Shown: positions 1 to 56,922, counted from the whole stretch's first letter. The stretch: 56,922 nucleotides of DNA, filler included, from Actinomycetota bacterium (GCA_013152275.1; 3 parts of 3 records of this genome joined end to end with filler, not necessarily neighbours in it); one strand, 5' to 3'. Made by a program: numbers and translations. The notes: generated by a model from the sequence alone, not told the origin.

Positions 1-115
1 AACCTGAGGCTGCGGTCCGCGCTCGAGCCACAGGCACGGGTATTCCATCAACGAGCTTCTCGTAAGGACCCTGTCGCAGCTCCCCGGCGAATGGGGAGAC
101 CCTTTTGGTAGACAC
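1..115 (-). CDS. Possible 5' end of a hypothetical gene running off the left edge
   Basis: Open frame from GTG at 115 (MSTKRVSPFAGELRQGPYEKLVDG...) with GGAG/GGAGGTGA upstream; no recognisable motif. Confidence 0.25.
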   Translation of the reverse strand, partial: MSTKRVSPFAGELRQGPYEKLVDGIPVPVARARTAASG

Positions 116-516
116 TTCCGCTCCAGGCGCGTCACCTCCGGTACGTCGGCAGTACCCGACCGGACGGCATACTACGAAACCCGAACCGTCGCCCTGTCGA
201 AAGGGACTCATCGGAAAGCACGTCACGGGAGAGTTCGGCATTCCTGCCGCCTTGGTGGCCGGTATGATCCCGCAGGCGTCACCAGTGCCACCTCTGGTTC
301 TTCGTGCTCCTTCTCGGCAAGCGAACTCCGATGGCCATGAAACCATCTGGGCTGGTCGGCGGCTCTTTGGGAGCACGACCGATGCGTCGATTCCGTGACG
401 TCGTGAGACCGCCGGCCGACGCGAAGCCACACGTCGGGCAATCATGCCGGTCGGCTACGAAAACGGCAGCGGTATCCTGGCCGCATCCGAGCGGAGTCAA
501 GAGAGAGGGAATCCAC

Positions 517-2103
517 TTGCACGATCTCAGCCCTCACGGCATCGAGCCGAAAGGCGAAGTCTTCTGGGACCTGTCGACGCCGGTTCTGGTCGAGCACACC
601 CTCGACCAAGGTCTCGGCATGTTGGCCCACCGAGGCCCGCTCGTCGTCAGCACCGTCCCCTACACGGGCCGAAGCCCGAAAGACAAGTTCATCGTCCGTG
701 ATCCTCAGACCGAGGGCGAGATATGGTGGGGGGACGTCAACCATCCGATCGAGCCCGAGGTGTACGACGCTCTCTATGCGCGCGTGACGGAACATCTGGC
801 CGAGCGCAACCTGTACATCCAGGATTTGTATGCGGGAGCAGACCCCCGGTACCGGCTGGCCGTCCGGGCGATCACCTCGAGTCCGTGGCATGCACACTTC
901 TGCCGGAATATGTTCCGCTTGCCCCGCTCCTACGAGCTCGACGACGAGATCGAACCGTTCCACCCGGACTTCACGCTCGTGCACGCTCCGGACTTCAAAG
1001 CGATCCCCGAACGCGACGGCACCCGCAGCGAAGTCTTCATCATCATCTCCTTCGAGCATAAAGTGCTCTTGATCGGCGGCACCACGTACATGGGCGAGAT
1101 GAAGAAGTCGGTCTTCTCGGTCTTGAACTACCTGCTGCCGAAGAAGGGCGTGCTCAGCATGCACGCCTCGGCCAACGTCGACCAGACGGGACATTCGGCC
1201 GTGATCTTCGGGCTCTCCGGCACCGGCAAGACGACCCTGGCGACCGATCCGAAGAGGAACATGATCGGCGACGATGAGATCGGCTGGGGCGTCGACGGCA
1301 TCTTCAACATCGAGGGCGGCTCCTACGCGAAGGTGATCCGTCTCAGCCCCGAGGACGAACCGCTCATCTTCGAGGCCACCAACCAGTTCGAGGCACTGCT
1401 CGAGAACGTGGTGATCAACCCTGAGAGCCGCCGGGTGGAGTGGGATGACGCAACTCGCACCGAGAACATCCGCAGCTCCTATCCGCTCGCTCACCTCCCC
1501 AATGTCGTGAAGAGTGGCATGGCTCCGCCCCCACATAACATCGTGTTTCTGTCTGCGGACGCGTTCGGCGTGCTTCCCCCGATCTCGCGACTGACCCGCG
1601 AGCAGGCGATGTACTACTTCATCTCCGGATACACGGCCAAGCTCGCCGGCACGGAGAGGGGTGTGAACGAGCCGGCCGCCACCTTCTCCCCATGCTTCGG
1701 CGCCCCGTTCCTTCCGCTGCCACCCTCGTACTACGCCGACGTTCTCGCAAAGAAGATCGACGAGTTCGGCACCGGACTCTGGATGATCAACACCGGATGG
1801 ACGAGTGGACCCTACGGTGTCGGCTACCGGATCCGGATCCCGCACACGCGGGCAATGCTCAACGCGGCGCTCGCCGGCGACCTCGACGACGCCACGTACC
1901 ACCAGGACTCCATCTTCGGCCTCTCGATCCCGACAGAGGTCCCGGGAGTTCCCGCCGAACTGCTCGACCCTCGTAGCACCTGGGAGGATCCATCTGCCTA
2001 CGACACGCAAGCCGTCAAGCTGGCCGGGATGTTCCAAAAGAACTTCCGGCAATACGCAGACAATGTTCCCGAGGCCGTCATCGCCGCGGGACCACACACG
2101 TGA
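517..2103 (+). CDS. pckA: Phosphoenolpyruvate carboxykinase (ATP)
   Basis: [34 protein letters not shown]-loop, IGDDE, FNIEGG, CFGAPF; TTG start after GAGAGAGGGA RBS. Confidence 0.95.
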
Positions 2104-2507
2104 CACGGCATATCGACAGCGCGAACGGCGGCTCGAAGACCGACTCGGTGTGACCCCTGCACGACTTCCCTGGACGTAACCCAAACGGCTGAAGAATCGC
2201 CTGGCAGACTCCGCGCGATCCAGGGCGCATGGAGCCGCGAAACACCCGGGGGAGGTCGGGCTGCTGCGGGCGGTCGGCATGTCACGCCGGCAAGCCCGGG
2301 GCCCCGGCTCCGGGCTCGCCGCCACGCACCTCGATCCACTGGGGGTAGTAGAACCCACGCGTCTCGTTCAGGGCCTGTGTGGCGCACGAGCGCAGCCGAA
2401 CCGGAGGGGTTCCCTCACATGCCATCTGTTCGACAGCGGGTGTACGGCAGGGAGGGGCAGGCCGGGAACGCCGCAAGGGTTGTCTGTCGACGCACTAGAT
2501 TCCCCCC

Positions 2508-3305
2508 GTGGGCAAGGATGCCGGGTTCAAGGACCATGAGGGCCGAGTCATCGACTTTGGCCGTACCGCCGTCGACTATGAACGCCATCGCCCGGGCTTC
2601 CCCGAGAGTTTCTTCGACCGCCTGGTGCACAACCGCTGGATCCGCGCAGGTCAACGCGCCCTCGATCTGGGTACTGGCACGGGCTCCCTCGCTTTGGGTT
2701 TCGCCGCCCGCGGACTCGAAGTCACCGGCATCGACATCGCCCCCGAACTACTCGAAGTCGCACGCCAAGCCGCCGTCGACCGCGGACTGTCCGCTCACTT
2801 CATCGAGGGGCGTGCCGAGGCCACCGGCCAGGACGACGCCGGCTTCGATCTCGTGAGCGCAGGCCAATGCTGGTGGTGGTTCGACACGGACACAACCATC
2901 ACGGAGGTCAACCGCATTCTCACCCCGGGCGGTCGCCTGCTCATCTGCGACTTCAGCTACCTGCCGCTGCCCGGCAATGTTGCCGGCCGCACCGAGGATC
3001 TGATTCTCCGACACAACCCCGGCTGGCCCAAGGCAGGCTGGCGAGGTGTACACCCCGAGCAGGTACAAGCCCTCGACCGGGGAGGCTTCCAGCACGTCGA
3101 GAGCTTCAGCTATGTGACCAACGTGGCGTTCACCCACACCGGCTGGCGCGGTCGCATCCGCACCTGCAACGGGGTCGGCTCGACTCTGAGCGCCGGCCAG
3201 GTCCAGCGTTTCGACACCGATCTCGCCGAGCTGCTCGCCCACGAGTTCCCGGGCGAACTCTCGGTGCCGCACCGCGTCTTCGCCACCAGCGGGATCAAGG
3301 CCTGA
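2508..3305 (+). CDS. Class I SAM-dependent methyltransferase
   Basis: LDLGTGTG motif I, GIDI, FDLV, LTPGG. Confidence 0.9.
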   Translation: MGKDAGFKDHEGRVIDFGRTAVDYERHRPGFPESFFDRLVHNRWIRAGQRALDLGTGTGSLALGFAARGLEVTGIDIAPELLEVARQAAVDRGLSAHFIEGRAEATGQDDAGFDLVSAGQCWWWFDTDTTITEVNRILTPGGRLLICDFSYLPLPGNVAGRTEDLILRHNPGWPKAGWRGVHPEQVQALDRGGFQHVESFSYVTNVAFTHTGWRGRIRTCNGVGSTLSAGQVQRFDTDLAELLAHEFPGELSVPHRVFATSGIKA

Positions 3306-3318
3306 GACCCCCTCCTCC

Positions 3319-3371
3319 CCGTTCTCGTGACGGTTGACCCGGATTATTCCCGTCAAGCGTCACGAGAACGG
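3319..3371. repeat. Intergenic palindrome (terminator or REP-like, TTCTCGT...ACGAGAA ends)
   Basis: CCGTTCTCGTGACG (3319-3332) pairs perfectly with CGTCACGAGAACGG (3358-3371), with an inner TTGAC/GTCAA stem. Confidence 0.7.
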
Positions 3372-3431
3372 TGGTTTTGACGAGACCTGCGAGTTGTTTG
3401 TTGCTGCTCCGGTTTCCTATGCTCCCAACCC

Positions 3432-4037
3432 GTGCGTGCCCTTCGTCCTATCACCGCCGTTTTCTTGAGCTTTGCTCTGGTCATAGGACTCGCCGGCCCC
3501 GCACTCGCCGACGCCTTGGCGGCGAAAGTGAACGCCGTGCGTTCGCCCGACCTTCCCATCCTGATGGCGGCTGATGCCCTCGCGGCACAGTCCGCAGCCG
3601 CGCAAGCCAAGGCAGGGAAGCAGTTTCACACCAACCTCAATCCGTTGCTGAGCGTCTGCACCGCAGCCGGAGAGGTCGTCGGAGTCGGACCCAATCTCGA
3701 CTCGATCTTCGAAGCCTTCCGCAACAGCCCGCCCCACTGGGATCTGATCACCTCGTCGAGATGGACATCCATGGGTACGGGAATGACAACGACGAGCGAC
3801 GGAGCCATCTACGTCTCTGTAATCTTCTGTGAGGGAGCAGACGGCAACGCCCCCGTGCAGCCGGCACCAAGTCCGGCTCCGGCGGCGACCGCCCCGACGC
3901 AGACGCGTCACGCATCGATGGCGCTTCCCGCACTCCGCCCTGAACTCGCACTGAGTCCATGCACAGGTGCCGAGACCCGAGAACTCGTCCTTCACGAACC
4001 ACCCTGGGTCACGGGAAGCTGTCCGGGCCTGGCCTGA
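3432..4037 (+). CDS. Secreted CAP (SCP-like) domain protein
   Basis: Signal peptide ending ALA; VNAVR, GEVVG, AFRNSPPHWDLI, MGTG motifs; Pro/Ala/Thr-rich tail. Confidence 0.75.
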   Translation: MRALRPITAVFLSFALVIGLAGPALADALAAKVNAVRSPDLPILMAADALAAQSAAAQAKAGKQFHTNLNPLLSVCTAAGEVVGVGPNLDSIFEAFRNSPPHWDLITSSRWTSMGTGMTTTSDGAIYVSVIFCEGADGNAPVQPAPSPAPAATAPTQTRHASMALPALRPELALSPCTGAETRELVLHEPPWVTGSCPGLA

Positions 4038-4045
4038 TCGTCTAG

Positions 4046-5710
4046 GAGTGTGGGTCAGTATCTGCCGGTGGGGTGGTCGGCTGGTTGACCGCTGACAGGG
4101 TTGTGTTGGTGTGGGTCATCTGGTCCCGTCGGGTTCGGTGTACGAGTTTCTGGGGGAGCATCGACGACGCCTGTTCCCGGATGACATGTTCGAGGATCTG
4201 TTCTCATCGTCGCGGGGTCGCCCGTCGGTGGCGGGTGATGTGGTCGCTACGGTCATGGTTCTTCAGTCGTTGGAGGGCTTGTCAGATCGTGACGCTGTGG
4301 ATGCGCTTCGAACCGACCTGAAGTGGAAAGTGGCATGTGGGGTCCCGTTGACTGATGAGGGGTTCCACCCGACTGTGTTGACGTTGTGGCGGAACCGGCT
4401 TCGTGCCAGTGACCGCCCGCAGCGGATCTTTGACGCGGTGCGCGCTGTGGTGGTCGAGACTGGGGTGTTGGCGAAACGGACCCGTCGAGCGTTGGATTCG
4501 ACGCTGCTTGATGACGCGGTGGCGACTCAGGACACAGTGACGCAGTTGACGTCGGTGATCCGCCGGGTCCGTAAGACAGTCCCTGTTGCAGTCACGGTTG
4601 ACGTGTCAGGTCATGATTACGAGGCCCCTGGCAAACCGGCCTGTGCGTGGGACGATCCTGCTGCTCGTGACGAACTTGTCACCGCCCTCGTCACCGACGC
4701 TGCGGCGATCTTGGATGCGGTTGACGGTGTCGCACTTGATGACGATCAGACCCGCCTTGTTGCACTCCTTGCCCTGGTTGCAGGTCAAGATGTTGAACCT
4801 GGCGATGAGGAAGGCACGTGGCGGATCGCTCACCGGGTCGCCAAGGACCGGGTCATCTCAACGGTGGATCCCGAGACGAGACATATGCACAAGTCCCGAT
4901 CCGCCTATCGCGATGGATACAAGGCCCACATCGCGGTTGAACCCGAGACGGGGATCATCACGGCGTGTGATCTGACGCCATCCAGCATCGGGGACGGGCC
5001 GGTCGGTGTCGACCTCCTCGATGGTGAACCCTCGGGTCTCACCGTGTTGGCTGATTCGGCGTATGGGGCCGGCCCAACCCGTGCCGATCTTGCTGATGCC
5101 GAACACACTGTGGTGATCAAACCCTGGCCGCTGGCACGCAACTCGAAACTCGGCGACGATCAATACACCAGGGACGACTTCACGATCGACTACGACGAAC
5201 GCACGGTCACCTGCCCCAACCAGACCACGGTGCCGATCAACGCCGGCGGGCAAGCCCGTTTCGGTGCCAGATGCAGGGACTGTCCGGTCCGTGACCGTTG
5301 CACGACAGCCGCTGAGGGCAGAGTCTTCAGCGTCGGTGACCACGACCAGCTCCTTGCCCAAGCCCGGGCCCAATGGCGAGACGGAGACGACCTCGACGAG
5401 TATCGGCAGTATCGGCCCATGGTCGAACGCTCCATTGCGTGGATCGTCACGAACGGACACCGTAGAGTCAGATACCGAGGCGTTGAACGCAACCGCATCG
5501 CCCTCTCCACACGAGCAGCAGTCATCAACCTCCGGCGGCTTATCAACCTCGGACTCGTCTCGAACCCCGACGGATGGGCCCTCCACCCGGGCTGACAACC
5601 CCGGACCCACACCCGTTGACACGAACCACGCTCCAGAAACCGTCGCGAACCCGCCACGACCAGCCAACCACCCTCGACCGGACCCCACACCCCCATCGAT
5701 CAGCAGGCTC
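4046..5710 (+). mobile_element. IS1182-family insertion sequence (~1.67 kb) with CTAG target duplication
   Basis: CTAG at 4042-4045 and 5711-5714; ends GAG.../...CTC; 15/17 subterminal inverted repeat at 4071-4087 vs 5657-5673; encloses a transposase. Confidence 0.8.
4111..5595 (+). CDS. IS1182-family DDE transposase
   Basis: GRPS, LSDRDA, ALDST, DRVISTVDPETRHMHKS, DGYKAH, ADSAYG, CRDCPVRDRC, YRQYRPMVERSI. Confidence 0.92.
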   Translation: MGHLVPSGSVYEFLGEHRRRLFPDDMFEDLFSSSRGRPSVAGDVVATVMVLQSLEGLSDRDAVDALRTDLKWKVACGVPLTDEGFHPTVLTLWRNRLRASDRPQRIFDAVRAVVVETGVLAKRTRRALDSTLLDDAVATQDTVTQLTSVIRRVRKTVPVAVTVDVSGHDYEAPGKPACAWDDPAARDELVTALVTDAAAILDAVDGVALDDDQTRLVALLALVAGQDVEPGDEEGTWRIAHRVAKDRVISTVDPETRHMHKSRSAYRDGYKAHIAVEPETGIITACDLTPSSIGDGPVGVDLLDGEPSGLTVLADSAYGAGPTRADLADAEHTVVIKPWPLARNSKLGDDQYTRDDFTIDYDERTVTCPNQTTVPINAGGQARFGARCRDCPVRDRCTTAAEGRVFSVGDHDQLLAQARAQWRDGDDLDEYRQYRPMVERSIAWIVTNGHRRVRYRGVERNRIALSTRAAVINLRRLINLGLVSNPDGWALHPG

Positions 5711-6724
5711 CTAGAGGAGCAGCTCTGCGATCTGCACCGCATTCAGTGCGGCTCCCTTGCGAAGGTTGTCGGAGACACACCAGAGGTTCAACCCTCCCGG
5801 TGTTCCGAGCGTCTCCCGTATCCGACCGACCAGCGTCTCATCGCGCCCGGCAGAGTCCAGAGGCGTCGGCACCCGGTCCGACCAGACCTCAACGCCGGGA
5901 GCCTCTTCGAGAAGCCGAATCGCTTCCTCAACTCCCAACGCCCGCGAGAAGCCGAGCGTGGCCGTGATGCCGTGGCCAACCATCACCGGTACCCGCACAC
6001 ACGTCGGTTCGACCCGCAACTCGGGAAGATCGAGGATCTTGCGGCTCTCGTTCACGAGCTTCCACTCTTCGTCGGTGTAACCGGCGTCTGCCTCGCTACC
6101 CGCGAACGGCAACGCGTTGAAGCCGATCGGCCGCACATACACATCACCACCAGGGTCCTTCCATCCGCCGCCGGAGAGGGCATCCAGGTCCTCACCGAGT
6201 TCGGCCAACTGTCGTGTCAGCTCATTGATGCCCTGCCGGCCGGAGCCCGACACGGCCTGGTAGGAGCTCACGACCATCGATTCGATGCCGGCCGCCCTGT
6301 GCAACGGTGCGACGGCCATCATCAGCCCCATCGTCGTGCAGTTGGGATTGGCGATGATCCCTCGATGCTCTTGCGCCGCGGCATCGTTCACGTCCACGAC
6401 TACGAGTGGGACATCCGGATCCATCCTGAAGGCCGACGAGTTGTCGACGACGATCGCACCGGCCCGGACGAACGCAGGAGCGAACATCCGTGACCGAGAT
6501 CCCCCTGCCGAGAACAACGCAACGTCGATTCCGGCCGGATCCGCCTTTTCGAGATCCTCGACCTCGACATCACCCCATGCGGTCTCCACGATTCGTCCGG
6601 CCGAACGGCTGCTGGCCATCAGCCGCAGTTCCGACACCGGAAAACTTCGTTCCTCCAGGATCGAGACCATCGCCCTCCCCACGGCGCCAGTCGCGCCGAC
6701 GACAGCGGTTCGCGCGCTACCCAT
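5711..6724 (-). CDS. asd: Aspartate-semialdehyde dehydrogenase
   Basis: VVGATGAVG, VDNSSAFR, IANPNCTT, CVRVPV, DNLRKGAALNAVQIAE. Confidence 0.97.
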   Translation of the reverse strand: MGSARTAVVGATGAVGRAMVSILEERSFPVSELRLMASSRSAGRIVETAWGDVEVEDLEKADPAGIDVALFSAGGSRSRMFAPAFVRAGAIVVDNSSAFRMDPDVPLVVVDVNDAAAQEHRGIIANPNCTTMGLMMAVAPLHRAAGIESMVVSSYQAVSGSGRQGINELTRQLAELGEDLDALSGGGWKDPGGDVYVRPIGFNALPFAGSEADAGYTDEEWKLVNESRKILDLPELRVEPTCVRVPVMVGHGITATLGFSRALGVEEAIRLLEEAPGVEVWSDRVPTPLDSAGRDETLVGRIRETLGTPGGLNLWCVSDNLRKGAALNAVQIAELLL

Positions 6725-7937
6725 CGGATTGCTCCTCGAAAAACGCCCTGTGCAGGGCCCGCACGGCCTGCTTGACCTGATCTTCCCGAATCACACATGA
6801 GATCCGGATGCTCGACGTCGAGATCATCTCGATGTTGATGCCATGATCGGCAAGAACCTCGAACATACGAGCGGCAATACCCGGGTTCGACCGCATTCCC
6901 ACTCCGACGACGGAGACGCGGCCGATCTCGAGATCAACGAGCACCGACTTCGCACCCACTTCTTTGGCAACCTCACGCGCCGTCTTCTCCGCGACGGCGA
7001 CTCCGGCCCTGGGAATCGTGAAGCTGATGTCGGTCGTGCCATCGTGTGAAACGTTCTGCACGATCATGTCGACGTTGACCCCACGATCCGCAAGGGGCGC
7101 AAACACCGAGGCGGCGACTCCCGGACGGTCGGGAACACCGACGATGGTGACTTTTGCCTCTGCTGTGTCGTGGGAAATCCCACGAACGATCGCTTGCTCC
7201 ATTGTGGTCTCCTTCACCCAGGAACCCTGCCCGTCATGAAACGACGAGCGAACATGCAACGGTATGCCGAATCGCTGCGCAACCTCCACAGATCGTGCCA
7301 TCAACACCTTCGCACCCGTTGACGCCAACTCGAGCATCTCCTCAAACGTGATCTCGTCGAGCTTCCGGGCGGCGGGGACCAGCCGAGGGTCGGCGGTGAA
7401 CACCCCGTCCACATCCGTGTAGATCTCACACACGTCGGCATGGTTCGCTGCAGCGAGCGCAACCGCCGTCGTATCCGTGCCACCTCTTCCAAGTGTCGTC
7501 ACGTCTTTGGACTCCGGATCGACGCCCTGGAATCCCGCGACGATGACGACTTTCCCCTCTCCAAGGCTCTCCACGACGCGAAAACCGCGGATCTCACGGA
7601 TCTTCGCTCCGCCATGGTGCGAATCGGTCAGGATCCCGGCCTGTGATCCGGTGAAACTGACCGCCTCGATACCCTCGGCGTGAATCGCCATCGCGAGCAG
7701 TGACATTGCGATTCTCTCACCGGCACTCAACAGCATGTCCATCTCGCGCCCGGGCGGATCGGGGTGCAGCTGGTTGGCAAGGTCGATCAGGTCGTCCGTC
7801 GACGATCCCATCGCGGACACGACGACGAGCACCTCGTTGCCGGCCCGCTTGGTTGCGGCAACCCGGGCGGCGACCCGCCGAATCCGCTCCGCGTCCGCCA
7901 CCGACGTTCCGCCGAATTTCTGAACGTAAAGGCCCAT
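6717..7937 (-). CDS. lysC: Aspartate kinase
   Basis: VQKFGGTSV, VVSAMG, TLGRGGTD, two ACT domains; overlaps asd. Confidence 0.97.
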   Translation of the reverse strand: MGLYVQKFGGTSVADAERIRRVAARVAATKRAGNEVLVVVSAMGSSTDDLIDLANQLHPDPPGREMDMLLSAGERIAMSLLAMAIHAEGIEAVSFTGSQAGILTDSHHGGAKIREIRGFRVVESLGEGKVVIVAGFQGVDPESKDVTTLGRGGTDTTAVALAAANHADVCEIYTDVDGVFTADPRLVPAARKLDEITFEEMLELASTGAKVLMARSVEVAQRFGIPLHVRSSFHDGQGSWVKETTMEQAIVRGISHDTAEAKVTIVGVPDRPGVAASVFAPLADRGVNVDMIVQNVSHDGTTDISFTIPRAGVAVAEKTAREVAKEVGAKSVLVDLEIGRVSVVGVGMRSNPGIAARMFEVLADHGINIEMISTSSIRISCVIREDQVKQAVRALHRAFFEEQSDG

Positions 7938-8069
7938 ATCGCGCAGGGAGTGTACTTGCCGAAACGGTGAACCCTGGGCTCAGGGGTGCCCGCGGGGCCC
8001 CTACGCGCTCAGGGTTCGCCGTTCTGCGGTCAGGGACGTTGCCTGCCGACGCACTAGCATCGCCGCGTC

Positions 8070-8933
8070 ATGCCAAGCGAGAAACGTGATCGTCAACACC
8101 GAAACCGGGAAGAGAAGCGGAAACGGCTCAAGAGAGCCCAACGGAACGCGCTCCTGAAACGGCGCTTCATCCAGAGCATCTGGATTGCGCTCATCGTGAT
8201 GGCCGTCGTCACCGTCTCGAACCTGACCAAAGGGTCGAACACGACCGCCACGACGACGGCGACCACCACGCAACCGTCATCTACGACGACCTCCACGACG
8301 ACGGCGACCACCACCACCGCCGCTCCTGCGGCTCTTGGCTCTGTGTACGAGACGTTCCGTAACCGGCAGGTGGCTTGTGGAGCGACTGCTCCACCGCCCG
8401 CACGCGAGATGCGTTTCGATGCCCCCGAGGACCAACACATCGATCCTGGCGCGACCGTGACCGCCACGGTTGCGACATCTTGTGGCGACATCGTCATCAA
8501 GCTGGATCCTGCGTCTGCTCCACAGACGGTCAACTCGTTCGTGTTCCTCGCCCGACAAGGTTTCTTCGACGGGACGGTCTTTCACCGTATCGTCCCGGGT
8601 TTCGTGATCCAGGGTGGCGACCCGACGGCAACCGGCACCGGTGGGCCCGGCTACACGATCACAGACGAGTTTCCGTCGGCCGGTTTCACCTACGATCGCG
8701 GTGTCGTCGCCATGGCCAATTCGGGATCCGACTCCACGGGGAGTCAGTTCTTCATCGTGCTCGGCGACACGAACCTCAAACCCGCATTCTCGCCGCTCGG
8801 CAGGGTCGTCGACGGTGATGCCACCCTCGATGCGATCGCGGCGGTTCCAGTCGCTCCGTCGGCGTCGGGTGAGAACAGCGACCCCCAGGAAACCGTCTAC
8901 ATCGACACGGTCACCATCGACATCACCGGCTGA
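8070..8933 (+). CDS. Membrane-anchored cyclophilin-type peptidyl-prolyl isomerase
   Basis: Basic N-terminus, one TM, Thr-rich linker, FHRIVPGFVIQGGDP, AMAN, GSQFFI. Confidence 0.92.
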   Translation: MPSEKRDRQHRNREEKRKRLKRAQRNALLKRRFIQSIWIALIVMAVVTVSNLTKGSNTTATTTATTTQPSSTTTSTTTATTTTAAPAALGSVYETFRNRQVACGATAPPPAREMRFDAPEDQHIDPGATVTATVATSCGDIVIKLDPASAPQTVNSFVFLARQGFFDGTVFHRIVPGFVIQGGDPTATGTGGPGYTITDEFPSAGFTYDRGVVAMANSGSDSTGSQFFIVLGDTNLKPAFSPLGRVVDGDATLDAIAAVPVAPSASGENSDPQETVYIDTVTIDITG

Positions 8934-9005
8934 CCGGCCCTCAACGGTTCGGCCTCTGGCCGCGCAGGCATGGACTCGACGAGCTCTCCGGGTACGCTCA
9001 CGTCG

Positions 9006-9854
9006 ATGGCGGTGGACCTGCACACACACAGCTTCTTCTCCGACGGGAGTGACTCACCGTCCGATGTCGTCCATGCGGCTTTCAGGGCCGGCCTCACGGC
9101 CGTTGCACTCACGGATCACGATACGCTCGAAGGTATCCCGGAAGCGCACCAGGCAGCCGGCGAGGTGGGCATGGAGCTCGTGCCTGGCGTCGAGATCTCC
9201 TGCGAGTGGGCGCCGGGCACGATGCACATCGTCGTGCTCTTCCTCGACCCGGGACCCGGCCCCCTCCAAGACGAACTCGTCGACCTCCGGCGCAGCCGAG
9301 ACGCCCGCAATCACGCGATCGCCGACCGTCTCCAACGCCTCGGCATCGACATCACCTACGACGAAGTGGCTCGGCAGGCCGGCACGGGGGTCGTCGGCCG
9401 TCCCCACTTCGCCGCCGTGCTGGTCCGCAAAGGCATCGTCGACGACATCAACGGCGCATTCCGTGAACTGCTGGCGGATGGCAAGCCTGCCTATGTGAGC
9501 CGAAAGCGGCTCACCCCCGAAGACGCCATCGGACTCGCAAAGGCGTCGGGTGCCGTGTCGGTTCTCGCGCATCCTCACACTCTCGGGCTCGACACGGCAG
9601 ACGAGTTCGCACGAACTTTCCGGTGGCTCCGGTCGGTCGGGCTCATCGGCCTCGAAGCCTATTGCACCGAGCATCCACCCGACGAGCGCCTGGAACTCGC
9701 GTCGGTGGCTCGCAGCCACGGTCTCATCCCGTCGGGAGGATCCGACTACCACGGCTCGTACCGACCCGGCGTGCGGATCGGACAAGGGCGCGGAAACTTG
9801 CGGGTGCCTGCCGAGCTGCTCGAGGAGCTCCGGGCAGCCCGGGAAACCTCATGA
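9006..9854 (+). CDS. PHP-domain metal-dependent phosphoesterase (TrpH/YciV-like)
   Basis: DLHTHS..SDG, ALTDHD, GVEIS, GRPH, LAHP, GGSDYHG. Confidence 0.92.
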   Translation: MAVDLHTHSFFSDGSDSPSDVVHAAFRAGLTAVALTDHDTLEGIPEAHQAAGEVGMELVPGVEISCEWAPGTMHIVVLFLDPGPGPLQDELVDLRRSRDARNHAIADRLQRLGIDITYDEVARQAGTGVVGRPHFAAVLVRKGIVDDINGAFRELLADGKPAYVSRKRLTPEDAIGLAKASGAVSVLAHPHTLGLDTADEFARTFRWLRSVGLIGLEAYCTEHPPDERLELASVARSHGLIPSGGSDYHGSYRPGVRIGQGRGNLRVPAELLEELRAARETS

Positions 9855-11404
9855 GCGGCACACGCCTCGGCAAGGCCGCCCTCATCGTCTCTGGAGGCAT
9901 CCTGCTCTCCCGCCTCCTCGGGTTCCTCCGCACGATGACGCTCGCCGGAATCCTTGGAGCCACGCGTTCTGCGGACCTGTTCCAAGATGCCTTCACGATT
10001 CCCGACATCCTCTTCTACCTGATGGCCGGTGGATTCCTCAGTATCACGTTCATTCCGATCCTGGCACGCCACATGGCGGCGGGAGACGAACGGGAAGGTT
10101 GGCGATCCTTCGCCGCGGTCTTTCGACCGGTGGCTATCACGATGACGGCGCTCACCGTGATAGCGATGATCGCCGCGCGTCCCATCGTCTCCGCCGTCTT
10201 TCCGAGATTCGCGGCTGCAGAACTCGACGAACTCGCTCACCTCATGCGAATCGTGTTCCCGGCCCAGATCTTCTTCGTCCTCGGATCCCTGTTCATGGCC
10301 GTTCAGTACGCCCACAAGCGCTTCGTCATACCGATTCTCGCTCCGCTGGTCTACAACACCATGATCATCGCCGGCGGACTGGTGGCATGGAAGGCAGGCG
10401 ATACGTCCGCAGAGGGGTTCATATGGGGAGCTCTCGTCGGTGCGGCGATCGGCAACTTCGGACTTCAATGGTATGGGGCACACCGTCTCGGGCTGCGATG
10501 GGAGCGCAATGTTCCCTGGAATCACCCTGCCCTGAAGGAATACCTGCTGATGGCACTGCCACTCATGCTGGGACAGTCGGTCGCCGTCCTCGATGAGCAA
10601 TTCCTCAAGTTCTTCGGGCAGCTCGCACAAGCCGGGTCCACCGGTCTGCTCGCCTATGCCAGGCGCATCAACATGCTCCCTGTCGGAATGATCGCCCAGG
10701 CCGCCGGGGTCGCCGCATATCCGTTCTTGGCGAGCCTGTTCACAGAAGGACGCATTCGTGAGTTTCGCCGGACGGTGACCAGCGCGCTGCGGTACGGCAT
10801 CTTCTTCGGATGTGCAGCGACGGCCGCCGTCGTCGGAACGGCGCTGCCCACAATCCGCATCGCCTACCAGCGCGGCCGTTTTGGACCGGAAGACACCCTC
10901 GTAACGGCCGGTCTCCTGGCCCTCTACGCGCTGAGCATCCCGTTCTGGGCAATCCACCAGATCTATGCCAGAGCCTTCTACGCGCAACGTCGCATGTGGA
11001 TTCCCGTCGGAGTCGGCACAGCGGCGACCGCAATCGCCATACCCCTTTACCTGTGGCTTTTCAACAACATGAACATCCGAGGCCTGGCCCTCGCCAGCAC
11101 CCTCTCGATAGGCATCTACGCCATCGCACTCGCCTCGATCTGGTATGTCCGCAACGGAGTCGAGGGTTTGCGCCCGGTTCTCGGCACCGCCTGGCGAAGC
11201 GCGGTTGCCGGTGTAGTGGCCGGCCTCTCCACATGGGAGATCGTCAGGCTCATCATCGGCAGTTCCGTGCCTGGCGCGGACCTCTCGCTCACCGCGCTCG
11301 CCGCCGGCGCTCTCGTCGTTGTCCTCGTCTACGGGGTCGTCTCACGGCTTCTCGGCACGCAAGAGCTCACCGATCTCCTACGTGGAAGGACCAGTCGAAG
11401 CTGA
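9851..11404 (+). CDS. murJ: Lipid II flippase MurJ/MviN
   Basis: LLSRLLGFLR, AFTIPD, FIP, RAFYA; many TM helices; ATG overlaps PHP stop. Confidence 0.9.
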   Translation: MSGTRLGKAALIVSGGILLSRLLGFLRTMTLAGILGATRSADLFQDAFTIPDILFYLMAGGFLSITFIPILARHMAAGDEREGWRSFAAVFRPVAITMTALTVIAMIAARPIVSAVFPRFAAAELDELAHLMRIVFPAQIFFVLGSLFMAVQYAHKRFVIPILAPLVYNTMIIAGGLVAWKAGDTSAEGFIWGALVGAAIGNFGLQWYGAHRLGLRWERNVPWNHPALKEYLLMALPLMLGQSVAVLDEQFLKFFGQLAQAGSTGLLAYARRINMLPVGMIAQAAGVAAYPFLASLFTEGRIREFRRTVTSALRYGIFFGCAATAAVVGTALPTIRIAYQRGRFGPEDTLVTAGLLALYALSIPFWAIHQIYARAFYAQRRMWIPVGVGTAATAIAIPLYLWLFNNMNIRGLALASTLSIGIYAIALASIWYVRNGVEGLRPVLGTAWRSAVAGVVAGLSTWEIVRLIIGSSVPGADLSLTALAAGALVVVLVYGVVSRLLGTQELTDLLRGRTSRS

Positions 11405-11458
11405 CTCCGCAGCGCCACGTCGCGATCGCGCATGTTGATGGAGTCAGGAGTGCCTGAG

Positions 11459-12865
11459 CTACGAGGCCTCACTGGACAGGTTGCCGACCCCCGCGCGCTG
11501 CATATCACCCCAGACCTTCCGGTGTGGATTCCAGAACATCGCGCGGACCCGCCACCAGACCGTTTGCTGCCGCAGCCCGATCTGCTCCCCGAGTGAGTAC
11601 ACGAGAAGCCGCCACGCCTCTCCAGGACCTTCGTAATACCCGAACCGCTCGTCGAGGATCAGTCCGATCAACGAGTTCGCTGCACCGATGGCCAGGGCGA
11701 CCAGCATGAGCGGAATCGCTATCTCCAGGTTGAGCAGCCCGAGTGCCAGCGACACAGGTACGACCACCCAACCGATCGCTTCGATGATCGGAGCGAGGAA
11801 TTCGAACGCAATGAATGAAGGCCAGCCGATCATCCCAATGATCCCGTATCGCGGATTGAACAGCATCCCCCTGTAGTGCCAGACGACCTGCATCAGTCCG
11901 CGATGCCAGCGAATCCGCTGCTTGCGAAGTACCTTTCTCGTCGCCGGTACCTCCGTCCATGCAACGGCGTCGGGTGCGTAGACGATCCGATATGGCTTCC
12001 GCTGCTTGCGAAAGTGCCGGTGCAGCCGCATCGTCAGCTCCATGTCCTCGCCGAGGTGTCCCTGTCGATAGCCACCTACTTCGATCACGGCTTCCTTCTT
12101 GAAGATCCCGAACGCCCCCGACACGATCAACAGAGACCCGAGTGCCGACCACGCGGGGCGCGCGGCAAGAAACGAGCGAATGTACTCGACGACCTGGACC
12201 ATCTCGATCGGCCGCTTGGGAAGCGACACGTTCGTGACCCTGCCGCGCCGAACCTCGCATCCGTTGAGCGGGCGGACATTGCCGCCGACGGCCACGGTTC
12301 GGGCACGATCCTCGACGAAATGCCGGACCGCTCGCAGCAGACATTCCTCATCGAGCACCATGTCGGCGTCGGTGGCCATCACATAGGGAGACCGGGAGAT
12401 GTTGATGCCGGCATTGATCGCATCTCCCTTGCCGCCATTGTCTTTGTCGACCACGACGATCGGCAGGGGAAGGCGGGAACGATAGATGCGCCGAACGGGC
12501 TCGGTCTGCAACCGGGGACGGTACGGGGTATCGATCGGCTCCATGCGGAACTCGTCGATGAGCTGCTGCAACGTGTCATCGGTGCTTCCGTCGTTGACCA
12601 CGATGATTTCCTTCTTGGCATACTTGAGCATTGCCATCGAGCGCACCGACTCGGCGATGCCCGCGGCCTCGTTGTAGGCGGGAATGATGATCGACACGGG
12701 CGGGGTCGTGTCCGAGCTGAGCATGTCGTGGATGCGTCCGAACCGGGACGAGAATTGGTCGGCGCGCAGCGCACGGTAGGAGATGGACGCGAGGACGACC
12801 AGCTGCACCTCCATGACGATGAAGTACAGGAGCACTGCATAGTTGAACACTTCAACGAAGGTCAT
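11459..12865 (-). CDS. Processive family-2 glycosyltransferase (PgaC/IcaA-like)
   Basis: IPAYNE, NDGSTD, DADM, GEDM, QRIRW motifs; flanking TM helices. Confidence 0.92.
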   Translation of the reverse strand: MTFVEVFNYAVLLYFIVMEVQLVVLASISYRALRADQFSSRFGRIHDMLSSDTTPPVSIIIPAYNEAAGIAESVRSMAMLKYAKKEIIVVNDGSTDDTLQQLIDEFRMEPIDTPYRPRLQTEPVRRIYRSRLPLPIVVVDKDNGGKGDAINAGINISRSPYVMATDADMVLDEECLLRAVRHFVEDRARTVAVGGNVRPLNGCEVRRGRVTNVSLPKRPIEMVQVVEYIRSFLAARPAWSALGSLLIVSGAFGIFKKEAVIEVGGYRQGHLGEDMELTMRLHRHFRKQRKPYRIVYAPDAVAWTEVPATRKVLRKQRIRWHRGLMQVVWHYRGMLFNPRYGIIGMIGWPSFIAFEFLAPIIEAIGWVVVPVSLALGLLNLEIAIPLMLVALAIGAANSLIGLILDERFGYYEGPGEAWRLLVYSLGEQIGLRQQTVWWRVRAMFWNPHRKVWGDMQRAGVGNLSSEAS

Positions 12866-13962
12866 CCAGACTCCCCTACCGCCATGGTGTCCGTCGCAAG
12901 TGAGCCTGCGGTAGGGAGATTCCCGGTCATCATCAGCTGCTCTCTCGCCACATCGCGGGCGAAGGAGTCCTCGTCGCCTTGGGCGTCGATCAACGCCTGC
13001 CGGCCACCAGGGATCAGGGCAAGCGCCTCGGCAGCGTTGCGACGCACCCACCATTCGGGGTCCCGGAGAGCTTCGACCAGCACCCCGATGGCGCGAGGGT
13101 CCATCCGATCGCCAAGGGCCTTGGCCGCCTGGGCACGGACTTCCCACACAGGATCGGTCACGGCGCGCATCAGCGCGGGGACACACTGTGGCGTGCCGGC
13201 GGTTCCCAGTGCGGCAGCCGCCCGAATCCTCAGCTCGACGTCATCGCCGTCCAACGCACTCAACAGGGCCGGCTCCGCTCCCACATCGCCGATGGAGCCA
13301 AGCACTCTTGCGACGAGTGGCAGCCGGCAGCCGGGGTGCTCCACCGCCGGGTCGGACAGAATGAGATACCGAGCCAGAACGGGCACCGCGACTGCGCCGA
13401 GTTTCACCAAGGAATCGGCGATTCTGCTGGCGTTCCATTCCGTTTCCTCTTCCAGCAATGTCACGAGTGGCTGCACCGCCCGTGGATCCTTCAGCCCGGC
13501 CAGGGCATCGGCTGCCTGCAAACGGACTTCCGGAACCCGATCTCCAAGAGCTGCCAACAAGGCATCCGCCGTGCTCGGGTCGCCGAGTTCTGCAAGGGCA
13601 CCGGCGGCCACGACCCTTCGCTCTCTCCGCCGGGATCTCTCCAGGTCCCGGACAAAGCGCTGGACGATGCCCAGGTCCCTGGCGATCTGTAGGAGATTCG
13701 TCCGTTCGGTGCCCTGAACGGACCGCAGGAAATCCAGGAGCGTTTCCAGGAAGACCCGGTCCGAAGCCCAGGAGCGAAGCGTGTGCAGCGGATAGCCGGA
13801 CCGCGTCACGATCTCGCTGAGCGCTCCAATGTAGGAGGCGCGACGGAACTGGTCGAAACGACCTTTGAAGTGGCCGATCACCTTGGTCGCGAACAACCAC
13901 GCTGCGATCAGCCCCGAGGAGATGACCACGACCAATAGCACCGGCACCAACTGTGCGCTCAT
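12862..13962 (-). CDS. HEAT-repeat protein with N-terminal membrane anchor
   Basis: Repeated D...VR..AA.ALG units; overlaps GT2 start by 4 nt. Confidence 0.88.
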   Translation of the reverse strand: MSAQLVPVLLVVVISSGLIAAWLFATKVIGHFKGRFDQFRRASYIGALSEIVTRSGYPLHTLRSWASDRVFLETLLDFLRSVQGTERTNLLQIARDLGIVQRFVRDLERSRRRERRVVAAGALAELGDPSTADALLAALGDRVPEVRLQAADALAGLKDPRAVQPLVTLLEEETEWNASRIADSLVKLGAVAVPVLARYLILSDPAVEHPGCRLPLVARVLGSIGDVGAEPALLSALDGDDVELRIRAAAALGTAGTPQCVPALMRAVTDPVWEVRAQAAKALGDRMDPRAIGVLVEALRDPEWWVRRNAAEALALIPGGRQALIDAQGDEDSFARDVAREQLMMTGNLPTAGSLATDTMAVGESG

Positions 13963-14117
13963 CGTTCAGCTTTCATTCATCCATTACGTCGGCCGTGAGA
14001 CACGGTGAGTTGAACGATTCGAGCGGCCGGCAGGTGCTGCCTGTCTCTCGCCTGCGGAGTATCGGCGGCAACCGTCGATCGAATCAGACGGGCCCCGCCA
14101 CACTCGCCGGCGCTCTG

Positions 14118-14504
14118 TTACCCCTCGAGACTCAGACCGGCAGCCCGAAGCTGCACCCGCACCCGTGCCAGCACCTCGCGCACGTTGAACGGCTTGCGCA
14201 CGAAATCGACGGCGCCCAGGTCGAGACAGGCGACGATATCCTCTTCACTGGTAAGGCCGGAGAGCATGATGACCGGAAGATCGACCCCGTCGTCCGACCA
14301 CCTCTGAAGGACTTCCGCTCCCAACAGACCCGGCATCACCTGGTCGAGAAGCGCAAGGTCGAACTCGCCGCTCTTGCCCAGCTCATACGCGTCGATGCCG
14401 TCATAGACGGCAGTCACTCGCGCACCGGAGGCCTCGAGACTCCTGGAGACGAGCATCGAGACGACCCGGTCGTCTTCAGCAACGAGGATTCTTGCTGCGC
14501 TCAT
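14118..14504 (-). CDS. Stand-alone response regulator receiver protein
   Basis: ILVAEDD, LLDQVMPG, VIMLS, GAVDFVRKPF; no output domain. Confidence 0.92.
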   Translation of the reverse strand: MSAARILVAEDDRVVSMLVSRSLEASGARVTAVYDGIDAYELGKSGEFDLALLDQVMPGLLGAEVLQRWSDDGVDLPVIMLSGLTSEEDIVACLDLGAVDFVRKPFNVREVLARVRVQLRAAGLSLEG

Positions 14505-14566
14505 GCTGGCAGCTCACCATAGCTGGGCCTCAGGCCACTTACGACCATCATTGAGGCGTTCTCACT

Positions 14567-15625
14567 TCAACCTCTTTCCGCTGCTGCGACCAGCCAGGTC
14601 ACAACCGGAACGTAGGCACGGTAGAAGAACGCCGAATCCACGGTCTGTGGCAGCATCCTCACCACCGCTGCACTCCCGGCGATGCTTTGCAGGGGGAACG
14701 ACACCGCCGCCTCACTGGCATCACCGGCTATGTATACGGTCCGTGTGCCGCGAATGATCATCGGGGAGCGAGTGGGCAGCCCGTGGCGCTCGAGAACGGC
14801 CGCTCCGGCGGAGGTTACGGGAAGCTCCAACCAGGCATCGACGGTGCCGGCCGCCTCGATGATCTCGAACCAATTGCCAAAAGGAACGTCGAAGCCCCAC
14901 CCTTGTGGTGTCTGCCCCGTCACCCGCACCAGGCGGCCGCTCAGCTCCGCTCCTGACAGCACGAACCTATCGTTCTCCGAAACCATGACGATGCCGCTTC
15001 CCACGAAATCCCAGTCGTCGGTCCGCAACGATTCCGGCACGGTCGACAGATCGTCGAACCACCGTCCCGACCATCCACTCGACTCGATCGAGAACAGCGT
15101 CTCGAGCTTCTCCCTCGCCTCGGGCGGAGTCGGCTGTCCAAGAATCTGCGTCTCACCGTAGAGCCATGTTCCCCGCTCATTCCAGCCGGAGATGCGTTCG
15201 ACATCCGAGTTCTCGAGACGCCCTGACACCCGTCGCCGCCCCTGCGGATCGACCGCGCCTTCGTCGTTGACATACACACCGTACGCGTCGACCAACATCA
15301 CGAGATCGGGCCTGGTGCTTGGCCACTCACCGATTGGCGCACCTCCCGGAGCAGCGCCGATGTATCCGTCACTCACCGAGAAGGGAACCTTCAGCGAATG
15401 GAGAACGAGGCCCAAAGCCTGGTGTTCACGATACGAGTCATCGAGCACCGTCTCGTCAAAGACAACCAAGGAAACATCACTGACCGGTCGGCTGTGCCAT
15501 ATCGCCCATCCCACCGATGGCCAGGCCAGCACCGGAACCAGCACGAACACGACGACGGACGTGATCAGCCGGTGGTAGCGGCGTTGAGGACGCGACAATC
15601 CGGTTGCAGCGAGACGATCTCTCAT
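14567..15625 (-). CDS. Membrane-anchored hypothetical protein
   Basis: One TM then soluble domain (DETV..DSYREH, DAYGVY, SGWSGRWFDDL); co-oriented with the GT2 module. Confidence 0.7.
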   Translation of the reverse strand: MRDRLAATGLSRPQRRYHRLITSVVVFVLVPVLAWPSVGWAIWHSRPVSDVSLVVFDETVLDDSYREHQALGLVLHSLKVPFSVSDGYIGAAPGGAPIGEWPSTRPDLVMLVDAYGVYVNDEGAVDPQGRRRVSGRLENSDVERISGWNERGTWLYGETQILGQPTPPEAREKLETLFSIESSGWSGRWFDDLSTVPESLRTDDWDFVGSGIVMVSENDRFVLSGAELSGRLVRVTGQTPQGWGFDVPFGNWFEIIEAAGTVDAWLELPVTSAGAAVLERHGLPTRSPMIIRGTRTVYIAGDASEAAVSFPLQSIAGSAAVVRMLPQTVDSAFFYRAYVPVVTWLVAAAERG

Positions 15626-15837
15626 CTCTCTACTTTCGGCCTGGTTGCCGGTTAGTTGAGCAAGCCGTCCGTCAGCCGTTCGGCGGCGGCTCGGTTCGCC
15701 CTGACAACACCCAGGGACTTTCGAGATGTGGCGTCGACGGCAGGGAGGCTGCGATTACCTCTTCGAACAGGACCTGTTGAACCACAGCAGCGATTGCTGC
15801 GGCTTCGAGCGGGCCGGCACCGCCTTCGATATGAAGT

Positions 15838-16248
15838 TCAGTCTCCATCGAGTTCCACCAGTTCGATCAGCGTACCGGCCAGCGTCGCTGGATGCACGAA
15901 CGCGATGCGATGTCCGCCACCGCCTCTGCGAGCTTGCTCATCGACCAGGCGCGCCCCTCGCTCCTTGAGATGGTCCAGGGCATCGTCGATCGAAGTCACC
16001 GCGATGGCGATGTGATGCAGTCCCTCACCGCGCCTTGCCAGGAACTTGCCCACCGGGCTCGATGGAGACAGCGGTTGAAGCAGCTGCACATAGGATCCCC
16101 CGACCGGCAACATTGCCTCTTCGACTTCCTGCTCGGAGATGATCTCGCGCGACAGAGGTTCGATGCCGAGAAGTTCCTTGAACTCTGCGAGGGACGCATC
16201 GAGGTCGTCGACGGCAATGGCGACATGGTCCAGGTTGAAGGCCTTCAC
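15838..16248 (-). CDS. mce: Methylmalonyl-CoA epimerase (VOC family)
   Basis: LDHVAIAV, FLARRGEGLHHIA, AFVHP, GTLIELVE. Confidence 0.9.
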   Translation of the reverse strand: MKAFNLDHVAIAVDDLDASLAEFKELLGIEPLSREIISEQEVEEAMLPVGGSYVQLLQPLSPSSPVGKFLARRGEGLHHIAIAVTSIDDALDHLKERGARLVDEQARRGGGGHRIAFVHPATLAGTLIELVELDGD

Positions 16249-16308
16249 AAAACCAGCCTACCGCCCCTGGGGTACGATGCATCAGTCGCGCAAAAGGAGT
16301 CGTCCACC

Positions 16309-17490
16309 ATGGGTGCCGTGATCACCGGAATCGCCAGAACGCCACAAGGCAGGTTCGCGGGAGTGTTCAAGCCGGTGAAAGCGATCCAACTCGGCGCGGT
16401 CGCGATGCACGGTGCGCTGGAACGATCTCGACTCGCCCCGGAACGCATCGAGGAGGTGATCTTCGGTCAAGTCCTCCAGGCGGGAGAAGGCCAGATCACC
16501 GCGCGGCAGGCCGCCGTCCAGGCCGGAGTTCCCATGACCGTTCCGGCCGTGACGATCAACAAGGTGTGCCTGTCGGGAATGGCCTCCATCGCCATGGCGG
16601 ACCGATCGATTCGCCTTGGAGAGTCCAACTTCGTGCTGGCGGGAGGCATGGAGTCCATGAGCAACACGCCCTACATCGCCCCCAAGGCCCGTTGGGGGGC
16701 CCGGATGGGCGATGCACGGCTCGTCGACGCCATGCTGCACGATGGCCTCTGGTGCAGCTTCGATCATTGCATCATGGGCGAATCCGCCGATCGCAAGAGT
16801 GCGCAGTTGGGCATCGGTCGCGAAGAGCAGGACCGGTGGGCATTCAACAGCCACAAACGAGCCTTGGCAGCTACGGAATCCGGCGCGTTCGCCGACGAAA
16901 TCGTTCCGGTCGAAGTGCCTCGACGCAAAGCCGACCCGATCGTCGTCGTCACAGACGAAGGCATCCGCCCGGACACCACGATGGAGAGCCTTGCCGGGCT
17001 CCGACCGGCTTTCTCCGATGACGGAACGGCGACGGCCGGCAACGCTTCGCAGATCAGCGATGGCGCGGCCGCAGTCGTCGTCGCAGATCGCGCTGCTGCA
17101 GAAGCAGAAGGACTGCCGATCCTCGCCGAGATCCTGTCCTATGGTCAGATCGGAGGCAGAGACGCCACGCTCCAGGAACGTCCAGGTGAGGCCCTCGCAC
17201 TTGCCTTGAAGAAGGCCGGCATGGATGCGGCCGACCTCGAACTGGTGGAGATCAACGAAGCGTTCGCTTCGGTCGCCGTATGGTCCGCCCGCATGCTCGA
17301 CCTGGACCCGGAAAAGGTCAACGTCAACGGTGGTGCCGTGGCCCTGGGACATCCACTCGGCGCATCGGGGGCCCGCATCACGGTGACCCTGGTCAACGCA
17401 CTTCGCCGGCGAGGAGGCGGCATCGGTGCGGCGGCGCTCTGCGGTGGTGGCGGCCAGGGTGATGCCCTGATCTTGGAGGTGTTCGCATGA
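16309..17490 (+). CDS. Acetyl-CoA C-acetyltransferase (thiolase)
   Basis: [57 protein letters not shown]. Confidence 0.95.
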
Positions 17491-18476
17491 TGCTGGAAGC
17501 GCCCGATCACAATCTCGCACTCGACCTGGTGCGCGTCACCGAGGTGGCGGCAATGGCCGCCGCACGGTGGCAGGGCAGAGGGGACAAGGAAAACGCAGAC
17601 CAGGCCGCCGTGGACGGGATGCGTGCCGTCCTCTCGACCGTGGCAATCGATGGGACGATCATCATCGGCGAAGGCGAGAAGGACAACGCCCCCATGCTGT
17701 TCAACGGAGAGCGCGTCGGCTCTGGAAAAGGTCTGCAAGTCGATGTTGCCGTGGACCCCGTCGATGGCACGACATTGACGGCAGAGGGCATGCCCGGAGC
17801 GCTCGCCGTGATCACGGTCGCGGAAGCCGGTTCGATGTATGCACCGGGAAGCCTCGTGTACATGGACAAGATTGCCGTCGGCCCTGCTGCCGCAGGCTCA
17901 ATCGACCTGGATGCCCCCGTTGCTCACAATCTGCGCCAGGTCGCCCGCGCCCTGGGCAAGGACATCAACGACCTCACGGCGATCATCCTCGATCGTCCAC
18001 GAAACAAGAAATACGTGGACGCGGTGCGTGCCGCCGGCGCACGTATTCGATTGATTCGTGATGGCGACGTCTCCGCAGCCATCTCGACGGCGGAATCGGA
18101 TTCCGGCATCGACATCCTGCTCGGCATCGGCGGGTCACCGGAAGCCGTGATCGCTGCAGGGGCACTCGCCTGCCTCGACGGTGAGATGCAGTGCAGACTC
18201 TGGCCGCGAGATGACACCGAGCGTCGGTACGCCTTGGAGAACGGTCTCGACCTCGACGCCGTCCTGACAACGAGAGATCTGGTCGACTCCGACAACGTCT
18301 TCTTCGCGGCAACGGGCGTCACCGATGGGGAGCTTCTCGACGGGGTGACATTCTTCGCGGACGGTGCGGAGACGCATTCGGTGGTCATGCGGTCGAAGAC
18401 CGGTGCGGTCCGTTACGTCGACACACGACACAATCTCAAGAAGCTGGAGCACATCAGCAGCGTCCCATTGAGCTGA
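17487..18476 (+). CDS. glpX: Class II fructose-1,6-bisphosphatase
   Basis: [48 protein letters not shown]. Confidence 0.96.
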
Positions 18477-18665
18477 CAGGCTCGCTTTGCTCATCGGTAT
18501 CCCATATCGCGACCTGACGTCGCGACAAGACCGAAGGGCAGAGATCGCGGCTCTTGCCGACACTCTCCTTTTCCTCGGCGCCCACAGTCACCGGTCGGCG
18601 GTGCTGCACCGAAACGTCGACAAGACCGGCGGGCGGCCACAACGACTCTCGCCGTCAGGCGTCTC

Positions 18666-19310
18666 CTAGATCGCGCCGCCGATCTCGAGGGCTTCGATGA
18701 GCGTCGAGGCGGTCGCCACTCCAGTCGCCCGAATCCGATCCTGCGGGAATGTCCCGCGGTCATAGAGCACACATCTCGTACCGACGGCCACCGCTGCTTC
18801 GACATCGTCCAGCGCATCGCCGATCACGAGCACCCCCTGAACGTCCATGCCCTCCTCGAGAGCCTGGAGATGGCTCTCGAGGAATGCCTGCTTCCGGGCT
18901 CCCCGCTCCCCTCGAAGACCTTCCACACGCTTCATGAATGGTCCGATGCCGAACCGTTCGACCATGGTGACAAGGTCATCATGCCAAAGCATCGAAAGGA
19001 GCGATTGCGTGTGGCCCGCACCGGTCACGCCCTGCAGCGCCTCCATCGCGTCCGGAGCGAGCCGTGTCTGCGCAAGCAGGTCCCGATAGGCAACATGGAA
19101 GACATCGTCGATCAGGCGCCACTCGTCATCGGGAACCGTCCTTCCGAGGAGTGACTCATAGAAACGACGTACGGGGCGCTGATAGTGCGCCCCGTACTCT
19201 CCGGCGGTGATCAACGGCTCACCGATCTCTGTCAGTGTCACATTCACCGCATCGACGACCTGCGTCAGATCGTCGAGCAGTGTTCCATTCCAGTCCCAAA
19301 CGATGTGCAC
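18666..19310 (-). CDS. HAD-family hydrolase
   Basis: VWDWNGTL motif I, IGDALDD motif IV. Confidence 0.9.
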   Translation of the reverse strand: MHIVWDWNGTLLDDLTQVVDAVNVTLTEIGEPLITAGEYGAHYQRPVRRFYESLLGRTVPDDEWRLIDDVFHVAYRDLLAQTRLAPDAMEALQGVTGAGHTQSLLSMLWHDDLVTMVERFGIGPFMKRVEGLRGERGARKQAFLESHLQALEEGMDVQGVLVIGDALDDVEAAVAVGTRCVLYDRGTFPQDRIRATGVATASTLIEALEIGGAI

Positions 19311-19338
19311 CGTCGAGACCTTAGAGGAGCCCTATCGA

Positions 19339-19632
19339 CTACTCGGCGACGCGGCGGCGAAGGCCGGTGGATGGCTTGAAATAGACGTACTTCGTCGCGG
19401 CGATCATGATCTCTTCGCCCGTGGCAGGATTGCGGCCTTTGCGGGCGGAACGGCTGCGAGTTCCGAACTTACCGAAGCCTGCAATCTCGATCTTCCTGCC
19501 GGCATCCAACTCGACGGCGATGATGCCTTCGCCCGGCTTCGTGGAGAAGATCTCTTCGATCACTTCTGCAGCTTTGGTCTTTGTCAAGCCGGTCTTCTTG
19601 GCCAGCTTGTCGGCCATTTCCTTCTTGTTCAC
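19339..19632 (-). CDS. hup: HU family DNA-binding protein
   Basis: MNKKEM, GFGKF, RKGRNPATGEEI, FKPS; GTG start after GAGGGAG (ATG at 19650 is an alternative). Confidence 0.92.
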   Translation of the reverse strand: MNKKEMADKLAKKTGLTKTKAAEVIEEIFSTKPGEGIIAVELDAGRKIEIAGFGKFGTRSRSARKGRNPATGEEIMIAATKYVYFKPSTGLRRRVAE

Positions 19633-19747
19633 GAGTTCTCCCTCGCTCATGCACCGGAGGTTTCCAGCGCTCTTTGCCGGCCGTCGCGTCCGACGACACC
19701 CAAAAGCTACCCTGTTTCGTTGACTTTGTGGGGGATTGTGCCGTCCC

Positions 19748-20341
19748 TCACATCTCCTGCCTGCCTGTCAAGGCCCGGCCGAGAGTGAGCTCGTCGGCGT
19801 AGTCCAGATCCCCACCGACGGGCAGACCACTGGCGAGACGGGTCACCTGCACCCCCAGCGGCTTCAGCTCTCTCGCCAGATACATGGCGGTCGTGTCGCC
19901 CTCCACCGTCGGATTGGTGGCCACGATCACTTCCTGGATCCCTTCGTCGGAGATCCTCCTCACAAGCTCGGTGATATGGAGCTGACCGGGCCCGATCCCT
20001 GCTATCGGCGAGAGCGAACCGCCGAGCACGTGGTAGCGGCCCCGAAACTCCTGCGTCCGTTCGATAACGACGATATCTTGGGGACGCTCGACAACGCAGA
20101 CGAGCGAACCGTCGCGCCGAGAGTCCCGGCAGATGGCGCACTCTTCGTCGGCAGCGACGTTGAAGCACCGGCTACATACCTGCACCTGTGTCCGCATGTC
20201 GATGATCGACTGTGCGAGACGGCGAGCATCCGCCTCTTCGACACCCATCAAGTGAAATGCCAGTCGTTGGGCCGATTTCCTCCCGATTCCCGGCAACCGG
20301 GCGAGTTCGTCGATGACGCGTTGGACAGGAGCTGCGAACAT
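19748..20341 (-). CDS. recR: Recombination mediator RecR
   Basis: LPGIGRKSAQRLA, C4 zinc finger, ATNPTVEG, GGDLDYADELTL. Confidence 0.97.
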   Translation of the reverse strand: MFAAPVQRVIDELARLPGIGRKSAQRLAFHLMGVEEADARRLAQSIIDMRTQVQVCSRCFNVAADEECAICRDSRRDGSLVCVVERPQDIVVIERTQEFRGRYHVLGGSLSPIAGIGPGQLHITELVRRISDEGIQEVIVATNPTVEGDTTAMYLARELKPLGVQVTRLASGLPVGGDLDYADELTLGRALTGRQEM

Positions 20342-20670
20342 CAGCCGAGAAGGTCTCCAAGACCGCCAAGACCTCCGGTGACAGTGCCCATCTGTTGCTC
20401 GGCAGCACCCGATGCTGCCTCGAGCGCCTGATTGACGGCGGCAACGACCAGGTCGCCGAGCATCTCCGGATCCTCGGGGTCGATCACCGACGGGTCGATG
20501 TCGACGGAGACGATCGAGCCGCCGCCGGTGACGGTGGCCTTCACGACGCCGCCGCCGGCCGATCCTTCGAACTTGGTCTCGGCGAGTTGCTGCTGTACCG
20601 AAGCCATCCGTTCCTGCATCTGCTGCGCCTGCTGCATCAGCTTGCGCATGTCCTGTGGTCGCATTCCCAT
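20341..20670 (-). CDS. ybaB: YbaB/EbfC nucleoid-associated protein
   Basis: MQQAQQMQ, GSAGGGVV, DPEMLGDLVVAAVN; lies between dnaX and recR. Confidence 0.93.
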   Translation of the reverse strand: MGMRPQDMRKLMQQAQQMQERMASVQQQLAETKFEGSAGGGVVKATVTGGGSIVSVDIDPSVIDPEDPEMLGDLVVAAVNQALEAASGAAEQQMGTVTGGLGGLGDLLG

Positions 20671-20683
20671 GGGCACCAGGGTA

Positions 20684-22507
20684 TCAGTCTCTGGGGATGT
20701 CCTCGATGACCTGCCCACCCAACAGGCCCTCGACGAGCGCTCCCGGATCTGCGTCGGCAGGAGCCTCGGCGAGTTGATCCTTGTCGGGGGCCCGTTGATC
20801 GTTCACCTCGGCCGGCGCAGCGGTGCTCGACCGAAAGACAACCTGGACGGATCCTCCCAGCAGTTCACCCGCTCGGTCCGCGACGATTCTCGCGATGTGC
20901 GGATCGCCATTGATCTGTGCGAGATGGAAACCGAGATGCTCGGGAAGCACGAGCACGACCGTCGAACCTTCCACATGCCCGGGACTTGCCTCGCGGAACA
21001 TCGCGAGCCGTCGCGGGCCCAACTCGTCTCGAACGGCACCGACCAGTGCCGGCCATACCGATTCGAACTGCTCGATCGTCAGGCCTTCGATGGGAGGCAT
21101 GCTCTGCATGTCGAGCCGTTCGTCATCGCTCTCGATCGATCCCTGTTCAACGTCCCCCCTTGGCGCGTCCCCCCGAGGCGCGGCGTCCCCCCTTGGCGCG
21201 TCCCCCCGAGGCGCGGCGTCCCGGGACTTCGCCTTCGGTGCCGGCTCGGCCTTCGTCGTCTGGTCCGGCGTCGTCCCTGAATCATCGGCCCCGCCCGCCC
21301 GCACCGAACCGCCCGTCGGGGACCGCGTGGGTCGAGGCGCCGCCTGCTGCATACGCCGCACCTGCTGTTCGACCCGATCCATCCGAGCCGAGAAAGAGGC
21401 GACATCCACACTCGTCTCCGGCCGTGTCAGCTTGAGCAGGGCCAACTCGACCATCAGGCGCTCTTCACGACCTTCTCTGAGCCCCAGCAACGCTTCGCTG
21501 AGCCGGTCGACCGCACGCAGCACCTCCGGCGGCGGCAGCTCCCGTGCCACCTTCCGCCACTCATCCAGCGTTGCCTCGGGTTCATCGGCCACCTCGGCCA
21601 GATTCGGTGCGTAGTGGGCGAGGAACACACCGCGGAAGTAGCCGAGAGCCTCGGACACGAATCGTCTCAGATCAACACCTTGGGATGAGAGTTCCGCGAC
21701 GAGTTCGAGCGCCGCCTTCGCATCCTGGCTCGTGATGGCCGACGAGAGCCGAGAGAATGCTTCACCGTCGGCGAGACCCAAAGCCCGGTTCACCCCGTGG
21801 GCCTCCACTTTCCCCTCGCCGAGCGCCGCAACCTGTTCCAGCAGACTGAGCGCGTCGCGGACCGAACCCCTCGCACGACGAGCGACGGCCGTCAAGGCAA
21901 GATCGGTCGCCTCGTAGCCTTCCAAGCCGCTGATGCGACGCAGGTGCGCGACGAGCACCCCGACCGGCACCTGGCGGAAATCAAACCGCTGAGAGCGACT
22001 CCGAATGGTGTCGAGCAGCTTGTACGGCTCCGTGGTGGCAAGCACGAAATGGACATGCTCTGGTGGCTCTTCGAGTGTCTTCAGCAATGCGTTGCCTGCG
22101 GCCTTGGACAGCATGTGGGCCTCGTCGAGGATGAACACCCGCTTCGCCCCACCGACCGAGGCGACGGTCGAGACACTTACCCGCATCTCTCTGATATCTT
22201 CCACGCTGTTGTGGGAGGCGGCGTCGAGTTCGATCACGTCCAGCGAGGATCCCTCCGTGATCGCCACACACGACGGGCACACTCCGCACGGTTCACCCTC
22301 GGAGTTGCGATCCGGACAGTTCAGCGACTTGGCGAGTACTCTCGCAGTAGTCGTCTTTCCGGTACCCCGGGGTCCCGCAAAGAGGTAGGCATGGGCGACA
22401 CGTCCCTCCCCGATCTCTCGCGCGAGAGTCTCGGTGATGTGATCCTGGCCCACGATTTCCGAGAAGCGTTGCGGCCGGTATTTGCGGTAGAGCGCCTGAT
22501 AGTCCAC
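20684..22507 (-). CDS. dnaX: DNA polymerase III subunit gamma/tau
   Basis: YQALYRKYRPQ, HAYLFAGPRGTGKTT, ELDAASHN, ILDEAHML, ALLKTLEEPP; GTG start. Confidence 0.96.
   Translation of the reverse strand: MDYQALYRKYRPQRFSEIVGQDHITETLAREIGEGRVAHAYLFAGPRGTGKTTTARVLAKSLNCPDRNSEGEPCGVCPSCVAITEGSSLDVIELDAASHNSVEDIREMRVSVSTVASVGGAKRVFILDEAHMLSKAAGNALLKTLEEPPEHVHFVLATTEPYKLLDTIRSRSQRFDFRQVPVGVLVAHLRRISGLEGYEATDLALTAVARRARGSVRDALSLLEQVAALGEGKVEAHGVNRALGLADGEAFSRLSSAITSQDAKAALELVAELSSQGVDLRRFVSEALGYFRGVFLAHYAPNLAEVADEPEATLDEWRKVARELPPPEVLRAVDRLSEALLGLREGREERLMVELALLKLTRPETSVDVASFSARMDRVEQQVRRMQQAAPRPTRSPTGGSVRAGGADDSGTTPDQTTKAEPAPKAKSRDAAPRGDAPRGDAAPRGDAPRGDVEQGSIESDDERLDMQSMPPIEGLTIEQFESVWPALVGAVRDELGPRRLAMFREASPGHVEGSTVVLVLPEHLGFHLAQINGDPHIARIVADRAGELLGGSVQVVFRSSTAAPAEVNDQRAPDKDQLAEAPADADPGALVEGLLGGQVIEDIPRD
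21151..21222. repeat. 33-bp in-frame tandem duplication in the dnaX linker
   Basis: CGTCCCCCCTTGGCGCGTCCCCCCGAGGCGCGG at 21151-21183 and 21184-21216; encodes (A)APRGD four times. Confidence 0.9.
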
Positions 22508-22664
22508 TGATGGCGATGGTAGCGGGGACTGATGACAGCAGTCAGAGGGAGGCCGACAGCCGACGAGTAACGGCCGGCAATTGGTCGTTTGCAGCGACCC
22601 GCGTACGTTTTCTCCCCACAAGTTCGCGTCCCTGGCGGCCGATACGCTACGAAACAGGAGTTCC

Positions 22665-23489
22665 GTGAACCAGACACCAGACGCCCCCGACACGGGCACG
22701 AAGGCCCAAGACGCCTCGCCGACCCGAACCCCTGCCGTGTGGGCTCACGGTCTCGTACGGCGGTTCGGCAAGAACCTGGCCGTCGACAACGTGAGCCTCT
22801 CGATCGACCGTGGGGAGTTCTACGGACTGCTCGGACCGAACGGTGCCGGCAAAACCACGACGATCAAGATGATCGTGGGTCTCCTTCGGCCCACGGCGGG
22901 CACCGCAGGCATCAACGAATTCGAGACGTGGCGTCAGCCGATCGAGGTCAAGCGAAGAGTCGGCGTCCTCCCCGAGGAGTTCAACCTCTACGATCGCCTC
23001 ACCGGTTCCGAACTCCTGGACTTCACCGCGGCACTTCATCACATCTCCAAGAGAGATGCCGTCTCGCGTCGTCGTGAGCTGCTCCACCTGCTCGATCTCG
23101 AAGACTCGGCGTCGGTGCTCATCGCCGACTACTCACGAGGGATGCGCAAGAAGCTGGCGCTCGCTGCGGCAGTCATCCACGCTCCCCCGGTCCTGTTCCT
23201 CGACGAGCCGTTCGAAGGCGTCGATCCCATCAGCGCACGCCTCATCCGACGACTACTCCAGAGGTACACGGCCCAAGGATCCACGGTCGTATTCTCATCC
23301 CACGTAATGGACTTGGTGGAGCGGCTGTGTACCAGAGTCGGGATCATGCTGCACGGCAAGCTGGTGGCCGAAGCGACTCCGACTGATCTCAAGGCGCAAC
23401 ACGGATCGATGGAAGAAGCATTCCTTTCGACAGTGGGAGCCGAAGACCTCGGCGAAGGACTCGGATGGTTAACCGCCTCGTCTGGCTGA
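22665..23489 (+). CDS. ABC transporter ATP-binding protein
   Basis: GPNGAGKTT, YSRGM, FLDEPFEG, SSH; GTG after CAGGAG. Confidence 0.93.
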   Translation: MNQTPDAPDTGTKAQDASPTRTPAVWAHGLVRRFGKNLAVDNVSLSIDRGEFYGLLGPNGAGKTTTIKMIVGLLRPTAGTAGINEFETWRQPIEVKRRVGVLPEEFNLYDRLTGSELLDFTAALHHISKRDAVSRRRELLHLLDLEDSASVLIADYSRGMRKKLALAAAVIHAPPVLFLDEPFEGVDPISARLIRRLLQRYTAQGSTVVFSSHVMDLVERLCTRVGIMLHGKLVAEATPTDLKAQHGSMEEAFLSTVGAEDLGEGLGWLTASSG

Positions 23490-25069
23490 AATGGCGACTT
23501 CTCGTGAACGGTCTCAAGCGAGACCGGCAACGCACCGTCGGGTTCCCCCTCGTCGTGCTGCTCATCCTCTGGGTGTCCTTCTGGCTCTCCGAGCATTTTG
23601 TGAACACTGCACTCTCGCTACCCGGCGAAGCGAGGGAGGAGTTCACCTACTGGGCCGCCCTCATCGCATGGCTGGCGTGGGCGACACTCCCGGTTCTTCT
23701 CTTCCCCCTCGACGAGACGCTCGACCCTGCGCGATTCTCCCTTTCTCCGATCCCTCGCGGAAAACTGATGGTCGGCCTCACGGCCGCCGCCCTCGTGACG
23801 CCGACACTCCTGGTCCCAATCGTTCTCCTCGCGGATGATCTCCTTCTCTTCGCGCACGGACCGATAAGGGCGATCGCCTGGCTAGGTTCGGCGCTGCTCC
23901 TCCTGCTCATGGTCGTCACCGGACGGGCGTTCTCGAGTCTTGTCACAAGAGTCCTTCGCGGCCGGCGCGGCCGAGATCTTGCCATGCTGCTCGTCGGCAC
24001 GCTCGGCGTCGCAGGCTTCGGTCTTCAACAGTTGCTCTCCAGAACCATCGACACACTCGGCATGGAAACGGCGGTGCTGTCCCACCCGCTCTCATCGGTC
24101 GCATGGGCTCTGCCCCCTGTGGCCGCCCAACGTGCGATCACCGAGGCCGGCTCCGGCAACTGGGGTGGGGCAATCACGATGCTGACGGTCGGTGTCGGAT
24201 GGCTGCTGCTGATCGTGAGCGGCTGGGAACGGCTCCTCAGACATCTCACTACGACCCCGGAGGCCGTGACTGCACCGATGGCGCGCAGGAACGGGCACGG
24301 TTTTGCTCGCCTCCCCGGCTGGTCTCCGCCGCTGCTCATCGCAAGAAAAGAGATCCGCTTCTATCTTCGAGATCCCCGACAGCGGATGGTTTGGACCGGG
24401 GCCGTTATCTTCCTCGGAGTCATCGCGGCCTCGATCCTCGTAGGTACCGCAACCCTCTCCTTGCTGCAGAACAGTGTCTGGCTCCCGCTGCTCGGACCGC
24501 TGGTCGTCATCTTCGTCGGACTTCCGGTGGCACTGAACCAGTTCGGGTGGGAACGCAACGCCGCCTCGTTCCTGTTCGCCCTCCCCGTTCGCCCTCTACA
24601 GATGATCATCGGCAAGAATCTGGCAACGTCCTCCGCAGTCCTCCTCGAAACACTCACACTCTCCGTCATCCTCGCCGGAGTCGCAGACGCCTGGAACGTC
24701 CTCTGGCTCATCCCGCCGCTTGCCCTCACCGCAGCCGCATGCCAGCTCTCGGTCGGCAATGTCGTCTCGGTCCTCGCACCGTTGCGCCTGCCGAATGTCG
24801 GGACCGATATGTTCGCTCAAGCGTCGGAACAGGGCTGCCTTTCGGTCGGAGCACAGGTGGTGTCGTTCTTCGTGATCACCCTGCTGATGGTCGGGCCGAT
24901 CTCTGCGTTTGCACTCGTCGTGTCCTTCGGCCAGGCGCTCTCCCCGTGGATCGCCATCGTCGGTTCGCTGCTATGGGGAACGATCGTCTACGGAATCGGC
25001 TTGCTCATCTCCAGCAAGGTGCTGGCACGAAGGGTGCCGGAGATCGTGGCCCTGGTCCAGACGATGTGA
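23465..25069 (+). CDS. ABC-2 type exporter permease
   Basis: About 12 TM helices, DETLDPARF, KEIRFYLRDPR, NQFGWE, GKNLA; coupled to the ATPase. Confidence 0.8.
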   Translation: MVNRLVWLKWRLLVNGLKRDRQRTVGFPLVVLLILWVSFWLSEHFVNTALSLPGEAREEFTYWAALIAWLAWATLPVLLFPLDETLDPARFSLSPIPRGKLMVGLTAAALVTPTLLVPIVLLADDLLLFAHGPIRAIAWLGSALLLLLMVVTGRAFSSLVTRVLRGRRGRDLAMLLVGTLGVAGFGLQQLLSRTIDTLGMETAVLSHPLSSVAWALPPVAAQRAITEAGSGNWGGAITMLTVGVGWLLLIVSGWERLLRHLTTTPEAVTAPMARRNGHGFARLPGWSPPLLIARKEIRFYLRDPRQRMVWTGAVIFLGVIAASILVGTATLSLLQNSVWLPLLGPLVVIFVGLPVALNQFGWERNAASFLFALPVRPLQMIIGKNLATSSAVLLETLTLSVILAGVADAWNVLWLIPPLALTAAACQLSVGNVVSVLAPLRLPNVGTDMFAQASEQGCLSVGAQVVSFFVITLLMVGPISAFALVVSFGQALSPWIAIVGSLLWGTIVYGIGLLISSKVLARRVPEIVALVQTM

Positions 25070-25191
25070 GGCTCACTTCGTTCGCTGTACTCGGTATCGG
25101 GTACTTCGTATCGCGACGCTACGTCGATGCAAGACCGCAGGGCGAACGTACCCGAAAACCGGAGACTCTTTCCTCGTCTACTCTCCTCGTC

Positions 25192-25709
25192 GTGACCTCT
25201 CTACGGCTCGGCATCGATCTCGACGGCGTCGTCGCCGACTTCAACGCCGGCTGGATCGACCGATACAACACCGAGTTCGAGGCCGAACTGCCGCTCCACT
25301 CCGTACAGTCCTGGAATGGGCTGCACACCCTGACCCACTTCCGGAACGACCGTGAGTTCTGGGCATGGGCACAAGGACACGGCGGTGGAAGCATCTTTCG
25401 ACATCTCGATCTGTACCAAGACGCACTCGAGACTCTCGAAGCCCTGAGCGCTGCCGGGCATCACATCGTCATCGTCACATCCAAGCCCGGGTGGGCCATC
25501 CACGACACATTCGCATGGCTGGCCGACAGGCACATCCCGACCAGGGAAGTTCATATCATCGAGGCCAAGTGGCAGGTCCCCTGCGACGTCTACCTCGACG
25601 ATGCGCCCCACCAGATCCGGCGCCTCGTGGCCGAACGTCCCGGGGCCACGGTCTGTCGTTTCGTCCGTCCGTGGAACGAGCCGGTCGATCACACGGTGGA
25701 CGTGCACTC
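25192..25709 (+). CDS. 5'(3')-deoxyribonucleotidase, NT5C-like HAD (3' end lost in N gap)
   Basis: LGIDLDGVVADF, IVTSKP, DVYLDDAP, RPWN. Confidence 0.85.
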
Positions 25710-25800
25710 NNNNNNNNNNNNNNNNNNNNNNNNNNNNNNNNNNNNNNNNNNNNNNNNNNNNNNNNNNNNNNNNNNNNNNNNNNNNNNNNNNNNNNNNNNN
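25710..25800. other. Scaffold gap
   Basis: Run of N. Confidence 0.99.
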
Positions 25801-25840
25801 CGCGCAACGCAGAACTCGTCCACGAGCAAGGAAGGGCGGA

Positions 25841-26949
25841 ATGAAGAGCTGGAGATTCCTGCTGCTCGTCGCAGTATTCGCAATGATTGCTGCCGCATGC
25901 GGTGGTGGAGCAACGACAACGACCGCGGCACCAACGGCCACGACCGCCGCGACAACGACCACGACCGCCGCGACAACAACGACCGCGGCACCAACGACTA
26001 CAACCGAGGCGCCGCCACCGGCCATCGGGACCCCTGAGAACCCAATCAAGGTGTTGTTCGTCCCATCGGTCGACGCGCAAGTGATCGTCTCCGGATCATG
26101 GCGGACGCCCTGAAGCAGGCCACTGGCCTCGATTTCGAGGTGAGCGTCCCGACGTCCTACGCGGCAACTATCGAAGAGATGTGTGCATCGCCGGCCAACA
26201 CGATGGGATTCATCCCGGGGCTTGGCTATGTCCTCGCCTCTGAGCGTTGTGGTGTCGACGTTGCCTTCAAGGCGGTTCGGTACGGTCACTCCGTTTACTG
26301 GGCGCAGATCATCGTGCCCCGCGACAGCGGCTACACGCAACTCTCCGACCTCGACGGCAAGACATGGGCATACCCGGACACAGCCTCGACCTCGGGCTAC
26401 ATGGTGCCGACCCTCATGTTCAATGAAGCCGACGTCACACCCGGTGAGAAACTCGAGACCGGCGGTCATGGTGCCACCGTCCTCGCCGTCTACCGCGGCG
26501 ATGCAGACTTCGGCACGACCTACTTCTCGCCGCCGCTCATGCCGGACGGGAACTGGGAGGTGGGCATGAGCCCGGACATCCCGGATGATCTCGTGAGTTC
26601 CTGCGCACCGACGGAAGACGGAAAGAAGCTGATGTGTGGTGACTGGCGTGTGCTCGACGCACGTGCGAGCGTCCGCACCGATGCTCCCGATGTCATCCAA
26701 AAGGTGAAGATCATGATGATCTCGCCTTCGATTCCGAACGACACTCTGTCCTTCGGTCCGAAGTTCCCGAAGGACGTGCGCAAGCAGATCGAAGATGCGC
26801 TCGTCGCGTTCTCGAAGACGGACGCATGGGATGAGTCGATCGGTAACCAGGACTTCTACGGATGGACCGGCATCGAGCCGGCAAAGGACTCCGAGTACGA
26901 CAACCTGCGCAAGATCGTTGCCCTCGTCGGCTACACGCCGGGAGGCTGA
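25841..26949 (+). pseudogene. phnD: PhnD-like phosphate/phosphite/phosphonate-binding lipoprotein, frameshifted near 26095
   Basis: Lipobox MIAAAC, Thr-rich linker and FVPSVDAQVIVSG in one frame; IMADALKQATGL...SYAATIEEM...ASTSGY...IPND continues in another. Confidence 0.8.
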
Positions 26950-26970
26950 TCAGATCCGCAGATGAGACGC

Positions 26971-27005
26971 CAAGATGGGGCAGGGACACACCCTGCCCCA
27001 TCTTG
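26971..27005 (+). terminator. Intra-operonic stem-loop after the binding-protein gene
   Basis: Perfect 15-bp stem CAAGATGGGGCAGGG/CCCTGCCCCATCTTG, 5-nt loop. Confidence 0.8.
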
Positions 27006-27035
27006 TGAGCAGGAACCACGATCGACGGATAGGGA

Positions 27036-27788
27036 ATGCTGAAAGTCGAACACCTCACCAAGGTCTATGAGGGGGGCACGCTCGCCCTCGAAGACGTCAA
27101 CTTCGAAGTCCCGGACGGAGAGTTCCTCGCCGTGATCGGCCTGAGTGGCTCCGGCAAGTCCACACTGCTGAGATGCATCAACCGTCTGATCGAACCAACG
27201 GAAGGTCGCATCACCTGGAACGGCATCGACATCACCGCCGCTCCGCAAGATCAGCTCCGTCGCATCCGGCGCCGCATCGGCATGGTGTTCCAACACTTCA
27301 ATCTGGTCCACCGGTCGAAAGTCCTCACGAACGTTCTCCAAGGCAGCCTCGGGTATGTCAACCCGGTGCTCAGTGTCGTCAACTCGTTTCCCAAAGAGCA
27401 GGTCCAACGGGCGCTTGCACAGCTCGATCGCGTGGGCCTGAGAGATCAGGCCCACAAACGCGCCGACGAACTCTCCGGCGGCCAACAACAGCGGGTCGGT
27501 GTGGCCCGAGCCATGATGCAGAACCCGGAGATGGTCCTCGCCGACGAACCCGTCGCAAGTCTCGACCCGGTGCTGGCGCACTCGATCATGCAGTACCTCG
27601 AAGTGATCAACAGAGACGACAACGTCACGGTGCTCTGCTCATTGCACTTCCTCGATCTCGTCCACCGCTATGCCGACCGCGTCATCGCACTCAAAGACGG
27701 CCACGTCGTCTTCGAAGGCCCGCCCGTCGATATCGACGACGAGAGATTCAAAGAGATCTACGGGAAGGAGGCCGAGCGCGTTGGCTGA
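27036..27788 (+). CDS. phnC: Phosphonate-type ABC transporter ATP-binding protein
   Basis: [45 protein letters not shown]. Confidence 0.93.
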
Positions 27789-29660
27789 CCAAGGACCCAC
27801 CAAGCGCGGTCTCCGCCACTCGCTCCTCGTCGCGCTCATCATCATCGCCGGTGTCGCTTCGGTGTCACCAAGGTCGACCTCAGTGAGATCAAGTCCGAGA
27901 CCCGACGCGCCCAGCTGACCCGAGTGCTGCGTGCCCTTGCCCGTCCCGACCTCCTGACGTATGAACGTATCGACACGAACACCGACGTCCCCTTCTACAT
28001 GCCCTGTCCACCGGGAGGATTCACGCCACCCGAGCAGGATCCGTTCTCGCGTCATATCACCGTCGACCCTCCCTGTGTGACGCCGGGGGACGACATCACC
28101 GTGCACGGTACGCACTTCTCGCCGAACGCCAGAGTCACACTGTATCTCGTCCCACCCTCGGGCGATCTCAAGCTGACACTCAGCCAGAGATTCCTGGCGG
28201 ACGGGAACGGCGAGTTCACCCAGACCGTCTCCACGAGAGAGCGGCCCTCGGATCAGCAGCAGACCATTCGAGCGATCACTCGTGAACCCATAGGCACGAT
28301 CTTCAATCGTGCCGACGTTCAGATAACCACCGCCACCGGCACCACGCTCACCGTGAAATCGCCGCGCGTCTCGCAGTCGGCGAAGGACACCTGGGACAAG
28401 ATCATAGAGACCGTCTTCCTGGCCCTGCTGGCCACGACGCTCGGTGTGTTCATCGCCGTTCCCCTGTCGTTTCTCGCCGCGAGGAATCTGATGAAGGACA
28501 TCAAGATTCCGTTGGTGAAACTGGCCCTGCAACTGGTCGCGATTCCCGTTGGTGCCGCCATCGGGATCATTCTGGCCCGGTGGGCACAAGACTTCAGCGC
28601 GGTGTTCACAGGCCATGCTCTGCTTGTGGTCTTCGGACTCGTCGTCCTGCCGGCCCTCGTGTATATGGCTCTGCGATGGTCGTTCCCCGCCGTCGAGGAT
28701 GAACCCCCGACGCTTGGGCTTCGAATCAGTCGAAGCATCGTGCTGACCGTCGCTTCGGTAGTCGGCATCACGGTCCTGTTCCTGACGGCCGACCTCCTCA
28801 ACCGGGTAGGCAGCTGGTTGGCGCCACGGCTCGCCGACTTTTCTTTCATCGGAGGTTTCGCTTCCACGATCGGTGACATCCTCGCCGCAATCATCACCGT
28901 GATCACCGCCCTCTTGGCCGCGGGAGTGCTCTCGAACATGGGTGGGCGACTCGCCATCTGGCTCCAGGGGCACCTGCCTAGTCGGGTTCTCCGCCCCCTT
29001 GCACTGCCACTGATGGCGCTGGCCGGTGCGGTGATCTTCCTGCTCATCGCCCAGGGAATCTCATGGCTGTACAGGATCAACGACCCACTCAAGATCTTCT
29101 GGGTACCCGGAGCGGTCGGTGGGGTGCTGGGCCTGCTCCTCGCCTGGCGCAAGTACAAGCAGGAGGTCGTGAACATCGGGTTGACGATCTACTACATGGC
29201 ACGGACCACCTTCAACGGCATCCGATCGATCGAGCCGTTGGTGATGGTGATCGTGTTCGTGGTCTGGGTCGGTATCGGGCCGTTCGCAGGGTCCCTGGCC
29301 CTGGCGCTGCATACGATCGCCTCACTTTCAAAGCTGTATTCCGAGCAGGTGGAGAGCATCCTTCCCGGACCGCTCGAGGCCGTGCAAGCGACCGGTGCGA
29401 CTCGATTGCAGACGGTCGTCTACGCGGTGATCCCGCAGATCGTTCCGCCGTACATCTCCTTCACGTTGTACCGCTGGGACATCAACGTCCGCATGTCGAC
29501 GATCATCGGGTTCGCCGGTGGGGGCGGTATCGGGTTCCTGCTTCAGCAGAACATCAGACTGCTCAACTACCAGGCGGCGTCGGTGAACATGCTGGCGATC
29601 GCCATCGTGGTGGCATCGATGGACTACCTCAGCTCGAGGGTGCGGGAACGCATCGTGTAA
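27781..29660 (+). pseudogene. phnE: Large PhnE-like permease, frameshifted near 27857
   Basis: TTG start overlaps phnC stop ([10 protein letters not shown]...LIIIAGV); frame changes to FGVTKVDLSE...; C-terminal KLYSEQVE, EAVQATGA, YRWDINVRMSTIIGFAGGGGIG. Confidence 0.8.
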
Positions 29661-29666
29661 CCAAGC

Positions 29667-29712
29667 CTTCGTCGATGCCGGCCAGACCAAGTCGGGCCGG
29701 CATTGAGGAGAA
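29667..29712. repeat. REP-like hairpin (TCRATGCCGGC...GCCGGCATTGA family)
   Basis: CTTCGTCGATGCCGGCC...GGCCGGCATTGAGGAG; related to copies at 30739, 30800 and 47770. Confidence 0.7.
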
Positions 29713-29718
29713 CACGGG

Positions 29719-30738
29719 ATGTCTAGCCTTCACCCCATGAGTGCCATGATCCGCCGCACCCGCGACGTGCGAGAGCAGCAGGAACGCGATCTGCTTGCGC
29801 CCGCCGCGACGAGGTCAACGGACTCCAAAGGGCGCGAGCATCCCGAAGAGCCCGACACATACCGCACCGCGTTCGAACGTGACCGGGATCGAATCCTCCA
29901 CACCAAGGCATTCCGGCGCCTCAAACACAAGACGCAGGTGTTCATCAACCCGGAGGGAGACCACTACGTCACCCGACTGACACATACGCTCCAGGTGACC
30001 CAGGTCGGTCGAGCGATGGCCGCCGACCTGGGGCTGAACGAGGAGTTGACCGAGGCGATCTGCCTCGGTCACGATGTCGGACATTCACCGTTCGGGCACA
30101 CCGGGGAGGAGGCGCTGTCTCCCTACGTGCAAGGCGAATGGCTGCACTCGGAGCAGAGCATCAGAGTGCTTCGTGTGCTGGAGCCGGTGAACCTGACGTG
30201 GGAAGTTCTCGATGGAATCCGCGCCCACTCGTGGAAGGTCGGTCAGGGCCCGGCAACGCCGGAAGGTCACCTCTGCCGGTTTGCCGACCGGATCGCCTAC
30301 CTCACCCACGACGTCGACGACGCCCTTCGTGCCGACGTGATCTGCCGCGAAGATCTTCCCGGTCGGGCACTCGAGGTGTTCGGCGAGCCGGGATCGGATT
30401 GGATCAACACGATGATCGACGCGGTCGTCGACGAGTCGATACGTCAAGGATCCGTGGTCATGGAACCCACCGTCGCCGAGACCATGCAGGAGCTGCGCGA
30501 CTTCATGTTCGAACGGGTGTACCTGCGACCGGATGCGCGCCCACAACGGGAACGCGCCATCGCCGTGATCAGGAATCTGGTCGACTATTTCATCGCGCAT
30601 CCGGAGGAGGTACCCGACACCTACCGCCTCGACGATGCTGCTGCGGTAGAGCGAGCGATCGACTACGTGTCCGGGATGACCGACAGGTACGCGTTGCGGG
30701 TCCACGACGACCTGTTCCGCCCCGAGGGGATCGACTGA
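29719..30738 (+). CDS. dgt: dGTP triphosphohydrolase-like HD protein
   Basis: RTAFERDRDRI, FRRLKHKTQVF, TRLTH, GHDVGHSPFGHTGE, ADRIAY, DYVSGMTD; start uncertain (29719/29737/29746). Confidence 0.92.
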   Translation: MSSLHPMSAMIRRTRDVREQQERDLLAPAATRSTDSKGREHPEEPDTYRTAFERDRDRILHTKAFRRLKHKTQVFINPEGDHYVTRLTHTLQVTQVGRAMAADLGLNEELTEAICLGHDVGHSPFGHTGEEALSPYVQGEWLHSEQSIRVLRVLEPVNLTWEVLDGIRAHSWKVGQGPATPEGHLCRFADRIAYLTHDVDDALRADVICREDLPGRALEVFGEPGSDWINTMIDAVVDESIRQGSVVMEPTVAETMQELRDFMFERVYLRPDARPQRERAIAVIRNLVDYFIAHPEEVPDTYRLDDAAAVERAIDYVSGMTDRYALRVHDDLFRPEGID

Positions 30739-30847
30739 TTCTCGTCAATGCCGGCGTCGCTATCCGACGCTCCCATTGACAGGAAATACAGGGGTTGGTT
30801 TCTCGTCAATGCCGGCGTCGCCATTCGACGCTCCCATTGACAGGAAA
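30739..30847. repeat. Two direct copies of a 48-bp palindromic REP-like unit
   Basis: 30739-30786 and 30800-30847 differ at 2 loop positions; each folds GTCAATG/CATTGAC plus GCGTCG/CGACGC. Confidence 0.9.
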
Positions 30848-30854
30848 CAAACGG

Positions 30855-30880
30855 AGGGCGGGCCCCGAAGAGCCCGCCCT
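30855..30880. terminator. Intrinsic terminator-like hairpin at contig end
   Basis: AGGGCGGGC/GCCCGCCCT stem preceded by an A-rich tract. Confidence 0.65.
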
Positions 30881-30980
30881 NNNNNNNNNNNNNNNNNNNN
30901 NNNNNNNNNNNNNNNNNNNNNNNNTTAATTAATTAANNNNNNNNNNNNNNNNNNNNNNNNNNNNNNNNNNNNNNNNNNNN
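30881..30980. other. Artificial contig linker
   Basis: N-flanked TTAATTAATTAA (stops in all six frames). Confidence 0.97.
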
Positions 30981-31000
30981 AGGGGAAGGAAGAAGCGGCG

Positions 31001-31801
31001 CTAGAAGTCGAACGGCGTGTCGGTGAAGAACTCCGATACCGGCTTCTCGGCGGGCTCCTCGACACGGGGCCGGATGCCGAGCCGTTCGCGTAGCACCTCG
31101 TAGCCTCCGGCCTCGAGCTCGTCGGCCAGCTCACGGCCACCGGACTCGACGATCCGCCCGGCCATCAGCACGTGGATCCGGTCCGGTGTCATGTACTCGA
31201 GGATCCGTGAGTAGTGGGTGATCAGCAGCACCGCCATGTCGGGACCGCGCATCTCCTCGACCGCAGCCGCGACTTCGCGCACCGCGTCGATGTCGAGACC
31301 CGAGTCGATCTCGTCGAGGATGGCAACGTGCGGGTGCAGCATCGCCATCTGGAAGATCTCCGAGCGCTTCTTCTCCCCACCCGACAGCCCGACGTTCACC
31401 GGACGGTCGAGAAACTGCGTCACCCCGTACTTCTCGGCGGTCTCCTCGATGATGCCGCTGCTCTCCTCGAAGTTCAGGCCGTGTTCGTCGCCCACCTCGA
31501 GCAGCAGCTCCCGTAGTCGGACACCGGGCACCTCGACCGGATCCTGAAAGGCCTGAAGCAGGCCCAGCTTGGCCCGTTCGTCGACCGGCTTGTCGAGCAG
31601 CTCGACACCGTCGAGTGTCGCCGAGCCCTCGACCTCGTAGCCTTCCTTGCCCGTGAGGACATGACTCAGCGTCGACTTGCCGGAACCGTTCGGTCCCATG
31701 ATCACGTGCAGCTCCCCGTAGGGAACCTCGAGGTCGATACCCTCGAGAATCTGCTTCTCGTCGATCGATGCCCGCACCCCGTCGACCTTCAAGCTGCTCA
31801 C
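31001..31801 (-). CDS. sufC: Fe-S cluster assembly ATPase SufC
   Basis: HVIMGPNGSGKSTL, AFQDPVEVPGV, VNVGLSGGEKKR, LDEIDSGLD, ITHY. Confidence 0.95.
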   Translation of the reverse strand: MSSLKVDGVRASIDEKQILEGIDLEVPYGELHVIMGPNGSGKSTLSHVLTGKEGYEVEGSATLDGVELLDKPVDERAKLGLLQAFQDPVEVPGVRLRELLLEVGDEHGLNFEESSGIIEETAEKYGVTQFLDRPVNVGLSGGEKKRSEIFQMAMLHPHVAILDEIDSGLDIDAVREVAAAVEEMRGPDMAVLLITHYSRILEYMTPDRIHVLMAGRIVESGGRELADELEAGGYEVLRERLGIRPRVEEPAEKPVSEFFTDTPFDF

Positions 31802-32118
31802 GATGTCTCCCCCACTCTCACCAGCACGCTGCCGTCTTCGACCTTCGTCTCGAAGACCGGAACCGGCACCGTCGCCGGGAGCGAGTGCGGAACCCCGGTT
31901 TCGAGACTGAACTCGGAACCGTGGCGGGGACATTCGACGTCGTGGTCGAATACCTCACCCTCGGACAGGGACGCCTGCGCGTGGCTGCACCGGTCACCGA
32001 TGGCATAGACATCGTCACCGATGCGGAACACGGCGATGATGTCGGACCCGATCTCGACGCGCACGCCCTGCCCTTGCGACAGGCCGTCCAATGCGCCGAT
32101 GTTCACCCAGTCCCCCAT
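31798..32118 (-). CDS. Rieske-type ferredoxin
   Basis: CSH...CPRH Rieske ligands; coupled to sufD and sufC. Confidence 0.93.
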   Translation of the reverse strand: MGDWVNIGALDGLSQGQGVRVEIGSDIIAVFRIGDDVYAIGDRCSHAQASLSEGEVFDHDVECPRHGSEFSLETGVPHSLPATVPVPVFETKVEDGSVLVRVGETS

Positions 32119-33395
32119 CACACCCGTCCTTCCTGCTGGGCGGTGACGAACCGCCGGTTGACCGCTACACGTGCCGGCACGGCGAGTTCGGGTTGTGGCA
32201 GCCGTTCGAACGCCTCTTCGAAGAAGCCGCGGATGAGCAGACGCGACGCACGTTCGCGACTCAACCCGCGGCTCATCAGGTAGTAGAGCGGCTCCTCGTC
32301 GAGTGGCCCGACCGTCGAGCCGTGGCCACAGATCACGTCGTCGCACAGGATCTCGAGGTTCGGCACCGAGTTCGCCCGTGCCCCCTCGGACAGCACGAGG
32401 TTGCGGTTCGTCTCGAACGCGCTCGTCTTCGCGGCGTCGTTCTCGATCCTGACCAACCCGGTGAACACCGATTCGGCGGTGTCCTGGACGGCCCCCTTGA
32501 GGAACACATCCGACGAGGTGCTCACGCCGACATGGTGCATGAGCAGGCGATAGTCGAGGATCTGGTGATGCTCACCGTAGAAGGCTCCGACGAGGTCGGT
32601 GTGTGCCCCTTCCCCGGTGAGTTCGAAGTCGAGGTCGAGACGTCCCAACGAGCCGCCGAGGCCGACCTCGCCGAGCTTGGCCGTCGTGTCGCGACCCATG
32701 GCGACCCGCTCGTGGATGATCGATCGCGTCTCGTTGCCGAAGCGCTGGTAGGTGGAGAGTTTCAGGCGTCCTGCGTCGCGGACGAACGCTTCGATCTGCG
32801 GGTTGACGACCATGCGCTCACCGTCGGGTGAGCGGAAGCCGATCACGATCGAGGCCTCTGCGTCGCACTCCACGACGATCGTGATGTGCGGGAATGAGAC
32901 CGCCCCTCCCCGGGTGGCCTGAACGTCGACGTAGAACGGGCGCTCGATGACGCGCCCGGCGGGCACGTACAGGAAGACGCCGTCGCGCACGAACGCGTGG
33001 TGCGCGGCCGAGAAGATGTCGGCGCCGACGTCGACACCGGTGCCGAACACGTCACGCAGCTCGTTCGTCCCGTCATCGGTCCCCGCGACCAGCGAGGTGA
33101 AGATGGCGTCGTCGCAGTGGCCGGCCGTTGCGTACCCGTCGAGGATCATGGCGTGTCCCGCGAGATCACCGAGGGCCGCCGCGACCTCATCCGGTTCGCT
33201 CATCGGGGTCCCCCGCTCGGCCAGGCCGAAATCGGCCAGGGCAAAGTCGAGATCCACGTAGCGCCACGCCTCTTCCTTCGACGTGGGCATCGTCAGCTTC
33301 TCGAACTGCTCGAATCCACGGGATCGGTGCTCTCGAACCCAGTCGGGAGCGGTCGCGTCGAGTCGGTCGACGGTGTCTTGGTCAAGTAGCTGCAT
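32118..33395 (-). CDS. sufD: Fe-S cluster assembly protein SufD
   Basis: EAWRY, FKGA-like FLKGA, NRNLVLS, PNLEI..DDVICGHG, YYLMSRGL, RGFF; AGAGGAG RBS. Confidence 0.9.
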   Translation of the reverse strand: MQLLDQDTVDRLDATAPDWVREHRSRGFEQFEKLTMPTSKEEAWRYVDLDFALADFGLAERGTPMSEPDEVAAALGDLAGHAMILDGYATAGHCDDAIFTSLVAGTDDGTNELRDVFGTGVDVGADIFSAAHHAFVRDGVFLYVPAGRVIERPFYVDVQATRGGAVSFPHITIVVECDAEASIVIGFRSPDGERMVVNPQIEAFVRDAGRLKLSTYQRFGNETRSIIHERVAMGRDTTAKLGEVGLGGSLGRLDLDFELTGEGAHTDLVGAFYGEHHQILDYRLLMHHVGVSTSSDVFLKGAVQDTAESVFTGLVRIENDAAKTSAFETNRNLVLSEGARANSVPNLEILCDDVICGHGSTVGPLDEEPLYYLMSRGLSRERASRLLIRGFFEEAFERLPQPELAVPARVAVNRRFVTAQQEGRV

Positions 33396-33444
33396 CGGCT
33401 CCTCTCGAAGAGACATCCTATTACCACTGCGGAGACAGGTGAAA

Positions 33445-34137
33445 CTACCGGGGCGGATGATCCAGGAGATCCCCGACCCGGGTGAACACGTCGTCGAGCA
33501 TCGCCTCGGTGAGCCGCCCGGTGAACGTGTTCTGCTGACTCGGGTGGTAGCTCGCAACGACGGTAACCCCGGATCCGACATCGACCTGCACGCCGTGGCC
33601 GAATCGGGGCCGAGGCCTGGGGATCGGCGCCCCGCGCCCGGCGTAGATTCGCAGCACCTGGGCGAATGCCATCCCACCGAGAGCGACAACGACCTCGAGG
33701 TGCTCGAGCATGTCGATCTCGGCCTCCAGCCACGGGCGGCAGGCTTCCCGCTCCTCGGCCGTGGGCTTGTTGGCCGGGGGGGCGCAGCGCACGATCGCAC
33801 TCACGAACGCGTCGGTGAGCGAGAGGCCGTCGTGGCGGTCCGTCGACGCCGGCCGGTTGGCGAATCCTGCGCGATGCAGTGCCCGGTACAGCCAATCTCC
33901 CGATCGGTCTCCGGTAAACATGCGGCCCGTTCGATTCGCACCGTGCGCCGCCGGGGCGAGGCCGACGATCAGCAGCCGGGCGCCGGGGTCTCCGAACCCG
34001 GGAACGGGCCTCCCCCAGTACTCCTCGTCACGGAACGCCGCCCGCTTCTCGGCGGCGACCCGTTCACGCCATTCGACGAGCCGAGCACAGCGTCGGCATT
34101 CGGTGATCTCCGCCTCGAGGGTCTCCAGCGCATCCAT
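33445..34137 (-). CDS. udgB: Family 5 uracil-DNA glycosylase (4Fe-4S)
   Basis: [44 protein letters not shown]. Confidence 0.93.
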
Positions 34138-34178
34138 TGCCGGCAAGGGTAGGGGGTGGCTCCGGCTCCGCCACCTCG

Positions 34179-34338
34179 GGAACACCCCCATCGCCTCGAA
34201 GACTCGGCACTTCCCCCTGAGACCGCCGGAACACCCCCATCGACCTCGGCTCGTTCCTCACCTCGGCCACTTCCCCCTGAGGGGGAAGCAAAGAGAAGAA
34301 CGACCCCACTTCTTGCTTCCCCTGGCAGGGGAAGGGGG
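34179..34338. repeat. Cluster of REP-like palindromic units (CACCCCCATCG...CCCCCTGAGGGGGAAG family)
   Basis: Two GGAACACCCCCATCG...CACTTCCCCCTGAG units plus an inverted partial; 23-bp identity with 37906-37928. Confidence 0.8.
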
Positions 34339-34343
34339 CGCCC

Positions 34344-35606
34344 TCATCGATCGTCGGCGGCCAGCAGATGGCTCCGCCCGAACGTCCACGGCCGCTCGGG
34401 GGTGGTAAGGAGGAGCTGATAGACGGATATGCCGGCCATCTCGAAGCCGATGGCCGAACCGGCCATGTAGACGCGCCAGATCCGGTAGGTGGTCTCGTCG
34501 GCCGCCTCCACAGCGGCCTCACGGTTGGCCTCGAGATTGTGGATCCAGTGTCGCAGGGTGAGGGCGTAGGACGTGCGCAGCGACTCGGCGTCGCGAAGCT
34601 CGAACCCGGCACCCTCGGCCTCGGCGATGACGTCGTCCACCGTGACCAGCTCACTGTCCGGGAAGACATAGGTGTCGATGAAGCTGGGCTTGGCCCTGCG
34701 GCGCCGCCGGCGATCTCGGGTCACGATGCCATGGTTCAGCAACGCCCCACCCGGTTTGAGCATGTCCCGGACCCTGGCGAAGTACGTGGCGAGTTGTTTC
34801 TTGCCGACATGCTCGAACATCCCGACCGACGCGATCGCGTCGAATCGTCCCTTGACGTCGCGATAGTCCAGGACCTCGAAGGTGACCCGATCGTCCACAC
34901 CGGCTTCCTTGGCAGCCGCAGTCGCCAGATCGACCTGCGGCCGGGAGAGCGTCACCCCGAGAACGTCGACGCCGTAGTGCCGGGCGGCGTGGATCGCCAG
35001 GGTGCCCCAGCCGCACCCGATGTCGAGCAGGCGCTGCCCGGACCGAAGCTGCAGCTTGCGACAGATCAGGTCGATCTTGCGCCGCTGCGCGGTTTCGAGT
35101 GGCTCGTCGGGATCGAGGAACGCACCCGACGAGTACACCATCCCGGGATCGAGGAACTGGCGGAAGAAGTCGTTGCCGGTGTCGTAATGGGCGGTAACCG
35201 AGGCGTTGTCCCGCCTCTTGGAGTGCAGCCGCCCCTTTCGCTCCGGGCGGGTGTGTGCGCTGCGCCGGTTCTCCGCTGGGAGCCTGCGCAGGTACCGGAG
35301 CAGCCGGAACGAGGCGAGAGGCCGCCGGCGCGCCGACTCGAAGCGGGTCGCGAACCGCAGCACTTCGAGGATGTCGCCTTCGATGTCGATGTCGCCGTAT
35401 ATGTATGCCTCGCCTGCCGTCAGATCGCTGGGTGGCAGCAGCAGGGCACGCAGGGCTCCCGGATGGTTGAGCACGATGGTGGCCGCGGCATCTCTCGGTC
35501 CCCACACGTCCCCGTTCCAGGTCCGTATGGCGACGGTCGGCTCTCCGACCATCGCCGCCAGCCGTTCGTACACCAACCGTGAAGTGGCCAACGCGTCGCC
35601 CATCAT
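34344..35606 (-). CDS. cfa: Cyclopropane-fatty-acyl-phospholipid synthase family methyltransferase
   Basis: GEAYI.G, HYDTGNDFF, MVYSS, LLDIGCGWG, SVGMFEHVG, FIDTYVFP, YALTLRHW, RIWRVYM. Confidence 0.93.
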   Translation of the reverse strand: MMGDALATSRLVYERLAAMVGEPTVAIRTWNGDVWGPRDAAATIVLNHPGALRALLLPPSDLTAGEAYIYGDIDIEGDILEVLRFATRFESARRRPLASFRLLRYLRRLPAENRRSAHTRPERKGRLHSKRRDNASVTAHYDTGNDFFRQFLDPGMVYSSGAFLDPDEPLETAQRRKIDLICRKLQLRSGQRLLDIGCGWGTLAIHAARHYGVDVLGVTLSRPQVDLATAAAKEAGVDDRVTFEVLDYRDVKGRFDAIASVGMFEHVGKKQLATYFARVRDMLKPGGALLNHGIVTRDRRRRRRAKPSFIDTYVFPDSELVTVDDVIAEAEGAGFELRDAESLRTSYALTLRHWIHNLEANREAAVEAADETTYRIWRVYMAGSAIGFEMAGISVYQLLLTTPERPWTFGRSHLLAADDR

Positions 35607-36712
35607 GACTCCTTTCGCCGTCGATCTCGATCGCCGCCACCCCGTCGCACCGGTTCGTCCGGGAGATCCACGGTCGACCGTGCTGCGAGCAGCCCTCTCT
35701 CAACATATCCGAATTCGGGGACGCCGGAGCCTTCTTCTTGCATGTCCCATGGTCCCGAGTCGATCCGCCCGTCGGATTCGACGTCGGCGGAGGGAGCCCC
35801 TGCGAGCCGGCCTGCGGCGCCGATCAGCCCGGCGCACCCGGTCGGGTCGCGCAGCCAGGGGTGATGGTCGACACCGGCCAGCTCGATCAACCGCCGGTGT
35901 GGCCGCCCATCGGCCAGACGCCGGATGGCGTCGATCGGGGCGGTCGTGTCGTCGGTGCCATGAATGAACACGACCGGGAGGTCCTCGGGGAGCGCGTCGA
36001 GATCGAGGGTGATGTCGCGTCGGTACAGGACGTTCCACAGTGAGGTCGTCGACGACATGAAGTTGTGCTCGACGAGGTCGCGGGCCACCTCACGGGGCAC
36101 GTCGCGCAGGAGCAGCGGGAGGATCGGTCCGAGGAGGCGTCGTGTTGCCACGCACACCGCGGCGGTGAGCACCATGTTGGTGAGGAACCAGCCTCTGAGC
36201 CTCCGCCGGCGCCAATGGGCCGCACCCTTGGGCCCTCCATAGGAGGGAAGACTGATGAGCACCAGCGCGGTGACGTCGCCCGGGTGCCTGGCGGCGTAGG
36301 CGAGTGCGAGGGCTGCACCGAGCGAATGGCCCACCAGCACCGACGGCGCCCGGGATGCCAACACCGGCTCCAGCGCCGCGAGGTGGGTCTCGAGTGTGTA
36401 GCGGATGAGGGGGCGGGGCGACCGCCCGAAGCCGAGAAGGTCGACCAGGCTCGAACCCGGCGGGAGATGAGCTTCGCCGCCGGCCGCGGTCCAGTACACC
36501 TGTGTGCCGCCAAGACCGTGGAGGAACACGAACGACCGGGGCCCGCTCGCCTTCCGATCACCGTTGCGCCCGACGGCATGCACGAACAGCTCGGCCGCGT
36601 TGCGGGAGCGCCTGCGTGTGCTCCGCGCCGACTCGGTTCGAGGCAGAGGGGCGAGCGACCCGACGCGGTTGCGTCGCAGGGTCGCCGGTGCGCGACGTCT
36701 GGCATCGATCAT
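35603..36712 (-). CDS. Alpha/beta fold hydrolase
   Basis: FLHGLGG, DLLGFGRS, GHSLG nucleophile elbow, HGTDD, DHHP; start uncertain. Confidence 0.88.
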   Translation of the reverse strand: MIDARRRAPATLRRNRVGSLAPLPRTESARSTRRRSRNAAELFVHAVGRNGDRKASGPRSFVFLHGLGGTQVYWTAAGGEAHLPPGSSLVDLLGFGRSPRPLIRYTLETHLAALEPVLASRAPSVLVGHSLGAALALAYAARHPGDVTALVLISLPSYGGPKGAAHWRRRRLRGWFLTNMVLTAAVCVATRRLLGPILPLLLRDVPREVARDLVEHNFMSSTTSLWNVLYRRDITLDLDALPEDLPVVFIHGTDDTTAPIDAIRRLADGRPHRRLIELAGVDHHPWLRDPTGCAGLIGAAGRLAGAPSADVESDGRIDSGPWDMQEEGSGVPEFGYVERGLLAARSTVDLPDEPVRRGGGDRDRRRKES

Positions 36713-36775
36713 GCCGTCCGGGCCCCCGGCAGATACCCGAGCCGTCTGTCCATCGTCATCGCACGCCGCCTTCTC

Positions 36776-37003
36776 TCAACCCTGGGGGACGTTGGTGTTG
36801 TCGCCGGCATCATCACCCCGGGTCGGGTGACCCCGGACCCGTGGGAATCGGAGTGGACTGTGCTGGAAACACGTGTCATTGCGGTTGTAGGTGCTGAGGC
36901 GTGTCGAGCAGTTCGGCTCGGAACAGATCCTCTCGGCGGAGAATCGCCTCGGGGCTCGACCTCGGGGGCGAACCTTGCTGCCGGTCATGGCCGATTGGCT
37001 CAT
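36776..37003 (-). CDS. Small basic protein with CX4C...CX2H motif
   Basis: 75 aa, RICSEPNCSTRLSTYNRNDTCFQH; CAGGAG RBS; directly behind a MerR-type promoter. Confidence 0.75.
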   Translation of the reverse strand: MSQSAMTGSKVRPRGRAPRRFSAERICSEPNCSTRLSTYNRNDTCFQHSPLRFPRVRGHPTRGDDAGDNTNVPQG

Positions 37004-37046
37004 CGTTCTCAGATCTCCTGCGTGATGTTCTTGTACTTCGAATACC

Positions 37047-37078
37047 ATCGTAAGCCTTCTAGTCGACTGGAATGTCAA
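37047..37078 (-). promoter_or_regulatory. MerR-family-type promoter/operator 4
   Basis: Minus strand TTGACA-ttccagtcgactagaaggct (20 bp)-TACGAT, with dyad in the spacer. Confidence 0.85.
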
Positions 37079-37171
37079 GAGGGTACTGCCAGGCCGCGAA
37101 GCTCATGAACCACACGGCCGGAATCGTGACTCACAGAGCCGTCAGGCTCCGATCGGTCGGCAGAAACGAGT

Positions 37172-37204
37172 GCGGGGCCGGCGGACATGATCCGCCGGCC
37201 CCGC
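37172..37204 (-). terminator. Hairpin downstream of the SPW gene
   Basis: Perfect 14-bp stem GCGGGGCCGGCGGA/TCCGCCGGCCCCGC. Confidence 0.7.
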
Positions 37205-37263
37205 CGTGCCGAGGAGGGAGGGACCCGGCCGTCGATGGGCCGTATGGCCGGGATTCCTCGGCT

Positions 37264-37701
37264 TCAGTGAGAGCCTTGCGCCAGATGATGGTCGTCCATC
37301 TGGTGGCCCTCCATCTGGTGGCCTTCCATCTGATGCGCGTCCATCACACCGGTTTGCTTCCCGGGTGTCGAGGCTTGTGCTGCGATCACCCATGCGGCAA
37401 GGCCGACGACTCCTACAGCCACCAGCCAGGCGTTCCACGCTGCTGCTGCCAGCCCGGTGAATCCGAGCAGCCACGCCGCAACGAACAGCCAGGCTCCGTA
37501 GAGGACCTGGAGCCACCCGGTCCACTTGTCGGCCGGCCTGGTGAGCGCCCACCAGGCGGTCCCGGTTACGAGGACACCCAGCGTCCACGCGTTCCACGAG
37601 GAGCCGGTGTCGGAACTGGTTCCCAACGCCCAGGGAGCGACGAACAGCCAGATGCCGCCGAGGAGCAGGATCCAGTCCTGCCAACGCTTCTTCGAGGTCA
37701 T
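37264..37701 (-). CDS. SPW-repeat membrane protein with His/Met-rich C-terminal tail
   Basis: WQDW..LLGGIWLFVAPWALG, WNAW, GAWLFVAAWLLGF; tail MDAHQMEGHQMEGHQMDDHH; GGAAAGGAGG RBS. Confidence 0.88.
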   Translation of the reverse strand: MTSKKRWQDWILLLGGIWLFVAPWALGTSSDTGSSWNAWTLGVLVTGTAWWALTRPADKWTGWLQVLYGAWLFVAAWLLGFTGLAAAAWNAWLVAVGVVGLAAWVIAAQASTPGKQTGVMDAHQMEGHQMEGHQMDDHHLAQGSH

Positions 37702-37740
37702 GGTGCACCTCCTTTCCTGTTGCACTCGCTGTGCACCACC

Positions 37741-37772
37741 ATCGTAAGCCTTCTAGTCGACTGGAATGTCAA
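37741..37772 (-). promoter_or_regulatory. MerR-family-type promoter/operator 3
   Basis: Identical to 37047-37078: TTGACA-20 bp dyad-TACGAT. Confidence 0.85.
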
Positions 37773-37820
37773 GGGGGTAGAGAGAGGTTTCACAAAGAAA
37801 TATCGAGGCCACCGCCCAAG

Positions 37821-37950
37821 CACCCCCTCAGGCCGTGCCGGGACACCTCCGGCACCCCCTCCGTCGGCTCCCAGAGCCTCGAGGACACCTCCCCTGAGGC
37901 CGTGCCACCCCCATCGCCTCGAAGACTCAGACCCCCTGAGGGGGAAGAAA
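37821..37950. repeat. REP-like palindromic cluster, same family as 34179-34338
   Basis: CACCCCCATCGCCTCGAAGACTC and CCCCCTGAGGGGGAAG shared; internal GGCCGTGCC and GGACACCTCC repeats. Confidence 0.75.
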
Positions 37951-37966
37951 CGACGTGGCTCTGGGC

Positions 37967-40297
37967 TCACCCTGCGGGCGCTTCAGATCGATCGGTGCTC
38001 GGAAGGCGGAGCCCCTTGAGGAGCAGCGCGTTGGTGGCGACGATGAAGCTGGAACCGGACATGGACAGCGCCGCCCACTCGGGTCGCAGGACCCATCCGA
38101 GAGACGGCTCGAGAAGACCGGCGGCGATAGGCAGGGCGATGACGTTGTATCCGATGGCCCAGGCGAGGTTCTGGCGCATCTTGCGGACGGTGCCGCGTCC
38201 GATCCGAACGGCGACGGGGACGTCGAGGGGATCCGAGCGCATGAGAACCAGGTCGGCGGTCTCGATCGCCACGTCGGTGCCGGCACCGATCGCGATCCCG
38301 AGGTCTGCCTTCGCCAGCGCCGGTGCGTCGTTGACGCCGTCCCCGACCATGGCCACCTTCTTGCCCTGTGCCTGCAGTTCGGCGACCTTGTTGGCCTTGT
38401 CTTCGGGAAGGACTTCGGCGATGACCGTGTCGATACCGAGCTGGGAGGCGATCCGGTCTGCGGTCGCCTGGTTGTCGCCGGTCAACATGACCACCTCGAT
38501 GTCGAGCGCGTGCAGGTCACGGACCGCCTGCGCGGACGTCTCTCTGGCGGCGTCGGCGATTCCGATGACCGCCACGGCTGTCCCGTCGACGGCGGCGAGA
38601 ACGGCGGTGCGTCCACCGGCGGCGATCTCGGCTCGCCGCTCGGCCAGGTTGCCCAACTGCACGGCTTCACGCTCCATCAGGCGGCTGTTGCCGACGACGA
38701 CCCTCCGACCCTCGACGGTGGCGATGGCACCGTGCCCGGGGACGTTCTCGAACGCCTCGGCTCTCGCCGGTTCGACACCCCGGCCGTTTGCGTAACGGAC
38801 GACGGCTTCGGCGAGCGGATGCTCGGACTCCTTCTCCACTGCGGCGACGAGACGCAGCACGCCGTCGGGGTCTCCGTCCGTGACGAAGTCGGTGATCTCC
38901 GGTTCGCCCTTGGTGAGCGTGCCGGTCTTGTCCATCACGACGGTGTCGATGCGGGCGGAGGTCTCCAGCGCGGTGGCGTTCTTGAACAGGACGCCGTGGC
39001 CGGCGCCGAGCCCGGTCCCGACCATCACTGCGGTCGGCGTGGCCAGCCCCAGGGCGTCGGGGCAGGTGATCACGACGACGGTGATCGCGAACAGCAGTGC
39101 CGTCGTGAACGCCGCGCCGGCCAGGCTCCAGCCGATCAGCGTGAGCGCGCCGCCGATGAGGGCCACGAATACCAGCCAGAACGCGGCCCGGTCGGCGAGC
39201 CGCTGACCGGGCGCCTTCGAGTTCTGCGCCTCCTGGACGAGCTTGACGATCTGGGCGAGGGCGGTTTCGGATCCGACCCTGGTAGCTCGCACCCGGAGGG
39301 TCCCATTGGTGTTGATGGTGGCTCCGACGACGTCACTCCCCACCTCTTTGTGGACGGGGAGGCTCTCGCCGGTCACCATCGACTCGTCGACGTCGGACTC
39401 GCCATCCTCGACGACGCCGTCGACGGGGATCCGGGCGCCGGGACGCACCAGCAGAAGGTCGCCGACGACGATCTCCGACGTGGGAACCTCGAGTTCCTCA
39501 CCGTCGCGAAGCACTACCGCCATGGCAGGGGCCAGGTTCATCAGCGTTCGGATCGCGTCGTTGGCCCCTCCCCTGGCTCGCATCTCGAACCAGTGGCCCA
39601 GCAGCACGAACACCGCCAGCATCACTGCCGCCTCGTAGAACACCTCGCCGCCGCCGGTGAGAGTGACCACCAGCGAGTAGAGCCATCCGGCGCCGATACC
39701 GACCGACACCAACACCATCATGTCCAGCGTGCGGCGGCGCAGCGCAGCGATGGCGCCTTCGAAGAAGATCCATGCCGACCAGAAGATCACCGGCAGGCTG
39801 AGCAGCAGCTCGAACACGTCGTTGCGCAACCCGAACGGGGTCCCGACGTTGAAGCCGAGCACGTCGCGGCCCAGCGAGGACCACAAGACGATCGGGATGG
39901 AGAAGATCAGCGCCACCAGGAATCGGTTGCGCATGTCCCGGACCATCACATCCATCGACATCTCGCCGTGGCTGCCGTGGCCCATGACTGCGTGCGGGGA
40001 CCGATCCTCGTCGGATTCGGCCTCCGGAGGCTCGACGTAGCAGACGTGTTCGGGGACCGATTCGCCGGCGCAGTGATAGCCGCATTCGATCACCCGCTCT
40101 CGCAGCTCGTCGGCGCCCGTAACCGTCGGGTCGAAGGTCACCGTCGCCGTCTGGGACACCGGGTTGGCGTCCACCGAGAGCACACCGGGCAACCTGGCCA
40201 AGTGGGACTCCACTTTGTTTTTCTCGGAGGCGAACTGCATCCCCCCGACCTGAAGCGTCACCGTCTCGTGACCAGATGAAGTGTGTGTCGTCGTCAT
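37967..40297 (-). CDS. copA: Copper-type P1B heavy-metal ATPase
   Basis: [33 protein letters not shown]7 YN and TM8 MSGSS Cu-type ligands. Confidence 0.9.
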
Positions 40298-41475
40298 GCG
40301 AGTCCCTCCTCGCCGGTCGGTTCCTCGGCCCCCTTGAATCCTACGGCAGCGAACTCCGCGTGGCGGGCCCGTACCGCGGCCATCGCCGGGTGGTCCACAT
40401 CACGGCCGCTCACATGGTCGATCGGCAGGGTGGTCGCAGGGAGAAACGTCGTGGTGATTCCCAGTGCCCGGTCGGTGGCTTCGATCGATGCCGCCGCGTC
40501 GGGCCGCCCGGCGAGGGCACGGATGGCGTCGATATTCTCGGGAATGACGATGGCCTCGTTGTGCACCTGATAGGTGAGATACACCTCGTGGTCGTCGCTT
40601 GCGAGAGCGTCATCCCACACCGCGACCTCCCACATGTCTGCACGGGGACGGTCGAGGTCGCGCATCAGCTCGATCACCGAGTTGAGTGCCACCAGACCGT
40701 CGCCGGATCGGATGAGCGCGATCCGCGGCTCGTCGAAGAGGGCGTCGCGCAGCTCGGCGACCGTCACCCGGCGTGTGGTCTCCACCATCGCGAAGTGGAT
40801 GTGGGACAGGTTGAAGGGGCCGGCGGCGGCCATCGTGGTGAGATCCAGACCCGGAAGCACCTTGCGGGCATCGGGACCCTGGTGGCTCGGCACCCGCATC
40901 TCGGGGATCACCGTGTTGATCATCCCCGTGTCGTGGGACTCCCACGGATCCGTTCCGCGCCGCAGCACGACCACACGGGCTCGCTTCACCCAGCCGTTCC
41001 GATCGAGCGCATGCAGCACCCGGGACATGCCGGTGGTGTTGCACGAAACCACTCGAGTGAGCGAGCGTCCCACCGCGCCTTCGTAGTTGACCTGTGCGAC
41101 GAACGAATAGCCTGCGAGGTCGTGGGATTCGCCGCCCTGCAGGATCGCCTTCACACCCGCCTCCTCGTAGAGGACCCGGTTGACGGCCCCCACTCCCTTG
41201 GGCGTGCAGTCGACGATCACGTCCACCTGGCCCAGCAGGTCGAACAAGGTTCCGACGACGGGGATGCCGCCGGCCTTCATCTCCGGACCACGATCGGGCA
41301 GTGAGGCAAATATCGGATAGCCGCGTTCTGCCGCGACCTTGACGCGATAGCCGAAGCCCACGTCGGCGATCCCGACCAGCTCCATGTCGTCCTGGAGTGC
41401 GACGGCGTCGGCGACCCGCTTGCCGATCACCCCATAGCCGTTCACCCCAACTCGGATACGATCTTCGAATTCCAT
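40294..41475 (-). CDS. gap: Type II (archaeal-type) glyceraldehyde-3-phosphate dehydrogenase
   Basis: [79 protein letters not shown] overlap with copA. Confidence 0.93.
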
Positions 41476-41508
41476 CGTCGGTCTCCTCATACTGTCGTGT
41501 GCCCCACC

Positions 41509-41540
41509 GTTTTACACCTTCCATCCGGATGGAATGTCAA
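41509..41540 (-). promoter_or_regulatory. MerR-family-type promoter/operator 2
   Basis: TTGACA-ttccatccggatggaaggtg (20 bp)-TAAAAC; perfect 16-bp palindrome TTCCATCCGGATGGAA. Confidence 0.85.
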
Positions 41541-41701
41541 GCCATGACTTTCCGGTACCCGGGCAGGATGCGGTTCGTTCCGACTCGCAGACCGACCCCG
41601 GCTTCTCGAGGCTCCGCCCCCCGAGGCCTCCACCCGGGAAACGAGGGCCGTCTACACGCTCGGTCGATACTCCCCGGATCCCGGATCGTCGGCCGGATCC
41701 G

Positions 41702-42847
41702 TCATCGTGGGCTCGGCTCGTTCATCCCGTGGGTGCACCAGACACAGTCACACGTCGTCGTGTGGCAGGCCCGATCCCGGTAGCCGAGACGCGTGCGGGT
41801 GAACCGGGGCAGCGCAGCCCGGGCGAGACGGGATTTGAGCGCGTTCGGCGCCCAGTGACGGTGAAGGCGCCGCCGCAGATCCGAAGATGAGGTGCCCTTT
41901 CTGAGCAGCAGCGAAACGACACCGGCGGGAAGCCGCTCGAACAGCAACCGGTTGAACAAGGCTGCCTCACGGACGCCACGGAAGCGATCCTGGGCCACTT
42001 CGCCATAGCCGAAACCTTCGAGAAGCGAACGGGCGGCGAGGGCACCCGACTCCATGGCATACCACATCCCGAACCCCCACTCGGGGTCTTGGAGGCCCGC
42101 CGCCTCTCCGACGAAGAGGCGGCCCCCCTCGTCGCCGAATCCGCTCGCCCCGAAGACCGCTCCGTACCCGGTGAAGGCCCGAGCATCGTCCAGGTCGAGG
42201 CCCGGCACGAGACCGGTAAACGTCTCGACACTCCGCCGACGGGCCTCCTTCCATCGCTGCTGGTCGCGGAACAGGCAGGTGGCCAGGGTGGCCTGGCCAT
42301 CCCAGACCAGCAGGTACGCATAGCCGGCCGGGGCGAGGTCCTCCGAGACGACACAGTGCGCCTGATCCTCCAGAGTCGTGGAGAACACGTATCCGGTGGC
42401 GATGCCATCGGCGAAACGGGGTCCGATGGCCACGATGTCGCCTCGTCGCGCCCGCTCGGCCGCCTGGCCCAACAGCACCTCGGCGCCCGCATCACGGGCC
42501 TGCTCCAGCAGGGCCCGATCCAGGGAACCGTCATCGGGGCCTCGTTTCACCAGGTAGAAGAGTGGTTCGAGCGAGCGGGTCGGCATCGGCCTCAATGCCC
42601 GGTCATAGAACGTCACTTCGTGGAACGGCCGATACGCGAACGTCGGCTCGATCCCGAGGTGGGCGAGGCGGTCCAGGGCGTCGGTCGGCGACGACCAGTT
42701 CTCCAACCCCTGGAAGTCGCCGGAGAAGCGGTGTCCGACCTCGGACGCCTTCTCGAAGACCCGCACCTGCCGCCCGGCACGGGCCAGCGTGGCCGCTGCG
42801 ACGAGCCCGGCCGGGCCCGCACCGATCACCGTATGGTCGTGTTCCAT
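41702..42847 (-). CDS. FAD-dependent oxidoreductase (geranylgeranyl-reductase-like) with Cys/His C-terminus
   Basis: VIGAGPAG, FEK, APAGYAY, VGEAAGLQDPEWGFGM; ends ACHTTTCDCVWCTH. Confidence 0.85.
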   Translation of the reverse strand: MEHDHTVIGAGPAGLVAAATLARAGRQVRVFEKASEVGHRFSGDFQGLENWSSPTDALDRLAHLGIEPTFAYRPFHEVTFYDRALRPMPTRSLEPLFYLVKRGPDDGSLDRALLEQARDAGAEVLLGQAAERARRGDIVAIGPRFADGIATGYVFSTTLEDQAHCVVSEDLAPAGYAYLLVWDGQATLATCLFRDQQRWKEARRRSVETFTGLVPGLDLDDARAFTGYGAVFGASGFGDEGGRLFVGEAAGLQDPEWGFGMWYAMESGALAARSLLEGFGYGEVAQDRFRGVREAALFNRLLFERLPAGVVSLLLRKGTSSSDLRRRLHRHWAPNALKSRLARAALPRFTRTRLGYRDRACHTTTCDCVWCTHGMNEPSPR

Positions 42848-42926
42848 GGTCTCATGCCCTCCCATGTCCGCCGTGGTCCGACCCGGACCGGACGCGGATC
42901 ACGCGTTGTGTGCTTCTCGGGGATCA

Positions 42927-44297
42927 TCAGCTTGCTCCGACCATCTCGGGCAGGAGCATCCCCGCGGCGGTCATGGCGTCGATGACTCGTCCGATGGCGA
43001 TGGTGAGCGCCTGGATGCGCCATGCTTCGGCGGGGGTCCCGGCGATGAGGTTCCATGTCGTCTCGAGCCGCTGCAGGACCAGGTCCCGCTCGTCGGTTTC
43101 GGGCCAGGACATCCTCTGGTGGTTCTGGACCCATTCGTAGTACGAGGAGATCACGCCTCCCGCGTTGGCGACGATGTCGGGGACGATCGCGACGCCTTTG
43201 TCGACGAGCGTCGCCTCTGCGTCCGGTGTGGTCGGCCCGTTGGCGCCCTCCACCACGAGTCGGGCCGAGAGCCGGGTCGCCACGCCCTGGTCGAGGGTGC
43301 CTTCCATCGCCGCCGGGATGACGATGTCGCACGGTACGGTCAGCACACTCGCCGCGAGCGTCTCCGCTCCGGGGAACTCGACGAGGCGCCTGCCGCGGCC
43401 GATCCACTCGATGAGCCCTTGCAGGTCGAGTCCGTTCTCGGCGTATACGGCGCCGGTCACATCGGCGACCGCGACGATCGTGGCGCCACGGTCGGCCAGC
43501 TCCACGGCGGCCCACCGTCCCACCGAGCCGAACCCCTCCACCGCCACCCGGGCGCCCTCGAGCGTCTCCCCGAGATGACCGTATGCCAGATCGGCGACGT
43601 GCGCCACCCCGACACCGGTGGCTTTCGCGCGAAAGGCGGTTCCGCCAAGGATCACCGGCTTGCCGGTGACGAGGCGGAGGTCGCCCTTGCCTGCTTCCGT
43701 CGCGGCGCGAAGGACCCAACCCATCACCGTAGAGTTCGTCCCGAGGTCGGGTGCGAGCACGTCGGTGTCGGGTCCGATCACCGGCAGCATCCCAACGGTG
43801 TACTGACGCGTGAGACTCCGTAGCTCGCGGGCGGACAGCTTCGCGGGGTCGCAAGGCACCCCACCCTTGGCGCCGCCGAACGGCAGGTCTGCCAGTGCGG
43901 TCTTCCACGTCATCAGGCGGGCCAGGGCGGTCACCTCGGCGGCATCGACGTCGGGGTGGTAGCGGATCCCGCCCTTGGCCGGTCCCAACGCCATCGAATG
44001 CTGAACGCGATAGCCGGTGAACACCTCGAGTGAGCCGTCGTCCCGCTCGAGGGGAATCTCCACCTCGACGCTACGGGCGGCACAGTGCAGCACACACGTC
44101 ACTGCCGCGTTCAGCCCCAGCGCTTCGGTGGCCCGCCGGAATCGTTCCGCCTCCCAATCGAGGAGACCCCCGCCGTGAGCCGTCTGGTGCGGTGCCGTGC
44201 CGTGATCGTGCTGTGAGTTGCGGCACCGCTCACCCTCTGCGCCGCACTCTTCCTCGTCGGGAACGACCTGTGGTTTCGGTTCGGTGGTGGTGGGCAT
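42927..44297 (-). CDS. gdhA: Glu/Leu/Phe/Val dehydrogenase, probably glutamate dehydrogenase
   Basis: GYRVQH, GPAKGGIRY, MTWK, PFGGAKGG, VTGKP, GFGSVG, EGANGP, NAGGV..SYYEWVQN. Confidence 0.9.
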   Translation of the reverse strand: MPTTTEPKPQVVPDEEECGAEGERCRNSQHDHGTAPHQTAHGGGLLDWEAERFRRATEALGLNAAVTCVLHCAARSVEVEIPLERDDGSLEVFTGYRVQHSMALGPAKGGIRYHPDVDAAEVTALARLMTWKTALADLPFGGAKGGVPCDPAKLSARELRSLTRQYTVGMLPVIGPDTDVLAPDLGTNSTVMGWVLRAATEAGKGDLRLVTGKPVILGGTAFRAKATGVGVAHVADLAYGHLGETLEGARVAVEGFGSVGRWAAVELADRGATIVAVADVTGAVYAENGLDLQGLIEWIGRGRRLVEFPGAETLAASVLTVPCDIVIPAAMEGTLDQGVATRLSARLVVEGANGPTTPDAEATLVDKGVAIVPDIVANAGGVISSYYEWVQNHQRMSWPETDERDLVLQRLETTWNLIAGTPAEAWRIQALTIAIGRVIDAMTAAGMLLPEMVGAS

Positions 44298-44468
44298 CGA
44301 GGTCTCCTCTCGAGGATCTCATCGGGGTCGGCCGGGGTGCCGACCGATCTTGCGGCCGATCCAGGACTCCCTTCCAGCGGGCGGATCAGGTCGGGATCGA
44401 GCCACATGGGGTTCGGTTCGATCGTGGCTCCCATGTTCGGGAGCACCGATATCGGCATCTCGTCCAAA

Positions 44469-44500
44469 AGCCTACGCCTTCCATCCGCCTGGAAGGTCAA
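44469..44500 (-). promoter_or_regulatory. MerR-family-type promoter/operator 1
   Basis: TTGACC-ttccaggcggatggaaggcg (20 bp)-TAGGCT; dyad CCTTCCA-N6-TGGAAGG. Confidence 0.85.
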
Positions 44501-44596
44501 GGGGTATGTGGCGATTTGCCGAGTGATGCCGGTTTGTGCCACGCACTTCGTACTTCGCATCACGACGTCGGGTCGATGCACCCATGCGTCTATTGG

Positions 44597-44690
44597 TCCC
44601 CCCAAGGGAGCGAAGCGACCGCAGGGGGGAAAGTACCGCAGCGGCTTTGCGCTGGGGTAGGGGGGTCTTCGTCGGGGAGCGAAGCGACCG
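44597..44690. repeat. REP-like repeat at contig end
   Basis: GGGAGCGAAGCGACCG occurs twice within C/G-run palindromic sequence; contig breaks here. Confidence 0.65.
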
Positions 44691-44790
44691 NNNNNNNNNN
44701 NNNNNNNNNNNNNNNNNNNNNNNNNNNNNNNNNNTTAATTAATTAANNNNNNNNNNNNNNNNNNNNNNNNNNNNNNNNNNNNNNNNNNNN
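44691..44790. other. Artificial contig linker
   Basis: N-flanked TTAATTAATTAA. Confidence 0.97.
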
Positions 44791-45287
44791 GACGACCAGT
44801 CGTCTGTGCTCTGGGCCGGCAGCAGCACCGACATCGCCACCCGTGCACCGTCGGGTCCGGCGGCCAGCGACAGAGGCTCCACCTGCGGATGCTCCCAGAT
44901 CACGGTGCGTTCCCCATCGAGGGTGATCGACCACAACGTGGTGCCGTCATCGTGCAACAACGCCCCGACCGGTACCCGACCCCCGGGCCACGATAACCCG
45001 GCCAGCGGACCCACCGGCTCCTGCACGACCGTCGTCGACGTCGTCGCGGTAGGTGTCGCGGTCGTGGTGGACGAGGCAAGGGTCGTCGAGGGAGCGGGTG
45101 TTGTCGTCGTGGACGGCAAAGGGGCCGTCGAGATTGGCGGTTGGGTGGCCGGGCTGCACGCAGCGGCCACGACCAGCATCCCCACCAGCGCTCCCCAAGG
45201 CATCACGAATGGCGCCTCTTGGCCTCGACGGCCAACCGACCGGGATCGACGGAAGAGGCTGCCGATGAACACGGTGACGCGTCGCAT
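44791..45287 (-). CDS. Putative lipoprotein, 3'-truncated at contig edge
   Basis: GGAGGTG RBS; LVGMLVVAAAC lipobox; Thr/Pro linker. Confidence 0.65.
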
Positions 45288-45440
45288 CGTGCACCTCCAT
45301 TCATGTGATGGAACGGCCCTGGTGTCGTTCCACCTACAACGTACTACGGCACGGAAGGGCGTCAAAAGGGAAAGTCTGTCCCGGTCTCTGCTCACCCGAG
45401 GCCGCACCCCGCGGGGTGAGCATTGACGAGACCGTCCGTT

Positions 45441-46571
45441 CTACTCCAGCACGACGATGTTCCGCTTCGCGCACATGTCCTTGAGGATCTGGGGCCAGAC
45501 CGTGACACTGACCTCTCCGAGGTGTGCCTTGCGCAGCAGGTACATGTAGGTTCGTGACTGACCGATCCCTCCACCGATCGAGAGGGGGATCTCATCGTTG
45601 AGGATCGCCTGGTGGTAGGGCAGCTTCAGAAACTCCGTCTGGCCGGTCATCCCCAGTTGTTGCACCAACGTCTCCTTGGTCACCCTGATCCCCATCGAGG
45701 TCAGTTCATGCCGGCGTCGTGTGACGGGATTCCACACGAGGATGTCCCCGTTGAGCCCGTGCATCGGGCGTCCGTCCGCCGACACGGTGGGAGTGATCCA
45801 GTCGTCGTAGTCGGCGGCCCGCATCTCGTGCGGATAGCCGTCCGCGAGCGTCCAGCCGATCCCGTAGATGAAGATGGCCGGATACTCCTGCAGGATCGCG
45901 GTCTCGCGCTGCTTGCGGGGCAGCTCCGGGTACCTGTCGAGGATGTCCTCGGCATGCAAGAACGTCAGTTCCCGCGGTATCGGTGGATAGCGGTCATCTC
46001 GCAACTGTGGCCACTGCTCCAAGAGAAGGTCGTTCGCACCGACGAGGACGCTCCAGATTCTCTTGACCACATCGGTGAGGAACGCGAGGTTGCGTTGGCC
46101 GGCGGTGATGACTCGTTCCCAGTCCCACTGGTCGACGTATGCGCTGTGATCGTGGTCCAGGAAGTAGTCCTTGCGGACGGCCTTCATGTCGGTGAGGAGG
46201 CCCTCACCCGGGCCCATCCCGAACTGCTGCAGCGCCACCCGCTTCCACTTGGTGGCCGCCTGGACCACCTGGGCGTCGATGGGATGCCGATCGTGATCAT
46301 TCGAGATGTGGAACTGGACCGGCGTTCGAGATCCGTCCCGATCGAGCATGTCGTTCACGCCACTCTTGACATCCACGATCAGGGGCACCTGCACCATCAT
46401 CAAGTTCAGTTCCTTGCTCAGGTTGTCTTCGATGTACTGCTTGGCAGCAAAGAGGGCGGCCATGGTCTCCTTCGGTGTGAGGGAAGGCCGATAGTCGGTG
46501 GGCAGGATCTTCTCGACTTCCTCGTACGTGCCGATCCCGGGTCCGGCGAGGTCTGCGGTCTTGTCGCTCAT
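45441..46571 (-). CDS. asnA: Aspartate--ammonia ligase
   Basis: SGVND, KWKR, GEGLLTDMKAVR, HSAYVDQWDWE, RAADYDDW, GLNGDI, ELTSMGIRV, SIGGGIGQSR; CAGGAGG RBS. Confidence 0.95.
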   Translation of the reverse strand: MSDKTADLAGPGIGTYEEVEKILPTDYRPSLTPKETMAALFAAKQYIEDNLSKELNLMMVQVPLIVDVKSGVNDMLDRDGSRTPVQFHISNDHDRHPIDAQVVQAATKWKRVALQQFGMGPGEGLLTDMKAVRKDYFLDHDHSAYVDQWDWERVITAGQRNLAFLTDVVKRIWSVLVGANDLLLEQWPQLRDDRYPPIPRELTFLHAEDILDRYPELPRKQRETAILQEYPAIFIYGIGWTLADGYPHEMRAADYDDWITPTVSADGRPMHGLNGDILVWNPVTRRRHELTSMGIRVTKETLVQQLGMTGQTEFLKLPYHQAILNDEIPLSIGGGIGQSRTYMYLLRKAHLGEVSVTVWPQILKDMCAKRNIVVLE

Positions 46572-46857
46572 GACACCTCCTGCGTCATGTCTCACGCTAC
46601 GCCAGATGGCAGGCAGGCCGCGATGCCGGGACCGCCCTTCTTCACCGGTGCTTCTTCGACGGAGACCACACACGATGGCGTCGTAGGGGCGAGGACGTGG
46701 CGAACGATGGGGTGGCAGAAGGGCGGAGGCTCCCCGATGCGGCGCTCGATAGTGATTTGACCCCGGAATCCGTTCTTGCGTGAACCGGCTGCCTTGGCCG
46801 CGGTCCGCTCATGCAAGTTTCGTGCGGAGGCTGGTGCCGGCGGTACGGTCAGGCGCG

Positions 46858-47751
46858 ATGGAACGGTTTGTCGCCCCCGCGTTGCCCGACTGGCTCGACA
46901 CGATGGTGCCGTTCGACCGGTACATGGTCGATATCGGCGAGCACCGGTTTCACGTCATGGAGATCGGTGAAGGCCGACCGGTGCTGTGTGTTCACGGCAA
47001 CCCGACGTGGGGATTCCTATACCGGAAGGTCGCCGCTGCGCTGACCGGTGACCCGGTTCGCGTCATCATGCCGGACTTGATCGGTCTCGGGTTCTCTGAC
47101 CATCCACGCGACCCTGACGTGCATACGCTCGAGAACCACACCGAGTGGTTGGGACGACTCGTCGATCTGCTCGACCTCACCGATGTGACCTTGGTCGTTC
47201 AGGATTGGGGCGGCGCGATCGGCACAGGTGCGTTCTCGAAGCGCCCTGACCGTCTCGCCGGCCTGGTCGCACTCAACACGGTGCTGAGCGAACCGAAACT
47301 CGGCTTCACACCGACCTGGTTCCACCGCTTCAGCCGTATGCCGGTGATCAGCGACCTCGCCTTCCGGCTGGTGGGATTCCCACAGGTGCGCCTTGCGATG
47401 GTGCAAGGCGACAAGTCCTCCATCACCGGTGACGTGTCGCGGGCCTACCGCTACCCGTTGCGGTCCCGCGTAGGGAATCAGGCGCCGCTCGCCCTGGCGC
47501 GCATGGTCCCGAACTCGATGAAGCACCCTTCCGTCGACCCGCTACGCCGTGTCGGCGAATTCGTCCGTGCCTACGACGGGCCTGCGGCGATCGTTTGGGG
47601 AGACCGAGATCCGGTCCTGGGCAGGGCCCGCAATCACGTTGCCTCGATGCTGCCACAGGCCGAGGTCACTCGGACCGCCGCCGGACACTTCCTGCAAGAA
47701 GAGGTTCCGCAGGAGATCGCAGCCGCCATTCGCCGGGTCACTCTGATCTGA
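46858..47751 (+). CDS. Haloalkane dehalogenase-like alpha/beta hydrolase
   Basis: HGNPTW, DLIGLGFSD, QDWGG (Asp nucleophile followed by Trp), WGDRDP, AGHFLQEE. Confidence 0.85.
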   Translation: MERFVAPALPDWLDTMVPFDRYMVDIGEHRFHVMEIGEGRPVLCVHGNPTWGFLYRKVAAALTGDPVRVIMPDLIGLGFSDHPRDPDVHTLENHTEWLGRLVDLLDLTDVTLVVQDWGGAIGTGAFSKRPDRLAGLVALNTVLSEPKLGFTPTWFHRFSRMPVISDLAFRLVGFPQVRLAMVQGDKSSITGDVSRAYRYPLRSRVGNQAPLALARMVPNSMKHPSVDPLRRVGEFVRAYDGPAAIVWGDRDPVLGRARNHVASMLPQAEVTRTAAGHFLQEEVPQEIAAAIRRVTLI

Positions 47752-47769
47752 CCAGAGGCGGCCCCGGTC

Positions 47770-47810
47770 TCATCAATGCCGGCAGGACTATGTGCGGCCG
47801 GCATTGATGA
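47770..47810. repeat. REP-like hairpin
   Basis: Perfect 14-bp stem TCATCAATGCCGGC/GCCGGCATTGATGA. Confidence 0.8.
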
Positions 47811-47892
47811 CACGTGTGTTGTACTCCAGCATGGCGACCGATGAAGTGACAGAAGGGCGAAGGTTCTCCGGCGCGGCGCTAGCCTGGCGGCA

Positions 47893-48897
47893 ATGGCACA
47901 CGTTCGTCTGTTCGCCGGCCTTCGGGAGCTCGCGGGAACTCCGGTCGTGGACATTCCCGGGTCGACCGTCGAGGAGGTTCTCACTCTTGTGACCGATCGC
48001 TATGGGAGTGACTTTCGGAGGGGTCTCGCACATGCGCGCATCTGGGTGAACGGAGACCCTGCCGAAGGCGATCGTGTCGTGGGGCCGGAAGACGAAGTGG
48101 CGCTACTGCCTCCGGTCTCCGGTGGGGCGGCGCTCGCGCCGGAGGTGAAGGTCCTTGCGTCGTTTGCTGCCGCCATCGTCTTACTGGTCGCCAACGCCAT
48201 CGACAATCCGGTCTGGTTCGTTGCGGCTCTTGTCGGTGTCGGCGGAGCCTGGGCCTGGGATATCAGCGAGCATGGTGTGACGAGTGGAAGCGCCATGCGG
48301 GTTCCGCTGTTGGTGGCCGTGCTTGCCGGAGCGGTCATCCCGTACGCCTGGAACGTCGGGCGCGGGGATGCGGCAGGAATCGGGCTTGCCATTCTCATTG
48401 CGATCTTGGCCGTCATGGTCCAAGGGGTCATCGTTTCGGCGACGCGCGATTTCACGTCCATCGCCGTGGCACTCACCGCGGCGGTCATCGCCGCCGCAGG
48501 AATAGGCTCACTCGTCATCGCCCGGATAGCGACGACCTCTGGACAGAGATGGATCTGGATGTTCCTCTTGATGGTGATAGCGGGCAGAGGAGTGGCTGCT
48601 TTTCTGGTCGGCAGAGCATCTGTCCCCGCTCTGGATCCTCTGAGCGGTGGCGTGGTCGCGACCATCGTGATGGGCGTCGCCAGTGCCCTGCTGTGGGATC
48701 TCAATGGTTTCGCGGCGTTCCTCGTGGCCATTCTCGTCGCCATCGTGCTCATTGTCGGAGCAGCATTCGCGTCACTGCTGAGTACGAGAGAGGTCTACTT
48801 CACTCAGGCGATTCCGGGCGTGCTCTCCGATGTGGGCGCCGGATTGTTGGCTGCGATGGTGTTTCTTCCTGTGGCGCGGCTGCTGCTGCCGGTCTGA
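47893..48897 (+). CDS. MoaD/ThiS ubiquitin-like domain fused to a multi-pass membrane domain
   Basis: VRLFAGLRELAG...VNG...DEVALLPPVSGG, then about 8 TM helices in the same frame. Confidence 0.85.
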   Translation: MAHVRLFAGLRELAGTPVVDIPGSTVEEVLTLVTDRYGSDFRRGLAHARIWVNGDPAEGDRVVGPEDEVALLPPVSGGAALAPEVKVLASFAAAIVLLVANAIDNPVWFVAALVGVGGAWAWDISEHGVTSGSAMRVPLLVAVLAGAVIPYAWNVGRGDAAGIGLAILIAILAVMVQGVIVSATRDFTSIAVALTAAVIAAAGIGSLVIARIATTSGQRWIWMFLLMVIAGRGVAAFLVGRASVPALDPLSGGVVATIVMGVASALLWDLNGFAAFLVAILVAIVLIVGAAFASLLSTREVYFTQAIPGVLSDVGAGLLAAMVFLPVARLLLPV

Positions 48898-48900
48898 GCC

Positions 48901-49278
48901 GTGAGCGCCCATGACCGTCGCTCGGTGCGGACGCGCCGTCAACTGGCCGTGTTCATCGGGGGAGGTTTCGGTGCGGGGGCGAGGGCCGCCATCGCCTCAC
49001 TTGTCTCGGGCACGCTTTGGGCAACCTTCGGCGTCAACATCGTTGGGGCGTACGCGTTGGGATACCTTCTCCCGAGACTGCGACTTGCCGGCCGTTCGAG
49101 GATGATCAGCCTCCCACTTCTCGGCGTCGGCTTTCTCGGTGCCTTCACAACGTTCTCGACGTTCGCAGTGCAGCTGTGGCACATGCCCCTCCTCCTGTCG
49201 GTTACCTACGCTGCCGCGACGGTTGCGTCCGGGGTGGTTGCAGGGGCGGTCGGGCTGCGCCAGGGGAGGGGACGATGA
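48901..49278 (+). CDS. crcB: Fluoride channel Fluc/CrcB, subunit 1
   Basis: GGGFGAGAR, ATFGVNIVG, GFLGAFTTFSTF. Confidence 0.9.
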   Translation: MSAHDRRSVRTRRQLAVFIGGGFGAGARAAIASLVSGTLWATFGVNIVGAYALGYLLPRLRLAGRSRMISLPLLGVGFLGAFTTFSTFAVQLWHMPLLLSVTYAAATVASGVVAGAVGLRQGRGR

Positions 49279-49640
49279 TCTGGATCGCGATCGTACTGGC
49301 GGGAGGGTTCGGGGCTCTCGCACGGTATGAAATGATCGGGTTTGTTCAGCGGCGCGTACGTGATCCTCGGCCATGGGGGACATTCGTGGTCAACGTGAGC
49401 GGTGCCGCACTGCTCGGTTTTGTCGTTGGATCCGCTCCCGGCACCTGGTGGGCTCTGCCTGTGACGGCCGGCTTCCTCGGTGGGTACACGACGTTCTCGA
49501 CATGGATGGTCGAGACGATCTACCTTGCTGAGAGCGGAGGCACTGCGGGGATCCGTTCAGGGATCTGGAATCTGGCTGGAACACTCGTGATCGGGGCCGG
49601 TGTGGCCGGCATCGGATTACTGGTGGGAATGATGATGTGA
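49275..49640 (+). CDS. crcB: Fluoride channel Fluc/CrcB, subunit 2
   Basis: GGFGALARY, PWGTFVVNVSG, GFLGGYTTFST; ATGA overlap. Confidence 0.92.
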   Translation: MIWIAIVLAGGFGALARYEMIGFVQRRVRDPRPWGTFVVNVSGAALLGFVVGSAPGTWWALPVTAGFLGGYTTFSTWMVETIYLAESGGTAGIRSGIWNLAGTLVIGAGVAGIGLLVGMMM

Positions 49641-49653
49641 GGAGGAGAGGCAG

Positions 49654-49992
49654 ATGGAGAACATCGAAGACGGCAGCCTGCTGAGGATATTCATCGGTGA
49701 ATCCGATGAGTATGAGGGGAGACCGCTCTACGAGGCGATCGTGCTCATGCTTCGTCGCGAGGGGCTCGCCGGTGCGACCGTGTTTCGGGGGATCGAAGGG
49801 TTTGGTGCATCTTCGACGATTCACACCGCCAGGGTGTTGCGACTTTCGGAGGATCTTCCCATCGTGATCGAGTGTGTCGATCGCCGACCGGTCATAACGC
49901 GTGTCCTGCCGATCCTCGATGAGATGGTGACCGAAGGCCTCGTGACCGTGGAGAAGGCGGACGTGCGAATCTACCGGGGAAGGGAGGAGTAA
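49654..49992 (+). CDS. DUF190 (PII-like) protein
   Basis: LRIFIGESD, GLAGATVFRGIEGFG, LSEDLPIVIE; typical crcB partner. Confidence 0.92.
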   Translation: MENIEDGSLLRIFIGESDEYEGRPLYEAIVLMLRREGLAGATVFRGIEGFGASSTIHTARVLRLSEDLPIVIECVDRRPVITRVLPILDEMVTEGLVTVEKADVRIYRGREE

Positions 49993-50111
49993 CTGCCGGC
50001 CCGCGACGATCCGGTGCGTGGAGCAGGTGACGATCCGAGAGTCTTGGGGGGACGTCGGCGCTCCTGAAGGAGCTTCACGGAACCCGAAACCCGCTGTACG
50101 CTCATACCGTC

Positions 50112-51218
50112 ATGCAATGGCTGCGGGTTCGACGTGCCCTGCTCATGTTCGCTCTCATCTTCGTTTGGCTGCTGTCCACGGCCCTTCCGGCCCTGTCGGT
50201 GACCAAAGCGGAGCGCGATGCCGCCTGCGCCGACTCGAAGGCGGCCCAACAACTCTTGGAGGAAGCTCGCGCCAGGGCCAACGATGCCGAGGATCGCTAC
50301 GACGCCGTCAACCAGGAGCTGGAGCAGGTGGCGCTGCGGGTATTCCAGTTTCGGGAACGGATCGACGACAAGACCACGCTTATTGGGGAGATTCGTGGCC
50401 AGGTCATGGACCGAGCCGTCGAGATGTACATGAACGGCGGCTCGCCAGGAACCGAGGCCGTTCTGTTTGCCACTTCGGTCGACGCTGCACTCACCGGACA
50501 GGAGTTCCTTTCGATCATAACCGCAGAAGACGTCTCGTCGATCGACCAACTCGATGCCCTCAAGCGTGACCTGGAGCGCACCCGAAGTGATTGGCAAGCG
50601 GAGCAGGCACGACTCACCCTCCTCGACCAGAAGTCGGCCGCGGCGGCCGAGGAGATGAACTCGATCATGGAGGATCAGGCGGCGGCTTCCGCAGAGTTGA
50701 GCACCAAGTGCCGCGCTGTCGACCTGAAGTACCGGCAGGAGCAGGCACGGGCTGCCGCCCTGGCCGCCGCTCGCAAGAAGGGGGCTGCAGGTGGGGTTCC
50801 GGCCTCGGCCACGCCTGGATTCATCTGCCCGATGGACCCGGCGACGGTGCATTTCCGCGACACATGGGGTGCTCCCCGTTCGGGAGGCAGGACCCACAAA
50901 GGCACGGACATCTTCGCTCCGAAGGGACAACCCGTCGTCGCCGTTGCCGATGGAACGGTGCGTGTCTATACCAACAGGCTCGGAGGCAAGTCCGTGTGGG
51001 TCTACGCAACGTACGGGATCGATTTCTACTATGCGCATCTCAGCGGCTGGGCTGCAGGCCTCAAGACCGGTGACCGCGTGACGAAAGGTCAGATAGTCGG
51101 CTATAACGGCAACAGCGGGAACGCATACGGAGGAGCGACACACGTGCATTTCCAACTTCATCCGGGGGGTGGCTCTCCTGTCAACCCATATCAAACCTTG
51201 AAAAGGGCGTGCGGCTGA
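50112..51218 (+). CDS. Secreted coiled-coil M23 peptidase
   Basis: Signal peptide, coiled coil, HKGTD, YYAHL, HVHF. Confidence 0.92.
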   Translation: MQWLRVRRALLMFALIFVWLLSTALPALSVTKAERDAACADSKAAQQLLEEARARANDAEDRYDAVNQELEQVALRVFQFRERIDDKTTLIGEIRGQVMDRAVEMYMNGGSPGTEAVLFATSVDAALTGQEFLSIITAEDVSSIDQLDALKRDLERTRSDWQAEQARLTLLDQKSAAAAEEMNSIMEDQAAASAELSTKCRAVDLKYRQEQARAAALAAARKKGAAGGVPASATPGFICPMDPATVHFRDTWGAPRSGGRTHKGTDIFAPKGQPVVAVADGTVRVYTNRLGGKSVWVYATYGIDFYYAHLSGWAAGLKTGDRVTKGQIVGYNGNSGNAYGGATHVHFQLHPGGGSPVNPYQTLKRACG

Positions 51219-51742
51219 TGACCGAATACCGTCGCCGCATCGACACCGTTCTCGATCCGTCCTATGTGGCGGACGTGCAGTCCGTCGACTTGGCAGAGCT
51301 GCGTTCCCGGAAGAAGGTTGCAGACGAAGTCGAGACCGAGTTGTCGTACTACCGCAGGTTGCTGCACGGAAGACTGGACATCCTCGCGTTCGAGCTTCGG
51401 CGCCGGTCCGGGGAAGAGACGCGATCTCTGATCGAGGCGCTTCCGGACGTTCTCGGCGCCGGAGAGACGACGCAAGGTGGCCGCACCAGGTTTCCGACGG
51501 TCTTTGCACCGGACCTTCCAGACACTCGTCGGCGGCACATCGATCATGTGCTCGGTGACGATTTCCTTTCGAGGCTGCCGGCTATCGGCGACGATGAACT
51601 GGGCGACATTCGCGAATCCCTGACAGAGGCCGAGATCCACATCTCATCGAGCCGGAGGGCGGTCCAGAGGGTCGTGGATACTCTCCGCATCGAGCTCGTG
51701 CGGCGCTACAAAGACGACACGGCCGATCTTACGATCCTCTAG
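51218..51742 (+). CDS. rsiG: RsiG/AmfC family c-di-GMP-binding anti-sigma factor
   Basis: RRRID.VLDPSY, ETELSYYRRLLHGRLD, EIHISSSRRAVQRVVD, ELVRRY. Confidence 0.85.
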   Translation: MTEYRRRIDTVLDPSYVADVQSVDLAELRSRKKVADEVETELSYYRRLLHGRLDILAFELRRRSGEETRSLIEALPDVLGAGETTQGGRTRFPTVFAPDLPDTRRRHIDHVLGDDFLSRLPAIGDDELGDIRESLTEAEIHISSSRRAVQRVVDTLRIELVRRYKDDTADLTIL

Positions 51743-51827
51743 TGCGTGCATCCACACCGGGGGAGCCTCGCGAAAAGCGAGCCATCTGCAGGACGACCCC
51801 GACATGTGACGCGAACACGGCGGGGCT

Positions 51828-52772
51828 TTGACGGTGCTCGCCGACGTCGTCCGCTCCGGCCTCGTGGAGTCGACCCACGACGGTGCCATCGCAGCCGTGA
51901 CCGCGGAAGGAACGGTGCTCGCCTTCAGCGGCGACATCGACCGGGTCTTCTTTCTTCGCTCGGCGGCGAAGCCATTCCAAGCAACCGTATCCCAAGAGCT
52001 GGGAGCCGACCTCGTTCCGGAACAGATGGCCGTGGCTTGTGCAAGCCATCGCGGCCATCCTGTCCATGTGGCGATCGTCAGGTCGATGCTCGCCGGGGTC
52101 GGGCTCGACGAGTCTGCGCTGCAATGTCCTCCTTCGTGGCCCTCGTCTGTCGCGGCTCGTGACCAGGTCGTCGCGGCCGGCTATCGGCAGCCGGAGCGCG
52201 TATGGCACAACTGCTCGGGGAAGCATGCGGCGATGTTGCGTGTCTGCATCGCCCAGAGCTGGCCGATCGAGACCTACCTCGACCCCGAGCATCCGCTGCA
52301 GCGCAGGATCCTCGAGCTGATGGCCGATGTCCTCGGACATGATCCAGGACCGGTGGGGATCGACGGCTGTGGTGCGCCGGTCTTTCGCGGGAGTGTCAGA
52401 AGTCTCGCCCGTGCCTACGCGATGCTTGGATCGCAGGATCGCCTGGCGTACGCATGGGACGTGATGCACCGATACCCGGCTCTCACCTATGACCAGGGCT
52501 TGGCGCCGTCACTGATCGCCACCTGGCTGAATGCGGCGGCAAAGGTCGGTGCCGAGGGAATCCTTGGTGTTTCGATCCGCGATCAGATGGGTCTCGCCGT
52601 GAAATCCTGGGACGGTTCATTACGACCGACAGGCCCTGCCACGGTCGCGCTCCTCGAGCACCTGGGGTTCATCAGCCGGAACATCGCACGTGCGCTCGAG
52701 TCCGTGGCAGTGCCGGTGCGGGGAGGCGGCCACACCGTCGGGAGCGTCGTGGCTCGCGAAAACTGGGCTTGA
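51828..52772 (+). CDS. L-asparaginase II (rhizobial-type) family protein
   Basis: RSGLVESTH, RSAAKPFQA, ACASH, HNCSGKH, IDGCGAP, AKVGAEG. Confidence 0.9.
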   Translation: MTVLADVVRSGLVESTHDGAIAAVTAEGTVLAFSGDIDRVFFLRSAAKPFQATVSQELGADLVPEQMAVACASHRGHPVHVAIVRSMLAGVGLDESALQCPPSWPSSVAARDQVVAAGYRQPERVWHNCSGKHAAMLRVCIAQSWPIETYLDPEHPLQRRILELMADVLGHDPGPVGIDGCGAPVFRGSVRSLARAYAMLGSQDRLAYAWDVMHRYPALTYDQGLAPSLIATWLNAAAKVGAEGILGVSIRDQMGLAVKSWDGSLRPTGPATVALLEHLGFISRNIARALESVAVPVRGGGHTVGSVVARENWA

Positions 52773-52791
52773 AATAGTTGTCGACATGCCC

Positions 52792-52822
52792 TGTGGATAG
52801 GACCCTGTGGATCTGTGGAAAA
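52792..52822. promoter_or_regulatory. Three DnaA-box-like sites
   Basis: TGTGGATAG, TGTGGATCT, TGTGGAAAA vs consensus TGTGGATAA. Confidence 0.5.
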
Positions 52823-52903
52823 CACACGGAATGCGGTCTGAACAATGGCCAGTTGAGATCAATAGACAGCAATAAGATGCCGATTCTGGGCAAAACGAGG
52901 TCC

Positions 52904-52932
52904 TTGACTGGCCTGGAGCGAATTCGTAGTGT
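52904..52932 (+). promoter_or_regulatory. Sigma-70/SigA-type promoter
   Basis: TTGACT-17 bp-TAGTGT. Confidence 0.6.
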
Positions 52933-52938
52933 CGACGG

Positions 52939-53088
52939 TGCGAGGCCCAAGGTGCCGAAGCATGATCGTTACCTGTCAAGGGGAAGTGCGGGGACGGTTT
53001 GTGGAGGTTCCTTGGGCCTCAGCGCGCGGCAGGCAACCCGGCGGGAGCCGCGACGCTTGCCCTCCGATCTTGGTACAACGCAGGGTGC
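52939..53088 (+). ncRNA. Candidate structured small RNA
   Basis: Follows the promoter; GAGGCCCAAGG/CCTTGGGCCTC stem plus further hairpins; lies between convergent genes. Confidence 0.4.
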
Positions 53089-53172
53089 GATACGGAACAG
53101 GAAGTACGGAGCATGGGCTCAGCGTACGGAACACGAAATACCGTCTCGGCCCACGAAGCACGGAGTACCGGC

Positions 53173-54066
53173 TCAGCGGTCTCCTATGCCGAACATCACT
53201 TCGCGCAGGTTGACGGGGGAAGCGTCGAAGGTTTCCGGGTCGATGCGCAAGGACGCCAGGCGGAGGCCTTTCATGCCGTCGGTCACGTTTGTGAGTACCA
53301 GCAGGCGACCCTCTTCATGCTTGAGGAGTCCCAGACCGAGACAGCGACCTCTGCCATCGTGCACTCCGACGAGTATGTCGTCGAGACGCTCGAGGTCGAG
53401 GCCGGTGGGCAGAGATGGGGCGAAGACCGTCGGGCGGACCTTCCAGCGGTGCAATGGCGGCGCAAATGCCCGAGCGAACTTCTGTGCTCGTAGAGCGGAC
53501 CGTTCAACCGGTGAGGCCGGTGCGACGTCCGGATGAACTCCGACCACTCTGACGTCTGCAGAGAAGAACCGGCGGGCCATTCCGATGATCGGCTCGATTT
53601 CGCTACCGCGTTGCAGTGCCACCAAGACGTCGGGCCGGCACAGCTCCAGTTTGTGAAACTTGAGGGTCTGTCCGGTCACACCGGAGACGGCGCCGGTCGT
53701 GTCGATCACGATGAGATCCGCTTCCTCCCTCGCCTGGTCGACCAGCGTGGCCGTTGCGATGACCTCCTGGAGAACGAGGTGCTTGGGTGAGATCGACCCG
53801 ACGAAACGGAGCTCGTCCGCCTCCTCGAGTGTTTCGAGGTCGGCCCGCTCGCGCAGCCACTTGAGACCCACACAGGCGGGAGGGCCGACCGTCGTCTGCC
53901 CAACGTCCGCGTCGATGTAGGCAGCTCGCTTCCCCGCACCGACCGCGCTCTCGAGGAAACGTCGAGCGAAGGAAGTCTTGCCCGTATCCGGAGCTCCGAG
54001 CAGCATCACGACACCCCCCTGTGCGGTGAGATCCTGGATGAGAAGATCGTGGGCTGTTTCGGGCAT
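53173..54066 (-). CDS. Clp1/Grc3-like polynucleotide 5'-hydroxyl kinase
   Basis: GAPDTGKTS, DADVGQTTVGPP, FVGSISP, IDTTG, ERSALR lid. Confidence 0.85.
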   Translation of the reverse strand: MPETAHDLLIQDLTAQGGVVMLLGAPDTGKTSFARRFLESAVGAGKRAAYIDADVGQTTVGPPACVGLKWLRERADLETLEEADELRFVGSISPKHLVLQEVIATATLVDQAREEADLIVIDTTGAVSGVTGQTLKFHKLELCRPDVLVALQRGSEIEPIIGMARRFFSADVRVVGVHPDVAPASPVERSALRAQKFARAFAPPLHRWKVRPTVFAPSLPTGLDLERLDDILVGVHDGRGRCLGLGLLKHEEGRLLVLTNVTDGMKGLRLASLRIDPETFDASPVNLREVMFGIGDR

Positions 54067-54184
54067 GGGCCGATGGTAGTGAGCGTTGTCGCATCCGAAT
54101 CCGGAGTGCGGCCGATCCAAGAATCCTGGCCGTGCATACTCGCCTCGACTTGCGCGCCGGTCTCGGTCATTGGAGACTGTCCGC

Positions 54185-54991
54185 ATGAGTTTGCCGATTT
54201 CGTTCCTCTCCGATTTCGGGTTGGACGACGAGTTCGTTGGAGTCGTGCACGGTGTCCTGGCGAAGCTGGCGCCGGAGAGCAGGGTCATCGATATCACCCA
54301 CGGGATTCGACGGGGCGAGGTTCGAGCAGGCGCGCTCGCGCTGCTTCGCGCAATCCAGTATCTGCCCGAGGGCGTGATATTGGCCGTGGTCGATCCCGGC
54401 GTCGGGACAGAGCGAAGAGCGATCGCAGCCAGGACGCCATGGGGGTTCTTCGTAGGTCCGGACAACGGTCTCCTGTCTCCGGCAGTGGCGATGGTGGGTG
54501 GTGCCGACGTGATCGTCGCGATCGAGAACCCTGAAGTGATGATTCCGAGTCGAGGCGCAACGTTCGCAGGTCGCGATGTGCTTGCTCCGGCTGCGGGCCT
54601 GCTCGCTTCAGGAGAAGCAGGCCTGCTGGATCTCGGTCCCGAGGTCGATCCGGAGTCTGTCTTCCCCCTGCTGCTTCCATTGCCTGACACGGGGCCGAAT
54701 TCGGTGCAAGGCGAAGCGTGGTGGATCGATCACTTCGGGAACGTTCAGACGAATGTGGGACCCGACGACTTGTACGGTCTGGGAGCATCGGAGGGCGACC
54801 ATCTTGTGCTCATCGTTGGGAGCCGACGACACTCCGTCATTTGGGCGTCCACCTATGGGGACGTGCCGATTGGAGATGCGCTTCTACACACCGATTCCGG
54901 CGGCCTCATCTCGATCGCTGTCCGGGGGGCACGGGCAGACGAGCGATTCGGGCTTGCGGACGGGACACGGCTATCGATCTCAAAGGAGTAA
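54185..54991 (+). CDS. SAM hydroxide/halide adenosyltransferase family (DUF62)
   Basis: FLSDFG, IDITH, VVDPGVGTERR, GPDNG, TFAGRD, IDHFGN. Confidence 0.92.
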   Translation: MSLPISFLSDFGLDDEFVGVVHGVLAKLAPESRVIDITHGIRRGEVRAGALALLRAIQYLPEGVILAVVDPGVGTERRAIAARTPWGFFVGPDNGLLSPAVAMVGGADVIVAIENPEVMIPSRGATFAGRDVLAPAAGLLASGEAGLLDLGPEVDPESVFPLLLPLPDTGPNSVQGEAWWIDHFGNVQTNVGPDDLYGLGASEGDHLVLIVGSRRHSVIWASTYGDVPIGDALLHTDSGGLISIAVRGARADERFGLADGTRLSISKE

Positions 54992-55316
54992 CGGCACTCC
55001 TCCGCAGACACGAAGATCCGCACGGAGTACGAAACACGAAGTGCGAAGGGAGCAGAGGGGGAACGGGCGACCGCCGCCGGGGCGGGCTGGGAGGCTTACC
55101 TTGTCAAAACCTTGGCTGAACGTGCCTAAGGTCTCGTGAGCGACGGTACGCCCCATTACCCCGCGAACATTGTGTCCGCATGAACGAATCACTTCCGTTC
55201 ATACCGGCAGTATCGGCCGTTCGGGGGATTGCTTGAGCGTTTTTTCTCAGGACGCGGAGTGGTTTCGGGTGCTCAGGGTGTTGCGCGGTAGAGTACCGGC
55301 GAGGTGAGTGTGCACG

Positions 55317-55805
55317 ATGTTGAGGCTTGGTGAGCAGAAGCCGCACCGGGGCCGTGGTCTCGTGACCGTCGTCTTCGGGGTTGTGCTGTTCGTCGTCGGG
55401 ATGCTGGTCGCAGGGCCCTCCACTCCTGCGGCAACCGCCTCGCAAGCGGTGGCGGCCTCCATTGGGATCGCCGTGGTGCTCGGAGGGTCACTTCTCGTAC
55501 TGCTGGGCGCTGCGCATCTTTGGGTGGTTGGTCACCCCATGACGTGGCCTCGAAGCCTGCTGGCTGCGGTTCTGGCCGTCGCGGCTCTGCTCCTCGGGTT
55601 CGTCGTGTTCCCTTCCTGGTGGCTTTCCTCGATGCGAGGCATCGACCCGAAGTGGGCAAAGGACCTGGTGTCGCTCCTCTACATCCTGGCGCTCTTCGCC
55701 ACCATCGGACACCTGCTCAGAGAGCCTGTGGAAGGCGGACCCCGTACATCGGGCGTGTCCGCGTACGGCCGGACGCTTGTCAGGGGAGGCGGCAGTGGCC
55801 GATAA
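55317..55805 (+). CDS. Four-TM membrane protein
   Basis: Hydrophobic helices, PSWWL, TSGVSAYGRTL tail; overlaps cytochrome b start; start uncertain. Confidence 0.65.
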   Translation: MLRLGEQKPHRGRGLVTVVFGVVLFVVGMLVAGPSTPAATASQAVAASIGIAVVLGGSLLVLLGAAHLWVVGHPMTWPRSLLAAVLAVAALLLGFVVFPSWWLSSMRGIDPKWAKDLVSLLYILALFATIGHLLREPVEGGPRTSGVSAYGRTLVRGGGSGR

Positions 55806-56418
55806 GCAGGCGCGCAACCATGTAGTGATCCTTCCCCCCGCCGAGGTGAAGCGGTACGCCTTGCGTTTCACCTATACGCTGGGTCTCGGTGGAATCAGCG
55901 TCGGGCTGGCAGGAGTGCTCGCGGTCACAGGGATCCTTCTGATGTTCGGATACCGACCCGCGCTTGCCACTGCGTTTGTGGACACGCATGCCCTTGCAGC
56001 CGGCGGCTATTCGTCGTTCCTGCGGAGTCTGCATCGCTGGTCCGCCTACCTGCTCATCATCTCTGTGTTTCTTCACATGGTGAGAGTCTTCTACCACGGC
56101 GCGTATCGGGGTGTGCGACGCACAAACTGGGTGATCGGCGTCCTGCTGCTGGCAGTCGTGGCCGCGATGGCCGTCAGCGGCAACATTCTTCCCTGGGATC
56201 AAAGGGCGATGGCGGTAGGGGCGGTTGTCGAGACGATCACACGCTCCGTCCCGCTCATCGGAGGCGCTCTCAAATCTGCACTCTTCGGCCCGACGCCGGA
56301 TGCGATGCTCCTTCGTGCCTATGTGTTCCACGTCGTTCTGCTTCCGTTCGTTTTCCTCGTGCTCGCCGCCGTCCATCTGTGGAAGGTGCGCAGAGACGGC
56401 CTCTCTGGACCGGTGTAA
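55795..56418 (+). CDS. Cytochrome b N-terminal (b6/QcrB-like) subunit
   Basis: FTYTLGLGG, TGILLMF, SLHRWSA..LHMVRVFYHGAY, NWVIG, LPWDQ, FHV...VHLWKVRRDG (four His ligands). Confidence 0.9.
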   Translation: MADKQARNHVVILPPAEVKRYALRFTYTLGLGGISVGLAGVLAVTGILLMFGYRPALATAFVDTHALAAGGYSSFLRSLHRWSAYLLIISVFLHMVRVFYHGAYRGVRRTNWVIGVLLLAVVAAMAVSGNILPWDQRAMAVGAVVETITRSVPLIGGALKSALFGPTPDAMLLRAYVFHVVLLPFVFLVLAAVHLWKVRRDGLSGPV

Positions 56419-56427
56419 GGAGCCGAA

Positions 56428-56922
56428 ATGGTCGATATCCCCGATGAACTGCTTCGGCGCATTGCTTCGGCGAAAGCGAAGGCTCTTGGCGAACCGTATG
56501 AGGAGATCCCCGGAATCTCGGTAGGCGATGGAGAGCCGGTGGTCCTTCCGGATGGTGTCGAGCCGACTCCTGAAGTCCCGGAAACCATTCCCGAGGAATT
56601 ACTCGAGCGGGAGGAGGCTTCGCGCGATGCGATTCTTGCCTCGTTGCCGCCGGCCCCGGTACGAAATGCCGTGCCGAAGAAGGTCGTAGCGAGGGCAAAA
56701 CCTCGACAAGCGCCCGAAACTCCACAGCCGACGTTGGAACCGGCAGTGGAACCGGCGACGGAACCGGCAGTGGAACCGGCAGCCTCGCCACCGCCGGACG
56801 TCTCGGCGATCCCGGAGAAGTTGTTGCGTCGTTCTGCGGAGGCGAAGGCGAAGGCGCTTGGTGTCCCGTTGGAGCAGGTGTTGGCCGAGATGTTGGGATC
56901 TGCAGCCCCTGCTCCTGCGGCT
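56428..56922 (+). CDS. Pro-rich protein with repeated IPExLLRR motif, runs off right edge
   Basis: AAGGAG RBS; MVDIPDELLRRIASAKAKALG...IPEELLER...IPEKLLRRSAEAKAKALG; EPAV repeats. Confidence 0.75.
   Translation, partial: MVDIPDELLRRIASAKAKALGEPYEEIPGISVGDGEPVVLPDGVEPTPEVPETIPEELLEREEASRDAILASLPPAPVRNAVPKKVVARAKPRQAPETPQPTLEPAVEPATEPAVEPAASPPPDVSAIPEKLLRRSAEAKAKALGVPLEQVLAEMLGSAAPAPAA

Follow-up and report, generated by a model that had tools for sequence, protein, structure and literature searches.

Activators of the MerR family stay bound as a dimer to a dyad within an over-long promoter, and metal binding underwinds the spacer such that the -35 and -10 elements align. In E. coli CueR and rhizobial HmrR, the site measures 21 bp in a 19-bp spacer and residue 77 is a serine. 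The promoters described here share with these systems the ACCTTCC-like half-sites and copper pumps as core targets, and activation by underwinding may be assumed for them too, but the site measures 22 bp in a 20-bp spacer, the candidate regulator carries Cys77, and the regulon far exceeds in size the one under CueR or HmrR (copA, cueO). A third ligand of the Cys77 type, as in our candidate, is found in ZntR, CadR, PbrR and MerR, and ZntR binds a 22-bp site with a GTCGAC centre in a 20-bp spacer (PMC1526738). The targets of these regulators are Zn, Cd or Pb pumps or mer genes, whereas the clade examined here is linked to copper-type pumps.

For actinobacteria, a Korostelev-type analysis (PMC5045206) has compiled an HMRTR subfamily, with sites from M. 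tuberculosis H37Rv and Arthrobacter among its entries. These entries display, like our window, a 22-bp AC(C/A)TTCC...GGAAGGT dyad over a long-spacer promoter; sites were kept only if they adjoined a regulator or metal gene, and the rows give one site per regulator, in contrast to the eleven sites on four contigs reported below. M. tuberculosis Rv3334, likened here by its published description, is the closest studied relative that uses a box of this kind, a MerR protein whose 22-bp palindrome belongs to the same class of motif. It is reported to repress its own gene until Cu or Co releases it (PMC6177252), unlike the activator proposed here, and is listed elsewhere as an autorepressor and kstR regulator with no inducer named.

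Three further reports bear on the genes concerned. P1B-3a ATPases, a class known from sequence, were defined by phylogeny from three rhizobial sequences, and share CPD, YN(X)4P and MSGSS with the pump of our window (PMC5552934). The GAPDH of S. aureus is reported to be inhibited by copper in cells (PMC6350627). A copper cluster of Marinobacter atlanticus contains nuoA, D, H, J, K and L-like genes co-expressed with copper genes (PMC8233155). That cassette is reported without nuoMN or a mapped regulator, whereas in the genome studied here M and N are present and the nuo-like genes follow the same kind of box that heads the pumps.

Results

The window analysed is a stretch of 56,922 nucleotides from an Actinomycetota bacterium (GCA_013152275.1), composed of three contigs joined by runs of N; the contig carrying the gene cluster spans 30981-44690. 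The features of the cluster, all on the minus strand, are:

44469..44500, minus: promoter-operator P1, TTGACC, 20 bp, TAGGCT; 22-bp dyad at 44476-44497; 171 nt 5' of gdh
42927..44297, minus: Glu/Leu/Phe/Val dehydrogenase (GDH-like), 456 aa; Pfam PF00208 and PF02812
41702..42847, minus: FAD oxidoreductase of geranylgeranyl-reductase fold, about 381 aa; from sequence and a structure model
41509..41540, minus: promoter-operator P2, TTGACA, 20 bp, TAAAAC; 33 nt 5' of gapII
40294..41475, minus: type II (archaeal-type) GAPDH, gapII, 393 aa; NF003251, 451 bits against a cut-off of 185
37967..40297, minus: P1B ATPase, 776 aa; TIGR01511, 600 bits against 397; start overlaps the gapII stop
37741..37772, minus: promoter-operator P3, TTGACA, 20 bp, TACGAT; 39 nt 5' of the SPW gene
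37264..37701, minus: SPW-repeat membrane protein with His/Met tail, 145 aa; PF03779
37172..37204, minus: 15-bp terminator-like hairpin between SPW and P4; sequence search of the region
37047..37078, minus: promoter-operator P4, identical to P3 in sequence; 43 nt 5' of the small Cys3His gene
36776..37003, minus: small C-x4-C...C-x2-H protein, 75 aa; from reading frame and homologues
35603..36712, minus: alpha/beta hydrolase; PF12697; start uncertain, maybe further downstream
34344..35606, minus: cyclopropane-fatty-acid-synthase-family methyltransferase (cfa), 420 aa; PF02353, 304 bits

The initial annotation had described four minus-strand promoters with TTGAC(A/C), a spacer of exactly 20 bp and TAnnn(T/C), and all four 32-mers were confirmed at these coordinates. 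Since P3 and P4 are the same over 32 bp (41 of 42 bp match in a wider stretch), the four promoters provide three distinct site sequences rather than four independent ones. The 22-bp dyads of P1 to P4 pair at 8, 10, 8 and 8 of 11 positions, respectively; each begins at the fourth base of the -35 element, overlaps it and fills the spacer. None of the four window promoters (0/4) has a leaderless start. The hairpin between SPW and P4 is a weak terminator call, because the region holds 5 such hairpins against 3.3 in shuffled sequence.

A first matrix built from the three distinct window sequences, the scan that had been suggested, retrieved 11 sites scoring 27.8-40.3 bits from the genome of 3.07 Mb; among unrelated matches the best reached 20.1 bits, and three shuffled genomes topped at 18.3-20.1. 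A second matrix, for which 105 sites from relatives of other genera were the sole input, found the same 11 sites (34.8-49.1), the next match scoring 15.7 and five shuffles 6.2-14.0. The eleven boxes are spread over four contigs, and the spacer is 20 bp in every one (11/11). The box pattern occurs in 16/41 relatives (control pattern, 0); across the class, 47 of 301 genomes have it, against 5 for the control. When 119 distinct related sites were compared, 118 proved to retain TTGAC, while in the -10 element the T is conserved in 114, the A in 116 and the last T in 91; the dyad is conserved in this set as well. An ATG lies at +6/+7 after the -10 element in 25 of these 119, compared to an average of 2.2 for 28 other offsets, as would be expected of leaderless starts.

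This conservation bears on whether the regulator could act mainly as a metal-released repressor rather than by underwinding. Rv3334 is reported to lose its hold on a 22-bp palindrome of this type at high Cu or Co, and in family f4 (small Cys3His gene, merR, copZ or none, copA) the dyad precedes merR without a TTGAC -35. However, about 119 sites preserve both the 20-bp spacer and the strong -35 and -10 elements around it, and long-spacer promoters are described as nearly silent unless activated. We therefore regard a repressor as very unlikely and retain the activator.

As stated in the initial annotation, the window contains no MerR gene. Seven MerR-domain matches were found in the genome, and only two have three cysteines. 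One of these, on contig C92, has its own 19-bp box. The other, on contig C64 (C64:187920-188387), is divergent from one of the boxes and carries Cys77, Cys120, Cys126 and a His tail. It contains Pfam MerR domains, its homologues of 40-49% identity are named 'heavy metal-responsive transcriptional regulator' in RefSeq, and its best PDB matches (4ua1, a Cys-type 'Regulatory protein' called MerR-Bm, 5gpe and CadR) are all ahead of CueR. Its Cys77 aligns with the CadR cysteine and does not correspond to the CueR-type Ser77. Cys77 was present in 89/89 regulators, mercury-linked members included, while a C-x4-[RKG]-C-Q loop was common to 62 of the 89, which a branch with support 93 separates from the others; in a smaller tree 38/47 rows fell on the loop side (support 99/95). 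The loop has five residues here, versus seven in CueR. The C64 three-cysteine protein is likely to read the boxes. The idea of one MerR-controlled regulon is strongly supported by the 11 sites, the divergent regulator, the shared genes and the ATG peak, and on these grounds the boxes very probably define a MerR regulon.

Copper had been proposed as the metal from a likeness to the CueR box. That argument did not stand, the box corresponding instead to the published actinobacterial HMRTR 22-bp motif: in a by-eye comparison with seven published sites (PMC5045206), the window sites match training sites such as acattccagtgcgatggaaggt. Copper itself is supported by comparative evidence. In relatives, every full-length pump found no more than 1.3 kb downstream of a box (37/37) was copper-type (18 CPH, 15 CPC and 4 CPD, with YN in all); 4 further pumps were incomplete. 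Of 23 clade loci chosen by protein search, 20 had a copper-type pump and none merA or merB.

A broad soft-metal (Cu, Ag, Hg, Cd, Zn) or mainly divalent sensor, serving a general thiol-metal stress response, would account for the universal Cys77, and the His tail of the C64 regulator resembles that of CadR. For CadR, a second, remote site has been described. Outside the clade, 12/17 loci had merA- or merB-like genes, and among these L253-L255 use a similar box; since such sister regulators head mer genes, the metal cannot be read from the box by itself. Cys77 is given as a signature of divalent sensors (PMC9909328; PMC11672702). CueR and GolS proteins engineered to carry Cys77 lose metal specificity; the CueR variant still responds to its +1 ions (PMC9733647). 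Against such a sensor, clade boxes have no Zn/Cd-type pump and no merA or merB behind them, the genome's MerA and APC-type pump both lie behind ArsR-like genes without a box, and the five-residue loop is shorter than that of CueR, short loops being said to favour monovalent ions (PMC11672702). We consider the broad or divalent sensor rather improbable, and copper quite probably the main signal of the regulon. Against the copper reading, the genome already has a csoR-copA on C64; in its favour, a paralogue of the small Cys3His gene precedes that csoR-copA, just as the small gene stands ahead of merR and copA in family f4.

The gene names given initially hold, with the reservation that the pump is of the CPD type without an HMA CxxC and that cfa and GDH pass Pfam only. 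The GDH-like protein matches PDB GDHs at E 1e-100 and has both GDH domains and substrate-site motifs, yet scores below every NCBIfam equivalog cut-off; the genome encodes two other GDHs, paralogues located on C69 and C90, which makes this one the third. The FAD reductase model (pLDDT 90) has 3oz2 as its best fold match (E 3e-20, 16% identity). GAPDH also passes a second equivalog (343 versus 233 bits) and, aligned to 1cf2, keeps the catalytic SCNTT; because both catalytic Cys and His are present, copper resistance of this GAPDH is not evident. The pump motifs CPD, YN(X)4P and MSGSS correspond to the P1B-3a subtype as defined in PMC5552934, CPD replacing CPC in the sixth helix. From motifs and neighbours we infer that it exports copper. 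The small Cys3His protein matched no Pfam family, and the cfa product, 60% identical to a paralogue on C71, is below NCBIfam cut-offs (334 versus 650, 259 versus 400) and thus a family member.

Metal-rich tails, also proposed initially, were upheld for GDH (N-terminal Cys/His motif in 4/4 homologues shown), the FAD reductase (C-terminal Cys4 motif in 112/120 homologues, hence family-wide) and the pump. They are weak for SPW, whose His/Met repeats are confined to the genus (tails of 4 homologues), and for GAPDH, where the conserved part of the C-terminal extension of about 45 residues is GFKGxEEP.

The expected co-occurrence was found, in that gdh, gapII, FAD reductase, SPW, small Cys/His protein, hydrolase and cfa recur behind boxes elsewhere. 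In other genomes a box precedes the gdh unit in at least 4, gapII directly in at least 3, the small Cys3His gene in at least 8 and the hydrolase in at least 3 (chain rule), while SPW is the first gene behind a box in at least 4 and cfa in at least 2. Among 51 genomes, a non-CPD pump was counted in at least 32, gdh and FAD reductase each in at least 4, gapII in at least 3 and cfa in at least 2. As gene content goes, the pump forms the conserved core, whereas the enzymes are an accessory cargo that only a minority of the relatives carry.

Further members of the regulon are, on C31, a CopA of the CPC type together with a cupredoxin, and beyond these an ABC pair, RnfCD-ApbE, a Rieske protein and, on C64, a complex-I-like operon. 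Eight Fe-S cysteines are retained in RnfC, and the Rieske motif is likewise intact. The C64 operon comprises only nuoA, a fused B/D, H, J, K, L, M and N. The NuoD fold is kept, but all four N2-ligand cysteines present in both housekeeping NuoB proteins are missing, and the NuoB-like part has no conserved Cys across 120 homologues. These missing cysteines and the absence of NuoC, I, E, F and G set the module apart from a respiratory complex I. The module stands among copper genes on 6/6 plasmids viewed. Housekeeping counterparts elsewhere in the genome are GAPDH-I, a second gapII, two GDHs, GOGAT, cfa and two nuo clusters.

The respiratory modules, together with the uncharacterised CPD pump class, could instead point to a low-oxygen or copper-supply programme (respiratory remodelling, cuproprotein loading) rather than detoxification. 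With consensus patterns, no Rex, CRP, DosR or CsoR-like box was found in 34344-44690; a single FNR-like match lies inside the pump gene, and FNR-like boxes precede only 2/79 gapII homologues. As MerR activators usually respond to excess, we judge such a programme highly improbable.

Discussion

Taken as a whole, the reading that we consider probable is that the C64 MerR activator, probably copper-sensing, drives pumps and second enzyme copies. The three-cysteine protein would bind the 22-bp dyads in the 20-bp spacers and coordinate Cu(I) in a trigonal site of three thiolates; Ag(I) or others may act as cross-inducers. A first layer would be export, through CopA with its cupredoxin on C31, the CPD pump and perhaps the ABC pair. 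A second may supply extra enzyme at copper-poisoned steps, namely GAPDH, and GDH beside the Fe-S enzyme GOGAT. A third would concern the envelope (cfa, the GGR-like reductase, SPW) and respiration (RnfCD-ApbE, Rieske, the complex-I-like module without Fe-S ligands). Replacement of Cu-sensitive steps and altered lipids, as initially put forward, are plausible, and that the regulon enzymes are back-ups for poisoned steps we rate slightly below an even chance.

Alternatively, in a copper-led regulon, gdh, gapII, cfa, hydrolase and reductase may be island cargo under copied boxes, serving energy, redox or envelope needs, or little, and not replacement. The patchy presence of the enzymes among relatives (island gapII in 3/41) and the P3/P4 duplication would fit, as would the retained catalytic Cys of GAPDH, the Fe-S proteins in the regulon, and plasmid gapII accompanied by phosphoketolase, aldolase, arginine deiminase and acetate kinase genes. 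On the other hand, the same enzyme genes lead off behind the box in distinct families and in varied gene orders, the congener G002 has P3 and P4 without any change while its SPW is 83% identical, and gapII is found after copper pumps under other regulators too. Around 80 gapII homologues, 33 of the 35 P1B pumps belong to the copper type, which favours the main reading; that only 2/80 gapII loci have a window-type box speaks against it. Cargo is possible but doubtful. The back-up reading has a bolder extension, to which we give similarly limited credence: a natural clade of three-cysteine MerR proteins would serve many Acidimicrobiia as copper sensor, contrary to the rule that ties monovalent sensing to Ser77, and in this lineage would run a 'copper-proof metabolism' of pumps, a copper-tolerant GAPDH, a GDH replacing Fe-S GOGAT, and an Fe-S-free membrane machine derived from complex I and headed by a metal-binding YHS protein, which might handle copper or maintain the ion gradient once the main chain has been poisoned.

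By the Ser77/Cys77 rule one would expect a divalent sensor, from the gene neighbours a copper sensor, which makes MerR selectivity testable in this clade; the sister proteins with the same three cysteines, another loop and mercury genes form a natural pair for loop swaps and biosensor design. The boxes also offer a regulatory handle on several unstudied copper-island genes, i.e. the CPD pump, SPW, the Cys3His protein, the GGR-like reductase and the Fe-S-free complex I relative. Among the targets that copper is known or proposed to hit are GAPDH and Fe-S enzymes, and if a copper regulon carries its own second copies, it would reveal which steps cells actually protect.

Genomic setting

Three contigs, linked by runs of N, make up the window. 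The cluster at window 34344–44500 lies on contig C93 (window 30981–44690); DNA beyond 44690 is not neighbouring. The genome assembly comprises 100 contigs (3.07 Mb) and is 100% complete by markers, and the nearest named homologues of the cluster proteins come from Acidimicrobiia MAGs. Dispersed repeats at 34150–34320, 30739–30880 and 44584–44690, which have many genomic copies and often lie at contig ends, bound the cluster and probably broke the assembly. Just 3′ of cfa and on its strand, window 31001–34191 encodes a SufC-like ATPase, a Rieske-type ferredoxin, a SufD-like protein and a uracil-DNA glycosylase; the position of this Fe-S assembly locus beside the copper island may be due to chance. 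On another contig, window 48901–49992 contains what we take, from translations, to be two crcB/fluc-like genes and a DUF190-like gene.

A conserved promoter class at eleven sites in the genome

The initial annotation described four MerR-type promoters, all of which are found at the following positions:

44469–44500, minus strand: P1, before gdh and the FAD reductase gene
41509–41540, minus strand: P2, before gapII (type II GAPDH) and a pump gene with CPD in helix 6
37741–37772, minus strand: P3, before the SPW gene
37047–37078, minus strand: P4, before the small Cys3His gene, a hydrolase gene and cfa

Each of these 32-mers consists of TTGAC(A/C), a 20-bp spacer and TAnnn(T/C), and lies 33–171 nt before a start codon that has a ribosome-binding site. 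As P3 is identical to P4, a matrix was built from the three distinct sequences. The proposed genome scan with this matrix returned 11 sites scoring 27.8–40.3 bits, compared to 20.1 bits for the best unrelated match and 18.3–20.1 bits for three shuffles. A second matrix, derived from 105 sites in relatives that belong to other genera, recovered the identical 11 sites (34.8–49.1 bits); the next score, 15.7, was one of these sites read in reverse, and five shuffles gave 6.2–14.0. Counting this genome, the box pattern was present in 16/41 relatives (reversed control: 0) and in 47/301 genomes of the class (control: 5). The genome G034, marked as unpublished, was counted only in the tallies 16/41, 69/151 and 3/41, and no conclusion depends on it.

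TTGAC is conserved in 118 of 119 distinct related sites; for the T, A and final T of the -10 element the counts are 114, 116 and 91. An ATG occurs at +6 in 19/119 and at +7 in 6/119 of these sites, with a mean of 2.2 at 28 other offsets; given that leaderless messages are common in actinobacteria, this peak indirectly supports the -10 assignment. Standard sigma-70 promoters with 16–18-bp spacers were absent from 33900–44690. Within 34344–44690, Rex, CRP, DosR and CsoR consensus patterns gave no match, and the FNR consensus pattern gave a single one, inside a gene. The set very probably constitutes a conserved MerR regulon.

The box had been likened to a CueR box with one extra base; it is instead the 22-bp motif already published for HMRTR regulators of actinobacteria. 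Supplement 1 of PMC5045206 lists seven HMRTR training sites, acattccagtgcgatggaaggt among them, and that analysis retained just sites adjoining the regulator or a metal gene. Boxes resembling that of the island head mer genes in three loci of other classes (L253–L255), and the box alone thus does not name the metal.

Units behind boxes on other contigs

Box-led units at the seven sites outside the cluster
C31: YHS-HMA CopA with CPC, cupredoxin and signal peptidase II
C64:175693–184156 (L008): YHS protein, nuoA, fused nuoB/D, nuoH, J, K, L, M and N
C64: ABC ATPase and double permease
C64: FAD reductase paralogue
C64: Rieske protein
C64:188495–190127, divergent from merR: short ORF, then BlaI-type repressor and M48 peptidase
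C12:16242–20095 (L010): membrane protein, rnfC, rnfD and apbE

In G002, a congener, gdh has the CopA unit immediately upstream, so that C31 and C93 may adjoin in the genome. The short ORF on C64 has 20 codons, including a His and two Cys, and precedes a repressor of BlaI/CopY type; boxes of G001 and G002 are followed by it too, in an overlapping frame. The C12 unit is a minimal Rnf-like set (RnfC, RnfD, ApbE and a membrane protein), with no further rnf gene seen in the unit, and occurs behind the box in this genome, G002, G199 and G234. Its RnfC retains eight Fe-S cysteines.

Of 15 plasmids with the nuoB/D gene of the complex-I-like (nuo) module, six were viewed, all six carrying it among copper genes and three having it fused to heavy-metal-binding domains. 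A similar cassette in Marinobacter is reported as expressed with copper genes (PMC8233155). All four N2 cysteines are absent from the fused nuoB/D protein, and no Cys is conserved across the 120 of 980 homologues examined; in the predicted structure (pLDDT 91) the NuoD fold is retained. The protein also has an invariant loop, GVGPYGxGGxGMTGGxPxGRP, and the channel Glu/Lys of the module seem retained in alignments to housekeeping subunits.

A candidate regulator outside the window

The initial annotation had found no MerR gene in the window and proposed a search for one, which led to a candidate on C64. There are seven MerR-domain matches in the genome, two with three cysteines; the other five were rejected as readers of the box because these cysteines are absent. 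The candidate (C64:187920–188387; 155 aa) has Cys77, Cys120, Cys126 and a His tail, and its gene is divergent from a 20-bp box, with another dyad immediately before its own start. The second three-cysteine protein, on C92, was rejected, having its own 19-bp box, the sole such site found, and a different recognition helix and loop. At C92:27475–30707, a P1B pump whose sixth helix has YPC comes after this regulator (C-x-C loop) and its box; at a distance of 7 kb there is a merA gene under an ArsR-like gene. CueR membership of the candidate was rejected, as neither Ser77 nor the CueR spacer was found.

Close homologues of the candidate (E 1e-20 or better) occur in 69/151 genomes of the order, and homologues at 1e-30 in 18/301 genomes of the phylum. 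Cys is found at position 77 in 89/89 aligned regulators. The 62/89 that share a C-x4-[RKG]-C-Q loop are set apart from the rest by a single branch (FastTree support 93; midpoint root only), as are 38/47 rows in an IQ-TREE tree (support 99/95; midpoint root only). Reviews tie Cys77 to divalent sensing (PMC9909328, PMC11672702). An engineered Cys77 CueR kept its response to +1 ions and gained one to +2 ions (PMC9733647), which makes Cys77 compatible with copper while allowing cross-talk.

Neighbouring pumps suggest copper as the probable metal

The 80 loci taken around boxes hold 41 P1B pumps at no more than 1.3 kb behind a box; of these, 37 are complete and four cut off. All 37 complete pumps have YN, with CPH in 18, CPC in 15 and CPD in 4; the single APC pump in these loci is not behind a box. 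To avoid the circularity of loci chosen by box, 40 additional, new loci were hand-picked from protein matches (21 strongest, 19 weaker). Loci with the C-x4-[RKG]-C-Q loop (n = 23) contained a copper-type pump in 20 cases and merA/merB in none, and two of the three without such a pump had the nuo module. Of 17 loci with other loops, 12 had merA-/merB-like genes (some merA matches weak, 28–33%), four a thioredoxin-like gene plus a CPH pump, and one a thioredoxin-like gene alone. Since kin are not independent, these values are to be read as counts rather than as a statistical test.

In one family of relatives (f4) the gene order is small Cys3His gene, merR, copA, in some with copZ between merR and copA; at C64:31900–34902 csoR and copA come after a small Cys3His paralogue. 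This suggests one slot beside the small Cys3His gene that either sensor, MerR or CsoR, may fill, by regulator displacement. That csoR-copA is also present in this genome counts against a simple picture. Its MerA and APC pump lie behind ArsR-like genes, without the box. Of the copper regulon originally proposed, control by one MerR protein is strongly supported, and copper as the lead signal is probable, judged from the neighbouring genes.

Accessory genes and the question of metabolic bypass

Box-led chains were counted in 51 genomes with boxes, the values being lower bounds owing to short contigs and a strict chain rule. They contained a non-CPD pump in at least 32 genomes, cupredoxin in at least 10, the small Cys3His gene and the ABC pair in at least 8 each, a CPD pump in at least 5, gdh, FAD reductase and SPW in at least 4 each, gapII, the nuo module and the hydrolase in at least 3 each, and cfa and the rnf unit in at least 2 each. 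These genes recur behind boxes in differing families and gene orders.

The island gapII occurs in 3/41 relatives, with a box upstream in 3/3. The best 80 among 177 gapII loci span many phyla; a P-type ATPase match was present in 34 of the 80, 33/35 P1B pumps in them were copper-type, and this box occurred in only 2. Of 37 plasmids with gapII, four were viewed. Each of the four has copper genes as well as metal pumps in the stretch, closely packed in Corynebacterium marinum and loosely in Rhodococcus, and two have cfa near gapII. In Sulfitobacter, sigma factors with cysteine-rich tails flank cfa-gapII and the nuo module; by eye, they resemble the copper-dependent CorE (PMC3107203). At one locus (L188, NZ_CP136699.1, 18857–36587), three ECF sigma factors with such tails surround the nuo module, a CPD pump, arc genes and cfa-gapII.

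The regulon enzymes have housekeeping counterparts: GAPDH-I, a second gapII, two GDHs, GOGAT, cfa, two nuo clusters and a 76% Rieske paralogue. The three GAPDH genes are the island gapII, GAPDH-I on C69 and a type II gene at C22:4015–5022, 37% identical and without box or tail. An E. coli study reportedly links copper to GOGAT. S. aureus GAPDH is inhibited by copper (PMC6350627). Against a bypass, however, the island gapII has kept both catalytic residues, Cys and His, and shares an Asp with NAD-preferring enzymes, and RnfC still has its Fe-S cysteines. A larger amount of enzyme, or shielding by the Cys/His tails, might be as useful as genuine resistance.

The small Cys3His protein had no Pfam or NCBIfam match, and Atlas returned only unnamed actinobacterial clusters. 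For the FAD reductase, a single-sequence PDB search gave no match, and profile and fold reach the superfamily only; the predicted fold is that of a geranylgeranyl-reductase (16% identity), and our guess is a lipid or quinone substrate.

A literature search on type II GAPDH and copper, copper and GDH/GOGAT, HMRTR and copper, complex-I-like modules and copper, and MerR 20-bp copper promoters in actinobacteria found no description of this regulon; subscription papers and bioRxiv supplements were outside its scope. The promoter class of the regulon is already known; its sensor signature is unusual, and its gene set is unusually wide.
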